Source: a virus
Taxonomy: Duplodnaviria > Caudoviricetes
Strand: one strand, 5' to 3'
Virus record (IMG/VR): IMGVR_UViG_3300010352_000625
Coordinates: 64,001-128,000 of that record
Length of the DNA stretch: 64,000 bases
The notes beneath the pieces are model-generated. The model was given only the letters and a program-made list of their open reading frames with translations. It was not told the DNA's origin and made no database searches. A program made the position numbers and the translations under genes. Every line of letters starts with the position of its first letter. Position 1 is the first letter of the stretch. Of this stretch, positions 1 to 64,000 are shown in pieces.

Positions 1-562
1 AGAAAAAATTATTTGTATTATATTCAGTATTATTATTAACAAATACAGGCAAATCTTTCATTTCAAAATAATTATTAAATTTTTTAATATAAGTGTCTTT
101 AAGCATATTTTTATAAATGGTTGTACTACTAGGTATCAATTCCATTATATGATTATAATAATCTTTCAATTTTTTTAAATCTTCACTATTATTATAATCT
201 GAATCTATATACAAAAATTTATATCCAGAAACGTCAATTTGCTCCAATACAGTTGCATATTTTTTATTAAATCCAAATTCTATTTTATTACCAACTCTAG
301 TTAATACTTCTGTTACATATTTTAAAGGATAAGCATATATACCATAAGCACTAATATGCCCCCATCTAGATTTAGGATTTATACCTATTTTTAATTCATT
401 ACTAAAATGTACAAAATATTTAGGTTTATTAAAATATAAAGAATTAGGATTATCTTTATCTAAATAACGATACAAGATTGTATACAAAGGCTCTTTTTTA
501 TTAACATCACTATGACTTCTAGCTTCTGTTATAATATTATCTATATTTTTTAATATATTCAT
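1..562 (-). CDS. Partial hypothetical protein (runs off window start), probable virion-internal protein
   Basis: Not in ORF track. ATG at 562 with SD AGGAGA (571-576). Open frame MNILKNIDNIITEARSH...YFVHFSNELKIGINPKSRWGHISAYGIYAYPL resembles an uncharacterised large-phage family. Confidence 0.75.
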   Translation of the reverse strand, partial: MNILKNIDNIITEARSHSDVNKKEPLYTILYRYLDKDNPNSLYFNKPKYFVHFSNELKIGINPKSRWGHISAYGIYAYPLKYVTEVLTRVGNKIEFGFNKKYATVLEQIDVSGYKFLYIDSDYNNSEDLKKLKDYYNHIMELIPSSTTIYKNMLKDTYIKKFNNYFEMKDLPVFVNNNTEYNTNNFF

Positions 563-578
563 TTTATATATCTCCTAA

Positions 579-2963
579 CTATAAATTAACTATATCATCA
601 ATTGATAAAGGTCTACTTAATCTAGCAGTCAATAATGTTTCTATAGCTATATCAGTATTATATAGAAAATCAACAGGTCCTTTATAATCATAATTTTTTA
701 TAATAAATGCTTTAACATTAAATGTTATATCATAATTAAAATTATATGTAGATATAGTGTCTTTTTTACTATATACTTTATAAAATGTAATTATATTAGT
801 TAAATTCACAAAAGCATCTAGGTCTAATTTATAAATAAATTTATTTATTTTATCTCCAGATTTGACAACATAAATACTATACATTTTTTCAATTTTATTA
901 GAATTATATTGATTAGTAAATGTTATATCACCATAGTTTGGTATACGCCATCTATTATCAATTCTATATAAATCTCCATATATACTATCATAATTTTTAT
1001 TTTTACTATTATCAACTATATAAAAATCATATGAATTTATATTTTTAATATCAAATTCATGGTCTTCTATCCATTTAATTTTATCTTTCATTCTATTTAA
1101 TAATAAATTTAAATATTTTTCATCAATATATTTATTATTTGATAATGATTTATAATGTATAATATCTGGTAAATTTAATATAGATATTATCTTACCTGAT
1201 TCATTAATAACAGTTTTATTTTGATAATTATCCGCTGTTAAAGATTCAATTGCAATTTTAGTAATAATATTTGGGTTTTCAATATCTAGATGATCTATTA
1301 TTAAATTATATATATTTGCTAAACTATTAAAATTTTCTATATATTCAGTATTATTTTTTGATCGAGATGTAACTATTGCTTTTTTTATTATATCTATTCC
1401 TGTATTATTATCAATATTCAAAATTTTATTAAAATCAATAATATTACGTATTAATATTGATTTTTTATTTTCATTTGTTTTAATCTTAAAATTTTCTTTA
1501 CTATCATTATATAAATCAGGCATACTTTCAAATATACCTTCTTTATCATCTTGTATTTTATCTAAAAAATTATTAACAATATTTTTAAATTCTTCATATA
1601 TATTATCATCTAAACTAGCATCATTGTACACTCTATTTTCTGCATATAGTACTATTGACTTATCTTTAATATTTTGATATGGCTTAATAGCAATCCTAGC
1701 ATATGGGTGTTCAATATTTTTATCTGTTGGTTCAATTAAATATGCTACAAGAGTTCCTAATTCAATATCATTTATCAAATGTTGGTGATAAGCACCACCT
1801 GGATATATAGAAGGATCATCATCTGGCAATCTCATACAACTGGTCCATCTTCTATCAGTACTCATTCCTGCTATGTCATATGGATTTCTTGATATAACTA
1901 CAATTAATTTTATTTTACCATCATCATTTAATATACTTTTAGGTGGTAAACTAGATATATAATATGATATAATTTCTTTAACATCATATGCGTTTAATAT
2001 ATAATCATATTCTTCTTTTGTTACATTTTTAAGTTTTTGTTCTGTTAATAATTGTAAAAATTTAGTTAATTTATATTCTCTACCATCTTTACTATATATT
2101 CTATTATATAATATATCTAAATATAAATTTTCAAAATAATACTCAGTTAAATTATTAGTTAAAAAAGTAATAAATTTAGCAAAATCTACTGAAAACAAAT
2201 CTACTGAATAATCAACAGCTTTTATTTCCACATTATCATTTAAATACAATCTATTATTACCAATACCAAAAATATGATCATATCTTTTATCATATTCTTC
2301 TTTCATACTTTCATATAATTCTTTATAAGGGGCATATTGTTTTTCAGTTAATTTAGCTAGTAATGCATTAATATTATTTAATATGATATTATTTAATACG
2401 ATATTATTTCGTTTGTTATTTCGCATGTAAAAATTTGTTCTTGCGGCTCCACTAGGTTTATATTGTGTCCCATATTTTTTATCTATTTCATCAATATATA
2501 ATTCAATATGATCATTAAGATCATTTAATTGTTTATATAGTCTATTAAATTCAAGCGTGTTGTTTATTTGATTTTTATCTATTCTATATCTATGAATAAA
2601 TTCATAGTTATCTAATATATTATCAGGTATATCAGATATCTTAGGAAGTCCAGATTTAAATAATATATCATTTGCTCTTATTAAAGCATTAAGATAATTA
2701 TTTCCGTGTCCTTTTATTATTGAATACATATTAATATGAAATTTATGTCTAACTTTACATAAAAAAGACAAAGCTTCGTGTTGTTCAGTAGTTAGTGTAT
2801 TTACTAAAAAATTTTGTTCCATTTTATTTTTGATATATTGTTTTTTTAATTCTACCACTTCCGGGGCTAATCTGGAAATGATTACATTTATATTTTCTAT
2901 TATATTATTCATATTTAAATTATACAAATAAATCACCCTTATAAACTCGCAAAATAAATTCAC
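579..2963 (-). CDS. Hypothetical two-domain phage protein (true start probably near 2912-2927)
   Basis: 794-aa ORF. Block SRNPYDIAGMSTDRRWTSCM...GTLVAYLI...ARIAIKPY resembles a large-phage family. SD GGGTGA near 2933-2938. Confidence 0.7.
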   Translation of the reverse strand: MNLFCEFIRVIYLYNLNMNNIIENINVIISRLAPEVVELKKQYIKNKMEQNFLVNTLTTEQHEALSFLCKVRHKFHINMYSIIKGHGNNYLNALIRANDILFKSGLPKISDIPDNILDNYEFIHRYRIDKNQINNTLEFNRLYKQLNDLNDHIELYIDEIDKKYGTQYKPSGAARTNFYMRNNKRNNIVLNNIILNNINALLAKLTEKQYAPYKELYESMKEEYDKRYDHIFGIGNNRLYLNDNVEIKAVDYSVDLFSVDFAKFITFLTNNLTEYYFENLYLDILYNRIYSKDGREYKLTKFLQLLTEQKLKNVTKEEYDYILNAYDVKEIISYYISSLPPKSILNDDGKIKLIVVISRNPYDIAGMSTDRRWTSCMRLPDDDPSIYPGGAYHQHLINDIELGTLVAYLIEPTDKNIEHPYARIAIKPYQNIKDKSIVLYAENRVYNDASLDDNIYEEFKNIVNNFLDKIQDDKEGIFESMPDLYNDSKENFKIKTNENKKSILIRNIIDFNKILNIDNNTGIDIIKKAIVTSRSKNNTEYIENFNSLANIYNLIIDHLDIENPNIITKIAIESLTADNYQNKTVINESGKIISILNLPDIIHYKSLSNNKYIDEKYLNLLLNRMKDKIKWIEDHEFDIKNINSYDFYIVDNSKNKNYDSIYGDLYRIDNRWRIPNYGDITFTNQYNSNKIEKMYSIYVVKSGDKINKFIYKLDLDAFVNLTNIITFYKVYSKKDTISTYNFNYDITFNVKAFIIKNYDYKGPVDFLYNTDIAIETLLTARLSRPLSIDDIVNL

Positions 2964-2986
2964 ATAATTAATTTCATTTTTAATAT

Positions 2987-3020
2987 AAAAAATAAGTGAA
3001 GCTATAAAAACTTCACTTAT
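2987..3020 (-). terminator. Rho-independent terminator
   Basis: Stem ATAAGTGAAG/CTTCACTTAT followed by a T-run on the minus strand, just after the A1-like gene. Confidence 0.8.
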
Positions 3021-3052
3021 AAATAAATTATTATAATGTTTATAATATAAAA

Positions 3053-5002
3053 TTAATCTGTTATATCTTCACTCGGTATTTTCCAACTATATTTGTTATT
3101 GTAATTTATAATATTTATCAATTGATAGGTGCCATTTTCATATATAATACCAACACCTTGAACCCATGAACTTAATCCAATATTATAAGATAATCTTAAT
3201 TTAGAGCTAGTTCCAACAGATACAGCACCTTTAAGAATTTTTGGTTGATGAGTATGTGCTGACATAGATTTCTTATAAGCTTTTCTATATGTAGTTAGAC
3301 TACCCTTAGCTCCGTTTGCACCTCTATGACCATGCTGACTTATTTCAACTCCATGAAAATTAAAATCTTCATTAGGTTCTAACCATTTTGTTTTATCTTT
3401 ATTTTTAAAACTAGTTTGGTTTTCAATCATATAACGTAAAGGTAAAATTTCTCCATCAATCATAGATTTAACAATATCTAATGAATATCTAAGATTTACT
3501 TTATCAAAAGCATATCTACCTTCTTCTAGATAATTATCTAAATGTGAATGATGATTAGAATCAACTATTATCATTTGCCCATCAATAGCATCAGCAAAAT
3601 AATCCAATAAATTAGCAACCATTTCAGATTCAGATTCTAATGAGATATTATTGGATGCCGCTTTTCTAGCTAGTGTTACTGTTTTGTTTTTATCGTGATG
3701 AGTTATAGATATTGCTGAAAACACATCATGTAAAACTAAATTATTAATACCTATAACATCAATCATATCATGTTCAATAGACAAAACTTCTTCATCGTGT
3801 TCACCAAAATGACTATCTCCTACTACCATAACACTATTTTTAGCTTTACTAATAGAACCATCTGGTTTATATATAATTCCTAAATCAATAATTTCCCCAT
3901 CACTGCCCATTTGTACTTGTCTAAAATGAAACACTTTATCATTTTCAATCTCAACTATAATTCCGCCTAATACATGTTCATACTCAGCAATTTTGTTTAA
4001 TCTCTGAGACATATATAAATCATTAGAATAATCGTTCTCAGTTATTGCACCTGTGGTCATTATAGCATTAGGAATACAATTATTACTATTAGCTACAAAA
4101 TCTAAATCCTGTTTAGGACTAGCAATAATAACATTACCATCTTGTGTTAATTGAGGTAGACCAGTTTGTGGGTTTATTTGTTTAGCTGATACTTTAATAT
4201 CAGAAATATATATACTATCGTTTAAATAAGTATCTTTATATATTATATAAAAATCATCTTGTTTTAATTCAGGTGATAGTTGCCAACTAAAGGCTGATTT
4301 TCTATTAATAACATCTTCACACGGTAAAACAAGACATATAGAATCAGTTTCATTCATATATGTTTTTATCGAATTTAACAGATTTTTATTTACCTTTTTA
4401 CCTGATACTGCTGTTGTTATAAAATATTTTCTTTTACTATTAATAGCTTCTAGTGTATTTTTTCGATATTCATCATTAAAAGTTTCTTCGTTAAGAATAT
4501 ATTTATCCATATCATCATATTTTCTAGCACAAGCTATATATAACTCTGTTTCAGTGTTAAAATATTTATCTGCTCTAAATGATAATATATTATTTAATAC
4601 TGAAAATTTAGGTATATAATTATGTTTTTTAATATATTTATATAGAGAATCAATACATTCTTCTATTTTTAATTCGTCTTTAATTTTAGAATCTAAATAA
4701 GATTGTTCGTTTTTCTCTTGTTCAATTCTAATTCTATCTAATTTAGTTATTTCACCATCAGCTGAAAACAATGAGTCCAAAAAAGTACTTGGTTTAGCTT
4801 GATTGTCTATAAATAATTCCCACCTATTTTTATCTATTGAATTAATAGTATTTGGATAATCTTTTAATATTGTAGTATGTTTCCTATATTCTTCTCGACA
4901 AAAATCACGTCTAGGATAATTATTATTTTTTCTCCAATTTTGAAATATATTAATAAATTCTTCAAATGTCATATCTAAAATTAATTCACCTTTCTTAATC
5001 AA
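3053..5002 (-). CDS. T5 A1-like metallophosphoesterase / DNase
   Basis: Motifs YFITTA, INPQTGL, TTGAIT, FHFRQV, GDSH, HD, SNHH, HGHRGANGAKGS, AHTHQP and YNIGLSSW match the T5 A1 family pattern. Confidence 0.75.
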   Translation of the reverse strand: MIKKGELILDMTFEEFINIFQNWRKNNNYPRRDFCREEYRKHTTILKDYPNTINSIDKNRWELFIDNQAKPSTFLDSLFSADGEITKLDRIRIEQEKNEQSYLDSKIKDELKIEECIDSLYKYIKKHNYIPKFSVLNNILSFRADKYFNTETELYIACARKYDDMDKYILNEETFNDEYRKNTLEAINSKRKYFITTAVSGKKVNKNLLNSIKTYMNETDSICLVLPCEDVINRKSAFSWQLSPELKQDDFYIIYKDTYLNDSIYISDIKVSAKQINPQTGLPQLTQDGNVIIASPKQDLDFVANSNNCIPNAIMTTGAITENDYSNDLYMSQRLNKIAEYEHVLGGIIVEIENDKVFHFRQVQMGSDGEIIDLGIIYKPDGSISKAKNSVMVVGDSHFGEHDEEVLSIEHDMIDVIGINNLVLHDVFSAISITHHDKNKTVTLARKAASNNISLESESEMVANLLDYFADAIDGQMIIVDSNHHSHLDNYLEEGRYAFDKVNLRYSLDIVKSMIDGEILPLRYMIENQTSFKNKDKTKWLEPNEDFNFHGVEISQHGHRGANGAKGSLTTYRKAYKKSMSAHTHQPKILKGAVSVGTSSKLRLSYNIGLSSWVQGVGIIYENGTYQLINIINYNNKYSWKIPSEDITD

Positions 5003-6803
5003 TATATTTAGCTACACTTATTTTATCTTTTTTAGTAACTAATATACGTTTTATACTAGTTGTTTCTGGTATATTTTCTAATGGTATGGGAATGTGACTA
5101 ACTAAATATAAATCTATACCATGACGTTGTTGCACATCTAATAATGTTTCTATCACATTATTAATACCAATAGGGTCTAGCGAATCTAAAAGTTCATCCA
5201 TAATTAAAAATTTAGGCATATTAGGATTAATATAACTATTGAACTCATATAGACTTAACATCATTGATATATCTATTCTTTTTCTTTCCCCACTACTCAT
5301 TTGCCAGTAATTAGTTTCATATCCATTGTAATATATATTAATGTCAATATCACCATCATCACTGATAGTAATCTTAGCTAATATTTCATTGTTGTATAAT
5401 TTAGATATATAATATTCAAATATATCACTTAATATGGCTATATATTTTCTTATGATGGCACTTCTTAACAATGACTTAGGTGAAAATATGTTATACCAAT
5501 AATCTACTGATTCAGACCATTCTTCTCTAATTTTAATAGCATTATTTAACCCTATTAATTTTAATTCATATTTACTTTTGTCTACACTATCTTCTTTCTT
5601 ATTATCAACATTTAATATATCCTTTTTGATTTTAGATATATCATTATTAATATTTCTAATATTTTGTTCTCTAAGTCTCAACTCAGTATTTATTTTATTA
5701 ATAATATTCTGATAATTATCAATACTATTTTTAACTTCTTTAATCTGTTTGTTCAATTCGTTAGTTTCTTCTTGATTAGTTTTAATAATCAATTGAAATT
5801 CATTTTGTTCACTGATATATGCTTTACTAATAGTATCAACATATTCACCTGTTACCATTTGTTGACAGGTAGGACATTTAACACCACTTAACTTAGTAAA
5901 TCTAGAAATTTCTTTTTCTATTTTATCTAAATTATTTCTAGCTATTAATATTAACTCATGTTTATCATTATAATCTTTCGTTAATGAATCCAATTCATTC
6001 TTTTTATTATCAATTAAATCTTTATACTCACTAATATCAGTAACTTCTTCATTTTCAGCTTCTTTTAATTTTTCATTTAAATCATCTAACTTTTTATTTA
6101 AATAATCAACATATTCATCTTTATTATCTTCAACAATGGAAATTATTTCTTCTGTATTTTTTTTACTCATATAAAGCTTTTCTAACATTCTTTCATTAGA
6201 TGTTTTAAAATTTTTAGCTTTTTCGTAGTAGTTATCTATTAGAGTAAGGTCGACCATATTTTTAAAAAAATCTAATCTCTGTCCATAATTCATGGCTAAC
6301 AAATTAATATTATCATGATAATAGACTACTACTTGCGAAAATACTTCAGGAGTAAGATTAATAAACATTTTAATATCTTTGTCAGATAAACTTTTAGTTC
6401 TTTTTGTTTTTAATTCTCCATCTATATTTACATCAACACTACTGGAACCTTTGATTGATTTATTACGTTCTATATTAAGTTTTGATTGACCATTAACTTC
6501 ATCATTAATTAAATATGTAATGATATTTGACATCTTACTACTACCATTACGTATCATTTCATTTAATTTAACCTTCTGTTTATTTCCTCTTAATCCTCTA
6601 CCAAATATATTATACATGACAGATTCACCAATCAACGTACTTTTTCCACTACCATTACTGGAAGATTCGTTCTCAACATCGCTATCATAATTAATACCAT
6701 CAATAATATATATAGTGGGTTTTTCATTTATATCATTTGTTAATTCTATAGTATCACTTTTAAATGACATAAAATTATTTAATTCTATTTTAGATAATCT
6801 CAT
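4995..6803 (-). CDS. Rad50/SbcC-like recombination ATPase (T4 gp46-like)
   Basis: Walker A NGSGKST, coiled coil with CPTC zinc hook, signature SSGE, Walker B LIMDE, H-loop VSH. Confidence 0.95.
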   Translation of the reverse strand: MRLSKIELNNFMSFKSDTIELTNDINEKPTIYIIDGINYDSDVENESSSNGSGKSTLIGESVMYNIFGRGLRGNKQKVKLNEMIRNGSSKMSNIITYLINDEVNGQSKLNIERNKSIKGSSSVDVNIDGELKTKRTKSLSDKDIKMFINLTPEVFSQVVVYYHDNINLLAMNYGQRLDFFKNMVDLTLIDNYYEKAKNFKTSNERMLEKLYMSKKNTEEIISIVEDNKDEYVDYLNKKLDDLNEKLKEAENEEVTDISEYKDLIDNKKNELDSLTKDYNDKHELILIARNNLDKIEKEISRFTKLSGVKCPTCQQMVTGEYVDTISKAYISEQNEFQLIIKTNQEETNELNKQIKEVKNSIDNYQNIINKINTELRLREQNIRNINNDISKIKKDILNVDNKKEDSVDKSKYELKLIGLNNAIKIREEWSESVDYWYNIFSPKSLLRSAIIRKYIAILSDIFEYYISKLYNNEILAKITISDDGDIDINIYYNGYETNYWQMSSGERKRIDISMMLSLYEFNSYINPNMPKFLIMDELLDSLDPIGINNVIETLLDVQQRHGIDLYLVSHIPIPLENIPETTSIKRILVTKKDKISVAKYID

Positions 6804-6804
6804 T

Positions 6805-6975
6805 CTATTTTCCCTTATCTTTATTTATCAGAACATCTTTTCTGAGTTTGCAATAGTCAACCCAATCTTTTAATGTTATGATTAATCCAAAACCTTCATA
6901 TGTTTTTTTATTAACTATCATAATAGATAGTGATACTAACATTATAGCTATTCTTAATCGTATATTATCTAACAT
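6805..6975 (-). CDS. Small hypothetical protein (56 aa, hydrophobic N-terminus)
   Basis: MLDNIRLRIAIMLVSLSIMIV...KGK*. SD AGGGGT upstream; fills the gap between the gp47-like and gp46-like genes. Confidence 0.55.
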   Translation of the reverse strand: MLDNIRLRIAIMLVSLSIMIVNKKTYEGFGLIITLKDWVDYCKLRKDVLINKDKGK

Positions 6976-6989
6976 AATTTCATACCCCT

Positions 6990-8132
6990 TTAATCATGAT
7001 AATTAAATATTTTAAGTATATCTACAGCATTTTGTTTGTTAATCGGTTCTTTAAATTGCAAAGCATAATCTACTAATTTTTCTTTTGTGATTAAATTGTT
7101 GTTAATCATCGATTCAAATTCTTTAAATGCATCCGATGATATATTAGATGATTTTAATCCGGAATCATCAATCATAGACTTTTGAAAATTAACTGATTTA
7201 AAGAAATGTTTTAATTTTGATATATCTCTAGTCTCTTGACTATTACTATATATGTACTGTATTTTAGTTTTACTTAATTTTTCTTCAGAACTTTCGGTGC
7301 AATAATCAGAAAAAATATCAAAATTTCTAAATACTTTATAAATGTAAGTGTGTGGATTGTCAATATATCTCATTGACATATCATCAAAATCCATCATATA
7401 AATACCTTTATTTTCCCCAGTATTTCTAAAGTCAACATTTCTACAACTACCAATATATTTAACTAATTTATCTCTAACTTTAATCTCTTGTGGGTCGTGA
7501 ATATGACCTAACAATACTAAATCATATTTATATTTGTCAATCAATTCTTCTGGTGTTGGAATATTTTCTGATACATCACAACCATCTTTAACTATCATAT
7601 TGTAACCGTGCTTTGTATCAAAATGACCCATAGCTATTCTAGTTGTACCAATCGCAAACTTATTTTTTATACTATCTAAACTTTCAATTATATTAGTTGA
7701 ATATGGAATAAAAGCAATTTCAATATTTGTATTATCTAAATGAACTACGGCTGGTTTGTCAAATACCATAACATTAGGATAATAACTGAACATTGATAAT
7801 AACGAACTTCTTATATTTAATGTAGAATCACCTATTTTAATATTATTAGCTTTATTATCAACATCATCATGATTACCTAAAATAAATATTAAACTAGTTT
7901 CAAGCGACATGTCATATATTATTTTAGATATAATAGAAATAACAGGAGTAGTAATACTATAAGGTGAATCAAATATATCACCAAAAAATATAGTATAATC
8001 TGGCTTTTCTATTTCTATTGTATTTTTAATTAAACTAAAAGTATTAAAAATCTCTTGAAATGTATCACTATTTGAAATTGAACTTTTACTGTTTGGTATA
8101 TGTAAATCTCCAACTAATAAAGATTTTGACAT
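6990..8132 (-). CDS. Mre11/SbcD-like nuclease (T4 gp47-like)
   Basis: GDLH, GDIFD, GNHD and GHIH motifs; adjacent to the Rad50-like gene. Confidence 0.93.
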   Translation of the reverse strand: MSKSLLVGDLHIPNSKSSISNSDTFQEIFNTFSLIKNTIEIEKPDYTIFFGDIFDSPYSITTPVISIISKIIYDMSLETSLIFILGNHDDVDNKANNIKIGDSTLNIRSSLLSMFSYYPNVMVFDKPAVVHLDNTNIEIAFIPYSTNIIESLDSIKNKFAIGTTRIAMGHFDTKHGYNMIVKDGCDVSENIPTPEELIDKYKYDLVLLGHIHDPQEIKVRDKLVKYIGSCRNVDFRNTGENKGIYMMDFDDMSMRYIDNPHTYIYKVFRNFDIFSDYCTESSEEKLSKTKIQYIYSNSQETRDISKLKHFFKSVNFQKSMIDDSGLKSSNISSDAFKEFESMINNNLITKEKLVDYALQFKEPINKQNAVDILKIFNYHD

Positions 8133-8135
8133 TAA

Positions 8136-9215
8136 TTATCCACCTTTAGATCGTAAACTTAGCAAACCAATATTTATTCTTTTCTCTAACTGCATAAACA
8201 CTAAAGATGATTTACTATTTTTATTTAATATTTTTTGATACTCAATATTATCCACATTATCCTTGTATCTTTCTAACTTTAACATTTTTATAAATTCTTT
8301 TCTATTAAATTTTACATTATTTTTTATACTTCGTTTAATAGCATTTTGAATATTATAAATATAAGGCGTTTCAATCATCGATAAATCTATCATTGATTGA
8401 TTAGTTTTAATTATTTTCTTATTCTCTATAAATGTTTGCTGACAATTAATAAGAAATTTTAATTCCTTTTTATCTAATTCTACATCTTCATTATTGATTA
8501 GTTCTGTAATCATATCAATTAATGTTTCAATATTATCAGGGATTAAAATATCTTCATAATATTGATATATAATATTAAAAAGTTTGCTCACTTTTCCCCA
8601 ACCTAAATTTTGAACTCCTTTAATATTATCTGAAATGTCACCTGTAATAGACTTTGCTAAAGCATAATTTTTTGAATTAAAATATTTTTCATCAAATTTC
8701 TTATATTTAACATACCAATTATTAATGTTAATATCATTTTTATACCAATCATATATATCAACATTTTTATCTAACAATTGAATAAAATCTGAATCAGAAC
8801 TAGCAATAGTAATATGAATTTTATTATCCAATTTCTTAATGTAATCAGCAAGACAATATATAATTGTATCTGCTTCAGTATCTTTAATGTCAATGAAAGG
8901 AAAAGGTAGTGTCAACATCATATTTTTAATATACTCAACATAACTCTTTTCTTTTTCTTCATCTGTCATCGATTTACTTCTTTTTCTATTAGCTTTATAT
9001 GTACCTGAAGATAAAGCTATAGCTCTTTTGTTTCGACCATTATCAGAACAAATAAATACAACATCAGGTTTTAGTATATTAATAGTATCACATATTTTAT
9101 TGAGTATATTAAATGTTAGTTTATCTATCAATTCACCTTCGCTATATTTAGTTATGTCATATGCGTAGGTATATCTTTTTACTATATTAAAAAAATCTAA
9201 TATTAGAACTTTCAC
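8136..9215 (-). CDS. 5'-3' exonuclease / T4 RNase H-like flap nuclease
   Basis: YKANR, EADTII, SSDSDFIQL and GDISDNIKGV (H3TH) motifs. Confidence 0.93.
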   Translation of the reverse strand: MKVLILDFFNIVKRYTYAYDITKYSEGELIDKLTFNILNKICDTINILKPDVVFICSDNGRNKRAIALSSGTYKANRKRSKSMTDEEKEKSYVEYIKNMMLTLPFPFIDIKDTEADTIIYCLADYIKKLDNKIHITIASSDSDFIQLLDKNVDIYDWYKNDININNWYVKYKKFDEKYFNSKNYALAKSITGDISDNIKGVQNLGWGKVSKLFNIIYQYYEDILIPDNIETLIDMITELINNEDVELDKKELKFLINCQQTFIENKKIIKTNQSMIDLSMIETPYIYNIQNAIKRSIKNNVKFNRKEFIKMLKLERYKDNVDNIEYQKILNKNSKSSLVFMQLEKRINIGLLSLRSKGG

Positions 9216-9289
9216 ACAATTAACTCCTTAGAATAATCTATACTAATTAACTTGTATCATTAGTATAGATTATCACTTAATAATATAGA

Positions 9290-10093
9290 TTAATCTTTCT
9301 GAGCGGGTACACTTATTGTTGCTGTTATACCTTCTTTTTCAGAAGCAATTGTAAATGATACTACTGGATTACTGATAAGAGTACTAATATCGTAATCTTT
9401 AAACTTCAAAAGTCTACTCATAACATCAACTAAATTATAATCATATTTAGCATCAATCTTTATTTTATCGACTAATATTGGTGTAAATGTATATTCAAAA
9501 TTATTTTTGATATAATCTTCTGAATACACAACTAATCTATCTTTATTAGTTTTAATATTAAATCTCAAATCTTCTGTTTTGTTTGGTGTGAGAATGTTTG
9601 AGCTATCAATAAAATCTTTCATTTCATCTTTATCTAAATCAAGTATAAAAAAACCATCATTTTTAAGACCGATATTATTACTAATTACTGCCTCATACAT
9701 ATCTACATTAGTTTCTGGGAGTTCATATATATCCTTTTCAAGTAACTGATATAATTGAATAGACATTTTTTTATTTTTTGTTTGTATTAATATTCTAGTT
9801 TTATTAATTTGAATCGAATCATATATAGGATTAAACAATGTACTCAGTACTGCTCTATTTGTTTGCAATCTGATAATCATCATTGAAGATGTTTCTAATT
9901 CTTTAATGTCATCTAATTGTACCCTACCATAAAAAGAAACATCACCGTTAATATCAGTAGAATCTATTCTAGCAAAACAATTATTATTTTCATCTTTCCC
10001 TATTTTAAGAGGAACATGGGTAAAGGTATCTGGTATAATACTAAAAAACTTTTTCAATCTGTTAATGTTTGTGTTGGTAATAGTTATATTCAT
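9290..10093 (-). CDS. Probable sliding clamp (gp45/PCNA-like)
   Basis: 267 aa, directly downstream of the clamp loader, with a beta-rich PCNA-like pattern. Largely a positional call. Confidence 0.6.
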   Translation of the reverse strand: MNITITNTNINRLKKFFSIIPDTFTHVPLKIGKDENNNCFARIDSTDINGDVSFYGRVQLDDIKELETSSMMIIRLQTNRAVLSTLFNPIYDSIQINKTRILIQTKNKKMSIQLYQLLEKDIYELPETNVDMYEAVISNNIGLKNDGFFILDLDKDEMKDFIDSSNILTPNKTEDLRFNIKTNKDRLVVYSEDYIKNNFEYTFTPILVDKIKIDAKYDYNLVDVMSRLLKFKDYDISTLISNPVVSFTIASEKEGITATISVPAQKD

Positions 10094-10113
10094 ATATTTT
10101 CATTTCTCCTTTA

Positions 10114-11058
10114 TTATTTCAATATATCTTTAATGTTAAATATACAACTCAAAAAGACAAGATCCCGGTCAAACACAATTTTATTTTTGTAAGCATGTTC
10201 CGCAATTACTATTACTGCATCAGAACTATTATATTTTTCAACACAATAATCTTTCATTGCAATATAAATATCTTCATCAAACACCATCTTCTTAGTTAAT
10301 TCAGATATTTTTTTAACATCTTTGGTACTAAATACAGCATCGAAAAATTTGTCATACTTTTCATTATTACTACTATTGATTAAATCAGCTTTTAAAACAT
10401 CAGAACATTTTGAATTCTTCTGAGTTTCATTGATAATTTTTCTGATATCTGGGGAATAATTCTTGATTACAACAGCAATATAATCATCATCAAATTTTAT
10501 ATTTTCATTATCTAAAATATTAACTAACAATTCAGCTATATCAAGAGAATCTGGTATCAATTCAAATTCAGCACATCTTGATCTAATAGGAGTAATTATT
10601 TTATTGATGTAATTACAGGTCAAAATAAATCTACAATTATCAGAAGCAGTTTCCATAAGTTCTCTCAAAGAATCTTGTGCTACTGGTAAAAGACCATCGG
10701 CTTCATTAAGAATTATAATTTTCTTCTTATTCATGAATGAGGCAGTATTAGCAAAGTTCTGTACCTTATCACGAATAGTGTCAATACCTCTTTCTTCGGA
10801 AGCGTTAATTGTTAAATAATTGCAATCCATATTATTTACAATTACATTTACAATACTATTCTTACCAGTACCAGCTCTGCCGTACAGCAACATATTTGGA
10901 ATGTCGCATTTCTCAATACAATCAGAAATAAATTTCTTTATTTCAGCACTACATATCAAACTTTCTACACTTTTAGGTCTATACTTTTCAACCCATAAAG
11001 AATGTAAAGCATTACTAATTTCTACAGATGTGGAATTAATCTCTTTTATTTTAGCCAT
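10114..11058 (-). CDS. Clamp loader AAA+ subunit (gp44 / RFC small subunit)
   Basis: LWVEKYRP, GRAGTGKN, INASEERGID, NEAD and SRC motifs. Confidence 0.96.
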   Translation of the reverse strand: MAKIKEINSTSVEISNALHSLWVEKYRPKSVESLICSAEIKKFISDCIEKCDIPNMLLYGRAGTGKNSIVNVIVNNMDCNYLTINASEERGIDTIRDKVQNFANTASFMNKKKIIILNEADGLLPVAQDSLRELMETASDNCRFILTCNYINKIITPIRSRCAEFELIPDSLDIAELLVNILDNENIKFDDDYIAVVIKNYSPDIRKIINETQKNSKCSDVLKADLINSSNNEKYDKFFDAVFSTKDVKKISELTKKMVFDEDIYIAMKDYCVEKYNSSDAVIVIAEHAYKNKIVFDRDLVFLSCIFNIKDILK

Positions 11059-11095
11059 TTAAATACTCCTTCATTTAATATTTCAAGTTTAGTTA

Positions 11096-11124
11096 ATTAT
11101 ATCATATATATTACTATTTGTCAA
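11096..11124 (-). promoter_or_regulatory. Consensus SigA/sigma70 promoter for the replication/recombination operon
   Basis: TTGACA-aatagtaatatatatga(17)-TATAAT, extended -10 TG. Confidence 0.9.
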
Positions 11125-11129
11125 CAGAT

Positions 11130-11159
11130 AAAAAAAAAGAGGACCTAACTAGTCCTCTT
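11130..11159 (-). terminator. Rho-independent terminator
   Basis: AAGAGGAC/GTCCTCTT stem followed by a long T-run on the minus strand. Confidence 0.85.
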
Positions 11160-11434
11160 AGCATGATGATTATATTTAAATATATTTAACATCGAGTGAA
11201 ACGAAGATGCATGATGCGAAGCATCATCTTAGCTAATCGGAATGTATTGACCCACTCTCTTAAACTCAACTTTTTTTATCTTATTTCTATAACAATCATA
11301 TTATAGAATCTTTATTTTCAAATCTTTTAATTATATCTAAAAGATCTAACTGATCTTTAATTTACCTTTTTTTATAAATTTCGGTGAACAATCTATGAAC
11401 AAAAGTAATCAAAATTGGGTCCCTAGACTCATTT

Positions 11435-12346
11435 TTATTTAAATAATTCACTGAATAATCTTGAATTCTTATTATCCCAGAGATAGTCTAATCTTATAAA
11501 TATAGCCTCATTACTAAACCATAATTCTCTTTGTTTGTTTATTGGTATACTGTAACTTTCTATAAATTCTATTCTAAACTCATTTTTTTCAGGGTTGAGA
11601 ATATCATCTAAACATGATATAATAGTTTCAGTATCATTATATACACTTCTGATTATATATTCAAATATATTAGCATTATACATATCAGCGTGAAAATACT
11701 CTATTAAATCATTTACTTTGTTTTCAGTAAGTTTTTTAATATTAGATTCAGTTTTAACTATATATCGATAAACTTCTTTGTTATCTTCATATTTAAATAT
11801 ATAGTCATGAACATCAGCTAGAGTATCATTGATAATAGAAAAGAATTTAGATATATCAATATTAAAATATAACATTCTTTCTATATCGGAATGTTCTGTA
11901 AAGGATCTCCACATATCCCATCTAGGGCATATACCTAATTTAGTCCCATTAATTGGTAATACTAGATTTACAACATCACTCCAGTGTGATGCATATTCAT
12001 AAGAACTTGTACAGATAAAACTTTGATTTCTTTTGGGATAGTGTTTCCAACTGTTTAAAATATTAGATAATAAACGATTATAGTAATTATACGAATTATT
12101 CAGCGATATTCTAATTCCAGGTTTTCTATTGACAATATTATCATCAATAATATCACCTCTAAAAATAAAATAACCTTTCTTAGCTCTATCAAAGGCTTCT
12201 GAATAGTCTGTATTTAAAAAATTTATTAATTCAATATCATCTAAAGATATATCAACAATATTGTAATCTTTTAACGTATCACTTATTAAAGCTTCATTAT
12301 CTATAATAGAATTGTATTGAACATCAAGTTCATCATAGTTTAACAT
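11435..12346 (-). CDS. Hypothetical protein, possible ADP-ribosyltransferase-like fold
   Basis: FIFRG...NYYN...W.HYPKR.QSFICTSS...A...LGICP..DMW pattern. The R-G and S-x-(C)TS motifs recall R-S-E ARTs. Confidence 0.45.
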   Translation of the reverse strand: MLNYDELDVQYNSIIDNEALISDTLKDYNIVDISLDDIELINFLNTDYSEAFDRAKKGYFIFRGDIIDDNIVNRKPGIRISLNNSYNYYNRLLSNILNSWKHYPKRNQSFICTSSYEYASHWSDVVNLVLPINGTKLGICPRWDMWRSFTEHSDIERMLYFNIDISKFFSIINDTLADVHDYIFKYEDNKEVYRYIVKTESNIKKLTENKVNDLIEYFHADMYNANIFEYIIRSVYNDTETIISCLDDILNPEKNEFRIEFIESYSIPINKQRELWFSNEAIFIRLDYLWDNKNSRLFSELFK

Positions 12347-12430
12347 AATTTTATTAATACCACCTAAAAAAATAATTATATTTATTACTACTATTAAATT
12401 TAACTTTTAAGAGAACAAAAAATATGAGTG

Positions 12431-12459
12431 TTGACAAATAGTATTATATATGTTATAAT
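12431..12459 (+). promoter_or_regulatory. Consensus SigA promoter for the sigma/helicase operon
   Basis: TTGACA-aatagtattatatatgt(17)-TATAAT; 27/29 identical to the promoter at 11096-11124. Confidence 0.9.
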
Positions 12460-12495
12460 ATAGCAGAACTAATAAAAGAAGATATATAAATTCAA

Positions 12496-13449
12496 ATGGA
12501 GGTTATTTTATTGCCCAGAAAAAAAGACCCTAATAAAAAAAGTCAATATTTTATAGAAAAAGAAATGAATGAATTAATAAAGCAATATAAAAAAGATAGA
12601 AGTAATGAGCAATTGTTTAAACAGATAGAACCTAGTTTTATTAGTATAATCAATGGTATGATTAATAAACAGTTCTATGGTAATTATCATGTTAAAAACA
12701 ATAGAACCGATGCAACTTCTGATTGTATGATGGCAATATTATCTTCTTTAGATAGATATAATCCAGATAAGGGTAGATTATTTGCATACACTAATCGAAT
12801 TGTTAAAAATACTTTAATGAGTTTCTATAGAAAAAGTAGAAAAGTTAGAGATAACGAAATGAATAATAATGAGATGATGAGAAATCTAGATGAAAATGAA
12901 ATAGATGAAGACATGTCTCTAAAGATGAGTATGATAAACAAAACTAATGATGATTTATCGGTTGAAAATACATTATTAAATAGTTGCACATGTAAAAATA
13001 TAGTACTAGATATTGATACCAGTGTTTTTATAATATATAAATATGTTAAATATCTACAGACAGCTACACAATTTTATGTAGATAATTCTGATATATATAA
13101 ACAATTAATAGATGATTTAACTTATGATACTACTGTTAATTTTGAATTTGAGAATTATATTGATTCAATAATTATGAGTAAATATAATGTATATAAAATT
13201 ATACTCGATAATTTAAACGATTCATTATATAATATTATAAAATGGTTACAAGAAAATTATTCTGATTCTATTAATACAGAGCCAGAATCTTATGATGGTG
13301 CAATTTCTAATAGAGCTTTAGGTTATATTAGAAATTTTGTAAAGAAACAATTAAAAAATGACATAACTAAAAAATATGATGTTCATGAATTAATTCAATT
13401 TCTACAATATATAGTGTACAAAAGGTATGCTGAACATGGCGAAGATTAA
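12496..13449 (+). CDS. Phage sigma factor (gp55-like late sigma); likely start TTG at 12511
   Basis: Sigma region 2 motif LDRYNPDKGRLFAYTNRIVKN. GGAGG SD precedes TTG CCC AGA. Confidence 0.8.
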   Translation: MEVILLPRKKDPNKKSQYFIEKEMNELIKQYKKDRSNEQLFKQIEPSFISIINGMINKQFYGNYHVKNNRTDATSDCMMAILSSLDRYNPDKGRLFAYTNRIVKNTLMSFYRKSRKVRDNEMNNNEMMRNLDENEIDEDMSLKMSMINKTNDDLSVENTLLNSCTCKNIVLDIDTSVFIIYKYVKYLQTATQFYVDNSDIYKQLIDDLTYDTTVNFEFENYIDSIIMSKYNVYKIILDNLNDSLYNIIKWLQENYSDSINTEPESYDGAISNRALGYIRNFVKKQLKNDITKKYDVHELIQFLQYIVYKRYAEHGED

Positions 13450-14065
13450 TTTACCTAATTCAAATAAAAACACATGTACTAAATTAGATTTAATTAGTAA
13501 TGTAATAGAACAGTATAATAAAATTTTATATCGTTATACTGGAGATTTTAGAGGTAGAATAGCAATCCCTAAATTAGATAAAATACCAAAAAAATACTTA
13601 TCTATTCATGAATATATCAATAGTAAATCAGAATGGAAAAATATAATGAAATTTTTATCTGAATCTGGTATAGATAATGTCTATGATTATATTGATATAA
13701 TGATTAGAAATTGGAACATAACTAAAGCTAATATGAATCTTAAAATGAATAAACCAACAGCTAATATTATATTTTCTTTGAAGATGACATATTTATATGA
13801 AAAATATTTAAAAATGGAAGCTAATAAAGAAGATATGACTAAACATTTAGCTATTAAAAATAACGATGGCTTCTATAGATTAACTCCAAATAAACAAAGT
13901 AATATTAATAGTTTAATTAGACTTAAAAAAATAAATTCTGAATTAAGTTATCATGATATTGTTGATATATTTAAAGCTGAATTTGAGATTGATTTTATTA
14001 ATAAGATTAAATCAACTCCTTTAAATGAAATAACAGAAGAAACATTAGTTAAAATGTTTATATAA
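13427..14065 (+). CDS. Hypothetical protein (possible helicase loader)
   Basis: 212-aa ORF between the sigma and helicase genes; function suggested by position only. Confidence 0.6.
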   Translation: MLNMAKINLPNSNKNTCTKLDLISNVIEQYNKILYRYTGDFRGRIAIPKLDKIPKKYLSIHEYINSKSEWKNIMKFLSESGIDNVYDYIDIMIRNWNITKANMNLKMNKPTANIIFSLKMTYLYEKYLKMEANKEDMTKHLAIKNNDGFYRLTPNKQSNINSLIRLKKINSELSYHDIVDIFKAEFEIDFINKIKSTPLNEITEETLVKMFI

Positions 14066-14084
14066 ATAGAGGTGTAATTTTATA

Positions 14085-15443
14085 ATGCCAGAAGTTGCAG
14101 GATGGAATTCCGATACATTTTCATTTGATATTGAATTTCAAAAACAGATAATTATAACAATGATACAAGAACCAAAAGTATTTGAAAGAATAGGATTGAA
14201 TGTTAATCCTAATTTTTTTGAATTAAGAGAGTATAATGTAATATATAAAAATTTAATCAACTTTTATAATGAATATAAAGGTACTCCAACAAAAGAAGTG
14301 TTGTATGATTTAATCAGTTCTAGCAGTTATAAATCAGATACTCTCAGAGAAACTTTAGATGAAATATATACAGAAAAAAGATTGCTCACCTCTACTGTTA
14401 AATATATAGAAGAAAATGTAAAGAATTTTGTTTCTTGTCAAGCACTAAAAGAGGCTATATCTGAATCTATAGATGATTTAGGTGATATAAATAAACACTC
14501 AAATGTTAAAGCAAGAGTAGAAAAAGCATTACTCGTTGGTGCATCATTAGAAGATTATGGTACCGATGTATACGATTTTGATGAGGTTGATAGTAGATGG
14601 ACTCGTAGAGCAGAAAATAATGAAATAAAAAGATTACCGTCAGGATGGGCTGAATTTGATAAAATATTTGGTGGTTTTGGTAATGGAGAATTATTTACAT
14701 TTATGGGCCCAGCTCATTCTGGTAAATCGATGTATCTTGTAAATGTCGGAGCCAACTTAATATTACAAAAGTATAATGTAGTTCATATATCACTTGAAAT
14801 GTCAGAAGAAATTACATCACAAAGATATGATATGAGATTACTCGGTTGCACTAAAGATGAATTCAAAACAGACCAGACAATAGAAAATCTCAAAAATTTA
14901 TTAGATAAGCATATTGGTAGAGTAGTAGTCAAACGATACCCTTCAAGTTCTTGTACTGCAACAGATATAGGAACATATCTAAAAAGAGTTGAAAATGCTA
15001 AAGGATTCAAAGCTGATGCTCTAATTGTAGACTATGCTGATATTATGAGGTCTAGTGCTAGATATAATGATAGAAGGTTTGAACTTGATACTATTTATCA
15101 GGAATTAAGAAACGTTGGTATAGAGTTTGGAATACCAGTAATTACAGCAACTCAGCTTAACAGAGAGGGTTTAAAAGAATTGTCTAATGGTGGTATACTA
15201 ACAGAAGAATATATAGCTGAATCATATGGTATTGCTAGACATGTTGATTGTGCTGTTACTATTAACGCAACACCACAGGATAATGCTAATAATCAATCAG
15301 TAATCTATGTTTGTAAGAATCGTGATGGAGAAGCTGGTGGTAGCTTTAGAATGTTTGTAGATTTTAGAAAAGCTTTAATATCTGAATGGTCTGCACCTTC
15401 TATAGCAGATATATCTAATAAAACAAAGAAAAAACGAAAATAA
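14085..15443 (+). CDS. Replicative DnaB-like helicase (gp41-like)
   Basis: GPAHSGKS, ISLEM, IVDYAD, TATQLNR and KNRDG motifs. Confidence 0.96.
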   Translation: MPEVAGWNSDTFSFDIEFQKQIIITMIQEPKVFERIGLNVNPNFFELREYNVIYKNLINFYNEYKGTPTKEVLYDLISSSSYKSDTLRETLDEIYTEKRLLTSTVKYIEENVKNFVSCQALKEAISESIDDLGDINKHSNVKARVEKALLVGASLEDYGTDVYDFDEVDSRWTRRAENNEIKRLPSGWAEFDKIFGGFGNGELFTFMGPAHSGKSMYLVNVGANLILQKYNVVHISLEMSEEITSQRYDMRLLGCTKDEFKTDQTIENLKNLLDKHIGRVVVKRYPSSSCTATDIGTYLKRVENAKGFKADALIVDYADIMRSSARYNDRRFELDTIYQELRNVGIEFGIPVITATQLNREGLKELSNGGILTEEYIAESYGIARHVDCAVTINATPQDNANNQSVIYVCKNRDGEAGGSFRMFVDFRKALISEWSAPSIADISNKTKKKRK

Positions 15444-15468
15444 CTTTAAATAAAATTATAATTAGTAC

Positions 15469-15497
15469 TTGACAGATATGTTTATATGTGATATAAT
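15469..15497 (+). promoter_or_regulatory. Consensus SigA promoter
   Basis: TTGACA-17 nt-TATAAT with TG extension. Confidence 0.85.
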
Positions 15498-15531
15498 ATA
15501 TGTATCATGAGAATTATGGAGGGTATTACTG

Positions 15532-15897
15532 ATGCCTAGAGTTAAATCAGCGAAGAATACTTCAGTTAAGGATACTAAGATTAAAAAAACAAAAACAACT
15601 AAAATAGATAAGAAATCAACAAAAGTTGAAAAACCTAAGTTGAAAAAGAAGATTATTAAATCATATAAAGATGAAGGTATATATTGGGAAACTGATAAAT
15701 TAATATTAAGAATTTTAAATGCTGATGATACACATAAAGATTATATACGAACTTTTATGTCTGATTCTGTTATATGTATCAATAAAGATAAACTTGGTAA
15801 GAAAACTAAATATGCAGAAAATAAATGGGGTAAAATAACTGATATCAAGGAGGATGAAAAAGATTTAATATTTATTCTGGAACCAATACTGGACTAG
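15532..15897 (+). CDS. Hypothetical protein with Lys-rich N-terminus
   Basis: SD GGAGG; very basic first 45 aa. Confidence 0.75.
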   Translation: MPRVKSAKNTSVKDTKIKKTKTTKIDKKSTKVEKPKLKKKIIKSYKDEGIYWETDKLILRILNADDTHKDYIRTFMSDSVICINKDKLGKKTKYAENKWGKITDIKEDEKDLIFILEPILD

Positions 15898-15935
15898 TTT
15901 TTGAACTAACAAGTATTACTCACAAGTTGAATTAT

Positions 15936-15968
15936 AGCTAATACCACAGATGTGTTGTGGTATTAGTT
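15936..15968 (+). terminator. Stem-loop, terminator-like
   Basis: CTAATACCACA/TGTGGTATTAG inverted repeat; weak U-tail. Confidence 0.5.
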
Positions 15969-16107
15969 GTATATGTTTAAATAGTAGATTGATTATTTGA
16001 ATAAATTAATTTATACTGAAATAGAAAGTAGAAATGTCTCTAAAGATGTACTTGAAATTTATATTCAGATAAGTTAAATATAACAGATATATTAAATAAA
16101 ATAACAA

Positions 16108-16482
16108 TTGAGAGGGTTAAGAATGTTTAAAAAAGATGATATAATTTTCCTAGCTAGTGGAGAAACAGCCGCATCAATCGAACATGTGGTATTAGTAAAA
16201 GAATTTGATGAGCAGAGAAATATAGTTAAATCTAATAAGTGTGTTTCGTTTATTAAGGATTTAAGAACAGGTGCTGTTCAATCTTTTACTAATTTTGGCA
16301 TATATAGTTCAATGCCTGCTATTGAGAATGGTAATTACGGAGATACTATAATTAATCTAAATAAATTTGATTTTTATGGGTTAGTTACAGAGAAATCAAT
16401 GTTAGATAATTTTAATTCCGCCTGTAGTAAATTAATAGTAGCAGGTGCACCAGAAGCAAAAAATAAAAGTATAATACTATAA
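16108..16482 (+). CDS. Hypothetical protein (likely start ATG 16123)
   Basis: ORF track; SD GAGGG. Confidence 0.7.
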   Translation: MRGLRMFKKDDIIFLASGETAASIEHVVLVKEFDEQRNIVKSNKCVSFIKDLRTGAVQSFTNFGIYSSMPAIENGNYGDTIINLNKFDFYGLVTEKSMLDNFNSACSKLIVAGAPEAKNKSIIL

Positions 16483-16503
16483 AGAAAGGTTGAAATAAAA
16501 CCT

Positions 16504-17301
16504 ATGGCAAAAAAAGAATTAGATTTGAGTTTTCTTAAACCCAACACAGAAGAATTTGAATTACCTTCAAGAGGTTTACCTTATAACGAGAAAAATCCTC
16601 TATCTAAAGGTAAAATACATATAAGACCTTGGATAACAAGTGAAGAAAAAATATTAGATAAGTTTGATAGAGGAAATTTTTTCAATGTTATTAAAAAATT
16701 AATACAAAATGCTGTTGTTGAAAAAATTGATATCGAGGAAATGACCGATGCTGATGTATTCTTTGTGTTGTATTGGCTTCGAGTTATAACATATGGACCA
16801 ACTTATAAGATAGATAGAGAATGTCCTGAATGTGGGTCAAAAATAAGTGTCACTGTTAATATACAAGATTATCCAATTAAATATTTAGAAGAATATAAAG
16901 ATGATTTTGAATTAGAATTACCAGTATCAAAAATTAAATTGAGAATGAAATTTCCTAAATTTGGTAGCTTAATTGAATCAACAGAATCAAAACATTCTGA
17001 TTTATATAAAATGGGGATTAAAATGAGCCCTGAAATATATAGATATGCTCTTTGTACAGAAGAAATGTCTTTGCCTACCGAAACTAAAGATATATTAACA
17101 AAAGCTGATGATTTTAATTTAATGCTCAATAAAATATGGCCCATGTTACCTGCTGGTGATTTAGTTGCAATTAAACAACATTTAGCTAATTTTGACCATG
17201 GCTATACAGAAAACGCAACATCACAATGTACAGAGTGTCAAAAATTCTTTAATCAAGCACCTATAATGACAGACGAATTTTTTCGTCCGAGCGGTAGATG
17301 A
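16504..17301 (+). CDS. Baseplate hub assembly / tail chaperone protein (gp26-like)
   Basis: ELPSRG, IRPWITSEEKIL, LRVITYG, CPEC...CTEC and C-terminal EFFRP. Confidence 0.85.
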   Translation: MAKKELDLSFLKPNTEEFELPSRGLPYNEKNPLSKGKIHIRPWITSEEKILDKFDRGNFFNVIKKLIQNAVVEKIDIEEMTDADVFFVLYWLRVITYGPTYKIDRECPECGSKISVTVNIQDYPIKYLEEYKDDFELELPVSKIKLRMKFPKFGSLIESTESKHSDLYKMGIKMSPEIYRYALCTEEMSLPTETKDILTKADDFNLMLNKIWPMLPAGDLVAIKQHLANFDHGYTENATSQCTECQKFFNQAPIMTDEFFRPSGR

Positions 17302-17518
17302 TCCGCAACTAATAGTAAATGCATTAAGTATTTATAATGATATAGAGAATGAGATTAATTCAGAATTAGTACAGTTAGTATATTTTGGAAAATTAAGTTA
17401 TGTCGATTTACAGTTTATGACTTACAGAGATAGATCTTTTTGGTTTAAAGAAATAGAAAAAATAATGAAAATGCAAAATAATGTAAATACTTCAGATGAG
17501 TTTAAGGGTTTTTCTTAA
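17279..17518 (+). CDS. Start-less +1 frame ORF, probable frameshift extension of the chaperone (gpGT / gp51-like)
   Basis: Frame is open from 17270 to TAA at 17516-17518: ...LVYFGKLSYVDLQFMTYRDRSFWFKEIEK. No ATG, GTG or TTG precedes this motif, and the frame overlaps TTT TTT CGT. Confidence 0.7.
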   Translation, partial: FFVRAVDDPQLIVNALSIYNDIENEINSELVQLVYFGKLSYVDLQFMTYRDRSFWFKEIEKIMKMQNNVNTSDEFKGFS

Positions 17519-17529
17519 ACTCATTTTTT
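17496..17529 (+). terminator. Rho-independent terminator
   Basis: ATGAGTTTAAG/CTTAAACTCAT followed by a T-run. Confidence 0.8.
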
Positions 17530-17583
17530 ATTAATAAAGAACAAATTAATATAAGTATATGTAAATATCAATAAAAATTTAAG

Positions 17584-20196
17584 GTGTTGATGTTTTTGGC
17601 TATTGAAGATAATTTCTTATTATATGTAAAAGATACCGCAGGTCAACTTCAAAATAAACCTGTTGATAATTATGATGATCAACAATTAGAAAAATTAGAA
17701 AAAATAAATAAAGTTTTAGAAGATATTAAAATTTTAACAGAACAAGTGAAAGATAAAGATATTAAGGTTGAAGTTAAATCAGAAAACAAAGAATCTGAAT
17801 TAGTTAGTTTTGGAAATTCTTTAATTGATTCACTAACTAAATTTAGAGAATCTTTAACTAATAAAAATATTAACAGTAATATTAGTATGTCTGGTGGCAT
17901 GGCTAATTCTAATTCAATGATTAAAACTATGCAAGATTCAGTAGTTAATAATAATAAAAATGTTAATGATTTAATTAAAACTAATCGATTAGCATATCAG
18001 ATGCAAACAAATTTTGGTAATAAAATGAAAGATATGGGTCATAAATTTATGGATGTAATTACTACACCTATAAAATTATACACAGATATTAAAGAGAATA
18101 TTTCTAGTGCTATGGACTTTTTAAAAAATCCATTAGAAGGAATGTCCGATTGGTTGGGATTGGGTAATAAAGAAAATAAAAAAGAATTAGAAGTAGCTGG
18201 TATGTCTAATTCGTTAGGATTAAATAATAAAGAAAATAAAAAAGAATTAGAAGTAGCAGGAATAGTTAAAACAACATTAGATATTAATAAAGTGAAAAAG
18301 AGTTCTGCTGTAGGTGTGGCTTTAGTTTGGTTTAATGAAGAAATTAAAAAGATGTTTGGAATAAAAAATGCTAAAGGTGGTTTGAAGGAGAAAGTTGCAC
18401 AAACAGCTGAAGATGATTTTAGTTTAAGTGATATTATGGAAGTAGGTTTTGGATCAACAATAGGTAGTTTTATGACAACTACATTAATGCCTTGGTTAAT
18501 AGCCGCTCTCCCATGGATCATGGGTGCTGTAGCTTCAGCGGGTTCGATGTACTGGTTACAAAAAAATATGGATAAAAGACCAGAAATGCAAGAAACACCA
18601 AATGAAAGACGAGGTTTTGGAGACAACAAATATGGACTCAGTAAAGAAATGGAAGAACTTAGAAATAGAAACTCATCAAATAAAAATGGTTTAGGACTAA
18701 ATGAAAAAGTTGTTTTGAATTCAAACGGAAAATTTACTGAAGAAAGTACATCAAATAAAGATTTACTAGCAATCACAAAGAATCTTATACAGAAAAATGA
18801 AGGTGAAAAAGGAGCGGCAACCGTTAATATCAATGAAGGTAAAGAAAATGTTGCATTAGGGTCTATGGGTTGGACCAAAGATAGAGGTTTAGATTATTTA
18901 ACAAAAATATACAACGCTGATAAAGAGAAGTTTACTAAAATCATGGGTCAAGATGTTGTAAACTCGTTAAGTGATACTAAAAAATGGTTTAATGGAAATA
19001 TGACATGGGATGAAAAAAAGAAAAAGAATTTTGAAACATTGATTGCCTCCGATAAAGAAAAATACACTAAAATAGATACTGACAAAGCTTTATCAGATTC
19101 CGCAGGTTATCTAGAAACGGCTAGAAAAATAGGAATAACTGATCCGAAAGCACAGGTTTTATACGCTGACGCCTTAAATTTAAGAGGCCCAAAAGGGTCC
19201 CGTGAAATTTTTGAAGGTAAAACTGATTTTGATTCAATGTATAAATTATATACAAAAAATATTGCAGGGCATAAAGAAAGACTTAAAAATTTAGAAGGTT
19301 TGAAAAATCTAAAAATTAATACAGATGGTATAACTACAGCAGTATATAATAATATCTCAGATGTTGCTACTGCTTCATTACAAGAATCTTTCGATAAAAC
19401 AGATTTTGTTAAATATAAGATGAGTGAAAAAGATTGGAAAAATGGTTTATTAGATTGTAGTGGTTTTGTTGGTGCCGTAAGTGTTGCGACAATGAAAGAT
19501 ATTAATACAGCTTTAAACAAAAAAGCTTTTACTGATGAAGTTATGAAAGGTATGGGAACTCATGCCGCAGGACAATTCCAAAATATAGTAAAACATGGTG
19601 GTGGAGAAGCTAGATATAAAAAAGGAAGTATACAAGCAGGTAATCTTAAAGAAGGAGATATAATAGGTATTGATTCAGGTTCTAAGAGTTGGGATACAGG
19701 TAGACAGCGTGGTATAGACCACATTGCTATGGTAGCAAAAAATAAAAAGGGACAATTAGTAGTAAGAGAATCTGTATCTGGCAAAGGAGTAACTGAAACA
19801 TCAGTTGCTAATTGGTCAAAAAATGCACAAAAATATAACGATGTATATGTAACTAGTATGTATAAAGTTGGTAAATTATATGAAGAAAATAAAGTTTTAT
19901 TAGCTAAACAAACAAAAACTAATAACGATTTAGCAAAGATAGAAGCTGAAAAAGCACAAGTAGAGTTAAAACAGCAACAAAATAAAGAATCTTATTTTGA
20001 AAAAACAATGTCTGATTTATTTGCTAAATTTCCAAATCTAGCAGAAAAAGACAAAGAAACTTCAAAATCAAATGAAATAAATAGTATAAATAATATGATT
20101 ACAAGTAGTAATGATAGTGTGCTTGGTATACCAAAAGCAATTATGCAATATCAGTTTGCAGTTAAAATAGGTGGGGATAATGATGTTTTTGCTTAA
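17584..20196 (+). CDS. Tape-measure-like tail protein with lysozyme-like and NlpC/P60 domains
   Basis: Helical N-terminal half, hydrophobic segment, NEG...VN.NEG...LGSMGW glycosidase-like motif, then DCSGFV...EGDII...DHIAMV. Follows the chaperone gene. Confidence 0.75.
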   Translation: MLMFLAIEDNFLLYVKDTAGQLQNKPVDNYDDQQLEKLEKINKVLEDIKILTEQVKDKDIKVEVKSENKESELVSFGNSLIDSLTKFRESLTNKNINSNISMSGGMANSNSMIKTMQDSVVNNNKNVNDLIKTNRLAYQMQTNFGNKMKDMGHKFMDVITTPIKLYTDIKENISSAMDFLKNPLEGMSDWLGLGNKENKKELEVAGMSNSLGLNNKENKKELEVAGIVKTTLDINKVKKSSAVGVALVWFNEEIKKMFGIKNAKGGLKEKVAQTAEDDFSLSDIMEVGFGSTIGSFMTTTLMPWLIAALPWIMGAVASAGSMYWLQKNMDKRPEMQETPNERRGFGDNKYGLSKEMEELRNRNSSNKNGLGLNEKVVLNSNGKFTEESTSNKDLLAITKNLIQKNEGEKGAATVNINEGKENVALGSMGWTKDRGLDYLTKIYNADKEKFTKIMGQDVVNSLSDTKKWFNGNMTWDEKKKKNFETLIASDKEKYTKIDTDKALSDSAGYLETARKIGITDPKAQVLYADALNLRGPKGSREIFEGKTDFDSMYKLYTKNIAGHKERLKNLEGLKNLKINTDGITTAVYNNISDVATASLQESFDKTDFVKYKMSEKDWKNGLLDCSGFVGAVSVATMKDINTALNKKAFTDEVMKGMGTHAAGQFQNIVKHGGGEARYKKGSIQAGNLKEGDIIGIDSGSKSWDTGRQRGIDHIAMVAKNKKGQLVVRESVSGKGVTETSVANWSKNAQKYNDVYVTSMYKVGKLYEENKVLLAKQTKTNNDLAKIEAEKAQVELKQQQNKESYFEKTMSDLFAKFPNLAEKDKETSKSNEINSINNMITSSNDSVLGIPKAIMQYQFAVKIGGDNDVFA
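18165..18257 (+). repeat. 33-nt perfect direct repeat with 60-nt period (NKENKKELEVAG twice)
   Basis: TAATAAAGAAAATAAAAAAGAATTAGAAGTAGC at 18165 and 18225. Confidence 0.9.
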
Positions 20197-20230
20197 TTTT
20201 TGGTATACTTTGATTGGAGATGTTGTATAA

Positions 20231-22258
20231 ATGTCTAGTTCAGAAGAAGCTTCTAAAAACCCCAATCCTTGGTTAGGTGAAGTAAATGTTGATGCTGATT
20301 TTTTTGCGTTATATGGATTACCTAAATACACGGATTCTACACAGGCTAACACTGTAGCTCCCAGTACTGGGAGCATTTCAACTAGTGCGATTAGAGATTA
20401 TGAAAATAAAAGTTCTGGTTTGATAAAAACATCAAAAGCGAGCGACACTTTTTTAGGTTATATTCCAATTGAGATTTCAACTACAAAATTTAGTACTTCT
20501 ATAAATAGTAATACCGGATTTGCCGATAATGTTGACGAAGAAGATGATAGTGGTCTGAAAGTTAAAATTGTATTACCATGGAAACCACAAGAACTTAGAG
20601 ATTCTGTAAGTGTTAGTTTTAGTAAAAAAACAAAAACTGGTAATAACATAGAAAATATTGGTAGACAATATGGCGCTGGTTTATTATCTAATGTAACTGG
20701 GAGTGACATAGCTTCTCAATTTTTAACCACAGAATATCACGCAGAAAGTTTAAGAAAAGAAATAGGAATAGATTTTATTTTACCTTTAACTGGAAATATA
20801 AAAGAACCGAATATAAAATGGGTTAATGAAGTTAGAAATAAACTTGGCGCTTTACAAGGTTTAGTTTACCCTAAAGGTCTTTTATCTTTATATCCACCGA
20901 TGTTAAAAGTGAAAGTTGGTAATATTTATAGCGGTTTTAAAGGATATATAACTAGTGTAGAATTATCATTCTCAGAAGATATGATAACGTTAGAAGATGG
21001 TTCGGTTTTTCCTTTAGTTATCAATGGTACAATAAGATTCATTAATTTATTTACTTATGGATGGTATGCAAAAGATGGTGATTCATTATTGACTAATGAA
21101 TTTAATTTAGCTAAAAACCCGGCTTTATTATTTGGAATGCAAATAGCTGATGTTCATGCCAATGCAGCCATGATAAAAACTTCACCAACAATTAATAAAT
21201 CTTCAATAATTGCTGAAGCAAAATCTAAGATAGCAACTGGGGTAGAAGATATTAATCCTATTGCTTTAATTCAAGATGGTAGTTATATGAGTTCTACAGA
21301 ATTAAATTATGAATCATATAAAAATTCAATAGAAATGTCTGATAGAAATGTTGGTATATTAACTGGATATGCAGATAGTGATCCAATATTAACTAATCAA
21401 TTAACACAATATATTAATACTGATTATATTAATGATAGTGCAATTTTATCTGATACTGATAATTTATATAATGCATACGTTAAAAATTATAGTATCATCA
21501 ATAATGGTGATATGGAATTTTTAAATATAACCAAAAATAGTGATTTAATCAGCTCATCTAGTAATATAATGAATAAAGTCTTAAATGTTCAGACTATATC
21601 TGATTATGCCAGATTAATTAAAAATATAAAAAGTGGTAATGCTATTGATATATTAGCTTCATTAGCACGAATAACAACCGGTACTACTGGGTCACTAAAT
21701 TCAAATTTAAATAATATATTAAACTCAACTAAAATTGGTACTAGTATACTCAGAACGTTAGATATCAGTGGTATTAATTTAAATAATATCGCCGCTTTAT
21801 ATGGTAATATAGAAGACTTATTAGGTTATATTAATAAAATTGATGTAACATCACCTACATCAAAGAATGATTTTACAAGTGCTTTATATGCCAGTACTTC
21901 TCAATCAAATAAAATACAGAGTGTGTTAAATTCCGTTAATATTAATATTAATGAGACTAACAGTAGATATACTAACAATGATACTTCTGCTAGTAGTAGT
22001 ATATTAACATCAATATCGAATTTATCCAACACAGCTATAACAACAGAAATTTACAATAATTATGATATGTATAAACAAGTCATGAATAGTTTAAAATATA
22101 AAGCAACTGAATTAGCAGATAATAAAATAATAAACACTAACATTTTGAATTCTACATTTAAAATGTCAGATTATGTGAAAAAGGTTGATACTAGTTCTAT
22201 ATCTGGTACTAGTGATATTTTAAAATCAGCACTTACTAAAATAGATGAATTGATTTAA
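20231..22258 (+). CDS. Tail tube initiator / baseplate-associated protein
   Basis: Position in the module plus a PPMLKVKVG...GYITSVELSF motif typical of tube-initiator proteins. Confidence 0.6.
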   Translation: MSSSEEASKNPNPWLGEVNVDADFFALYGLPKYTDSTQANTVAPSTGSISTSAIRDYENKSSGLIKTSKASDTFLGYIPIEISTTKFSTSINSNTGFADNVDEEDDSGLKVKIVLPWKPQELRDSVSVSFSKKTKTGNNIENIGRQYGAGLLSNVTGSDIASQFLTTEYHAESLRKEIGIDFILPLTGNIKEPNIKWVNEVRNKLGALQGLVYPKGLLSLYPPMLKVKVGNIYSGFKGYITSVELSFSEDMITLEDGSVFPLVINGTIRFINLFTYGWYAKDGDSLLTNEFNLAKNPALLFGMQIADVHANAAMIKTSPTINKSSIIAEAKSKIATGVEDINPIALIQDGSYMSSTELNYESYKNSIEMSDRNVGILTGYADSDPILTNQLTQYINTDYINDSAILSDTDNLYNAYVKNYSIINNGDMEFLNITKNSDLISSSSNIMNKVLNVQTISDYARLIKNIKSGNAIDILASLARITTGTTGSLNSNLNNILNSTKIGTSILRTLDISGINLNNIAALYGNIEDLLGYINKIDVTSPTSKNDFTSALYASTSQSNKIQSVLNSVNININETNSRYTNNDTSASSSILTSISNLSNTAITTEIYNNYDMYKQVMNSLKYKATELADNKIINTNILNSTFKMSDYVKKVDTSSISGTSDILKSALTKIDELI

Positions 22259-22273
22259 GGTGGTTTTAAATTA

Positions 22274-22639
22274 ATGTCAACATTATATGGAAATAAATTA
22301 GAACATAATAATTTAGAAAGTAAACACCACATGAGTGCTAACACTGATATATTTAAATTTGAGGGTATAGGTACAATTCCTATGCATATGAAATATATTA
22401 AAGTACCAGATTATGTTAATGGTGAAATTTCTTATAAAGTTAAAGAAATAGACATAAATAGATTAGATAATATAGCTTATAAATATTATAAAAATCCAGA
22501 ATTATTTTGGATTATAATGGCTGTAAATGATATTATTGATCCATTTAATATTAAAAATGGTGATGTACTAAGAATATTACCTAAAGATTATATAGAATAT
22601 AATATACTACGATATAATTCTAATAATGAGGAAATATAA
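22274..22639 (+). CDS. LysM-like baseplate protein (gp53 / P2 X-like)
   Basis: RLDNIAYKYYKNPELFWIIMAVNDIIDPF...GDVLRI. Confidence 0.9.
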   Translation: MSTLYGNKLEHNNLESKHHMSANTDIFKFEGIGTIPMHMKYIKVPDYVNGEISYKVKEIDINRLDNIAYKYYKNPELFWIIMAVNDIIDPFNIKNGDVLRILPKDYIEYNILRYNSNNEEI

Positions 22640-23850
22640 TGTCAACAGTTTCTCCATATAAATTTAAAGATTATAAAATAAGATGTAAATTATCTTGGTA
22701 TGATAATAGTAATAAATCTATACCTGTAAAATTATTTACATATCAATTAACACAATACACACCTTCTGTTTATGCTGAGATTGCTATTATAATTCAATCA
22801 GAAAAAGTCACGGATTTTAAAGTTATAGAAAATTTAGAAATCAAAGATAGAAAAATAGAATTATGGTTTGAAGATGAATTATACTATACTCCACTTAAAA
22901 AAAGTTGTTTTCCTGGCCCATTTAAATTTTGTGTAGTGTCTTATACAATGACAAATATAAATTTAACACATGCTGAATTGAATGATGAAAATTATACAGA
23001 TGCAAAAATGATAATTTTACAGTGTATTGATTCTGTATTTTATAAAATGACATTAAATGAAAAATTTGCGTCATTTGGTAAAGTAAATACTTCATCGGTT
23101 GTAGAAAAATTAGTTTCTAATAATGGTGGAAAAATAAAAAAATTAGTTAATTCGGATTATGCATATACTTGGTTACAAACAGCAATGACAGATTATAATA
23201 TGATTAGGTCTATTTTACCTTATAGTAGATCATCAAGTGGTAATTTAATGTATAATTTTTTTATGTTTAATGAAGAATGTTATTTTACTCCTATAAATGA
23301 AGGTAAAATACAACCAGTTGCATTATATATTGATAATCAAAAAAATGCCCCTGCAATAGTTAAAGATGATAGTTTTAAATATTTAATTGAACAGTATGGT
23401 AGTAGTGATAATTTATATTGTGCAGGTCGAGGTTTTGATGATTTTAAACAAACCAAACCAACGAAAATGAATAAGCAAAGTTATGATAAAAATAATAAAG
23501 GCAATAAACAACATAAAGGGATTGGAACTAAATATATCAACACAGCATTAGAAGATAAAACTTTACAAGAAATATATATCAGTAATATTAGACACCGAAT
23601 ATACACATTTTCTAGAATGTTATCATTAACAGTGAGTGCTTATCCAGATATAACACCTATTGATTGTATTGAGATTTATAATGAAACTGATGGTAAAACA
23701 AAAATATATGATGGTATTTTTTATGTTGCATCAGTTAAATATATATATGGTGAATCACATAGTAGACCATTTGCTCCTATGATGCATTTAGTTTTATGTA
23801 GTGAAACGGATATTGCTGGTATGGAAAATCCAGAAGGAAGTGCTATTTAA
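22639..23850 (+). CDS. Baseplate hub (gp27 / P2 D-like)
   Basis: Lies between the LysM and spike genes; C-terminal YDGIFYVASVKY. Confidence 0.7.
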   Translation: MSTVSPYKFKDYKIRCKLSWYDNSNKSIPVKLFTYQLTQYTPSVYAEIAIIIQSEKVTDFKVIENLEIKDRKIELWFEDELYYTPLKKSCFPGPFKFCVVSYTMTNINLTHAELNDENYTDAKMIILQCIDSVFYKMTLNEKFASFGKVNTSSVVEKLVSNNGGKIKKLVNSDYAYTWLQTAMTDYNMIRSILPYSRSSSGNLMYNFFMFNEECYFTPINEGKIQPVALYIDNQKNAPAIVKDDSFKYLIEQYGSSDNLYCAGRGFDDFKQTKPTKMNKQSYDKNNKGNKQHKGIGTKYINTALEDKTLQEIYISNIRHRIYTFSRMLSLTVSAYPDITPIDCIEIYNETDGKTKIYDGIFYVASVKYIYGESHSRPFAPMMHLVLCSETDIAGMENPEGSAI

Positions 23851-24380
23851 TGGAAAAATTTAGTGGTATATTTATTGGTGCTGTAGTTGATAACAATGAT
23901 CCCAAAAAATTAGGTAGATTAAAAATAAATGTGCCTACTGTTTATGGAAATATAAAAACAGATGATTTACCTTGGGCATCACCTAGTTTTCCTTATGGTT
24001 ATCATGATAGAGGATTTTTCTTTGTCCCTGAAGTTGGAGCTTTAGTTACTGTTATGTTTTTGAATAATTCTCCTTATACAGCTGTTTGGATGGGTTCTAT
24101 ACATAGAGAAGATGATAATATAGTACCACAAGAAATTAAAGAAAATTACCCAAACAGAAAAGAGATTAAAACTAAAGTTGGGTATGTATTATTTGATGAT
24201 GAAACTAATTACATTCAAATTAAACATAAAAATGGATCAGAAATAATGTTTAAAGATAATGGTGATATTATAATACATGCCGCAAAAGATTTAGTATTAT
24301 TATCTGATAATCATATACGTGAAAATCCAAAAGATAAATCTAATGTTACTCCTATACCTGAGTATAAAGATAAAAAGTAA
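23850..24380 (+). CDS. Baseplate central spike (gp5 / gpV OB-fold)
   Basis: GAVVDNNDPKKLGRLKINVP, LPWA and FFVPEVG motifs. Confidence 0.93.
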   Translation: MEKFSGIFIGAVVDNNDPKKLGRLKINVPTVYGNIKTDDLPWASPSFPYGYHDRGFFFVPEVGALVTVMFLNNSPYTAVWMGSIHREDDNIVPQEIKENYPNRKEIKTKVGYVLFDDETNYIQIKHKNGSEIMFKDNGDIIIHAAKDLVLLSDNHIRENPKDKSNVTPIPEYKDKK

Positions 24381-24424
24381 AAATATAATCAATTTGAGAA
24401 CTTAATTATGAAGGGGATTAAATA

Positions 24425-24742
24425 ATGCCTGAAGCAACTAGAATAAGCGATAGAACTGTTGGGGTCTGTGATATCGGGGAAGATTGTTGTCCTCACAGTA
24501 GAAGTGGTACCAATGCAACAGGTAGTCCAAATGTATTTATAAATGATTTGAAATGTCATAGATTAGGTGATACTGGACCAACAAATTGCCCTCATGGTGG
24601 TACTTTTGAATCAACAGAAGGATCACCTAATGTATTTGTTAATGATAAACCTAAGACAAGAATATCTGACACAACTATATGTCAAAAATGTGGTCATTCT
24701 GGTAATCATGTTTCAGGAAGCGATAATGTATTTGTTAATTAA
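24425..24742 (+). CDS. PAAR-like spike tip protein
   Basis: Repeated R(I/L)(S/G)D...C.H...GSPNVF(I/V)N. Confidence 0.93.
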   Translation: MPEATRISDRTVGVCDIGEDCCPHSRSGTNATGSPNVFINDLKCHRLGDTGPTNCPHGGTFESTEGSPNVFVNDKPKTRISDTTICQKCGHSGNHVSGSDNVFVN

Positions 24743-24757
24743 AAAGGATTTGATTAA

Positions 24758-25174
24758 ATGAGTTATCCATATGAATATACTTATCCTAAAAAATTAGAAG
24801 CTGTAGGTTATTCTGGCCCTATGCCAATCAATAATGGCGATACTTATGTTGCAGGAATAACAGATACTATTGATATTAGAGATTTGATAAGAGCGAGTAT
24901 AGAAAGAATAATTGGAACATCTAGAGGCGAAAGAGTTATGCAACCTAGATTTGGTGCTAGTTTAAAAAGAATGTTGTTCGAACCTTTAGATAGTTTTTTG
25001 TTAGAAGATATAAGAGAAAATATATTAGACACGTTAAGTGAACAAGAACCAAGAATTAATATAACTAATATAGATTTTAATCCAAATATAGATGAACATA
25101 CTATTTATATATCAATAACTTATAATTTGAAAAATAAACAAATAAGTGATACATTCAATTTCACTATTAGATAA
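24758..25174 (+). CDS. Baseplate wedge gp25-like
   Basis: GERVMQPRFG...LFEP...EPRI. Confidence 0.95.
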   Translation: MSYPYEYTYPKKLEAVGYSGPMPINNGDTYVAGITDTIDIRDLIRASIERIIGTSRGERVMQPRFGASLKRMLFEPLDSFLLEDIRENILDTLSEQEPRINITNIDFNPNIDEHTIYISITYNLKNKQISDTFNFTIR

Positions 25175-25191
25175 GGGGATTAGTTTAAACA

Positions 25192-27582
25192 ATGTCTACT
25201 AATTTAGATTTAAGAAACATAGAAAAATTACCTATTGATTTTGAAGAAATAATGGAAGGTTTAACTAATAGAATAAAAACTAATTTACCTGATAAATGGA
25301 AAGACTTTCTTATCAGTAATTTTGGTATGGAATTATTAGAAGCGTTCGCATATGAAGCAACTTTGATGTTTTATTATAATAACATGAGTGTGAATGAATG
25401 TTTCTTACCAACAGCTAAAACAAGAACAGCAGTTTATAATCATGCTAAATCAATGGGTTATAAACCATCCCCCGCAACACAATCATCTGTTATACTTAAA
25501 TTTTATTTATCTAATAGTCATTCTAATAATATTTTAATCCCAAAATATACTAGATGTACTTCTAGTGGAGTTAATTTTTATACAACAGAAAATGTAATAT
25601 TATATAGTGGTGAATTGTATGTGACAGTTCCCGCAAAATCAGGAAACATAAATATTGATAATTTCATTTCTACTGGCATTCTCGGCTATAAATATAGATT
25701 AGTTAATAATAATGTAAATAAAATAGAATCTGTGTTTGTCGATGATGTAGAGTATAAGTATACTGATTTCATAGATACTTTGGATATCGAATCTATGTAT
25801 TATACGGTTGATTATGATAGTGAATATTATGCATACATTAAATTTGGAGATGGAGCGTATGGTAAAAATCCAGCTAAAAATTTAAAAATTGATATTACTT
25901 ATATTACAGGAGCAAATGTTACACATAATGTTAATCCTTATACAATCAATACTATTAACGATGTCATATATGATTCAACAAATGCTATAATAAATAGTAT
26001 TAATGTAACGAACGATGATTACGCCAACGGTGCTTCTGAATCTGAAACTCTAGAAGAAATAAAAAAGAACGTACCAACGATTTATAAAACACAAAAAAGA
26101 TGTGTAACAAAAGAAGATTATAGAGATACTGCTTTGATGATAAATGGTGTAAATAAAGTTAAAATTTTAGATAACGAAATTGCTCCAGAAATTGGGATAT
26201 TTGGAGTTAAAGTTTGTGTTATACCAGATAGTCCTGTATCAGGGGGATATCCTAGTGAAGCATTTAAAAAAGATATTTTAAAAATATTTGATGATAGAAA
26301 AATTTGTGCTACTCAGGTTGAAATTATAGACCCAAGTTATATTACATTAAATACTACTGTTAATGTCAAAGTATCGCCTACAACATCAGCTTCAGTAGTA
26401 TCAAATAAAATAAGAAACAGTATACTTAATTATTTAAAATGGGAAAATAGAGAATTGGGAGAATCAGTAAATAAACAAGATATATATTCTTTAGTTGCAG
26501 ATGTTCCTGGTGTATTATCAATTGAAAATATCAATTTAGAGGAACAAAGATATATTTATATATTAGAAACTCCTGAAATAGGAAGTAATATAATTAAAGT
26601 GAGAGATACAATGGCTATATTGAACGAAGGTTCTACTATTAATGTTATGAATCTGAATGGTGAAAGTGTTATATTAGCTAAAATTTCAACTATGGATGAT
26701 GAAGGTAATTGTACTTTAGTTTCTCTTAGTGATGGTTCAGATGTAATTATAACTAATGAAATGAATATATCCACTAATTGTTGGGTATATCCAATAGTTA
26801 AAACAAAAGGTTCATATAAGTTCGGAGATAAACTTATTACAATTAATAACGATAATATGAGTAATAGTAATGTCGAAAAAAGAAGTTCAATATTATCTAA
26901 CATGACTTATACTACTATTTATTTTGGTGATGATAATACTAAAAAATATCAGATACTATTTAGAGTAGGTGATAGTTTATATTTAGATAGAGGTTTAGAA
27001 ACTGACTTAGATAATAATACTGATATAGTAATAATGAACAAAAAATTCATTCCTATTTTAAGTTCAATGGCCATAATGGGGTCAAGTAATTTAGAATTAA
27101 CCTCATATCCTAGATTTGGTGTAGGGGCTAAATTAATAAGATATACTACATCTATGTATAATGATGTAACATTATCTGTATTTAGAAACAGTACTGGAGT
27201 AGATTATTTAGAAAATTATATGGCAATAGATACGTTGGTTAAAATAAATAAAATTTATATCAATGCTACGAACAATTTAACTGAAGGTATAGATTATAAT
27301 ATTACTAATAATAGTGTGATAGTTTGGACAGATATAGGTAAAACCAAAGTATTATCTAATACTCAATATTATGTTGATGTAACTAAAAAATCAGATGCAC
27401 AAAACATTAAAACTATAGACTATTATGTTAAAGGAATAAATCAAAAAACAATAACAATAAGTCCTTCTATAGATTCTACTTTATCAGACGGAACATCTTT
27501 TGATTATACAACAGACACATTTAATATATTACCATGGGAAATTGTAGATTGTGGTATTATAAGTGTTAATATAGAGGTGTAA
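25192..27582 (+). CDS. Baseplate wedge gp6 / J-like
   Basis: DFEEI, FLPTA, MGYKP, IKFGDG..GK.P and RCVTKEDY motifs. Confidence 0.92.
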   Translation: MSTNLDLRNIEKLPIDFEEIMEGLTNRIKTNLPDKWKDFLISNFGMELLEAFAYEATLMFYYNNMSVNECFLPTAKTRTAVYNHAKSMGYKPSPATQSSVILKFYLSNSHSNNILIPKYTRCTSSGVNFYTTENVILYSGELYVTVPAKSGNINIDNFISTGILGYKYRLVNNNVNKIESVFVDDVEYKYTDFIDTLDIESMYYTVDYDSEYYAYIKFGDGAYGKNPAKNLKIDITYITGANVTHNVNPYTINTINDVIYDSTNAIINSINVTNDDYANGASESETLEEIKKNVPTIYKTQKRCVTKEDYRDTALMINGVNKVKILDNEIAPEIGIFGVKVCVIPDSPVSGGYPSEAFKKDILKIFDDRKICATQVEIIDPSYITLNTTVNVKVSPTTSASVVSNKIRNSILNYLKWENRELGESVNKQDIYSLVADVPGVLSIENINLEEQRYIYILETPEIGSNIIKVRDTMAILNEGSTINVMNLNGESVILAKISTMDDEGNCTLVSLSDGSDVIITNEMNISTNCWVYPIVKTKGSYKFGDKLITINNDNMSNSNVEKRSSILSNMTYTTIYFGDDNTKKYQILFRVGDSLYLDRGLETDLDNNTDIVIMNKKFIPILSSMAIMGSSNLELTSYPRFGVGAKLIRYTTSMYNDVTLSVFRNSTGVDYLENYMAIDTLVKINKIYINATNNLTEGIDYNITNNSVIVWTDIGKTKVLSNTQYYVDVTKKSDAQNIKTIDYYVKGINQKTITISPSIDSTLSDGTSFDYTTDTFNILPWEIVDCGIISVNIEV

Positions 27583-27588
27583 AATAAT

Positions 27589-30159
27589 ATGTCATTTCTA
27601 TATAATATATTACCTGAATATACCAGAAATACTGACACTACAGTTGATTATAATGTTACTGGTGAGGTAAAAATATTAGAAGAATTTTTAAGTAGTGTAG
27701 ATGTTGAAATATTTGATGTTATTTCAGATAGTATTAGAGAAATATTATCATTTAGAGATATAAATAATATTAAAGATGAGTATTTACCATATTTTGCTTA
27801 TATGCTTGGTTATGAATGGAGTACTCAATTATCATTAGATTTACAGAAAGAAATATTAATTAATATTTTAGATATATATAAACGCAAAGGTACTAAATTT
27901 TCATTTCATTTTGGATTATATAAAATAGACCCAACAATTAGCATTTATGAACCGTATCGAAATATATTTGAATTAAATAAATCATATATTAATTATGGTT
28001 TTGATATTTATAATCGTTGGAGATATAAATTAACAGATGCTAAAAAGATTATTACTGACAGTAGTAATAATATGTATGCTATTAATGATAATATTTTAAT
28101 TAAATTAGATATTGATGGTAATAAATTATGGGAAAAGGAATTTACTGATTCAAACATAATCGATATTGATATAAATTTAGTTGATATCAAAAAAGATAAT
28201 ATTTATATTTTAACTAAGAATATTAATACTAATATATGTTATTTAACTCATATAAATACTGACGGTAATATTATATATCAAACTAATTATAATATTATAA
28301 AATGTATGTGTATAACTCCAGATAATAATATATATTTAGCTATTAATGATAATGATAATGATTATATAATTAAATTAGATGGTAATACTGGTAATGTTAT
28401 TAATATTAATGATGATATACGTTATTATATCAGTAATCTAACATATCTTAATATTAATTCAATGTTATGTAATGAAAATTATTTGTATGTTATTGGTAAT
28501 GCATTTAAAGATGATAATAAATCTAATACTATAATTAAAATATTTAAACATAATGATGATAATGATACTCTAGTTGAATTACATGAATATATATATAGTT
28601 ATGATTATTTAAATGATAGTATAACTAATATTAAATATGACAATAATGAAAATTTATATATAGTCATTAACAATAAAAAATTAATAAGAATAAATATTGA
28701 AGATTTTAGTAAAAATATTATTAAAAACGATATTGATATATATTATTTAGATATTTGTAGATTTAAATCCAGAAATTATTTATTGGTGAGTACAAATAAT
28801 AGTATTAGAATATTAGATATAAATAATGTTACTGAGTTATATAGTATTAAAACTATTACTGATGCTAATTTTATATTAGGTAATCTTACCAATAACGTTT
28901 TATATTATATAGATAAAGATATTATTAGTAAAAATTATTATAATATGATTGATGGTGATTTTTTAACTAGTCGAGATTATTATAGTAATGGTGTAATTGT
29001 TGTTAGAACTAAGAATATGTCTGATGCTGTAAAAGATATAATTAAAATGGTATTACCTGCTGGTTGGAAATTATTAATCGAAGGTACGTCAGGATTATAT
29101 TACAGTTTTCATGACAAGACGGGGCATAAAGATAACGAAGATTTATTTAACTTTTTAGACGAATATAGAAAAAAATATATTGATTTTTATATTAACTCAG
29201 ATATATTAAGTAATTTTGAAAACACCGAAACAGAAAATAATAAAATGCAGTATTATAGTGGAGTACAATATCATAGTAGAGGTCACATGAATATTGTAAT
29301 GTTAGGTAAAACATTTATACTAGATACTAACAGTTCTTTATTTAGTGTGTTTAATCTTAATTTATATGCTGAATCAGCTAATAATTTATATACTGGGTTT
29401 AGAAATCCTTTACATTATGCACAAGTATTTAATAAACAATCTATTCATGAAACAAATGATAATGTAATTCATGGTTTGTATTTTGTATTACCAGTACCAA
29501 ACAATGTTAAAATGATTGAAATGTTAGTAGTAGGTGCAGGTGGAGGTTCATCTGATTTAATTGAATTAGCCGATGGTAATAGCATATCTGTTGGTGGTGG
29601 GGCTGGAGAAATTATTAAATCAGTTTATTATATTAATACTGATAATATAGACCCAACATTATCGTACAATCATTTAATAGTTGCTGAAGCAGGGTATGGT
29701 GGAATTATTAACAATGACGGTGAAAATTCTATTATTAATATATTACATCCTGTAACGAATGAAATATTACACACTGTAACTGCTTTGGGTGGAAAATGTC
29801 CTGACACATTTGATAATACTAAAACTTATATGTCTGGTGGATTTGATTATGATGATATTGGCCATGGGTCAGATATATATTCAATAGCCGAAAATTGGTC
29901 TGATATATACAAGTTAATAACAGTATATAATTCACATAATACTAATGGTGATAATACAATGTATTTAACTAAAGATGATGTAGCAAATACGATTAATACC
30001 GCTGGTTCATCTTCTTACGATATTGGATTAGGTTTTAAATATTCAAATAATAAAGTTGGTTCTGGTGGTTGTTATGCAGTTAAAACTTTAGATGAAAATT
30101 TAGATTATATTGCTGGTAAAGGCGGTAACGGATATATAAAAATAATAATGCATTATTAA
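27589..30159 (+). CDS. Baseplate wedge gp7 / P2 I-like protein with inserted beta-propeller and Gly-rich C-terminal domain
   Basis: YLPYFAYMLG, IYKRKGTK, VLPAGW and VVGAGGG...GKGGNGYI motifs. Confidence 0.8.
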   Translation: MSFLYNILPEYTRNTDTTVDYNVTGEVKILEEFLSSVDVEIFDVISDSIREILSFRDINNIKDEYLPYFAYMLGYEWSTQLSLDLQKEILINILDIYKRKGTKFSFHFGLYKIDPTISIYEPYRNIFELNKSYINYGFDIYNRWRYKLTDAKKIITDSSNNMYAINDNILIKLDIDGNKLWEKEFTDSNIIDIDINLVDIKKDNIYILTKNINTNICYLTHINTDGNIIYQTNYNIIKCMCITPDNNIYLAINDNDNDYIIKLDGNTGNVININDDIRYYISNLTYLNINSMLCNENYLYVIGNAFKDDNKSNTIIKIFKHNDDNDTLVELHEYIYSYDYLNDSITNIKYDNNENLYIVINNKKLIRINIEDFSKNIIKNDIDIYYLDICRFKSRNYLLVSTNNSIRILDINNVTELYSIKTITDANFILGNLTNNVLYYIDKDIISKNYYNMIDGDFLTSRDYYSNGVIVVRTKNMSDAVKDIIKMVLPAGWKLLIEGTSGLYYSFHDKTGHKDNEDLFNFLDEYRKKYIDFYINSDILSNFENTETENNKMQYYSGVQYHSRGHMNIVMLGKTFILDTNSSLFSVFNLNLYAESANNLYTGFRNPLHYAQVFNKQSIHETNDNVIHGLYFVLPVPNNVKMIEMLVVGAGGGSSDLIELADGNSISVGGGAGEIIKSVYYINTDNIDPTLSYNHLIVAEAGYGGIINNDGENSIINILHPVTNEILHTVTALGGKCPDTFDNTKTYMSGGFDYDDIGHGSDIYSIAENWSDIYKLITVYNSHNTNGDNTMYLTKDDVANTINTAGSSSYDIGLGFKYSNNKVGSGGCYAVKTLDENLDYIAGKGGNGYIKIIMHY

Positions 30160-30179
30160 ATAGTTTGGAGTGATTTTTT

Positions 30180-30797
30180 TTGTATTTAGATGAAGTTTCA
30201 ATAGCAGTTTCTCCTTATGTAGCTAGATGTAATAAAGCCTTTCAATTTTATTTAGATAATAAAAGAGGAAATAGTTTAGGTACAGGTTTGTATTTAGCTG
30301 TTGCAAGTGGTAATACAAACGAATGGACAAATTCAGTCCCATTACCTAGTTTAAACACTTATGATTTAACAAATATTCAAATATTTATTAAATATAGAAA
30401 TATGTATTTAGTTAAAGATGATGTTGATGGAAATATAAGCGTTGGGTCTTCTACATCTTCAGGTGATCATATGTGGTCTAAAATAGACCCAGGTTCTAGT
30501 GATGAAGAATATTTTAGTAATGTAATAGCTAATAAATCAAGATGGGTATATGTTGATTTTGAAATTAAAACAAATTATAATATTCCTAATGTTATTAGAC
30601 AGTTTGGTATATATAGTTATTTAAAATTAATATCTGGTGTTGACCAGAATTTAGAATATTATTCTCCTAGTGCTGTCATGCAACTGTCTAGTGGTCCAAG
30701 AAAATATAATGGAATATTAGAACTAGTACATAATAAAGAATCTTATTATAAAAGTAATGAAGTTAAAGAAATTTTAGCTTATGTTTTGGAATTTTAA
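30180..30797 (+). CDS. Baseplate protein (gp8-like)
   Basis: Position plus SRWVYV, RQFGIY and C-terminal VLEF. Confidence 0.65.
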   Translation: MYLDEVSIAVSPYVARCNKAFQFYLDNKRGNSLGTGLYLAVASGNTNEWTNSVPLPSLNTYDLTNIQIFIKYRNMYLVKDDVDGNISVGSSTSSGDHMWSKIDPGSSDEEYFSNVIANKSRWVYVDFEIKTNYNIPNVIRQFGIYSYLKLISGVDQNLEYYSPSAVMQLSSGPRKYNGILELVHNKESYYKSNEVKEILAYVLEF

Positions 30798-30818
30798 AGA
30801 GAAGGTGCTGAATAATTA

Positions 30819-33800
30819 ATGTCTGAAATAAAATATAATCTTTCAACAGCGCCATACTATGATACAACAAATGAAGAATTGAATAAAAACTATATTCAAT
30901 ATTTAGCTGTTGATGGTCAAAGATTACAGAATAGAGAATTAAATGTAGCACAGGGTTTAATTAGAGGTAATACAAGAAAAATAACAGACTTAATTATTGA
31001 AGACGGTTCTGTTGTGTCGGGGTGTAATTTTGTTAATGATAATGTTAATAAAATTTGTACTCTATATGAAGGTGAAGTTTATGTTAATGGTGTTATAGTT
31101 AAAATACCAGAAACACAATGGACACATTCACAAGTTTCTACAGAAGATTCAATTGTTTATGTTGATATTTTACCTGTAATTATAACTCCTATTGATGATG
31201 CTTCATTATATAATCCAGCTGAAAATTATGAAAGTTTTGGAGACCCAGGTGGGCATAGACTTAAATATGAAGCTTCTGTGAGTATTGTTAAAGAAAAAGA
31301 TTTTACTAACTTATTAGTAGATAATAAAACAATTGTTGCATTATTAAACATAAGAGACAGAAATACATATGGACCAATAAAATCAAAACCATTATTTAGT
31401 AAAATAGGTAATCAGATGAAACAAAGAACATACGATTCTTCAGGTGATTTTATTGCAGAAGGTTTGTATGTTAAAACTTTAAGACATGCTGATAATCCTA
31501 TTAATAAATACGAAGTTCATATTTCAAAAGGTCGTTGTTATGTTAAAGGAGAAATGTATAGTTTCTTAGATACCACATTAGTTGTTGATAATAGCAGTAT
31601 TAATATAGATACTACACTAAATACTGGTATACCTGAAGAACATATTTATACAACAAATGATATTAATTATTATCTTAATCATCTTTATGTGAAACAAATA
31701 CAAAATATATTTGGTAATGTAATAGTTTCAGGTTTAGTCACAACAACAGTTGGTAATGTTGATGATATTTCACCTGCTGGATATGTTAAAGAAAAAATTA
31801 TTGATATTGATAAAATATACACTAATAGTCCATCTGTTGTATATGTAAAGAAAAATGCTGAAAATGCAATAACAGGTTTATATGATTATGAAGTTATCGG
31901 TTCAAAAATATTATGGAATATAACAACTCCGGTAAATGCTAAACCAACTGGTATATTCTATGTTGATTTTATATATAATAAACCATTGACAAATTTAGTA
32001 GACTATTATTTATTACAAGATGAGAATGGATATTATATTAAGTTTTTATCTACTAGCACAAACGTTTTAAAAACTGGGTTAACATTTAAGGTTAATTATT
32101 CATGGTATTTACCACGAATAGATTTAGTATATATTAGTAATCATGGTATACCAACAGTTAAAAATGGTATAGCAAATGATGAGAATAATTTAACAGAACC
32201 TGTAGTGCCGGCTGGTTCTTTACCGTTAGCTGTAATATATGTTTTGCCTGATACAGAAGCATATAATTATTATATTAGAAGTTTTAATTTATATAGAGTA
32301 CCAGTTGGTCAATTACAAGATATTAAAAAAAGAGTTAATAATTTAGAATATAATGTGGTAATGTCAGATTTAGAAACACAAGTACAAAATAAACATTTAT
32401 CTACTGATACAAATGGTGCATATAGTTTAAGAAATATATATACTGATCCAGTTGTTGATTATACTAAATCTGATACACTATCAGAAGATTTTTCAGCCAC
32501 AGTAGATATTTTTAGAAAAGCAATTTATTTACCTATGAATATCGACCAGTTAGGTTATGATAAAGCTAAATTTTCTATGTCATATATGCTTGGTAGTAAT
32601 ACAATAACAGAAGAAATTGATCCAATAAATAAAAGTGTAATTTCTGCTAGAGATTCTGGTGAAATGATTGCAACCAGTAGTCAAACACATGCAACACATG
32701 ATATTGATATTACTCCATATTATTATAAAGGATTAAAACCTACATTAGAATGTGACCCAAATAAACTAGTGTATGTTGAAGATGATCCTAATACTACTGT
32801 TATTTGGTTACCTAATAGAGTTATATATAGTACTCATTATGTTGATTCTATAATTAAAGAAACAAATAAAGTTGTATCAAGGATAACAACTGGTACAAGT
32901 ACAGTTAGAAATAACAATGGTTCAGGTAATGGAATAAGAAATACATGGGTGTCTACTGGAATTCAATATACTGGCAAAACAGATTATTTATATAATATAG
33001 CAAGAACTTCAACTGAAATAACATCTTCTTCTGTAGAAACAGTTGAGGTTACAAAGAGTGCAATTAGTTTAATTACTCAGCCTTATATGAAAGCGGGACA
33101 AAAAGTAATAGTAAAAGGTAAAGATTTTACTCCTAATACTGAAGTAAGAATTTATTTAGATGAAAAAGTTGTTACAACTGAATTTACAAATACTAGATAT
33201 AATGACACTACACCTCCTATTACAGCACCTTATATTAATGATACACAAATAGATCCAACTTTTGAAACTATTAATTATGTACCTAGACCATGGCAATGGG
33301 CATATCATTTTAATTATAATATAGGTTTATGGAGATTATGGCATCCACTCTGGAACGATAAAGGTATAGAATATTATTATAAATATAATGGTAGAGATTC
33401 TTATGGTATTTATCGCAAAGGTCTTTGGTATTATAAAATATTAGGATTTCATGATACCTTACAAACATTAGATAATCCTCCAAATTGGTGTAAATTTATC
33501 ACAAGAAGTCCGTGGATAGAAGATTCAATCAATGATATAACTGATGAACAGATTAAAGCTGAAATAACATCTGTTAATAATACAGACCCAATAACAGAAG
33601 TAGAATATGAAACAAAATATGCAGAAGCTAAAGTTGCAATTATAACAGATCAAAACGGAGAATTTGAAATAGAAATTGCAATACCAGAAAATACCCCTAC
33701 TGGAACTCATACTGTAACTGCTGAAACTGTACTACCTGAAAATTTTGACCTTGATTACTACAAAGAAGCAACTAGTAGTTTTAAAGGAGAATCATATTTA

Positions 33801-34805
33801 AGACATTGGGACACAACTGTTTATAAGCGCATAGTTGAAAATGTAAAACAAACTGTGTATAGAGACGTTACACTTGTTAGATACGTTAATGAAATAGGTA
33901 GAAATGTTAGAGTAATAAACAGAAATGATGGTAATGGTAGAGATAATGGACCAGACCCAGTATTACAAACATTTAAAGTATCATCTGACCAATATTTAAT
34001 TGGAATAGATTTATATTTTAGTAGAGTTGTTGATATTACTGATACAATTACACAACCATGGATTGCAATACGAGAAGTTGAGAATGGTGTGCCAAGTGAT
34101 AGTTTATTATATACACAATTGATTGATAAAAGTATAATAGTTGATGCAGATGATCCTATTACAGGTATTAAAGCATCAAGACCTACATTTATTAAATTTA
34201 ACACACCTATATTTGTTGAAGCAAATAAAACTTATGCATTTACAATTGGTGCAAATCAAGATGGATATCATATTTATTATTCAACTATAGGTAATAGAGA
34301 TTTATCAACGGGAGAAGCCGTATTATATCAAAAACAACAATCAGAAGATGGTGTTATGATGGTATCTTCTAACAATAGTTCATGGACTCCAATGCAAGAT
34401 TCAGACATTAAATATACATTATATAGAGCAGATTATGATGTTAATAATGCAGTAACATTATATATATCTGATGTAGATTCAAAATTACCCAATTTCAGTT
34501 CATTAAATTTAACATTAGGTACAGCAATTTTTGAAAATACTGGAATTGATGTTTATTATACAATTAATCCAGTTGATGTATATAGTAATGCAACTCAATG
34601 GGTTCCAATGACTTTAGAAGAATTGATAGAATTTAATTATTCTGATACTTATAATAATGGAATGAAAGTTGCATTTAAAATTATATTATGGACAGATAAT
34701 CCTATGGTATCACCAGTAGTTAATATTAATAATTTTGAATTGTTCCTGGCTAAGTATTTAACAAGAGGTACATATTCTCAATTAGCATTTGAAATTAGTT
34801 ATTAG
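30819..34805 (+). CDS. Large virion structural protein, DUF4815-like
   Basis: APYYD, LQNRELN, PGGHRLK, RTYDSSGDF, YLPRID, RVNNLEY and DPVLQTF motifs. Confidence 0.85.
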   Translation: MSEIKYNLSTAPYYDTTNEELNKNYIQYLAVDGQRLQNRELNVAQGLIRGNTRKITDLIIEDGSVVSGCNFVNDNVNKICTLYEGEVYVNGVIVKIPETQWTHSQVSTEDSIVYVDILPVIITPIDDASLYNPAENYESFGDPGGHRLKYEASVSIVKEKDFTNLLVDNKTIVALLNIRDRNTYGPIKSKPLFSKIGNQMKQRTYDSSGDFIAEGLYVKTLRHADNPINKYEVHISKGRCYVKGEMYSFLDTTLVVDNSSINIDTTLNTGIPEEHIYTTNDINYYLNHLYVKQIQNIFGNVIVSGLVTTTVGNVDDISPAGYVKEKIIDIDKIYTNSPSVVYVKKNAENAITGLYDYEVIGSKILWNITTPVNAKPTGIFYVDFIYNKPLTNLVDYYLLQDENGYYIKFLSTSTNVLKTGLTFKVNYSWYLPRIDLVYISNHGIPTVKNGIANDENNLTEPVVPAGSLPLAVIYVLPDTEAYNYYIRSFNLYRVPVGQLQDIKKRVNNLEYNVVMSDLETQVQNKHLSTDTNGAYSLRNIYTDPVVDYTKSDTLSEDFSATVDIFRKAIYLPMNIDQLGYDKAKFSMSYMLGSNTITEEIDPINKSVISARDSGEMIATSSQTHATHDIDITPYYYKGLKPTLECDPNKLVYVEDDPNTTVIWLPNRVIYSTHYVDSIIKETNKVVSRITTGTSTVRNNNGSGNGIRNTWVSTGIQYTGKTDYLYNIARTSTEITSSSVETVEVTKSAISLITQPYMKAGQKVIVKGKDFTPNTEVRIYLDEKVVTTEFTNTRYNDTTPPITAPYINDTQIDPTFETINYVPRPWQWAYHFNYNIGLWRLWHPLWNDKGIEYYYKYNGRDSYGIYRKGLWYYKILGFHDTLQTLDNPPNWCKFITRSPWIEDSINDITDEQIKAEITSVNNTDPITEVEYETKYAEAKVAIITDQNGEFEIEIAIPENTPTGTHTVTAETVLPENFDLDYYKEATSSFKGESYLRHWDTTVYKRIVENVKQTVYRDVTLVRYVNEIGRNVRVINRNDGNGRDNGPDPVLQTFKVSSDQYLIGIDLYFSRVVDITDTITQPWIAIREVENGVPSDSLLYTQLIDKSIIVDADDPITGIKASRPTFIKFNTPIFVEANKTYAFTIGANQDGYHIYYSTIGNRDLSTGEAVLYQKQQSEDGVMMVSSNNSSWTPMQDSDIKYTLYRADYDVNNAVTLYISDVDSKLPNFSSLNLTLGTAIFENTGIDVYYTINPVDVYSNATQWVPMTLEELIEFNYSDTYNNGMKVAFKIILWTDNPMVSPVVNINNFELFLAKYLTRGTYSQLAFEISY

Positions 34806-34823
34806 TAAAGGAAGGCTGAATAA

Positions 34824-36785
34824 ATGTCTTTAAATATAACAACAATGAAAACAAGACTTATTTGGAACGAATATCTACCTCATGCTGAGAGTTTAATATA
34901 TCCTTATATAAGTTTCGATAACGGAATATCTTGGATGGATATTAAAGATGAGGTTGATTATTTAAGAAATGTTGGAGAGAGACATCTAAATAATATATCA
35001 ACAAAAAATGGTATTACCGAAATGGATATATCTGTTGGTTTTACTCCTTATTCAATACCAACAATAGAGAAATTAGAATATGTTATGGCTGGTGATGGAG
35101 TATCAACTGAAACTAATTTTATAAGTTCTACCGCAACAACTTATTATTTTGCGATAGGTGCTATAAATTATGATACTCCCGGATTATATAAAGCTGATGA
35201 AACTGAACATATAAGTTATTCCGGTCCTATTAATCCAGATACTAGTGTTCCTTATATGTCTAATGTTAAATCTATAGATATTCCTAATGATGGAAAATAT
35301 TATAATATTAATATTTATGTTAATTATCCTGAATTTGTTGAAGGATTAGCAATTTATTATGGATTAGCTAATACATCTTTAAATTTAATGTCTATTACAA
35401 ATTTACATCAAAAATTAGATGGTAGTCCTAGTTCTACTGTGATTACAGCAGGTGTTACAACATCTGTAGTTTTAGCAAATATTTTTCCATTTCCAACAGC
35501 TACAGGTACAGTAAAAATAGATAATGAATATTTAGAATATACTGCACAAGAATTTGATGGTACTAATTGGATACTAACATTAAATGCTCCTGCAACTGAA
35601 AACCATAGTGGTGAATCTACGGTTATATACTGTTTACCTGATGATACAAGACAAGTACCAGAAAAAATATACTTTTTTCCAAACACAAACAACATGATTG
35701 AATATATTAATTTTGATGCTAGTAATGTTATTGATTTGGTAGATCACTCTAGTGAAATGGATTATGTATCCCCATCAACCGTAGGAACAATAGAATATTC
35801 AACTTTCATGAGTAAATTTAGACAAAGTTATAAATTAGTTGGTAACACATGTATAAGAACAAATTTATCAGCTACTAATAGAAATGCAATTAAAGATACT
35901 GGCTCAATACATTTTTATTTAGCATTATCTTCTTTTGATGATAGTAATACAGACCCTTACATATTTGGAACTTATGATACAACAGGATTATATTGTAGAA
36001 TAAGTAAATTTAATTCTAAACCTTATTTAGGTTTTAGATTTGTTGAAGGTACTGAAATAGTTGATACTACTATATTTAGTTTTGAAGATTTTAGAATTCC
36101 TGTATTGAAAAAAAGTGAATTTAGTGATATAGGAATAGCATGGTCAAAAGACACTGATAATAATATGATATTCTATCTTGTAATTGATGGTATAACTAGT
36201 ATTCAAACTAAGACAACTATTTCATCTACAGATTTTGATTTAGGTGCAATAGATATAGGTGGTTTATATAATGGGTCAAGTGTTGTAAATAGCTTTGTAG
36301 GTTATTTAGATGATTGGAGAATATATAATAAGAATTTAGCTGACGGTAGTTATAATATTATGTTTGCTGATATAAACAAAAATCATTACCAAGATATTAA
36401 TAGATTTGCAGGTAAAATAAAATTAGGAACTGAATTTATTGATGTTGATGCAACATTAGCTAGCTATGATACAGCTTCAGCAATGAATTTATTATCTGAC
36501 GAAACTGCAAGTGGTGGAGATACATATTATACCCCTGCATTTTATACTAATGTTTCTTTACCTTATAGTGCTACATATGAAATCGATGAGCCTTTAGTTA
36601 AATATGATAATTGGGTAATATCTAGTTATATAGCAGGTGGTTGGACTAGTTTAGTTACTAATATTACATATCCAGTGAGACCGGAAACAATTAAAATTAA
36701 ATATGAATTATTAGATGATAATACTGGATTTTATACTCCTATTTTAGGCAATCCATCAGTAATAATCTCAGAAATGACAGTGTAG
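34824..36785 (+). CDS. Virion protein with LamG/ConA-like domain
   Basis: IGG...FVGYLDDWRIYNKNL. Confidence 0.75.
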   Translation: MSLNITTMKTRLIWNEYLPHAESLIYPYISFDNGISWMDIKDEVDYLRNVGERHLNNISTKNGITEMDISVGFTPYSIPTIEKLEYVMAGDGVSTETNFISSTATTYYFAIGAINYDTPGLYKADETEHISYSGPINPDTSVPYMSNVKSIDIPNDGKYYNINIYVNYPEFVEGLAIYYGLANTSLNLMSITNLHQKLDGSPSSTVITAGVTTSVVLANIFPFPTATGTVKIDNEYLEYTAQEFDGTNWILTLNAPATENHSGESTVIYCLPDDTRQVPEKIYFFPNTNNMIEYINFDASNVIDLVDHSSEMDYVSPSTVGTIEYSTFMSKFRQSYKLVGNTCIRTNLSATNRNAIKDTGSIHFYLALSSFDDSNTDPYIFGTYDTTGLYCRISKFNSKPYLGFRFVEGTEIVDTTIFSFEDFRIPVLKKSEFSDIGIAWSKDTDNNMIFYLVIDGITSIQTKTTISSTDFDLGAIDIGGLYNGSSVVNSFVGYLDDWRIYNKNLADGSYNIMFADINKNHYQDINRFAGKIKLGTEFIDVDATLASYDTASAMNLLSDETASGGDTYYTPAFYTNVSLPYSATYEIDEPLVKYDNWVISSYIAGGWTSLVTNITYPVRPETIKIKYELLDDNTGFYTPILGNPSVIISEMTV

Positions 36786-36800
36786 GATGGTGTTATATTT

Positions 36801-37052
36801 ATGATAAAACAAAGAGATAAAAAAACGGGAGCAATTAGTTTTATACCTACAGCTGAAGATTTAGAAAAAAATAGATTAAATATCAGATTAGATGAAATGG
36901 AAAGAAAAATAAAGTATCTTGAAAATTTAATTATAGATATTAAAAAAGAAGATATTGTTGATGAACCTAAAGTTGAATCTGTTGAATCAACAACTAAAAC
37001 AAAAAGAAAAAATAAAACAAAATCTATAGTTGGAGATATTAATAATGACTAA
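36801..37052 (+). CDS. Small coiled-coil virion-module protein
   Basis: RDKKTGAI motif typical of small genes following DUF4815-type genes. Confidence 0.7.
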   Translation: MIKQRDKKTGAISFIPTAEDLEKNRLNIRLDEMERKIKYLENLIIDIKKEDIVDEPKVESVESTTKTKRKNKTKSIVGDINND

Positions 37053-38181
37053 TTTACAAGTGAAAATAAAAAAAGACGTTTCTTTTCGTGATGTATTAAA
37101 TGATTTTGATAAAGTATTAACATCTATATCTGATATTATTAAATTAGATTTAAGTAATACTCTTGAATACCCAACATTAGAAGTTACTGGTGATATGTCT
37201 AGTGTTGGTATTGTTGCTATATCTACAGAAAAATTAGCAACGCCAAGAAATATTAATATTGTTGGAGAACTTTTAGGAACATCTTCATTTGATGGAACTA
37301 GTGATGTTAATATTAATACAAGAGTAGTTAAATTATATAATACAAATATAGATAATATATTTGAAAATATTGATGGAAATATATATAGCAAATATGCGGT
37401 AAATGCCACTACTAGTGGATTAGCAACAAGTGCCACATCTGCTCTTAGTGCTGAATCATCAACTAATAATATATTCACTATACCTAAAGATGGTGTTACA
37501 GTTGGTGGGGCTTTACATTTAGAAGGTACTGGCACAAATAAAACAATTGCTATAGAGAACAATAATCAAGTATTACAAATATATGGTGTTGATTTAACTG
37601 GTGGAAATACATTAACATATAATCCAAATAGCGGAGAATTGTCAGCATTAACTTTTAATGGTACAGCAACTAATTCAAATAAAATAGCAGGGGTTACATG
37701 TAACAATGAATTAACACCACCTACTGGTACAGATAGATTAAATGTTGAGGGTTATATATATGCAACTAGAACTTATGTAACCGAAAGTTCCGACTATGCT
37801 GAATGTTTTGATAGTAATGGATTAAAATATGATGAAGTTAAAAATAGAATAGTTGAAGTTGATGAGAATGGTAATTTACAATTAGGAACATTTGCTAGTA
37901 AACGTGTTATAGGTATAGTATCAGATAATTATGGACATCTATTGAATGGTTCAGAAGATGAAATTAAAAATGGAACTAAAATACCTATAGGATTAGCTGG
38001 GGTACTTTATGTGGATTCCAAAGATAAAGTTGAAAAAGATAATATTGGAAATCTAATATGTTCTGATAATGATGGTTATGCTAAGATTCTATTCTATCCA
38101 ACTTTTGGAATAAACGTAGGTAAAATTATAGGTGTAGACGAAGAAAATAATAGATATAAAGTTTTGATAAGTTTATTATAA
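37030..38181 (+). CDS. Tail fibre with C-terminal intramolecular chaperone (peptidase G2-like)
   Basis: KLATPRNI...SFDG fibre repeat; DYAECF...IGIVS...PIGLAG. Confidence 0.8.
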   Translation: MEILIMTNLQVKIKKDVSFRDVLNDFDKVLTSISDIIKLDLSNTLEYPTLEVTGDMSSVGIVAISTEKLATPRNINIVGELLGTSSFDGTSDVNINTRVVKLYNTNIDNIFENIDGNIYSKYAVNATTSGLATSATSALSAESSTNNIFTIPKDGVTVGGALHLEGTGTNKTIAIENNNQVLQIYGVDLTGGNTLTYNPNSGELSALTFNGTATNSNKIAGVTCNNELTPPTGTDRLNVEGYIYATRTYVTESSDYAECFDSNGLKYDEVKNRIVEVDENGNLQLGTFASKRVIGIVSDNYGHLLNGSEDEIKNGTKIPIGLAGVLYVDSKDKVEKDNIGNLICSDNDGYAKILFYPTFGINVGKIIGVDEENNRYKVLISLL

Positions 38182-38197
38182 GGTGGATTAATAATAA

Positions 38198-38647
38198 ATG
38201 GCTAAATTAACAAATACAATTATAGAAGGAACATTACAAGTTGAACAAGATGCTTTAGTAACAGGTGATTTAACTTGTATGGAATATATTAATACTAAAG
38301 GTATCAGATATAGTTATTTAGATTTAGGTGCTAAATCTGATAATTTTATTATAGATTGTGATACTGCTAGTGCTGTAAAATTCACTGTAGCGGCGGATTT
38401 AACAGTAGGATTAACAACTACATCACCTGAATCAATGACAAAAGAGATGTTGTTGATTATAAATAATGGTGGGGCATATACTCTAACTTGGCCCGCTAGT
38501 ATTACATGGGTTAAAGGTGTTGAACCTGTTTTAAGTGCTAGTGGAACAGATGTTATATCATTGATTTTATTAGGTGATAGTGTAACTTGGTTGGGCAGTT
38601 TAAATACATCAGGTTCTATATTTATCGATGGTGGTACATGGGATTAA
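38198..38647 (+). CDS. Tail fibre-associated protein
   Basis: GGAYTLTWPASITW...P.LS.SGTDVIS motif common in fibre tips. Confidence 0.7.
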   Translation: MAKLTNTIIEGTLQVEQDALVTGDLTCMEYINTKGIRYSYLDLGAKSDNFIIDCDTASAVKFTVAADLTVGLTTTSPESMTKEMLLIINNGGAYTLTWPASITWVKGVEPVLSASGTDVISLILLGDSVTWLGSLNTSGSIFIDGGTWD

Positions 38648-38674
38648 TATGATATGTTAGGTTGTGATTAATTA

Positions 38675-41290
38675 ATGGCATTACATGAAATATATACTGC
38701 ACAGGATTTAAAAGATTTTAGAGATTTAGTAAATGCTGGCAATTTAACTGAATCAGCTATATTAATGAATGATATAGATTTAGCTGGCAATGATTCAGAT
38801 CAATGGATTCCGATTGCAAGTCAAGCTAGTAGACAATGGCCAGAATATACTGGAACTTTTGATGGGAACGGTTATAAGATAAGCGGATTGTATATTAACA
38901 GATCAACAGTTTTAGATGAATATGGAGAACCAGATTATGATATAGATGATTGTGCGTTTATTGGTCAATTAGTTGATGAAGGGATTGTTAAAAATCTTAC
39001 ACTTGAAGGTTATATTTTAGGTGGATGGTGGTCAGTTGCAGGATTCGTAGGAGAATTATGGGGCGGTAAAATAATAAATTGTATAAACAAAGTTATTATA
39101 ACTGGTCCTGAAGATGGAGACACTCTAGGTGGAATAGCCGGTTGTTGTGGGTGGGGAAACACTATCCCTAGAAATTCTGAAATAGCAAATTGCACAAATG
39201 ACGCTAATGTTGGAATTGAAATAGGTAGTGGTGCTTTTGGTGGAATTATTGGTTTTGGTAATGGTTGTAGTATAACTAATTGCATTAATAACGGAAATGT
39301 TTTTGGTGGAAGTTATGCTGTAGCTGGTATTTCTGGAGATAATAATAGAAGTGTCATCGACAATTGTGTTAATACAGGTAATATAACAGGTACATTTGGT
39401 ACTTACGATTGTGAAGTTGCAGGCATAGCTAGTTATTGTGATGATGAGAGTATCATTAGTAATTGTGTTAATACGGGTACTATAACTGGACTAGATTATG
39501 TAGCTGGGATAACTGATCGTATTCGTGGTGATGCTCAAATAAAAAATTGTGTTAATGAAGGTACAATTGTTTGTGAAGGGACATATTATGGTTCAATTTG
39601 TGGTGAATTAGATATCCCTATTACTACAACCTACGGTGATGATTTTTCTGTATCCTTTACATTAAATGACGGTAATATTGATATGGGAACAGTTTATCCA
39701 AATTATAAACATTATTATGAAGATGTAACACCAACTGGAACGATTCATGAAATTTATACAGCTCAAGATTTAATTGATTTTAGAGATTATGTTAATGCTG
39801 GTCATTTTACAGAATCAGCTATTTTGATGAATGATATAGATTTGAATGGATCTAGTTCTAACCAATTTTGGCCCACCATTGCAGGATATATAATTGATTC
39901 CCCTTATAACGGAACTTACTATAATGGAACTTTTGATGGTAATTATCATTCAATTAGTGGGATTTACATTGATGATACCTTATCCCATGGATATGAGTGT
40001 GTGGCATTTATATGTTTAGCAGGAGATCAAGCAATTATTAAAAATTTAACATTATGGGGGAATGTAACACTTAGTGGATACTTATCTGCTGGTTTTGTAA
40101 GTGTTGGTAAAGGTTGCAATATTATAAATTGTGTTAATAATATTAATATAACCTGTAGTGGTAGTGATATTTATGTTGCAGGAATTGTTAGTTCTTTATT
40201 CCCCCCAGTATCAAACAAATTACCGTTAATACTTAATTGCGTGAATAATGGTGATATAAATGCTCCTAATGGTTCTGGTGTTAGTGGTATCGTATGTCAG
40301 GTACGACAAAATAATTTAAACATTATAAATTGTGTAAATACTGGTAGACTAACAGGTTACGCATATGTTGCTGGCATCTATGCAGAAGATATTGGTGATT
40401 ATATAATAAAATCTATAAACATTATAAATTGTGGAAATACTGGTCATATAATATCTAACGGTACATCATGGAGCCCATGCGCCGGTATTGCTATATCAGG
40501 ACACGCTTACAATTGTGTAAACACTGGTATAATAGATGGTAATGAATATTTGGGTGGTATTCTTTGTTGGGGTACAGCCGCAAATTGTATCAGCACAGGA
40601 TTAATTAGATATCATGGGACTGATAATATAGGATACGGTAATATATTTGCATACGTAACAAATTTAAATCCATCTCTAAATTATAATAATTATTATTTAC
40701 CTATAGAAAATCCTTCTGATACAATACAGGGTACGAATTTTGGTTATGTTGATAGCGTTACAAATACAGGCGTTGCTACTGTAGCTGGGATTATAGAAAT
40801 AATTCTACGTGATGGTATTGATGGACCCGCTATTATACCATTGGCTACATGTCATCTTTATGATGATCCTGGTAATACATATTATGAAATTTTAAATTCT
40901 GAGTATACTAATGGTGCTACAACTGTTGTAATGGACAATGTATCTTCTAATGGGGATTACCCAGATAATAATTTCTATTTGAATACGTCTTGTAATAGAG
41001 CTGGAATAAATAAAAATACAGGAAATTCCATTATGACAACAATAGAAAATGCGTTTGAAACATATACAGAAGGAAACGCTCCGAATGTTGCATCATCAAT
41101 AGAAGATTTTAGAACAAATAAAAAAGTTATAACACCAAAAATATACCCAGATATTAATACTGATATTACAGATATAACTTTTAGTAATTGGTCTGTATCA
41201 GATAATACTAGGGCTAGAATAGAAAATGATACTGTAGTATTATTACCACCTACAGTACCTAAAAAAGAAATTATAATTGATAAGTTATAA
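38675..41290 (+). CDS. GLUG-motif beta-helix adhesin-like protein with duplicated N-terminal module
   Basis: HEIYTAQDL..FRD.VNAG...LMNDIDL and GTFDGN each occur twice; many NCVN.G.I...VAGI repeats. Confidence 0.85.
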   Translation: MALHEIYTAQDLKDFRDLVNAGNLTESAILMNDIDLAGNDSDQWIPIASQASRQWPEYTGTFDGNGYKISGLYINRSTVLDEYGEPDYDIDDCAFIGQLVDEGIVKNLTLEGYILGGWWSVAGFVGELWGGKIINCINKVIITGPEDGDTLGGIAGCCGWGNTIPRNSEIANCTNDANVGIEIGSGAFGGIIGFGNGCSITNCINNGNVFGGSYAVAGISGDNNRSVIDNCVNTGNITGTFGTYDCEVAGIASYCDDESIISNCVNTGTITGLDYVAGITDRIRGDAQIKNCVNEGTIVCEGTYYGSICGELDIPITTTYGDDFSVSFTLNDGNIDMGTVYPNYKHYYEDVTPTGTIHEIYTAQDLIDFRDYVNAGHFTESAILMNDIDLNGSSSNQFWPTIAGYIIDSPYNGTYYNGTFDGNYHSISGIYIDDTLSHGYECVAFICLAGDQAIIKNLTLWGNVTLSGYLSAGFVSVGKGCNIINCVNNINITCSGSDIYVAGIVSSLFPPVSNKLPLILNCVNNGDINAPNGSGVSGIVCQVRQNNLNIINCVNTGRLTGYAYVAGIYAEDIGDYIIKSINIINCGNTGHIISNGTSWSPCAGIAISGHAYNCVNTGIIDGNEYLGGILCWGTAANCISTGLIRYHGTDNIGYGNIFAYVTNLNPSLNYNNYYLPIENPSDTIQGTNFGYVDSVTNTGVATVAGIIEIILRDGIDGPAIIPLATCHLYDDPGNTYYEILNSEYTNGATTVVMDNVSSNGDYPDNNFYLNTSCNRAGINKNTGNSIMTTIENAFETYTEGNAPNVASSIEDFRTNKKVITPKIYPDINTDITDITFSNWSVSDNTRARIENDTVVLLPPTVPKKEIIIDKL

Positions 41291-41339
41291 CTACAACTTA
41301 ATTATAGAATAAATAATGTCAGGCTGTGATGAATAACAT

Positions 41340-44300
41340 ATGACAAATTTAAATTACATAGATATCAATTATGATGCAACATTTACAAAAATAGATGATT
41401 CTACAGATTTGGGTACTGTATCTGTAAATAAAACTGTTTATATTGATACTTTATTTGAAGCACCAGTAAATAGAGATTTTTATAGATATATTTTAGATGG
41501 TAATACATTAAATTATAATAAATTTGGTAATGATGCATATATAAGTAATATTAATACTAGAGATATTAATGCAAACTTAGTTAATAGTTTATCTCATTTT
41601 GTTATAAATAAAAATAATTATTATTTCTGTAATTCAGATAATAAAATAAATGCGTATACAAATACTGGAACATTATATTATACAACTGAAAATGATTATA
41701 TTAATATTAAGTCAATGATATTAGGTGTAGGTAATAATATATATGTTAAGTATGATACTAATAAAATTGATTGTTTAGTTGTTTTAGCAAACATGTTAGA
41801 TATTAATTGGACTATTAGCAACGATGATTTTGGTGATTATTTAGCTTCTGATGATAATTATATATATGTTAATAGTATTTCAAATAAAAATCAAATTTAT
41901 GTTATTAATCCTAGACTAGTAAATGAAGGAGATTATATCGATAGAATAATTACTATAACAGGGTTTAGTGCTGAATATGATAGTAATGAACATAAAACTG
42001 TTAAATATATTAAGTGTTATAATAATTATATGTTTTGTTTATTTGGTACAGATAATGATACAAGACCTTCTTATATTTGTAAAATAGATTTAAATGATGA
42101 TAGTATAATATTTAATATTATAATTAGTGATAATTACACTATAGCAACTAGTAATTTATACACTGTTAATAATACAATCTATTTTGCTAAACATAATATA
42201 TTATATAAAATGGATTTAGATATAGTTACTGATAGTCAAAAAATATTTAATGATAATTCAAATATAATTAAAATTGGTAAATATAATGAAGAAGAATTAT
42301 ATATTTTAACTGATAATAATAGATTAGTTATACTTAAATTGAATGATAATGATAATAAAATAGGTAATATTATATATAATTATAATGATAGTAATGATAC
42401 TGATAAAATTTTACTTGATATTGAATTAGATAATAAAAACAATTCATTATATTTTATTTATAATAATTCTATTGAAAATAAATTCCCAAGTCTAATAATA
42501 GATGATAATGGATTAATTGGTAGTCCATGTTATAAATTAGATGGCGGCGGAAGTTATATTGAATTTGAATCAATGCCAATGTCTAATAAAAATTTTAGTA
42601 CTTCTATTAGTTTTAAACCAACTAAAATAAACAATAATAAGAGTGTATTGTTTGGTGGTAGTGATAATTATAATTGGAAAGCAATATGTTGGTCAGATTA
42701 TTTAAATGTATTTTGTTCTATCACTGAAAACGATAATGTTACATCTATAATGCCAGATGATGGTTCAGAAAATTGGTATACTAATGATACTAGAACATTA
42801 CCTGTAGCTAGTTGGAACTCTATTTGTTGGGATAATGTTCATAATTTATTCTATATTGTTTCAAATGATAATAAATTTGCTTATTCTTCAGATGGATTAA
42901 ATTGGTCTTTATTATCAAATGTTCCAAATGATTATGAATGGAATAAAGTATATTTTGCTGAATATATAAATAATATATATGTGATACAAAAAAATTCAAA
43001 TAAATTAATATATAATATGGATGTTAATGGTACATGGAGAGAAATAACATTACCTATTACTTCTGATTGGAAAGATATAACTTATAGAAATTCAGATAAA
43101 TTGTTATTGTTAGTTGATGGAACTAATATAATACAAAATATAAAAAATCATAATGTATTTAATATTATAACTGTTGGTGATACAACACATAAATGGACTA
43201 ATATTATTTATAATAAATATTTAAATAAATTTATTGCTATAGGTAAAAACACAAATAAAATAGCTTACTCATCTAATGGTATAATCTGGGAAATAAAAGA
43301 ATTACCATACATAGATGTTTGGGTTTCTCTTGTCTATGACCCTCATATATTAAATAAATATTTATTATTTAGTGAAAACAATGATACATATTTAATATCA
43401 GATGATTTAATTAACTGGACAACAATTACAGAATTAGATTATTATTATAATATAAAAGATGTTGCAGTTAGTAATAGTAGAATATGTGTATTATTAGGTG
43501 ATGTTGATTTAACCTTTTACCCTACTGGTGGATCAGATGTAGTGATAGATAAGAAACATTGTCTATCACAAAAAAATATATTCAATAGAAATGTAACTAA
43601 ATCAACATTTCAATTATATTTTAGTGAGTATGATAATTTCTTATATGTTTTATATGGTAATTATAAATTTAAATGCTATTTTAAATTAGATAGTAGTAAA
43701 TTAGATGAATGGCAAATCATCTCAGCTATAGTTAATAATAATAATGTTAAAGTTTATTTAGGTGATAAATTAATATCTAATCATAATATTACTGATGATT
43801 TAGATGTTTATAATTATGATATAAATACAGATGATAAAATCTATTTTATTCATAATGGTAATGATACTTTCTATAATATTTATACATTTAGAATAGGTAA
43901 TTCTACATTTAATAATAATGATGATAAAGATTTATATGGTTATGTTAATGATTTCATATTATATAATTATAGTATAACAGAAAAAGAAATAGATGATATT
44001 TCTAAAGTTAAAGTATTACATTGTAGATTTAATTATGATTACACTGAACCTGTTTATGATAATTTAATTCATGATATTAGTTGTTATAAACATAATTTAA
44101 CAGGTAATTCAGATTATATAACCGAAGAAGATTCTTTTAAATTTGATAGTAATAAAAGTTTAACTGTTGCGAATAAAAATTATAATTTCAATAATGATAA
44201 ATTTACATTATCTTTTTGGTATAAAAATAAAACTGATATTAATGATATTGGTAGTAAAATATTAGTGAGTAATTACAATACATTAGACCCTTATATGATG

Positions 44301-45686
44301 TTAATGGCTGATCAATTTAAACCAACCACGGATATTCCAGTTAAATTAATACAAAGTAGATACATGTATAATGAATTTAATATTATGTTATTTGCTGATA
44401 GATGGATTAGCGATGATGATTATTACTATTATACTATTAATAATACTAATATTACTAGTGATACTATTATAGACATATTACCTAGTATTAATATTTCTGA
44501 ATTTGCATTAAACAATTTAATAGAGTGTGGTGTTGAAGGTCATAGTCAAACCGAAGGTTCTTTTATTGTTAAATGTTATAAAACAAAACCAGTTGTTGAT
44601 GTTCCTATAAGAGTAATAACAAGAACATGGGTACCTGAAGAAATGATTTTACAAAATATAACTTTATTAGCTAGTAAATGGAATAATAATTTATATACTA
44701 TAGAATTAGATAATATTAAATCCACAGACACTATAGAAATGATTATAAACGAATCAATAACATATAAACAATATAATGCTATAATATCAGCTGATCTAAC
44801 TGGGTATTCTCAAACAGATGGGTCTTTTGTTATTAAAGCTAACGGAACAGTTCCGACTATTAATGTTTCAATTCTATTTTATATTAATTCAACAACATCT
44901 AAAATAACTAATATGACATTAGACAGAAATTATTGGTTGGGTGAATCAAAACCATTTAATTATAGACTAGAATTGGAAGATATGAATGATAATTTTGTTA
45001 ATATAATACCAGCTGATGATATTAATTCTGTTGAAATGAATATGTTACAAACTGTAGGAATACGTGATGGTGGAATATTTGGTATAGAATCTAGTGGTTG
45101 GGTAATATCATATATGCCGACAGATGAAGATTCTGATATATATTCTTTACATTTTGTAATGATGGATAAAAATAGAAATCTAGTAAAATTTAAATTAACT
45201 AATGACAATCATGATTATAATGAATGGAACAATTATACTATTACTTACAATAATGGAATATTTAACTCTTATGTAAATGGTATTCCTCAAAAAGTTGAAA
45301 ATTATAAGAATTATATAACAAGTAATAATATAGTTGTAGGAACAAATATTAGTTTAATAAATGATATAGATGTTGGAGTGCTAAGTGGTGAGTATTTCAT
45401 GAAAGAATTTAGAATATATCACGAAGTCTTAAATCATAATTATATACTAGAATTATATAATAGAGGAAACATGTTAAATTCGAACGGTGCTTTATATACT
45501 ACAGATGTAATAGAAGATAATGAAATTGTTGATATTTATAAAGAAGGATTAAAAGTTAAAACTATAACAGAATTAACTAACACAGACCCAGATTCAACGA
45601 TTGAAAAAGATATATTAATCAATTTAAATTATGGAATTGATAGTAATGAAGTATTATTAAAAGATGAAATATATGAAACTTTATAA
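41340..45686 (+). CDS. Large fibre/receptor-binding protein (beta-propellers, LamG domains, tandem fibre modules)
   Basis: W..I.W/Y and S.DG..W (BNR-like) repeats; LamG motifs GYVNDFILYN and MKEFRIYH. Confidence 0.8.
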   Translation: MTNLNYIDINYDATFTKIDDSTDLGTVSVNKTVYIDTLFEAPVNRDFYRYILDGNTLNYNKFGNDAYISNINTRDINANLVNSLSHFVINKNNYYFCNSDNKINAYTNTGTLYYTTENDYINIKSMILGVGNNIYVKYDTNKIDCLVVLANMLDINWTISNDDFGDYLASDDNYIYVNSISNKNQIYVINPRLVNEGDYIDRIITITGFSAEYDSNEHKTVKYIKCYNNYMFCLFGTDNDTRPSYICKIDLNDDSIIFNIIISDNYTIATSNLYTVNNTIYFAKHNILYKMDLDIVTDSQKIFNDNSNIIKIGKYNEEELYILTDNNRLVILKLNDNDNKIGNIIYNYNDSNDTDKILLDIELDNKNNSLYFIYNNSIENKFPSLIIDDNGLIGSPCYKLDGGGSYIEFESMPMSNKNFSTSISFKPTKINNNKSVLFGGSDNYNWKAICWSDYLNVFCSITENDNVTSIMPDDGSENWYTNDTRTLPVASWNSICWDNVHNLFYIVSNDNKFAYSSDGLNWSLLSNVPNDYEWNKVYFAEYINNIYVIQKNSNKLIYNMDVNGTWREITLPITSDWKDITYRNSDKLLLLVDGTNIIQNIKNHNVFNIITVGDTTHKWTNIIYNKYLNKFIAIGKNTNKIAYSSNGIIWEIKELPYIDVWVSLVYDPHILNKYLLFSENNDTYLISDDLINWTTITELDYYYNIKDVAVSNSRICVLLGDVDLTFYPTGGSDVVIDKKHCLSQKNIFNRNVTKSTFQLYFSEYDNFLYVLYGNYKFKCYFKLDSSKLDEWQIISAIVNNNNVKVYLGDKLISNHNITDDLDVYNYDINTDDKIYFIHNGNDTFYNIYTFRIGNSTFNNNDDKDLYGYVNDFILYNYSITEKEIDDISKVKVLHCRFNYDYTEPVYDNLIHDISCYKHNLTGNSDYITEEDSFKFDSNKSLTVANKNYNFNNDKFTLSFWYKNKTDINDIGSKILVSNYNTLDPYMMLMADQFKPTTDIPVKLIQSRYMYNEFNIMLFADRWISDDDYYYYTINNTNITSDTIIDILPSINISEFALNNLIECGVEGHSQTEGSFIVKCYKTKPVVDVPIRVITRTWVPEEMILQNITLLASKWNNNLYTIELDNIKSTDTIEMIINESITYKQYNAIISADLTGYSQTDGSFVIKANGTVPTINVSILFYINSTTSKITNMTLDRNYWLGESKPFNYRLELEDMNDNFVNIIPADDINSVEMNMLQTVGIRDGGIFGIESSGWVISYMPTDEDSDIYSLHFVMMDKNRNLVKFKLTNDNHDYNEWNNYTITYNNGIFNSYVNGIPQKVENYKNYITSNNIVVGTNISLINDIDVGVLSGEYFMKEFRIYHEVLNHNYILELYNRGNMLNSNGALYTTDVIEDNEIVDIYKEGLKVKTITELTNTDPDSTIEKDILINLNYGIDSNEVLLKDEIYETL

Positions 45687-45703
45687 AGAGTGGGTGAAAT
45701 AGA

Positions 45704-46678
45704 TTGGTTATTAAAACAAATTTTGGAACAAGACAAGCAACAGAAGCTAATATGGGATTAGTTAAATTTGCTTCTGAAGATGAAATTATAGCAGGAATAA
45801 GTACTAATACTGTTGTCAATCCTAAGGGTATTAAATCTGCTATCAATTCTATTAATGGTTTAATATATGATGTAACTTTATTGTCTACTAATTGGGTAGG
45901 CACAACTGCTCCTTATACTTATACGATAAATAGTATTACTGGAATAACAGCTAATACTAATATGCATACTATATTAAGTTCAAATATTAATATCAATCAA
46001 TTATCAGCATTTCAGGAAGCAATGATTGTTGATGGTGGATTAGATACTGATACTATAATTTTTAAAGCATTAGGAATTAAACCAACTGTTAATATACCTT
46101 TAAAAATAATTGTAAGTAAATCATTATATATTGAAGATGATTATGAACCTCAATATGAAGTAGAAACTTTACCTAGAGCCACAACAGACATTTACGGTAC
46201 TGTCAGATTAGCTACACCTTTAGATGTAGAAGAAGCTACTAATGATATAAGAGTTATAACACCTTTTCTATTGGGTAAAAATGTAGCAAATGGTGTTGCT
46301 GGTTTAGACGCTAATTTATTAATTGATGATTCTTTTATTTCTGATAATATAGCTAGATTAGTTTCTCCTACATTAACTGGTACTCCTACAGCACCTACAG
46401 CTGAAGTTGGTACAAATACTGAACAATTAGCAACCACCGAATTTGTTAATAATAGTATAACTAATGTTGATAATACGTATACTATGATAGATAATCAAAC
46501 TATTGTTGATATCTCTGATATATGGATTGATACTAACTATAAATTAACTGTATATATAAATAGATTATATTCCATTGAAAATGTTCATTACATCAAAAAT
46601 ACTATGAATAAAACTATTACTTTAACTAATACATCTGCTGAAAATGATTTAGTCACAGTTATAGTTAGACCTATATAA
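45704..46678 (+). CDS. Tail fibre protein
   Basis: ATE...GLVKFA and SPTLTGTPTAPTA...TNTEQLATTEFV fibre motifs. Confidence 0.85.
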   Translation: MVIKTNFGTRQATEANMGLVKFASEDEIIAGISTNTVVNPKGIKSAINSINGLIYDVTLLSTNWVGTTAPYTYTINSITGITANTNMHTILSSNININQLSAFQEAMIVDGGLDTDTIIFKALGIKPTVNIPLKIIVSKSLYIEDDYEPQYEVETLPRATTDIYGTVRLATPLDVEEATNDIRVITPFLLGKNVANGVAGLDANLLIDDSFISDNIARLVSPTLTGTPTAPTAEVGTNTEQLATTEFVNNSITNVDNTYTMIDNQTIVDISDIWIDTNYKLTVYINRLYSIENVHYIKNTMNKTITLTNTSAENDLVTVIVRPI

Positions 46679-46698
46679 ATGTAAAGGAATGAAAATAA

Positions 46699-47922
46699 AT
46701 GGCAAATAACGTACATTATGGTCCTGATATCAAATCTAGAATATTTGATGTTATACTACTACCACTAAGTTGGATAGGGTCAACTTCACCATTTACATAT
46801 ACTATTAGTACTATAACAAATGTAAACCCAACATCAATAATTCATATTATACCAAGTATTAATATTACTTCTGAAGAATATACAGCATATATAAACGCTA
46901 ATCTTATTGATGGAGGAATTGTTAATAATACTGTAACAGTTAAGTCAGTAGGAGCAAAACCTACAATCAATATACCAGTGAGAATAATTGTAAGTAATTC
47001 TATTTTTGTTGAATCTAAATATGAATTAAGCAGTTATCCAGTAGCTAATGAAACAGAAGTTGGATTATTAAGATTAGCTACAAATGAAGAAATAAATACT
47101 GGGTTAGATAATACTACAGCTGTGTCACCTTTAGGATTATATAATAATTATCTTAAATTAACAGGTGGAACTTTAACTGGTCAATTAAATGGTACAACAA
47201 TAACAGCAACTTCTTTTGTTGGTAATGCATCATCAGCTACAAAATTAGCTACTGCTAGAAATATAGCATTAACAGGTGGAGTAACTGGCTCAGTTGCTTT
47301 TGATGGTTCAGCGAATGTTTCACTTACAACAACAATAGCTAATAATAGTCACACACATACTGGTGATAATATAACTAGTAAAGTCGCATCCAGTACTTTA
47401 TCTGATTCAACAAATGCTATAGCTGGAATTTCGGTATATACAGGTACGACTAATCCAACAAGTTCAACTAGAGTTAATGTTAATGGTTATTTATATGCTA
47501 CTAGAATGTATAATGCTGTATATAATGACTATGCCGAATGTTTTGACACAACAATACATTATAATGATTGTAAAAATAGAATAATTGAATTTAATAATGG
47601 TAAAGCATATTTAGCTGAAGCAGAATCAGATAAAGTTATAGGTATTGTTTCTGATACTTACGGTTTTATACTATATGGTTCAGAAGAAAGTATTAAAGAA
47701 GGTTTGAAAGTACCTGTTGGTATGGCTGGTACATTAAAAGTAGATTCAGAAACGAAAGTATCAATTAATGATATTAATAAATTTATCATATCTGGAATAG
47801 AAGGTAAAGCTAGAGTTATTGAAAAAAATGACATAGTTAATCATTTTGGATGTATAGTTGGAAAAATAATTGATATAGATGAAGAAAAAAATCAATATAA
47901 AGTAATTATATCACTTAAATAG
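46699..47922 (+). CDS. Tail fibre with C-terminal intramolecular chaperone (paralog of 37030)
   Basis: KLATARNIALTG...FDGS; NAVYNDYAECF...IGIVS...VPVGMAG. Confidence 0.85.
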   Translation: MANNVHYGPDIKSRIFDVILLPLSWIGSTSPFTYTISTITNVNPTSIIHIIPSINITSEEYTAYINANLIDGGIVNNTVTVKSVGAKPTINIPVRIIVSNSIFVESKYELSSYPVANETEVGLLRLATNEEINTGLDNTTAVSPLGLYNNYLKLTGGTLTGQLNGTTITATSFVGNASSATKLATARNIALTGGVTGSVAFDGSANVSLTTTIANNSHTHTGDNITSKVASSTLSDSTNAIAGISVYTGTTNPTSSTRVNVNGYLYATRMYNAVYNDYAECFDTTIHYNDCKNRIIEFNNGKAYLAEAESDKVIGIVSDTYGFILYGSEESIKEGLKVPVGMAGTLKVDSETKVSINDINKFIISGIEGKARVIEKNDIVNHFGCIVGKIIDIDEEKNQYKVIISLK

Positions 47923-47927
47923 ATAAT

Positions 47928-47960
47928 AAAAAAGAGAGATATTAATTTATCTCTCTTTTT
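47928..47960. terminator. Bidirectional terminator between convergent modules
   Basis: AAAAAGAGAGAT/ATCTCTCTTTTT inverted repeat. Confidence 0.9.
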
Positions 47961-47963
47961 GTT

Positions 47964-48770
47964 TTATTTATCTTCGCTTTCGATGGTAGGAATAGCTACT
48001 GTAGTATATTTAGGGTCTTCATCGAATATATTTTTAAATATCATTCCAACTAATATTGAATAGTTATAATTTATTTTATTCTGATAATCCATACTGTTAG
48101 CACCTAAATAACCAGCATTAGCTAATTTAATATTACCTTTATTTTTTCTTCTGTAGTTATCCCATACTTTAAATCCCGCATATATATTTTTATAAGTGTT
48201 TGTATATAATTCTTCTCTTGTTATACCGTAATTCTTTCTTATTGTAGTTGCCCAAACACTAGGCATTATTTGACTTATACCTACAGCACCAGCACTACTT
48301 CTAGCACTCATCTTAAAATGTGATTCAACTGCACATAAAGCTATATAATACAATACGTGTTGTTTATCTTTTTCTTCTTCAAATAATTTCATGTATGCTT
48401 GCGTAACTTCATCAATATATTGAGGGTCATCATCATTAAAAATAAGTCTAATAAAATTAGATATTTTTTGCTCAACATCATTAACAGATAATTCATAATA
48501 ATAAGAGTATTCATATCTTTCATTTTTAAATATATGATTAATAGGTGTTTTAGTTATAAATGAAGTATTATATTCCACTAGCATACCTATAATAAATGCT
48601 ACAGTTAATATTAGACTAAGAAATATTAATCCTACAATACCTTTAGTTAATTTTTTTAGTTTAAAAAAACTTTTAATTTTTTTAATATAATGATTTTTTC
48701 TATGTTTATTATCTGCTTTCTTAATAATATCTTCTTTCTTTTTGTTATTATCTTTTATAGTATTAATAAT
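47964..48770 (-). CDS. Membrane-anchored lytic transglycosylase (SLT); extended to an ATT start at 48770
   Basis: AVESHF...SSAGAVGISQIMP...NI.AG...AGY motifs. The frame is open 62 codons upstream of the track start, reaching ATT 7 nt after GAGGAG and adding a basic region and a TM helix. Confidence 0.85.
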   Translation of the reverse strand: MINTIKDNNKKKEDIIKKADNKHRKNHYIKKIKSFFKLKKLTKGIVGLIFLSLILTVAFIIGMLVEYNTSFITKTPINHIFKNERYEYSYYYELSVNDVEQKISNFIRLIFNDDDPQYIDEVTQAYMKLFEEEKDKQHVLYYIALCAVESHFKMSARSSAGAVGISQIMPSVWATTIRKNYGITREELYTNTYKNIYAGFKVWDNYRRKNKGNIKLANAGYLGANSMDYQNKINYNYSILVGMIFKNIFDEDPKYTTVAIPTIESEDK

Positions 48771-48800
48771 AAAACAACTCCTCTTTTTATTATGAAAAAT

Positions 48801-48840
48801 AAAAGCAGTAATTAAGTTATTAGCTTCACTACTGCTTTTT
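48801..48840. terminator. Stem-loop / terminator
   Basis: AAAAGCAGTA/TACTGCTTTT inverted repeat with a long loop. Confidence 0.55.
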
Positions 48841-48864
48841 CTATATTATATAATATTCTTTTTC

Positions 48865-49095
48865 TTACCATTCAGAATTTCTGTTGACTTCAACTAATTC
48901 TCTTATGGCCCATTTCAAATCTATTAAAGAATATTCTGTTATTGTTCTTTCGAACCCATCTCCCCATTTTAACACGACATGATAATTTTTATCATGCACT
49001 GAGTAATCGATACCCACAATATATTTATGGAATTTTTTCGGTATCTTTTGTAAAATTAAATTGTCAATAACTTTAATATCTTTCATTTTTTGCAC
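48865..49095 (-). CDS. Hypothetical protein
   Basis: ORF track; SD GAAGG. Confidence 0.65.
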   Translation of the reverse strand: MQKMKDIKVIDNLILQKIPKKFHKYIVGIDYSVHDKNYHVVLKWGDGFERTITEYSLIDLKWAIRELVEVNRNSEW

Positions 49096-49139
49096 CTTCT
49101 TATTTAAACTTATACTAATTATAAATTATATAAACTTAT

Positions 49140-49260
49140 TAAGTATAAGTTTAATTGTAGTGAACTAATTACAGCCTAAAGGATGTAATCTTCCTGCTTC
49201 AACGGCTACAAGGTTCATAGTCTCCACAGGCTTGAATTCCCTAGGTTCCCTAGGTATTTG
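49140..49260 (-). ncRNA. TnpB omegaRNA (reRNA)-like scaffold plus flanking guide
   Basis: ATACCTAGGGAACCTAGGGAATTCAAGCCTGTGGAGAC...CGTTGAAGCAGGAAG...TTTAGG...TAGTTCAC resembles the 3' ends of IS605 tnpB loci. Confidence 0.75.
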
Positions 49261-49323
49261 ATTTTTAATTATTTTAGTCATTCATATTACCACCTAAAGG
49301 CAGTAATCTTTCTGTCTATTGTA
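49160..49323 (-). mobile_element. Non-autonomous IS200/IS605-family miniature element (no tnpA or tnpB)
   Basis: Two same-orientation imperfect hairpins ATTAC..CCTAAAGG..GTAATCTT (49168-49192, 49286-49310). On the minus strand AAAG precedes the left hairpin with TTAC on the flank. GAAG precedes the right hairpin and the element ends in TCAC. Confidence 0.85.
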
Positions 49324-49350
49324 GTAAATGTTTTTACATTATTTCTATTT

Positions 49351-49611
49351 TTATCTAGCTTTAATTTCTTCTTCTGGTTCTTCAACTTCCGGTGCTTGAA
49401 CTTCTGGTGATGTTTCAGATTCTTCAGGTTTAACTTCTGTCAAATATCCTAACTTCATACCTAGTTCTATGGTAACTCTGTATTCACCTTGAAGTCTCTT
49501 TTGTTCATCTTTCCCTTCTTCTACTTGTTTTGTTATAGCATCAAACTTATTTTTAATATCATCAAGTTTCTTTAAAAATTCGTTTGGTATTGCATTATTT
49601 TCTGTTGTCAT
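49351..49611 (-). CDS. Hypothetical coiled-coil protein with acidic tail
   Basis: ORF track; SD AGGAG. Confidence 0.75.
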   Translation of the reverse strand: MTTENNAIPNEFLKKLDDIKNKFDAITKQVEEGKDEQKRLQGEYRVTIELGMKLGYLTEVKPEESETSPEVQAPEVEEPEEEIKAR

Positions 49612-49743
49612 TTTCTAAACCATACTCCTTTTTATCTTTGCTTATTTATTATTTAACTTATAACATTTTATATAAATTAATAATTAATTCTTAATTTTAC
49701 TCACAACATTAGAAAAAAGAAATGTTTTGTGTAATATCAGAAA

Positions 49744-49908
49744 TTATATAATTTCTAGTTCTTCCCAACAATCTCTGCATGTAGGTTTACAATCTCTTTC
49801 ACTTTTATCCATTAGATGTGGACAATATGTATTATCGATAATCCATTCTTTTAATTCTTCATTTGTCATTTTTCTTATATCATTAATTAAATTATCAATT
49901 TTTGTCAT
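49744..49908 (-). CDS. Small Cys-rich hypothetical protein (54 aa)
   Basis: MTKIDNLINDIRKMTNEELKEWI...CPH...C.PTCRDCWEE; fits the minus-strand operon. Confidence 0.7.
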   Translation of the reverse strand: MTKIDNLINDIRKMTNEELKEWIIDNTYCPHLMDKSERDCKPTCRDCWEELEII

Positions 49909-49926
49909 TTGATATATCATCTTTCA

Positions 49927-50250
49927 TTATTCGATTTTTTTAATTCCAAATACAACATAATCACTGTTTATTCCTAGAGCAGATAATGGTAAAACATAGC
50001 TAATTATAAAACTCATTGTATCAGCTTCTTTCATCGTTTTAACAAATTCATTATCTCTGAGATATTGATAATCATTTTTGCCATCATAATAACTAGTATA
50101 ACCTCTGGGTTCTCTAGCACATCGATAAAATTTTACTACATCACCATCTTGATAACCTCTATAGTTCTGTCTTAATTCAAAAGTTTTATGACCTGTTTTA
50201 ACTGCGTTCCAATATTCATCTAGTAGTTTCAAATGATGTGTTTGATTCAT
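49927..50250 (-). CDS. DUF3850 / ASCH-like protein
   Basis: HHLK...Y..AVKTGHKTFELRQN.RGYQ.GD. Confidence 0.85.
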   Translation of the reverse strand: MNQTHHLKLLDEYWNAVKTGHKTFELRQNYRGYQDGDVVKFYRCAREPRGYTSYYDGKNDYQYLRDNEFVKTMKEADTMSFIISYVLPLSALGINSDYVVFGIKKIE

Positions 50251-50256
50251 TTTTTA

Positions 50257-50850
50257 TTATCCTCTAATTATTTCATATAATTCATCTGGGGATAGTGACA
50301 TATTATTCATTAATTTTTCTATTGCTCTATCTCGTTGATTCTTCATTTTTTCAAGATCCGTTTGAAGTATAGATATATATTTTGTGTTTTTTTCATTATC
50401 TTCTAATAGTTGAGCAAGTTGAGTATTTAATTCCATCTGTTCATCTTCCTTATCATAAATATTTCCGATAATTTCAAATTTATCTTCATCTAATATATCA
50501 TTACCAACATAATGTTTTAGATTATAGTGTACCCAGTTATATTTTTGTACTAAATTTAATGGTATTGCTCTAAATGCGCCATCTTCGAATTCAACATAAT
50601 ATTTCCAATATCCTTGTTTATATAAAATATCTCCTTCAAATACTCTAGTTTTATTTTTATCTGTAAATCCAGAATATTCCTGAATTGTATTTGGGTCAAC
50701 TTCAACTTTATCAATATTATACAACATATCTGACCTATCAATATAAGATAATACATTACCATCAATTGTTTTTTCTTTTAAATAAAAACCATAATGCCAT
50801 TTTTTATGTTTATCTTTTCCTCTATAGATTATATCTCTCAACTTTACCAC
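50257..50850 (-). CDS. YopX family protein
   Basis: I.YRG...W.YG, YSGFTDKN...FEGDIL and EIIGNIYD motifs. Confidence 0.9.
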   Translation of the reverse strand: MVKLRDIIYRGKDKHKKWHYGFYLKEKTIDGNVLSYIDRSDMLYNIDKVEVDPNTIQEYSGFTDKNKTRVFEGDILYKQGYWKYYVEFEDGAFRAIPLNLVQKYNWVHYNLKHYVGNDILDEDKFEIIGNIYDKEDEQMELNTQLAQLLEDNEKNTKYISILQTDLEKMKNQRDRAIEKLMNNMSLSPDELYEIIRG

Positions 50851-50852
50851 CC

Positions 50853-51368
50853 TTATTTATCAACATACTGTAAATTAATACATATTTCTCTCAATGACAT
50901 ATTATTCTTCATATAATTTGTTAGATTTTCTATATCTTCATCTTCTAAATCATATTCATCTTTTAGTATATCATGATATTTCTTATCACCACTATCTATA
51001 TTCAATTTATACCAAGACATGTATTTAGGAAATCTAACTCCATTATCTGACATAAATTTAACATAAAAATAAATATATTCTTTTGGTTTAAGCCAATAAT
51101 TAGTAGTAACAAACATTTCAATATTCTTTCTTGTAAAATCATTATATACTAGATAATGATTTAAAGCCCAAGCTAAAAAATAATATTCATTTTCATCCAT
51201 ATCAGACAACAAATCATCTAAAGCTGTATTTGTGTCTGATACTCTATTATTTATTATATTATATATTTCTTTAATATAATAAAAAACCGTTGGCTTTTGC
51301 TTTTCTTCTTTTACTATTATATCTTCTGTTTTGTTTTTATTAGTAATAAAATTAAATAATTCACTCAT
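50853..51368 (-). CDS. Possible clamp loader small subunit (gp62-like)
   Basis: Size and pattern (F.YI..I, LN.YL.Y, Y.FY, Y..W.K) reminiscent of gp62 homologs. Confidence 0.45.
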   Translation of the reverse strand: MSELFNFITNKNKTEDIIVKEEKQKPTVFYYIKEIYNIINNRVSDTNTALDDLLSDMDENEYYFLAWALNHYLVYNDFTRKNIEMFVTTNYWLKPKEYIYFYVKFMSDNGVRFPKYMSWYKLNIDSGDKKYHDILKDEYDLEDEDIENLTNYMKNNMSLREICINLQYVDK

Positions 51369-51428
51369 TATTATCTATCTTTCTAATGCAACGTAGCAAT
51401 CTCGATTTTGTATATATATGCCATTTAA

Positions 51429-52937
51429 TCAATGAATATCCTCCACATTAATTCTTTTATAACTTATATTACTAATTATATCATCTTTATTTGGAATTGT
51501 CAACACCAATTCTATATCTTTATACAATACTTTTACTTTAAATATATCTTTTTTCTTTATTACATCACTAACTGTAAATTGATTTTTAAAATGATTATAC
51601 TTCTTTGCTATTTCACTTATGGTTTTCTTTTTATAATCAATATTTTGTTTTTTTAGTATTCCTAAAATATCTTTCATGTAATCAGTAAAATTTATAACAA
51701 ATTTATTAGTATCAGCATTTAAACAATCTCCAACATATGCAGTATAACCATCAGCATCAAATTCAGGAGTATAAATTTTATCAATATTTAATATATTAAT
51801 ATTATCATTTTTGTTAATTTTTTCGTTGATTTTATTAGTTTTTATATCTTTTTTATTCTCTTTTATTTCATTAGTATTTTTATTGTCATATATTTGACTA
51901 ATCATTTGATTAACTAAATGTATATCAATTTCACTAGGTTCTTTTTGATTAATATAATTATATAGAGATTCATACACAGCACCGTCTGGTATTGTATTAT
52001 TTTTATTTACCTCTGTTTTATTACTGATTAATTGAAATATATTAGTGGTCTCTTTAGCTATATAATTTAAACTGGCCTGTAAATTAAAATCTAATTCATT
52101 ATCAAGAGACACTTCTTTAGAGGGTTGATTATCTTCTTCATTATTTTCTGAATATTCATCTATAATATTATCAGTATTATTATATTCATCATCTTCATTT
52201 ATTATAGCTATATTATATTCATTTTTAAGCAATAATCTTCTAAATTCACCAAAATCATTCAAATTTATATTATTATCAGGTATAATTTCATCTATCTTAC
52301 TATTTTTAACCATTTGCACTTTATCAATATTTTGTACCCAAAGTCCTGATACAATAACAGCCAAATGTATCTTAATGACTTTAGCATCATAATCAAAAAT
52401 TTCATTCATAGTGTTAATTATATTTAATGCTGTATTTATATTTTGAACCTGTTTTTTATTATCAGATATTATTATTGGTTCAATTATAGCAACCATTCCA
52501 TTTTTAAACTGCATTTCTTCTTCTTCATAATTTATAATATGATTAAATATAGGTGCTGGTGTTACACAAAAATCATCTATACCATCATAAATTAACAATA
52601 ACATTTGATTTATAAATAATGATATTGCAATATGTAATTGATTATGAAAATTAAAGTCTGATAGTATTATTAATATAACAGACATTACTTCATCTATAAT
52701 TTTTTGCATATCTTCTCTATTTTTTATTTTATTATTTTTATGTAATATTGAAATATATCTAGTAATAACAGCTGACATATACAATCTAAGATAATATAGA
52801 TTTAAATAATATGAATTATTAGCCATATTAGTTAATACAAGTTTATCTATTTTTTCATTTATTTTATGACAAACATCGATATCTATTAAATAAGATTCTG
52901 ATTCAGAAAAATTAAATTTACTCAAAAGATATTCCAC
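51429..52937 (-). CDS. Hypothetical protein
   Basis: 502-aa ORF in operon. Confidence 0.7.
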   Translation of the reverse strand: MEYLLSKFNFSESESYLIDIDVCHKINEKIDKLVLTNMANNSYYLNLYYLRLYMSAVITRYISILHKNNKIKNREDMQKIIDEVMSVILIILSDFNFHNQLHIAISLFINQMLLLIYDGIDDFCVTPAPIFNHIINYEEEEMQFKNGMVAIIEPIIISDNKKQVQNINTALNIINTMNEIFDYDAKVIKIHLAVIVSGLWVQNIDKVQMVKNSKIDEIIPDNNINLNDFGEFRRLLLKNEYNIAIINEDDEYNNTDNIIDEYSENNEEDNQPSKEVSLDNELDFNLQASLNYIAKETTNIFQLISNKTEVNKNNTIPDGAVYESLYNYINQKEPSEIDIHLVNQMISQIYDNKNTNEIKENKKDIKTNKINEKINKNDNINILNIDKIYTPEFDADGYTAYVGDCLNADTNKFVINFTDYMKDILGILKKQNIDYKKKTISEIAKKYNHFKNQFTVSDVIKKKDIFKVKVLYKDIELVLTIPNKDDIISNISYKRINVEDIH

Positions 52938-52952
52938 CTTAATATTTAAATT

Positions 52953-54260
52953 TTAATATACATCAACTATCATAAAACTATCATAAAATATATTCTCATC
53001 CTCAATAACTACAGAACCTATGCTGTTTTTCCCATCCCCCATATGTCCCCCGCCATCAAAAATATTCTTAGCTATATCAAATGCGTTTGTGCCATTAATA
53101 GTTAATTTTCTCAGCATCTTGTTATAGCAGGCGTAATTTCTATTATTGTCAATTATATCATCAATAGTTTTAACTCCTGAATTAACCCAATCTGTAGCTT
53201 TGTAATACCAAGGACTTACATTAGTGGAACTAATTTTTGTTAATTTATTATAAGATGTGTTGTATTTCCATATAATACTTCTACCACTATCAAAAGGTGA
53301 ATCAATAATAAGAAGTTTATATATGTTTTTACTTTCGTCTTTTTTAAATATAATTTTCATTTCCATACATGGTATTACTGGTTCCATATAATTAATTAAT
53401 AATTTTTCAGATTCTTCATTGTAAAGTTCGACAATTTTATTAATTACAGTATTTTGTGCTAATACGTTCATTAGTATCAGTACACTTTTTGCATTTACAT
53501 TTTTAATATTACTGATATCTCTATATATATCATTAATAGTATCTACAACATCTTCAAATGTTAATCCACAAGGTTGTAGTTTCAAATTATAAGCTGACAA
53601 TAAGTTACTTGACACACAATTGTTCTGATACTCAATTAATCCAGTTCTTATAGCTTTCATAAATCTAGCTATACTACTACAATATTTAGATATTTTTTTA
53701 TCGTATATATCCAGTTCTGTTGCTGATTCTGTGTTGAGAAATTTATCCAAATCTAGTTTAGCATTATCAACTATATCACCATAATTACCTAAAGCCAACA
53801 CTAAATTTAAATCATCTATATATGAAATATCTTTAATATTTTTATGATTAATAATATTCATTAAAGCGTGTTGTATAATAAGTCCACTACATAAACCATC
53901 TATATCAGCATGCATATATACATCTATATATTTAAATTTATATGCTAGTTCAGCTAATACACTATAAATAACTTCATACTTTTCAATCATTAAATATGTA
54001 TTACTTTTGTAAATTTTATTAAATTTAGTCTCCATTAGATGATGGTCGACTATTACTACATTATCGTCTTCATTAATGTCAAAATTTTGGTCCACTATTA
54101 TATTTAAATGTGAACTATCGAAATTCACAGGTCTAATAAAGGTACCAAAAGAATATTTAATTTCAATATCATTCTTGTCAAATATTTCAGTATCTTCTGT
54201 TTCGATATAGTTTATAGCTATAGTTTTATCTTCACCAGTTCCAAAAAATTCTAATTCCAT
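52953..54260 (-). CDS. DHH/DHHA1 phosphoesterase, circularly permuted
   Basis: IIVD, IVDHH, HADIDG, GD and GGGH motifs are all present, in non-canonical order. Confidence 0.8.
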   Translation of the reverse strand: MELEFFGTGEDKTIAINYIETEDTEIFDKNDIEIKYSFGTFIRPVNFDSSHLNIIVDQNFDINEDDNVVIVDHHLMETKFNKIYKSNTYLMIEKYEVIYSVLAELAYKFKYIDVYMHADIDGLCSGLIIQHALMNIINHKNIKDISYIDDLNLVLALGNYGDIVDNAKLDLDKFLNTESATELDIYDKKISKYCSSIARFMKAIRTGLIEYQNNCVSSNLLSAYNLKLQPCGLTFEDVVDTINDIYRDISNIKNVNAKSVLILMNVLAQNTVINKIVELYNEESEKLLINYMEPVIPCMEMKIIFKKDESKNIYKLLIIDSPFDSGRSIIWKYNTSYNKLTKISSTNVSPWYYKATDWVNSGVKTIDDIIDNNRNYACYNKMLRKLTINGTNAFDIAKNIFDGGGHMGDGKNSIGSVVIEDENIFYDSFMIVDVY

Positions 54261-54703
54261 ATTTTCAAATCCTTTATAATATTATACATTCTTCTATTCA
54301 AGTAATAATCAGCTTTATTAATATTAATATATTTAAATGAATTCATTTCAGGTTTATTAATTCCATTCAATTGAAAGAAACTTGTACACTTCATATTTTT
54401 AATGTTTATCGCTTCATCAGCTTCAACTTGATATTCAAATACTACTAAATATTTGTTATAAGTTGGTAAATATAGCTGATTAGTTAAAAAGACTAATTTA
54501 CTCTCCTGTAGTACTATAGAAGTTTCTTCTTTCATCTCTCTGACAGCAGTAGTACTATAATTTTCTCCTTCTTCATTTACCCCTTTAGGTATGCTCCACA
54601 AATATCGACCGCCATTTCTAGCACCAGTTACTCTACCAACTAAAAATTCATTAGTATTTTTAATACGATATATCACACCACAACTATAAAGACTATCGCT
54701 CAT
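54251..54703 (-). CDS. Nudix hydrolase
   Basis: PKGVNEEGENYSTTAVREMKEETS Nudix box. Confidence 0.93.
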   Translation of the reverse strand: MSDSLYSCGVIYRIKNTNEFLVGRVTGARNGGRYLWSIPKGVNEEGENYSTTAVREMKEETSIVLQESKLVFLTNQLYLPTYNKYLVVFEYQVEADEAINIKNMKCTSFFQLNGINKPEMNSFKYININKADYYLNRRMYNIIKDLKIWN

Positions 54704-54735
54704 TTGAAAACTCCTTTACACTCATTATAATATAT

Positions 54736-54764
54736 ATTATAACATATTTATCTATTTATGTCAA
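54736..54764 (-). promoter_or_regulatory. Consensus SigA promoter (Nudix-DHH operon)
   Basis: TTGACA-17 nt-TATAAT with TG. Confidence 0.85.
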
Positions 54765-54810
54765 GTTAATTATTAATATTAATTTTATAATCAAAAGGGT
54801 TTGATTTTTA

Positions 54811-55404
54811 ATGTATTATATCGGTATTGACGTTGGATTAAACGGCTCTATATGTATCTTAAATAATCAAGGTAAATTAGAAAAATCACTTAAAATGCCC
54901 GTAGTAAAGATAGAAGAAGGTGCTTATAAACACTGGTACAATGTTAATGAGATTATCGATATATTTAATAATTATAAAGACAGTAAAATTATTTTAGAAT
55001 ATCAAAGACCTATGCCAGGACAAGGTTCAGCGTCTATGTTTCGTTTAGGTAGAGGATTTGGATTGTTAGAAGGTATTACTACCACTATATATAAAGATAA
55101 CGTTACAATTACTGATCCTAAGATTTGGCAAAATTATCTAAGTAATAAATATTTAACTAAAGATATATCAAATGCTTTTAAGAAAAAAACTTTAAATTAT
55201 AATATTGTTATAGACACAATAGCTGATGATACTTATAAAACATGGTTTTTAAAGTATATCACCATGAAATCTATATCACCAGCTAAGATTAAAAGTTCTT
55301 ATTTATATTATATTATTACCAATACAGATAAAGATATATTAGATTTTAAAGATAATAATATTGTTGATGCTTATTTAATATCTAAATATTGTTATCTTAC
55401 CTAG
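54811..55404 (+). CDS. RuvC-like Holliday junction resolvase
   Basis: IGIDVGLNG, ILE, SMF.LG.GFG, P..W and DAYLI motifs. Confidence 0.88.
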   Translation: MYYIGIDVGLNGSICILNNQGKLEKSLKMPVVKIEEGAYKHWYNVNEIIDIFNNYKDSKIILEYQRPMPGQGSASMFRLGRGFGLLEGITTTIYKDNVTITDPKIWQNYLSNKYLTKDISNAFKKKTLNYNIVIDTIADDTYKTWFLKYITMKSISPAKIKSSYLYYIITNTDKDILDFKDNNIVDAYLISKYCYLT

Positions 55405-56146
55405 CTTTTTTCTTTTTAACATTAGGAAATTCAACGGACATAATTATATCGATAGCTGTATACACACTATCAAGAGTATCTTCATTTTTAATTACATAAT
55501 CAAATTTAAAATTATCTAACCCTGTTTCAGATATATCATTTTTGGTGTCTGAATCCATTTCTCTATGAGCATAATTAGGGCCCTTTATGCATATATTTAG
55601 TTGCTTATTTAGATTAAAATCTGGATAGAACATATGCAATTTTTCAGCAAATTTTGTTATTTCATTTTCATGTCTGCAATCAACCAAGCATATATTTTTA
55701 TACATTCTGCCTTGAATTATAGAAGAACTAAATTCACGATTATAATTAATAAGTCTATCTATCCAAAAATCTGGGGCAAAAGTTCTAAATGCTAATCCTA
55801 CTTGTTGTAGTAATTTTCTCCCTTTTAAATCTTTATTGCCATCCCAACCATATTCTAATAATAAATATTTTAGTTCAGTAGCAAAACTAAAATTAGGAAA
55901 ATCATAATTTTCAAAAAGATACTTAGCAACCGTGTCTTTACCAGAACCTACTTTACCAGATAAACATATCAAATTATAATTAGTATTACCAGTACCGATG
56001 TAATTATTTTTTAATTCTAAATTATCTATATGATGTACACATTTTTCACATCGATAAAATTCATCAGTGTCGTGATAATATAAACAATCATTAAATGTAC
56101 AATAGGGAATTTTATTAGGCATATATTTTATTCTTCCATTTCTCAT
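55397..56146 (-). CDS. Deoxynucleoside monophosphate kinase
   Basis: GKVGSGKDT, FA..LK, R.LLQ.VG, DCRHENE and SE motifs. Confidence 0.9.
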   Translation of the reverse strand: MRNGRIKYMPNKIPYCTFNDCLYYHDTDEFYRCEKCVHHIDNLELKNNYIGTGNTNYNLICLSGKVGSGKDTVAKYLFENYDFPNFSFATELKYLLLEYGWDGNKDLKGRKLLQQVGLAFRTFAPDFWIDRLINYNREFSSSIIQGRMYKNICLVDCRHENEITKFAEKLHMFYPDFNLNKQLNICIKGPNYAHREMDSDTKNDISETGLDNFKFDYVIKNEDTLDSVYTAIDIIMSVEFPNVKKKKAR

Positions 56147-56696
56147 AAAAATTTGGGTCTTTTAATTTTTCTTTAACATCATCTAATTCATAATACATTG
56201 TCACTTCAATTGGATATCCCATTTGTTTTTGATGTAATGCATAAGCTACAATCCACCAGTGTCTCGCATTAATTGATAAATTTCCTAAATTACCGTGATA
56301 TTGATAAAAAATATGACACTGTTTACATGAATTAATGGCGTGCATTATTTCACCACAAGAACCTGTTGAAGGTTTATTGGATAATACGCATACAACAACA
56401 TCTGAACTATCAATTTCATCAATCTCACTTTTCATCATGCCCATACAATCAGTTGTAGTATGATTACCAAAACTATCATGTTCACACCAAAATGGTCCTG
56501 TATATATAATATCTAGACCATGATTAACAATTACTTCTTCTTGTCTTTTAAATAATTTATTAACATCTTCTAATATTGATATTCTATAATCTTTTTTAAG
56601 TGCTTCAATTACATCATCGTCATTATCCCAATTAAAACCAAACGTGTCTTCACCAAATGTACCACTAAAAAATACTTTCAATCTGTTGTCATTCAT
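56115..56696 (-). CDS. Nucleoside 2-deoxyribosyltransferase-like protein
   Basis: VFFSG, EIDSSDVVV and STGSCGEIMHA motifs. Confidence 0.65.
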   Translation of the reverse strand: MNDNRLKVFFSGTFGEDTFGFNWDNDDDVIEALKKDYRISILEDVNKLFKRQEEVIVNHGLDIIYTGPFWCEHDSFGNHTTTDCMGMMKSEIDEIDSSDVVVCVLSNKPSTGSCGEIMHAINSCKQCHIFYQYHGNLGNLSINARHWWIVAYALHQKQMGYPIEVTMYYELDDVKEKLKDPNFYEKWKNKIYA

Positions 56697-56710
56697 AACA
56701 TCAACTCTCT

Positions 56711-57769
56711 TTACTTCTTTTTTATTTTAGAATTTAATATTGCGTATTTAAGATAAGGTGTTACTTTTCTTGTTAATTCTTCTTTTAATTTAAATACTCC
56801 ATATTTATCCAATATATCAGATGGATCTTCATTAGATAATTCAATTATATTAACAGATGGAAAATATTTAATAAGATGTTCCGCTAACATTCGGTTAGAA
56901 ATATAAATATCATTATCTTTCTTTTTACTGTCTAACGTTATATATATTTTAGTGTTAGTTGGAAATTTATCTGATATAAAATTAACTACTGACTTACCTT
57001 TATTCTTACCGAACATACACATAGAAACATAGTTGCCCATTGCATAATTGATAGCATAACTATCAAAATAACCTTCAGTAAGATATATACTGTTTGTTGA
57101 CATATTATTAATAACTTCATCATAAAAACCAATCAAACAAGGTGATTTTCGAACAACTTTCATATTATATCGTGCATAATTATCATTCTTATTATATAGT
57201 CTTCCCATATAAGCTACGATAAGATCATTCATAATTATAGGAATATATATATAATGTTCATCTGTCATGTAATTTTCTATTTCATTTGCATTGTTATACA
57301 CTCTTTTAAGAGCATATTTTTTAGCTTCTGTGATATTATGAATACTAACCATATTATTCTGAGTAATGAAATTTTTAACTATATTATCATTACTAATTTC
57401 ATCAACTTTTACTTCTAAAGTTTCCTGTTCAGCATTATTGTTTCTTAATATAGTTTTAATATTATAAATTGATATATCATTTAACGATGCTAATAAATCC
57501 AAAAATTTATCATATAGATTAAATATTTTCATCAACTTAGATATTGAACCTTGTTCTTCGCACTTATAACAACGATAATTACCCCAATCTAAATTAATAA
57601 TCATCTTATGTTTATGTTTGTCTTTATCACAATATGGACAATTAATTAATATTTTATATGGATTTTTATCAACTTTACAATTTGATATATTACTAGTAAT
57701 AAATTGTTTAATATCATTAATATTATTAAGTATAATTTTATTAAACTTTTTTTTATTAGCTACCATCAT
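56711..57769 (-). CDS. DNA primase (gp61 / DnaG-like)
   Basis: CPYC...CYKC zinc finger; TOPRIM EGYFD, LD.D and DP motifs. Confidence 0.9.
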   Translation of the reverse strand: MMVANKKKFNKIILNNINDIKQFITSNISNCKVDKNPYKILINCPYCDKDKHKHKMIINLDWGNYRCYKCEEQGSISKLMKIFNLYDKFLDLLASLNDISIYNIKTILRNNNAEQETLEVKVDEISNDNIVKNFITQNNMVSIHNITEAKKYALKRVYNNANEIENYMTDEHYIYIPIIMNDLIVAYMGRLYNKNDNYARYNMKVVRKSPCLIGFYDEVINNMSTNSIYLTEGYFDSYAINYAMGNYVSMCMFGKNKGKSVVNFISDKFPTNTKIYITLDSKKKDNDIYISNRMLAEHLIKYFPSVNIIELSNEDPSDILDKYGVFKLKEELTRKVTPYLKYAILNSKIKKK

Positions 57770-57802
57770 CTTATATCATTCCTTAGTTGTTTGTTATTAT
57801 AT

Positions 57803-57831
57803 ATTATAACACATATACTATCGGTTGTCAA
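57803..57831 (-). promoter_or_regulatory. Consensus SigA promoter (primase operon)
   Basis: TTGACA-17 nt-TATAAT with TG. Confidence 0.85.
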
Positions 57832-57863
57832 TGTTAATCTAACAATTTATTTTTTGTTCTTTC

Positions 57864-58415
57864 TTATATTCTTCTCAACATTTCTTTTTTTAGCTGTCTT
57901 TTCTTTGCTCTACTTAATGGATTAACATTTTTAGTGTGCTTATCGGCTATACAACTTGCTGTATATGCTTCTGGTTTAATTTTAACATTATAACCTGAAC
58001 CTCTAATCATACCAACTGCACCTTGAATAACAGCACGACTTTCACCATCTACGCCAACATCTACGTGAATTTCTAGACTTTTTAAATTAATAAAAGTATT
58101 CAGATGTTCTCCATGATTAGTTATTTCTGTCATAAATTTACTTGCAAATTCAAGACTTAATGAAGCTTCAGTATATAATCTTTCTTGTAATGATACTTTA
58201 CTAGCTATCTTAGATTTATCATAGAAATAGATTCCTCCATGACCAACACAACAACAAGCTACAACTGTAACATACACAATATTATTACCATATACTTGTG
58301 AATCAGTACCTATAATAAATTTATACTTAACATTATTACCGTTCTTATTTATATAATCAGCTATTTTATTAACTACTTCTTTTAATTCTAATTGTCCATA
58401 CGTAGGACTTATCAT
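57864..58415 (-). CDS. RNase H-like YkuK (DUF458) family protein
   Basis: IGTDSQ, G.GGIYF, EIHVDVG..G.S and IKP.AY.AS.IAD motifs. Confidence 0.9.
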   Translation of the reverse strand: MISPTYGQLELKEVVNKIADYINKNGNNVKYKFIIGTDSQVYGNNIVYVTVVACCCVGHGGIYFYDKSKIASKVSLQERLYTEASLSLEFASKFMTEITNHGEHLNTFINLKSLEIHVDVGVDGESRAVIQGAVGMIRGSGYNVKIKPEAYTASCIADKHTKNVNPLSRAKKRQLKKEMLRRI

Positions 58416-58434
58416 ACTTACACCAACTTTTTAT

Positions 58435-58764
58435 TTAATTTATTCTAGTGTATAATGTATCAAATTGTAAAGGTGAATATACATTTATAGTATTATCACG
58501 ATTAATAACTATATAATCATTTTCATTAATATTAATAGTATCTCCAGTGGATGTTATATATTCACCTGCTATAACTTCACCACCGTATTGGCTCCACAAA
58601 GTTACAGTATTTTCCTTAATTTCAATTGAATTATTAATTATTTTACGTATAAAACTTGGTACACCATAATTATAATTTATTCTTGTGAATTGCCAATATT
58701 CAACAACACTATCATTTTTATAGCATTTCATGTTTATATCAACCTTTTTATTTAATTTTATCAA
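58435..58764 (-). CDS. Hypothetical protein (paralog of the next gene)
   Basis: MKCYK...WQFTR...INENDYIV.NR. Confidence 0.75.
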   Translation of the reverse strand: MIKLNKKVDINMKCYKNDSVVEYWQFTRINYNYGVPSFIRKIINNSIEIKENTVTLWSQYGGEVIAGEYITSTGDTININENDYIVINRDNTINVYSPLQFDTLYTRIN

Positions 58765-59041
58765 ACATACTGTTAAATAGATTTGGTTTTAATACATCTA
58801 CATTTCCTTTTCTATTCACAACAATATAATCATTTTCATTTATTGCAACTTCTCTACCATCTATTCTTTTGAGAACACCATAAAATTCTTTATTATAAGA
58901 AGTCATAAAGATAGATATACCTGTATACTTGTTATTATAATACCCTATGCTTTTAATAAAATTAGGTATATCATGTTTCATATAATTCTCTCTAGTAAAC
59001 TGCCATATATTATATCCGTCAGATTTTTTATAACATTTCAT
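58748..59041 (-). CDS. Hypothetical protein (paralog of the previous gene)
   Basis: Same motifs as 58435-58764. Confidence 0.75.
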   Translation of the reverse strand: MKCYKKSDGYNIWQFTRENYMKHDIPNFIKSIGYYNNKYTGISIFMTSYNKEFYGVLKRIDGREVAINENDYIVVNRKGNVDVLKPNLFNSMFDKIK

Positions 59042-59191
59042 TTTATTTTTTACTCCATACCCATATAGGTTCTACAAATACTCAATAATTTATTAACATC
59101 TTTAGTGATTAATATTTTATACCCTATATATTTCATCCACGACAAATCAAATACAGGGTCACCACGTTCTGTTATTCCAATATTCATTCTA

Positions 59192-59740
59192 TTATCCTCT
59201 ATTACATATTTTTAAAATTTCTTTTACTACTTTATCATAATCTTCTTCTATACCTTTTATTTCTATATAAGGTATATTATTATCATTTAATATTTCTTGT
59301 TTAATTCTATCAGCAATTTGTTTACTTTCATCTTCACTATGTAGTCTACCATTAGGATTATACGGTTTTGCTCTGTTTATATATATATTTAAATTATATT
59401 CCTGTTTATGATATGCTAATACTAAATCATTAAAATGTTTAACGATATCTGGGTTTTTGTTTGAGTTATAAAATATAGACAACAACAAGGGCGAATCAGT
59501 AACTATGACATCAACTTTACCTTTAACTCTTGATTGTCTAAATAATTGTTTAGCAAAAATATACGGTTGACATTTAAATACTTCTGTAGATTCTTCCCAA
59601 ACCTTATCTTTTGCAAATTCGGTAACTAACTCACAGTCAACATTATTCATTTTTAATTTAGAAAATATATAAGCTGAACCCGTAGATTTACCACTACCTG
59701 GGGCTCCAAATAAATTAACAATTAATGTTTTTTTATCCAA
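59192..59740 (-). CDS. P-loop kinase/ATPase (AAA_28 / NadR-like)
   Basis: GAPGSGKST, ELVTEFAK, TDSP and GR motifs. Confidence 0.85.
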   Translation of the reverse strand: MDKKTLIVNLFGAPGSGKSTGSAYIFSKLKMNNVDCELVTEFAKDKVWEESTEVFKCQPYIFAKQLFRQSRVKGKVDVIVTDSPLLLSIFYNSNKNPDIVKHFNDLVLAYHKQEYNLNIYINRAKPYNPNGRLHSEDESKQIADRIKQEILNDNNIPYIEIKGIEEDYDKVVKEILKICNRG

Positions 59741-59792
59741 TATGATTAATCTCCTTTTTGTTCATTCATTTAACCACCTTATATACTATTAT

Positions 59793-60122
59793 TTATATGA
59801 TACTATATAATCTATCTATAACATCTTGTGCAGTATGACCGTCATATTCAAAAAAGGCTTTTGGATATTCAGGAATATTAAATAAATCCCAATCTTCTAT
59901 TTTATAATGATTTGAAATCTGCCCTGTAGGTAATAAAGCTACCACTATAAAATATTTACCATCAAAACATAATTCTCCATTATTATGTTTTTTAGATTTA
60001 TGAACATTATATTTATGATGTTTAGCCCATTCATTAAATAATAAAGCATTGTATAACTTTCTAAATTCATATAATTCATTAAATGTATGATAGCCATCTG
60101 AAATATTACCTGTATTATTCAA
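59793..60122 (-). CDS. Conserved phage hypothetical protein (SDGYHTF...DGHT family)
   Basis: ISDGYHTFNELY, GQISNHY and YDGHT motifs. Confidence 0.8.
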   Translation of the reverse strand: MNNTGNISDGYHTFNELYEFRKLYNALLFNEWAKHHKYNVHKSKKHNNGELCFDGKYFIVVALLPTGQISNHYKIEDWDLFNIPEYPKAFFEYDGHTAQDVIDRLYSII

Positions 60123-60233
60123 TTATTATCTACTCCATTACTATTCAATTATTTTTAATTCTTCATATTCTTCATCTGTTAAATCGATTTCACTTTTAAT
60201 TTTATAAATTAAATTATTTATCATTTAGATTTT

Positions 60234-61079
60234 TCACATTTCATGAAATTTTATATATAAACTATCATATACTATGTTATTTTTATTATTCTTCAATCTT
60301 CTAAAACTACTATTCCCACTTCTTATATATATGTGTTCATTATATAAATCTATTGGTATATCTAAATAAGTATTATTCATATTACCGCTTATACCATTAA
60401 ATGATAAAATATAATTACATTTAATTGTTTTTAACCAACTCCAAAATATATTATAATTTATTGTTCCAAAATACATACCTTTAGTATTATAATACGGAGG
60501 GTCTAAATACAAAAAATCATCTTTATTAGTAGGATGAATGTTTATATAATCTATGCAGTCAAAATGAACATTATATTTTTTTAATATTTCACTCCAATTA
60601 AATACTATGTCATAAAATTTCTTAGGTGATATTCCAGGTCTAGTAAAATGACATGAAGCATTAAATTCACCTTTTTTGTTATATCTAGATATTCCGTTAA
60701 AGGCAGTTCTGGTAATAAATAAATAGTCTAAAGGATTATGCTCAATATTGTATCTATCACGTATTTCATTGAAAAATATTTTTCTATATTGTATATCTTT
60801 GCTATTAAATTCAGTATATAAATTACTATAATGCTGATATACCGTTTCCGGATTATTTTTAATAATGTTAAACAACTGAATTAAATCATTGTTAATATCA
60901 CTACAATAATAATTATTGACGTTGATATTAATATTATTATCTAATAATCCTTTTAACACACTAGCTCCACCGCAAAACGGTTCATAATAATTATTAATAT
61001 TTTTATTAAAATATTTTAGTATTTCGTTAGTTTGAGTTCGTTTACTGCCACTATATTTAATTATTGGTGAATTGAATAT
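60234..61079 (-). CDS. dam: DNA adenine methyltransferase (Dam / D12 class); extended to an ATA start at 61079
   Basis: The frame upstream of the track start encodes SPIIKYSGSK and YYEPFCGGASV. Also SDIN, RYNKKGEFN and DPPY. Confidence 0.9.
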   Translation of the reverse strand: MFNSPIIKYSGSKRTQTNEILKYFNKNINNYYEPFCGGASVLKGLLDNNININVNNYYCSDINNDLIQLFNIIKNNPETVYQHYSNLYTEFNSKDIQYRKIFFNEIRDRYNIEHNPLDYLFITRTAFNGISRYNKKGEFNASCHFTRPGISPKKFYDIVFNWSEILKKYNVHFDCIDYINIHPTNKDDFLYLDPPYYNTKGMYFGTINYNIFWSWLKTIKCNYILSFNGISGNMNNTYLDIPIDLYNEHIYIRSGNSSFRRLKNNKNNIVYDSLYIKFHEM

Positions 61080-61427
61080 TTAAATCGACCTCTCAATTTC
61101 TTTCTCTACATATTCTATTATATTACCAGTTTTTTCATCAATATAATTAGTAACTTCCATCGTAACAACTTTAGTTGTTTTTTCTATTTTAACTTTTCTT
61201 GGTTGATAATGAAATGAATTTTCTTGATATTCAGTTAAACCTTTTTCCCATTCTAAAATATAAGTTTGATTATTAAACTCAATTATAGAAGAAACAAATC
61301 TACTCCAACGACCGTCATCACCTTCAATATCTTTAATTGAATACTCCTGTAAATAAGATAATTCACTTTCAAATAGATTTGTTCCATCATTAAGTTTTTG
61401 TATTATTTCCATATCTTCTTCATTCAT
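61080..61427 (-). CDS. Hypothetical protein
   Basis: RWS...W..GLTEYQEN motif seen in Firmicute phages. Confidence 0.75.
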   Translation of the reverse strand: MNEEDMEIIQKLNDGTNLFESELSYLQEYSIKDIEGDDGRWSRFVSSIIEFNNQTYILEWEKGLTEYQENSFHYQPRKVKIEKTTKVVTMEVTNYIDEKTGNIIEYVEKEIERSI

Positions 61428-61524
61428 TTTTCATTCCCCCTTACTATTTTATACAGTGAATATATTATAGAAAATACTATTGATATAAATGATATTAACA
61501 CAATTCCACAATTAAATAACATAT

Positions 61525-62025
61525 TTAATTCCACATAGACGTTAAATGTGTACCTAACAAATTAAGACCAACATTCACTTTATCAATATAATCTTTGTTT
61601 TCTTTATTTTTTTCTATATTATCTAAACTAATTTCTTCTAAAGCAAATATTATAGTATTCATAATACTACAATACATTTCAAAAGACATATTTCCCGGCA
61701 TCCCAAGTTTATTTTTATTATATTTTTTAATTGTTGGTAATATAGCATTAGCAATATCTTTAGTCATAAAATTACTAAAAATACATAAACCATAATCTAA
61801 TTTTAATAAATTATAATCATCATTCACACAATTATCATTATATCGATTACTAGCAATTTCGTCTAATGACCAAATAGCATTATCTAACATTTTATCAAAT
61901 ATAAAATCTTGAATATCTTTTGGATATTCAGTTCTATTTTCTCTACGTTTTTTGATTAATGGTAGTGCTAATTGTGCTACTATTTCAAACTCATCGTAAT
62001 ATTCTCGTTCAATATTTTCCATCAT
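61525..62025 (-). CDS. Hypothetical protein
   Basis: ORF track; ends GL.LLG.HL..MWN. Confidence 0.7.
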   Translation of the reverse strand: MMENIEREYYDEFEIVAQLALPLIKKRRENRTEYPKDIQDFIFDKMLDNAIWSLDEIASNRYNDNCVNDDYNLLKLDYGLCIFSNFMTKDIANAILPTIKKYNKNKLGMPGNMSFEMYCSIMNTIIFALEEISLDNIEKNKENKDYIDKVNVGLNLLGTHLTSMWN

Positions 62026-62184
62026 ATTACAAATTCACCATCTTTTTTGATATTATATTTTTTATACAATAAACAATGTTCACAATAAATTTCACACATA
62101 GTGCAACAAGTACATCCACTATTTAATATTTCTTCTATAGATGGTTTGTTATTTGTTTCAATCATTTTATAATTTATTCTAATT

Positions 62185-62718
62185 TTATCTATAATAAGTA
62201 TAGATATTATTGCAATGTATATCTATTTCGATGATCATTTCCATTTCACCAAACAAAACATATTCTATTTTTCTAGCTAATGGTAAACTTTTCTTTTTAA
62301 TTATATATTTATTATCAATATCTAGATTATATTTTTTAAGTATTTTATTTAGTTTCTTTATATTTTCTTCTAACAATACTATATTAGCTTCAGCTTTGAT
62401 TGGTTTAATAAAATAGTATATCAAATTATATATGAATTTAAAAGGATATATAAGTATATTAAATATATAATTAAATATTCTATCTAGATTAAAAATCATA
62501 TTATTTATCCAACAATCTTCTAACCAACTATATGGTACTATATATTTCATGAATACATTACTGAAAACGTTTTCGATTAGATATTCAACTGATGTATATA
62601 TGGGAATAGTAATAGTCTTACTATTGGTATTATCAAAATCTTTATATTCATATACAGTTACATTACAAGCAGGATTGTCGCACTCACAATAAAATATCTT
62701 AGTTTTACATTTATTCAT
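62185..62718 (-). CDS. Hypothetical protein
   Basis: SD AGGAG; first gene after a promoter. Confidence 0.7.
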   Translation of the reverse strand: MNKCKTKIFYCECDNPACNVTVYEYKDFDNTNSKTITIPIYTSVEYLIENVFSNVFMKYIVPYSWLEDCWINNMIFNLDRIFNYIFNILIYPFKFIYNLIYYFIKPIKAEANIVLLEENIKKLNKILKKYNLDIDNKYIIKKKSLPLARKIEYVLFGEMEMIIEIDIHCNNIYTYYR

Positions 62719-62747
62719 ATATTTTATTCTCCTATTTAATTATATAT

Positions 62748-62776
62748 ATTATAACACAATCTCTGTTATATGTCAA
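62748..62776 (-). promoter_or_regulatory. Consensus SigA promoter
   Basis: TTGACA-17 nt-TATAAT with TG. Confidence 0.85.
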
Positions 62777-63199
62777 TTAGTAATTTAGTAAGTCAACAAT
62801 TTTTTTAAGTGTTTTATATTCAGTTTCATAAATATGAGAATAACTAGTTATATCAACAATATGTTCATCATAATAACTCATTGAAACTAAATACCAATCT
62901 GGACCTTGAAAAATATAATCGTGACAATTTTTCTCATATTCAGGAAGTATTTTTAATAATGCATTAAATTCTTTTTGATTATTAATGTAATAAGCTATAT
63001 CATAATCGTAATTATAAGAGTTTTCTGTTATATCTGTTAATTCAATATGTTTTGTTCTTTCATGAAACTTTCTATATTCTTCTTTTTCATCCATTTTATT
63101 TTCATAAATGTTACATTTATCATAAGTATCAAATTCAGTACCATCTTCTACAATATAGATTTTACTTTTTGTAACTGTTATATTATTAACTATCTTCAT
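62777..63199 (-). CDS. Hypothetical protein
   Basis: Y...DGTEF....C..YE motif common in phage early genes. Confidence 0.75.
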   Translation of the reverse strand: MKIVNNITVTKSKIYIVEDGTEFDTYDKCNIYENKMDEKEEYRKFHERTKHIELTDITENSYNYDYDIAYYINNQKEFNALLKILPEYEKNCHDYIFQGPDWYLVSMSYYDEHIVDITSYSHIYETEYKTLKKIVDLLNY

Positions 63200-63301
63200 T
63201 ATAATCTCTTTCCTTCGTATAATCCAAGTAAAGATGATAGAGTATCTTCTTCTGATATTACTTGACCATCTAATACCTGACTTAATATATTTCTTTTACT
63301 G

Positions 63302-64000
63302 TCAATCATTATTTTCTACATTAGGTTTTTGATAATTATAATTAAATATATTCATATTAAATTCTGGCTGTTTTATTTCTATTCTTTTACTATCAGCTAT
63401 TCTTTTATAAAATTTCAAATCTTTTTCTTTAGGATTAGCTAAATTTTTATATTTATCAAATAAATTAAGTATCACACTAGCTTTTTTATTTAATGGATAT
63501 ATATATCTGAACATTAATCCATAAACTTTAGAATATTCTTATATTCGCAGTAATTATAAGTGAGCCAAAATAATTTATCTTTATTTTCATATTTTTCATT
63601 TTCTCTTAATAATAAACGAGAACTTCTAGGATGAATCTTCTCACCAGTATTATTATCTATATAAACAGAAGTTAGAAAATTGCCTATATATCTAAAATTA
63701 CTAGCTTGATAAACATAACCACATTTGCCCATTATACCATCAGCTAGTGTATATAAAAATAAACAATCAGTATTTTGTTTCATCCATTTAATTAATGCTG
63801 ATATAACTTGACTACCAAAATTTTTAGTATTATTATATTTAGGTAAAAAACACATCTTTCCTATTTCATAATAATCTTTTGTTTTTAAATCATAATCAGG
63901 AAATATTTTTTGTATAGTTTTTAATGGTTGAGTTCCCCATCCTAAAGTAACTACACCACTTAATTCATTATCCAGATACACACCAATATAATATTTAGTT
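63302..64000 (-). CDS. Mom-like (GNAT) DNA-modification protein, split by a frameshift near 63525; start lies beyond the window
   Basis: GVVTLGWG, EIGKMC and YTLADG...GYVYQASNF.Y.G motifs. The -1 frame continues KVYGLMFRYIYPL. Confidence 0.7.

Follow-up and report, generated by a model that had tools for sequence, protein, structure and literature searches.

A protein-free IS200/IS605-type mini-element with a TnpB-type omegaRNA-like scaffold shares a 207-kb phage genome with its tnpB parent element

The concept of the palindrome-associated transposable element (PATE) came first from haloarchaea. PATEs that encode omegaRNAs and are served in trans by the TnpB of another element have been described by Meers et al. 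(2023; 10.1101/2023.03.14.532601), together with a TAM/TEM logic through which an occupied site is protected (10.1101/2023.03.14.532601); the examples from Geobacillus stearothermophilus are protein-free and tnpB-derived, with paired subterminal palindromes and an omegaRNA scaffold. In the ISDra2 element of Deinococcus radiodurans the scaffold of the TnpB-omegaRNA complex extends over both the 3' end of tnpB and the transposon's right end, and the flank serves as the guide (PMC8612924, PMC10097598; PDB 8H1J, 8EXA); the functional scaffold of 116 nt overlaps C-terminal codons of TnpB that are dispensable, and the part 5' of it is trimmed by TnpB (PMC10097598). TnpB is reported to process its own transcript into the omegaRNA (PMC10278001). 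TldRs, nuclease-dead TnpB derivatives of prophages that work with a scaffold and a short guide, have lost RuvC residues, the C-terminal ZnF/RuvC part and the transposon ends, and are tied to fliC or oppF (10.1101/2023.11.30.569447).

The stretch of DNA analysed here (64,000 nt, referred to as the window) comprises bases 64001-128000 of a virus record of 206,669 bp with 26% G+C and a CheckV value of 100%. On its minus strand lies a 164-bp mini-element, copy A, at window positions 49160-49323, the length and both boundaries of which we re-verified on the sequence. A first-pass annotation of this DNA had given the element the same boundaries and length, and on re-reading these and all of the motifs that it listed proved right base for base. 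The parts of the element and its left target site are as follows.

49324-49328, minus strand: TTTAC, the target and transposon-adjacent motif (TAM; core TTAC), directly 5' of the left end, from the sequence and from the empty allele in contig L132
49312-49323, minus strand: left-end linker TACAATAGACAG, 12 nt, from the sequence
49308-49311, minus strand: left guide tetranucleotide AAAG, the same as the left guide of IS608 (PMC3201880)
49286-49307, minus strand: left subterminal imperfect palindrome, 22 nt, a TnpA-type DNA hairpin, from the sequence; 95% identical to the left end of the parent element
49240-49254, minus strand: stem 1, CCTAGG-GAA-CCTAGG, from the sequence, followed by about 45 nt before GAAG
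49190-49193, minus strand: right guide tetranucleotide GAAG, from the sequence
49168-49189, minus strand: right subterminal palindrome, 22 nt, from the sequence
49160-49167, minus strand: tail TAGT plus TCAC, ending in TAGTTCAC, after which the flank begins with TACAATTAAAC
49160-49163, minus strand: TCAC, right cleavage site or transposon-encoded motif; TAGTTCAC stands at every right end listed
49165-49281, minus strand: remnant open frame with an ATG, the last 38 tnpB codons (the tail after RuvC-III), equal to residues 385-422 of the parent TnpB (P0001)

An A/T-rich stretch separates the left palindrome from the CCTAGG-GAA-CCTAGG stem. The element sits in a 264-nt spacer between genes for proteins of 86 and 73 aa, and all three lie on the minus strand, in agreement with the co-orientation claimed in the first-pass annotation. 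There are no transposase or nuclease genes within the 164 bp, where the 38-codon tnpB tail alone is left; the statement that all coding sequence is gone is therefore nearly correct, with the exception of these last 38 codons, which are still open and retain an ATG (49281-49165). AGGTGG stands 8 nt upstream of this frame, and gene callers have annotated the frame as a 38-aa gene in two related contigs (L109, L110). The two subterminal imperfect palindromes lie on one strand and are related to each other, as is the case in PATEs. Copy A is almost certainly a protein-free IS200/IS605 derivative, a PATE, with an intact scaffold. A blastn search of the INPHARED phages with the mini-element returned no match.

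A pairing rule links the guide tetranucleotides of such elements to their cleavage sites, and in IS608 the right guide is GAAT. In copy A the pair GAAG/TCAC at the right mirrors AAAG/TTAC at the left, and the proposal that the ends are self-consistent stands. With IS608 of Helicobacter pylori (PMC3201880) copy A shares the TTAC left site, the AAAG directly 5' of the hairpin foot and a right cleavage tetranucleotide a few nucleotides 3' of the right hairpin, and the tnpA-then-tnpB order of IS608 is found in an autonomous relative of the family. It differs from IS608 in the right site and guide (TCAC with GAAG, against a TCAA site), in the spacings (16 and 8 nt, against 19 and 10), in the absence of tnpA and in the variability of the first 6-10 nt at the left. 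As in ISDra2, the scaffold overlaps the 3' part of tnpB and the right end, and the guide would be the flank; copy A keeps exactly the portion that is equivalent to the functional ISDra2 scaffold (PMC10097598). In contrast to ISDra2, which has TTGAT as its TAM, copy A has TTAC and a shorter scaffold of about 100 nt, and the TnpB of this phage, the similarity of which to the ISDra2 protein is distant (E about 1e-13 to 1e-15), carries Gln in place of the catalytic Glu.

The likeness to the G. stearothermophilus PATEs extends to all of the features named for them above. Unlike those PATEs (10.1101/2023.03.14.532601), copy A lies in a 207-kb phage and not in a bacterial chromosome, its genome encodes no TnpA, the RuvC-II motif of the partner TnpB is non-canonical, and occupied and empty alleles can be compared between co-occurring phages. 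Copy A is thus of a kind that is already described, namely PATEs with omegaRNAs that are used in trans, to which it adds a well-preserved phage member; what goes beyond the ordinary here is the resident partner with its non-canonical RuvC-II, the natural pairs of occupied and empty sites and an odd feature of the left end. The system also resembles TldRs in that a phage carries a TnpB-family protein together with a scaffold and a short guide (10.1101/2023.11.30.569447). The losses that define the TldR class are not seen here: the zinc finger, RuvC-I, RuvC-III and the transposon ends are intact, and the element is found at different sites in related phages.

Copy A is one of seven family copies in the 206,669-bp genome, A to G, all of which end in TAGTTCAC and the flanks of which differ copy by copy; its recurrence within the same genome places it far beyond chance. 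The first-pass annotation had proposed a search for further copies with different guides, and the six additional copies, each with its own flank, bear this out. A second proposal, to search the full phage for tnpA or tnpB with the same ends, led to a tnpB in copy C and to no Y1 TnpA. Copy B is a second full mini-element, at 148.7 kb in the genome, with 92% identity to copy A. Copy C is the parent, a full tnpB element at genome positions 179751-181140, with a single intact ORF for a TnpB of 422 aa (L014:514-1779; genome 179867-181132). This ORF spans the scaffold and the right hairpin and has its stop codon inside TGTAATTAG, and the scaffold overlaps the last 33 or so tnpB codons, which fall within the 38-codon tail kept by copy A.

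Relative to the parent, copy A has lost tnpB codons 1-384; its left end is 95% identical, and its last 129 nt, which include the 38 codons, the scaffold and the right end, are 96% identical, the right hairpin differing by one compensatory T-A to C-G change and one mismatch. Judged by these identities, copy A is an internal-deletion derivative of the tnpB element of the same genome (179751-181140). The cassette had been called an orphan. The term is wrong for this phage, since the gene for the partner nuclease lies 67 kb away, in a cognate tnpB element that is 96% identical over the shared part. Copies D, E, F and G are four shorter derivatives that form a decay series in one genome: D is without the left hairpin, E without one arm of stem 1, F is cut within the scaffold, and G consists of a single hybrid hairpin. 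Copies A, B, D, E and G have the same orientation as the genes around them.

The scaffold of copy A was delimited by model matching and by covariation within the family.

49160-49260, minus strand: omegaRNA-like scaffold, matched by covariance model R1 and supported by family covariation
49226-49230 and 49193-49197, minus strand: long-range stem CCTGT / GCAGG of the scaffold, from covariation
49218-49222 and 49204-49208, minus strand: short stem GACTA / TAGCC of the scaffold, from covariation

It further includes stem 1 (49240-49254), the right hairpin and the TAGTTCAC tail. Its placement, in the 3' part of tnpB, across the right end and up to the transposon boundary, is the one that characterizes an omegaRNA. 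Relatives of the TnpB protein at 35-73% identity were collected from viral and bacterial contigs, and each contributed its DNA between the RuvC-III motif and the right end; a single TnpB protein as query retrieved nothing from the viral contigs, whereas an alignment as query did retrieve relatives. The resulting alignment contains 48 non-redundant distant TnpB 3' ends, with the copies of this phage and the closest relative left out. RNAalifold on a plain MAFFT alignment produced two helices only; the structure was therefore set by hand and judged by pair counts. It consists of a 6-bp stem with a GRA loop, a long-range stem, an inner stem that closes a variable insert, and the right hairpin. 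Over the 48 sequences 85% of the cells pair, compared with 69% in shuffles, compensatory changes on both sides are seen in 19 of the 22 pairs, the covariation score was reached by none of 500 shuffles, and no slid register matches it.

A custom covariance model, R1, which was built from this alignment and to which the copies of this genome did not contribute, matches 49160-49260 with 81.2 bits (E 1.7e-19), and the match covers all of the model positions, 1-129. Copies B, C and D score 83-86 bits, copy E, which has lost one stem arm, 69 bits, and copies F and G match weakly. In the close subfamily 94.6% of the cells are still paired, and compensatory changes are present. The first three helices are superfluous for a DNA hairpin recognized by TnpA, and they point to an RNA. 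With Rfam 15, a search of the window at the gathering threshold gave nothing, and for the interval 48900-49600 no relevant match came up even at E values up to 10; Rfam may be without a model for this clade. The covariance-model check that had been suggested thus gave a split outcome, negative with Rfam and a full-length match with R1, and the latter upholds the original description of an omegaRNA-like scaffold in that copy A carries a complete scaffold of the TnpB type. Single-sequence folding of copy A, as RNA and as DNA, gave energies no better than those of shuffles, and the structural support is accordingly that of covariation and not of energy.

The parent TnpB contains the OrfB_IS605 (PF01385) and Cas12f1-like TNB (PF07282) domains, and its best solved relatives in the PDB are TnpB nucleases. 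The zinc finger is intact, as are Asp219 of RuvC-I and Asp373/375 of RuvC-III. In alignments, the catalytic RuvC-II Glu of ISDra2, which we take to be E278, and that of two other solved TnpBs correspond to Gln299. The motif around it, MQDE (residues 298-301), is invariant in 36 relatives and places Asp300-Glu301 directly after Gln299; in canonical TnpBs, Asp/Asn-Leu follows the catalytic Glu at this place. With this Gln at the position of the canonical Glu, the protein is to be regarded as a putative nuclease. Mobile TnpB clades with an altered RuvC-II motif are large, include viral members and have been read as rearranged and not dead (PMC10691335); from its motif, the clade of this TnpB probably belongs to these 'RuvC-II rearranged' branches.

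When contigs from anaerobic digesters were scanned for exact matches to the right end, the family was located in 13 metagenome and three viral contigs, at other insertion sites, and several of these copies are protein-free. TTAC stands 6-10 nt before a conserved AGACAGAAAG in most of the left junctions examined, the exceptions being L121, with TTAT, and L115, without TTAC. A sister mini-element is present in contig L131 and absent from L132, the flanks of which are 98.4% identical; the comparison reveals a clean insertion exactly after TTTAC, without target duplication. The TAM core TTAC that the first-pass annotation predicted fits this empty allele and adjoins most of the left ends examined. 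A full tnpB element in L139, 98.4% identical to the parent copy C, is flanked by genes with 92% identity to window 6878-11741. Its homologous site, on the plus strand of this phage at window 9245-9271, is unoccupied; TTGT stands there in place of TTAC, and three of the first 10 guide-matching positions differ from the L139 target. The site may be an allele that escapes recognition of TAM and seed, or just a product of divergence. This site lies in the loop of an intergenic hairpin, the stem of which covaries between the two phages.

These occupied and empty alleles in related phages indicate, from comparison of their sequences, that the family is recently mobile. Neither this phage nor two related viral records contain a match to PF01797 (Y1 TnpA), and for transposition to new TTAC sites the host would therefore have to provide such an enzyme. 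A Synergistaceae genome contains an autonomous relative (L137) that combines Y1 tnpA and tnpB with the same scaffold. In the Synergistales relatives left ends were not located by hairpin similarity, and alignment by hand suggests that these relatives use a different TAM. The empty site of copy A, which the first-pass annotation had proposed to find in related phages, did not come to light: the five contigs whose flanking genes are identical to its own each carry the insertion, in identical form, and exact scans for the right flank of copy A yielded nothing in viral and metagenome collections, from which near-identical records may have been withheld. A complete related phage of 89 kb (G001; IMGVR_UViG_3300034685_000230) carries a frameshifted, stop-ridden tnpB and further scaffold copies in the following regions.

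G001 9203-9555, 44789-44890 and 35137-35233: tnpB pseudogene and scaffold regions

One of these scaffold copies scores 92 bits, above any copy in the phage studied here. Scaffold copies next to a dead tnpB imply that scaffolds can persist while decaying.

From copy to copy, the left end differs in its first 6-10 nt. Copy A, L139 and L127 are three insertions in which the 6-8 nt that follow TTAC recur as the first 6-8 nt of the right flank. In copy A, TACAAT is found on both sides (left linker 49312-49323; right flank 49154-49159); in L139, ATCATTAA is found on both sides (2378-2392 and 3775-3782) and is present once in the unoccupied allele of this phage; and in L127, CTAATTA at the left end corresponds to CTAACTTA in the right flank. 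The empty junction of the L127 site was not found. Y1 transposition should not duplicate target sequence. The repeat of linker and flank could be the scar of a break repaired after TnpB cleavage, or a chance preference in the choice of target. In one sub-lineage the same linker is found at at least five TTAC sites, which is the expectation if the linker travels with the element.

The flank to the right of copy A contains two features that bear on its use as a guide.

49140-49159, minus strand: predicted guide, the first 16-20 nt of the right flank, beginning with TACAATTAAACTTATA, placed from TnpB biology
49104-49154, minus strand: inverted repeat of the flank, with a 16-bp stem, one bulge and an 18-nt loop, kept in five sister contigs and with one change in L115

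Exact matches to the predicted guide are confined to its own flank and to the same flank in sister contigs, where they stand beside TTCAC. For copy A, no TTAC-adjacent match with up to three mismatches was found in the phage or in the fetched loci, and for the guides of all copies no TTAC-adjacent target with up to two mismatches was found in the same set; the best TTAC-adjacent matches belong to copies B and C, each with 3 mismatches in 16. Because the TCAC or TTCAC at the right end differs from the TAM, the occupied site would not be a target. The inverted repeat starts at guide position 6, covers positions 6-20 and lies directly upstream of the ribosome-binding site of the next gene; in RNA, this hairpin would partly sequester the guide. 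A scan for promoters and terminators around copy A gave no signal above chance, the sole terminator-like match being stem 1 read on the wrong strand.

We propose that copy A is a PATE from an IS608-like element with tnpB only, and that it may serve as a guide in trans for the resident TnpB; taken as a whole, this explanation is probable. The deletion kept three modules, which are the left end (TTAC, AAAG and hairpin), a scaffold of about 100 nt that encodes the tail of TnpB, and the right end (GAAG, hairpin and TCAC). Copy A would be transcribed by read-through from the upstream co-oriented gene, and the TnpB of the parent copy would trim the 5' part and load the scaffold in trans. The complex would recognize TTTAC followed by TACAATTAAACTTATA, a combination expected only in genomes without the insertion, such as those of an excised sister copy or a co-infecting relative, and repair of the break from the occupied allele would retain or spread the mini-element. 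That copy A in fact works as a trans guide for the phage TnpB is a plausible step of this scheme that we advance tentatively from the sequence. An extension of it, which we regard as unlikely, is a drive of one nuclease and many guides, in which the single TnpB would serve the parent and at least three mini-elements with intact scaffolds (A, B and D), each directed against the allele without an insertion that co-infecting relatives have at the respective site. Several loci would be copied into rival phages, or used to cut them, and the linker repeats of A, L139 and L127 would then be scars of homing and not of transposition by TnpA.

It is possible, if somewhat doubtful, that copy A is instead an inert relic, a recent deletion product that merely decays, the RNA of which is unused and for which passive mobilisation by TnpA is the only prospect. 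The decay series D, E, F and G in the same genome is what such a history would leave behind, as are the scaffold copies beside the tnpB pseudogene of G001, and copies that are 92-96% identical to the parent are young and may not yet have decayed; the lack of a promoter signal above chance and of a TnpA in the phage is likewise consistent with disuse. However, every copy with both hairpins keeps the whole scaffold (A, B, L121, L122, L125, L127 and L128/L131), and the copies that keep it have at least three different deletion junctions, although TnpA needs just the ends of about 45 nt. The 94.6% of intact pairs in the subfamily, with their compensatory changes, and the intact cognate tnpB in the same genome also argue against this reading.

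Two further readings concern the proteins. If the Gln-bearing TnpB bound DNA without cutting it, in the manner of TldRs, the dispersed guides could serve to silence host or rival-phage targets or to mark them; Gln299 at the position of the catalytic Glu of three solved TnpBs, the MQDE motif invariant in 36 relatives and the precedent of phage-encoded TldRs (10.1101/2023.11.30.569447) lend themselves to this reading, which we nevertheless judge improbable, given that Asp219, Asp373/375 and the zinc finger are intact, that the transposon ends are intact and the element recently mobile, unlike in domesticated TldRs, that clades with altered RuvC-II are read as rearranged and not dead (PMC10691335), and that no guide has a TTAC-adjacent match in the phage. 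The 38-codon frame (49281-49165) could alternatively encode a functional peptide. It is open in both A and B, is kept across two shorter junction variants (L122 and L128, with differences of 6 and 9 nt, the junctions having been read by eye) and was annotated by the gene callers in L109 and L110. Between A and B, however, the peptide differs at many positions and the RNA pairs are kept; the corresponding tail of TnpB is disordered and dispensable in ISDra2 (PMC10097598), and the AGGTGG upstream is merely the 3' arm of the left hairpin. This makes a small protein gene highly improbable, and the 38-aa remnant peptide, which is not conserved between A and B, is probably non-functional.

If the mini-elements are loaded by the phage TnpB, as in the explanation that we favor, the phage and its relatives from digesters would form a natural test bed with occupied and empty alleles at 92-98% flank identity. 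A 2026 review names the homing of transposons into co-infecting phages as a mode that is possible in theory, and such a test bed could probe the 'non-restorative homing' of TnpB transposons between co-infecting phages (review PMC13565253), which would be the RNA-guided counterpart of the T4 homing endonucleases. The system could also show whether a TnpB with a rearranged RuvC-II cuts DNA.

Several observations on individual copies stand beside these results. One insertion site (CTTAC ... CTAACTTAATATT) holds two different element variants in L116/L124 and in L127; one of the two is without its left hairpin, and compensatory changes distinguish its stem 1. In L115 (positions 184-230 of a contig from ENA ERZ27239131) the right junction and flank are those of copy A, and the element consists of a single hairpin with a left linker of the B type; the DNA upstream is unrelated and contains no TTAC. 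The arrangement of this contig suggests recombination or deletion between element copies. Copy D (genome 145813-145931; L004:1501-1619, minus strand; outside the window) follows a TTAC in an apparent tRNA-His gene, at the junction of T-stem and acceptor, where ARAGORN calls no tRNA-His; the guide predicted for this copy would match the uninterrupted allele of the tRNA-His gene. The right flank of copy F (genome 152400-152440) has a near-identical, element-free paralogue 2.4 kb away, at 154785-154825, which is the upstream region of a paralogous minus-strand gene outside the window.
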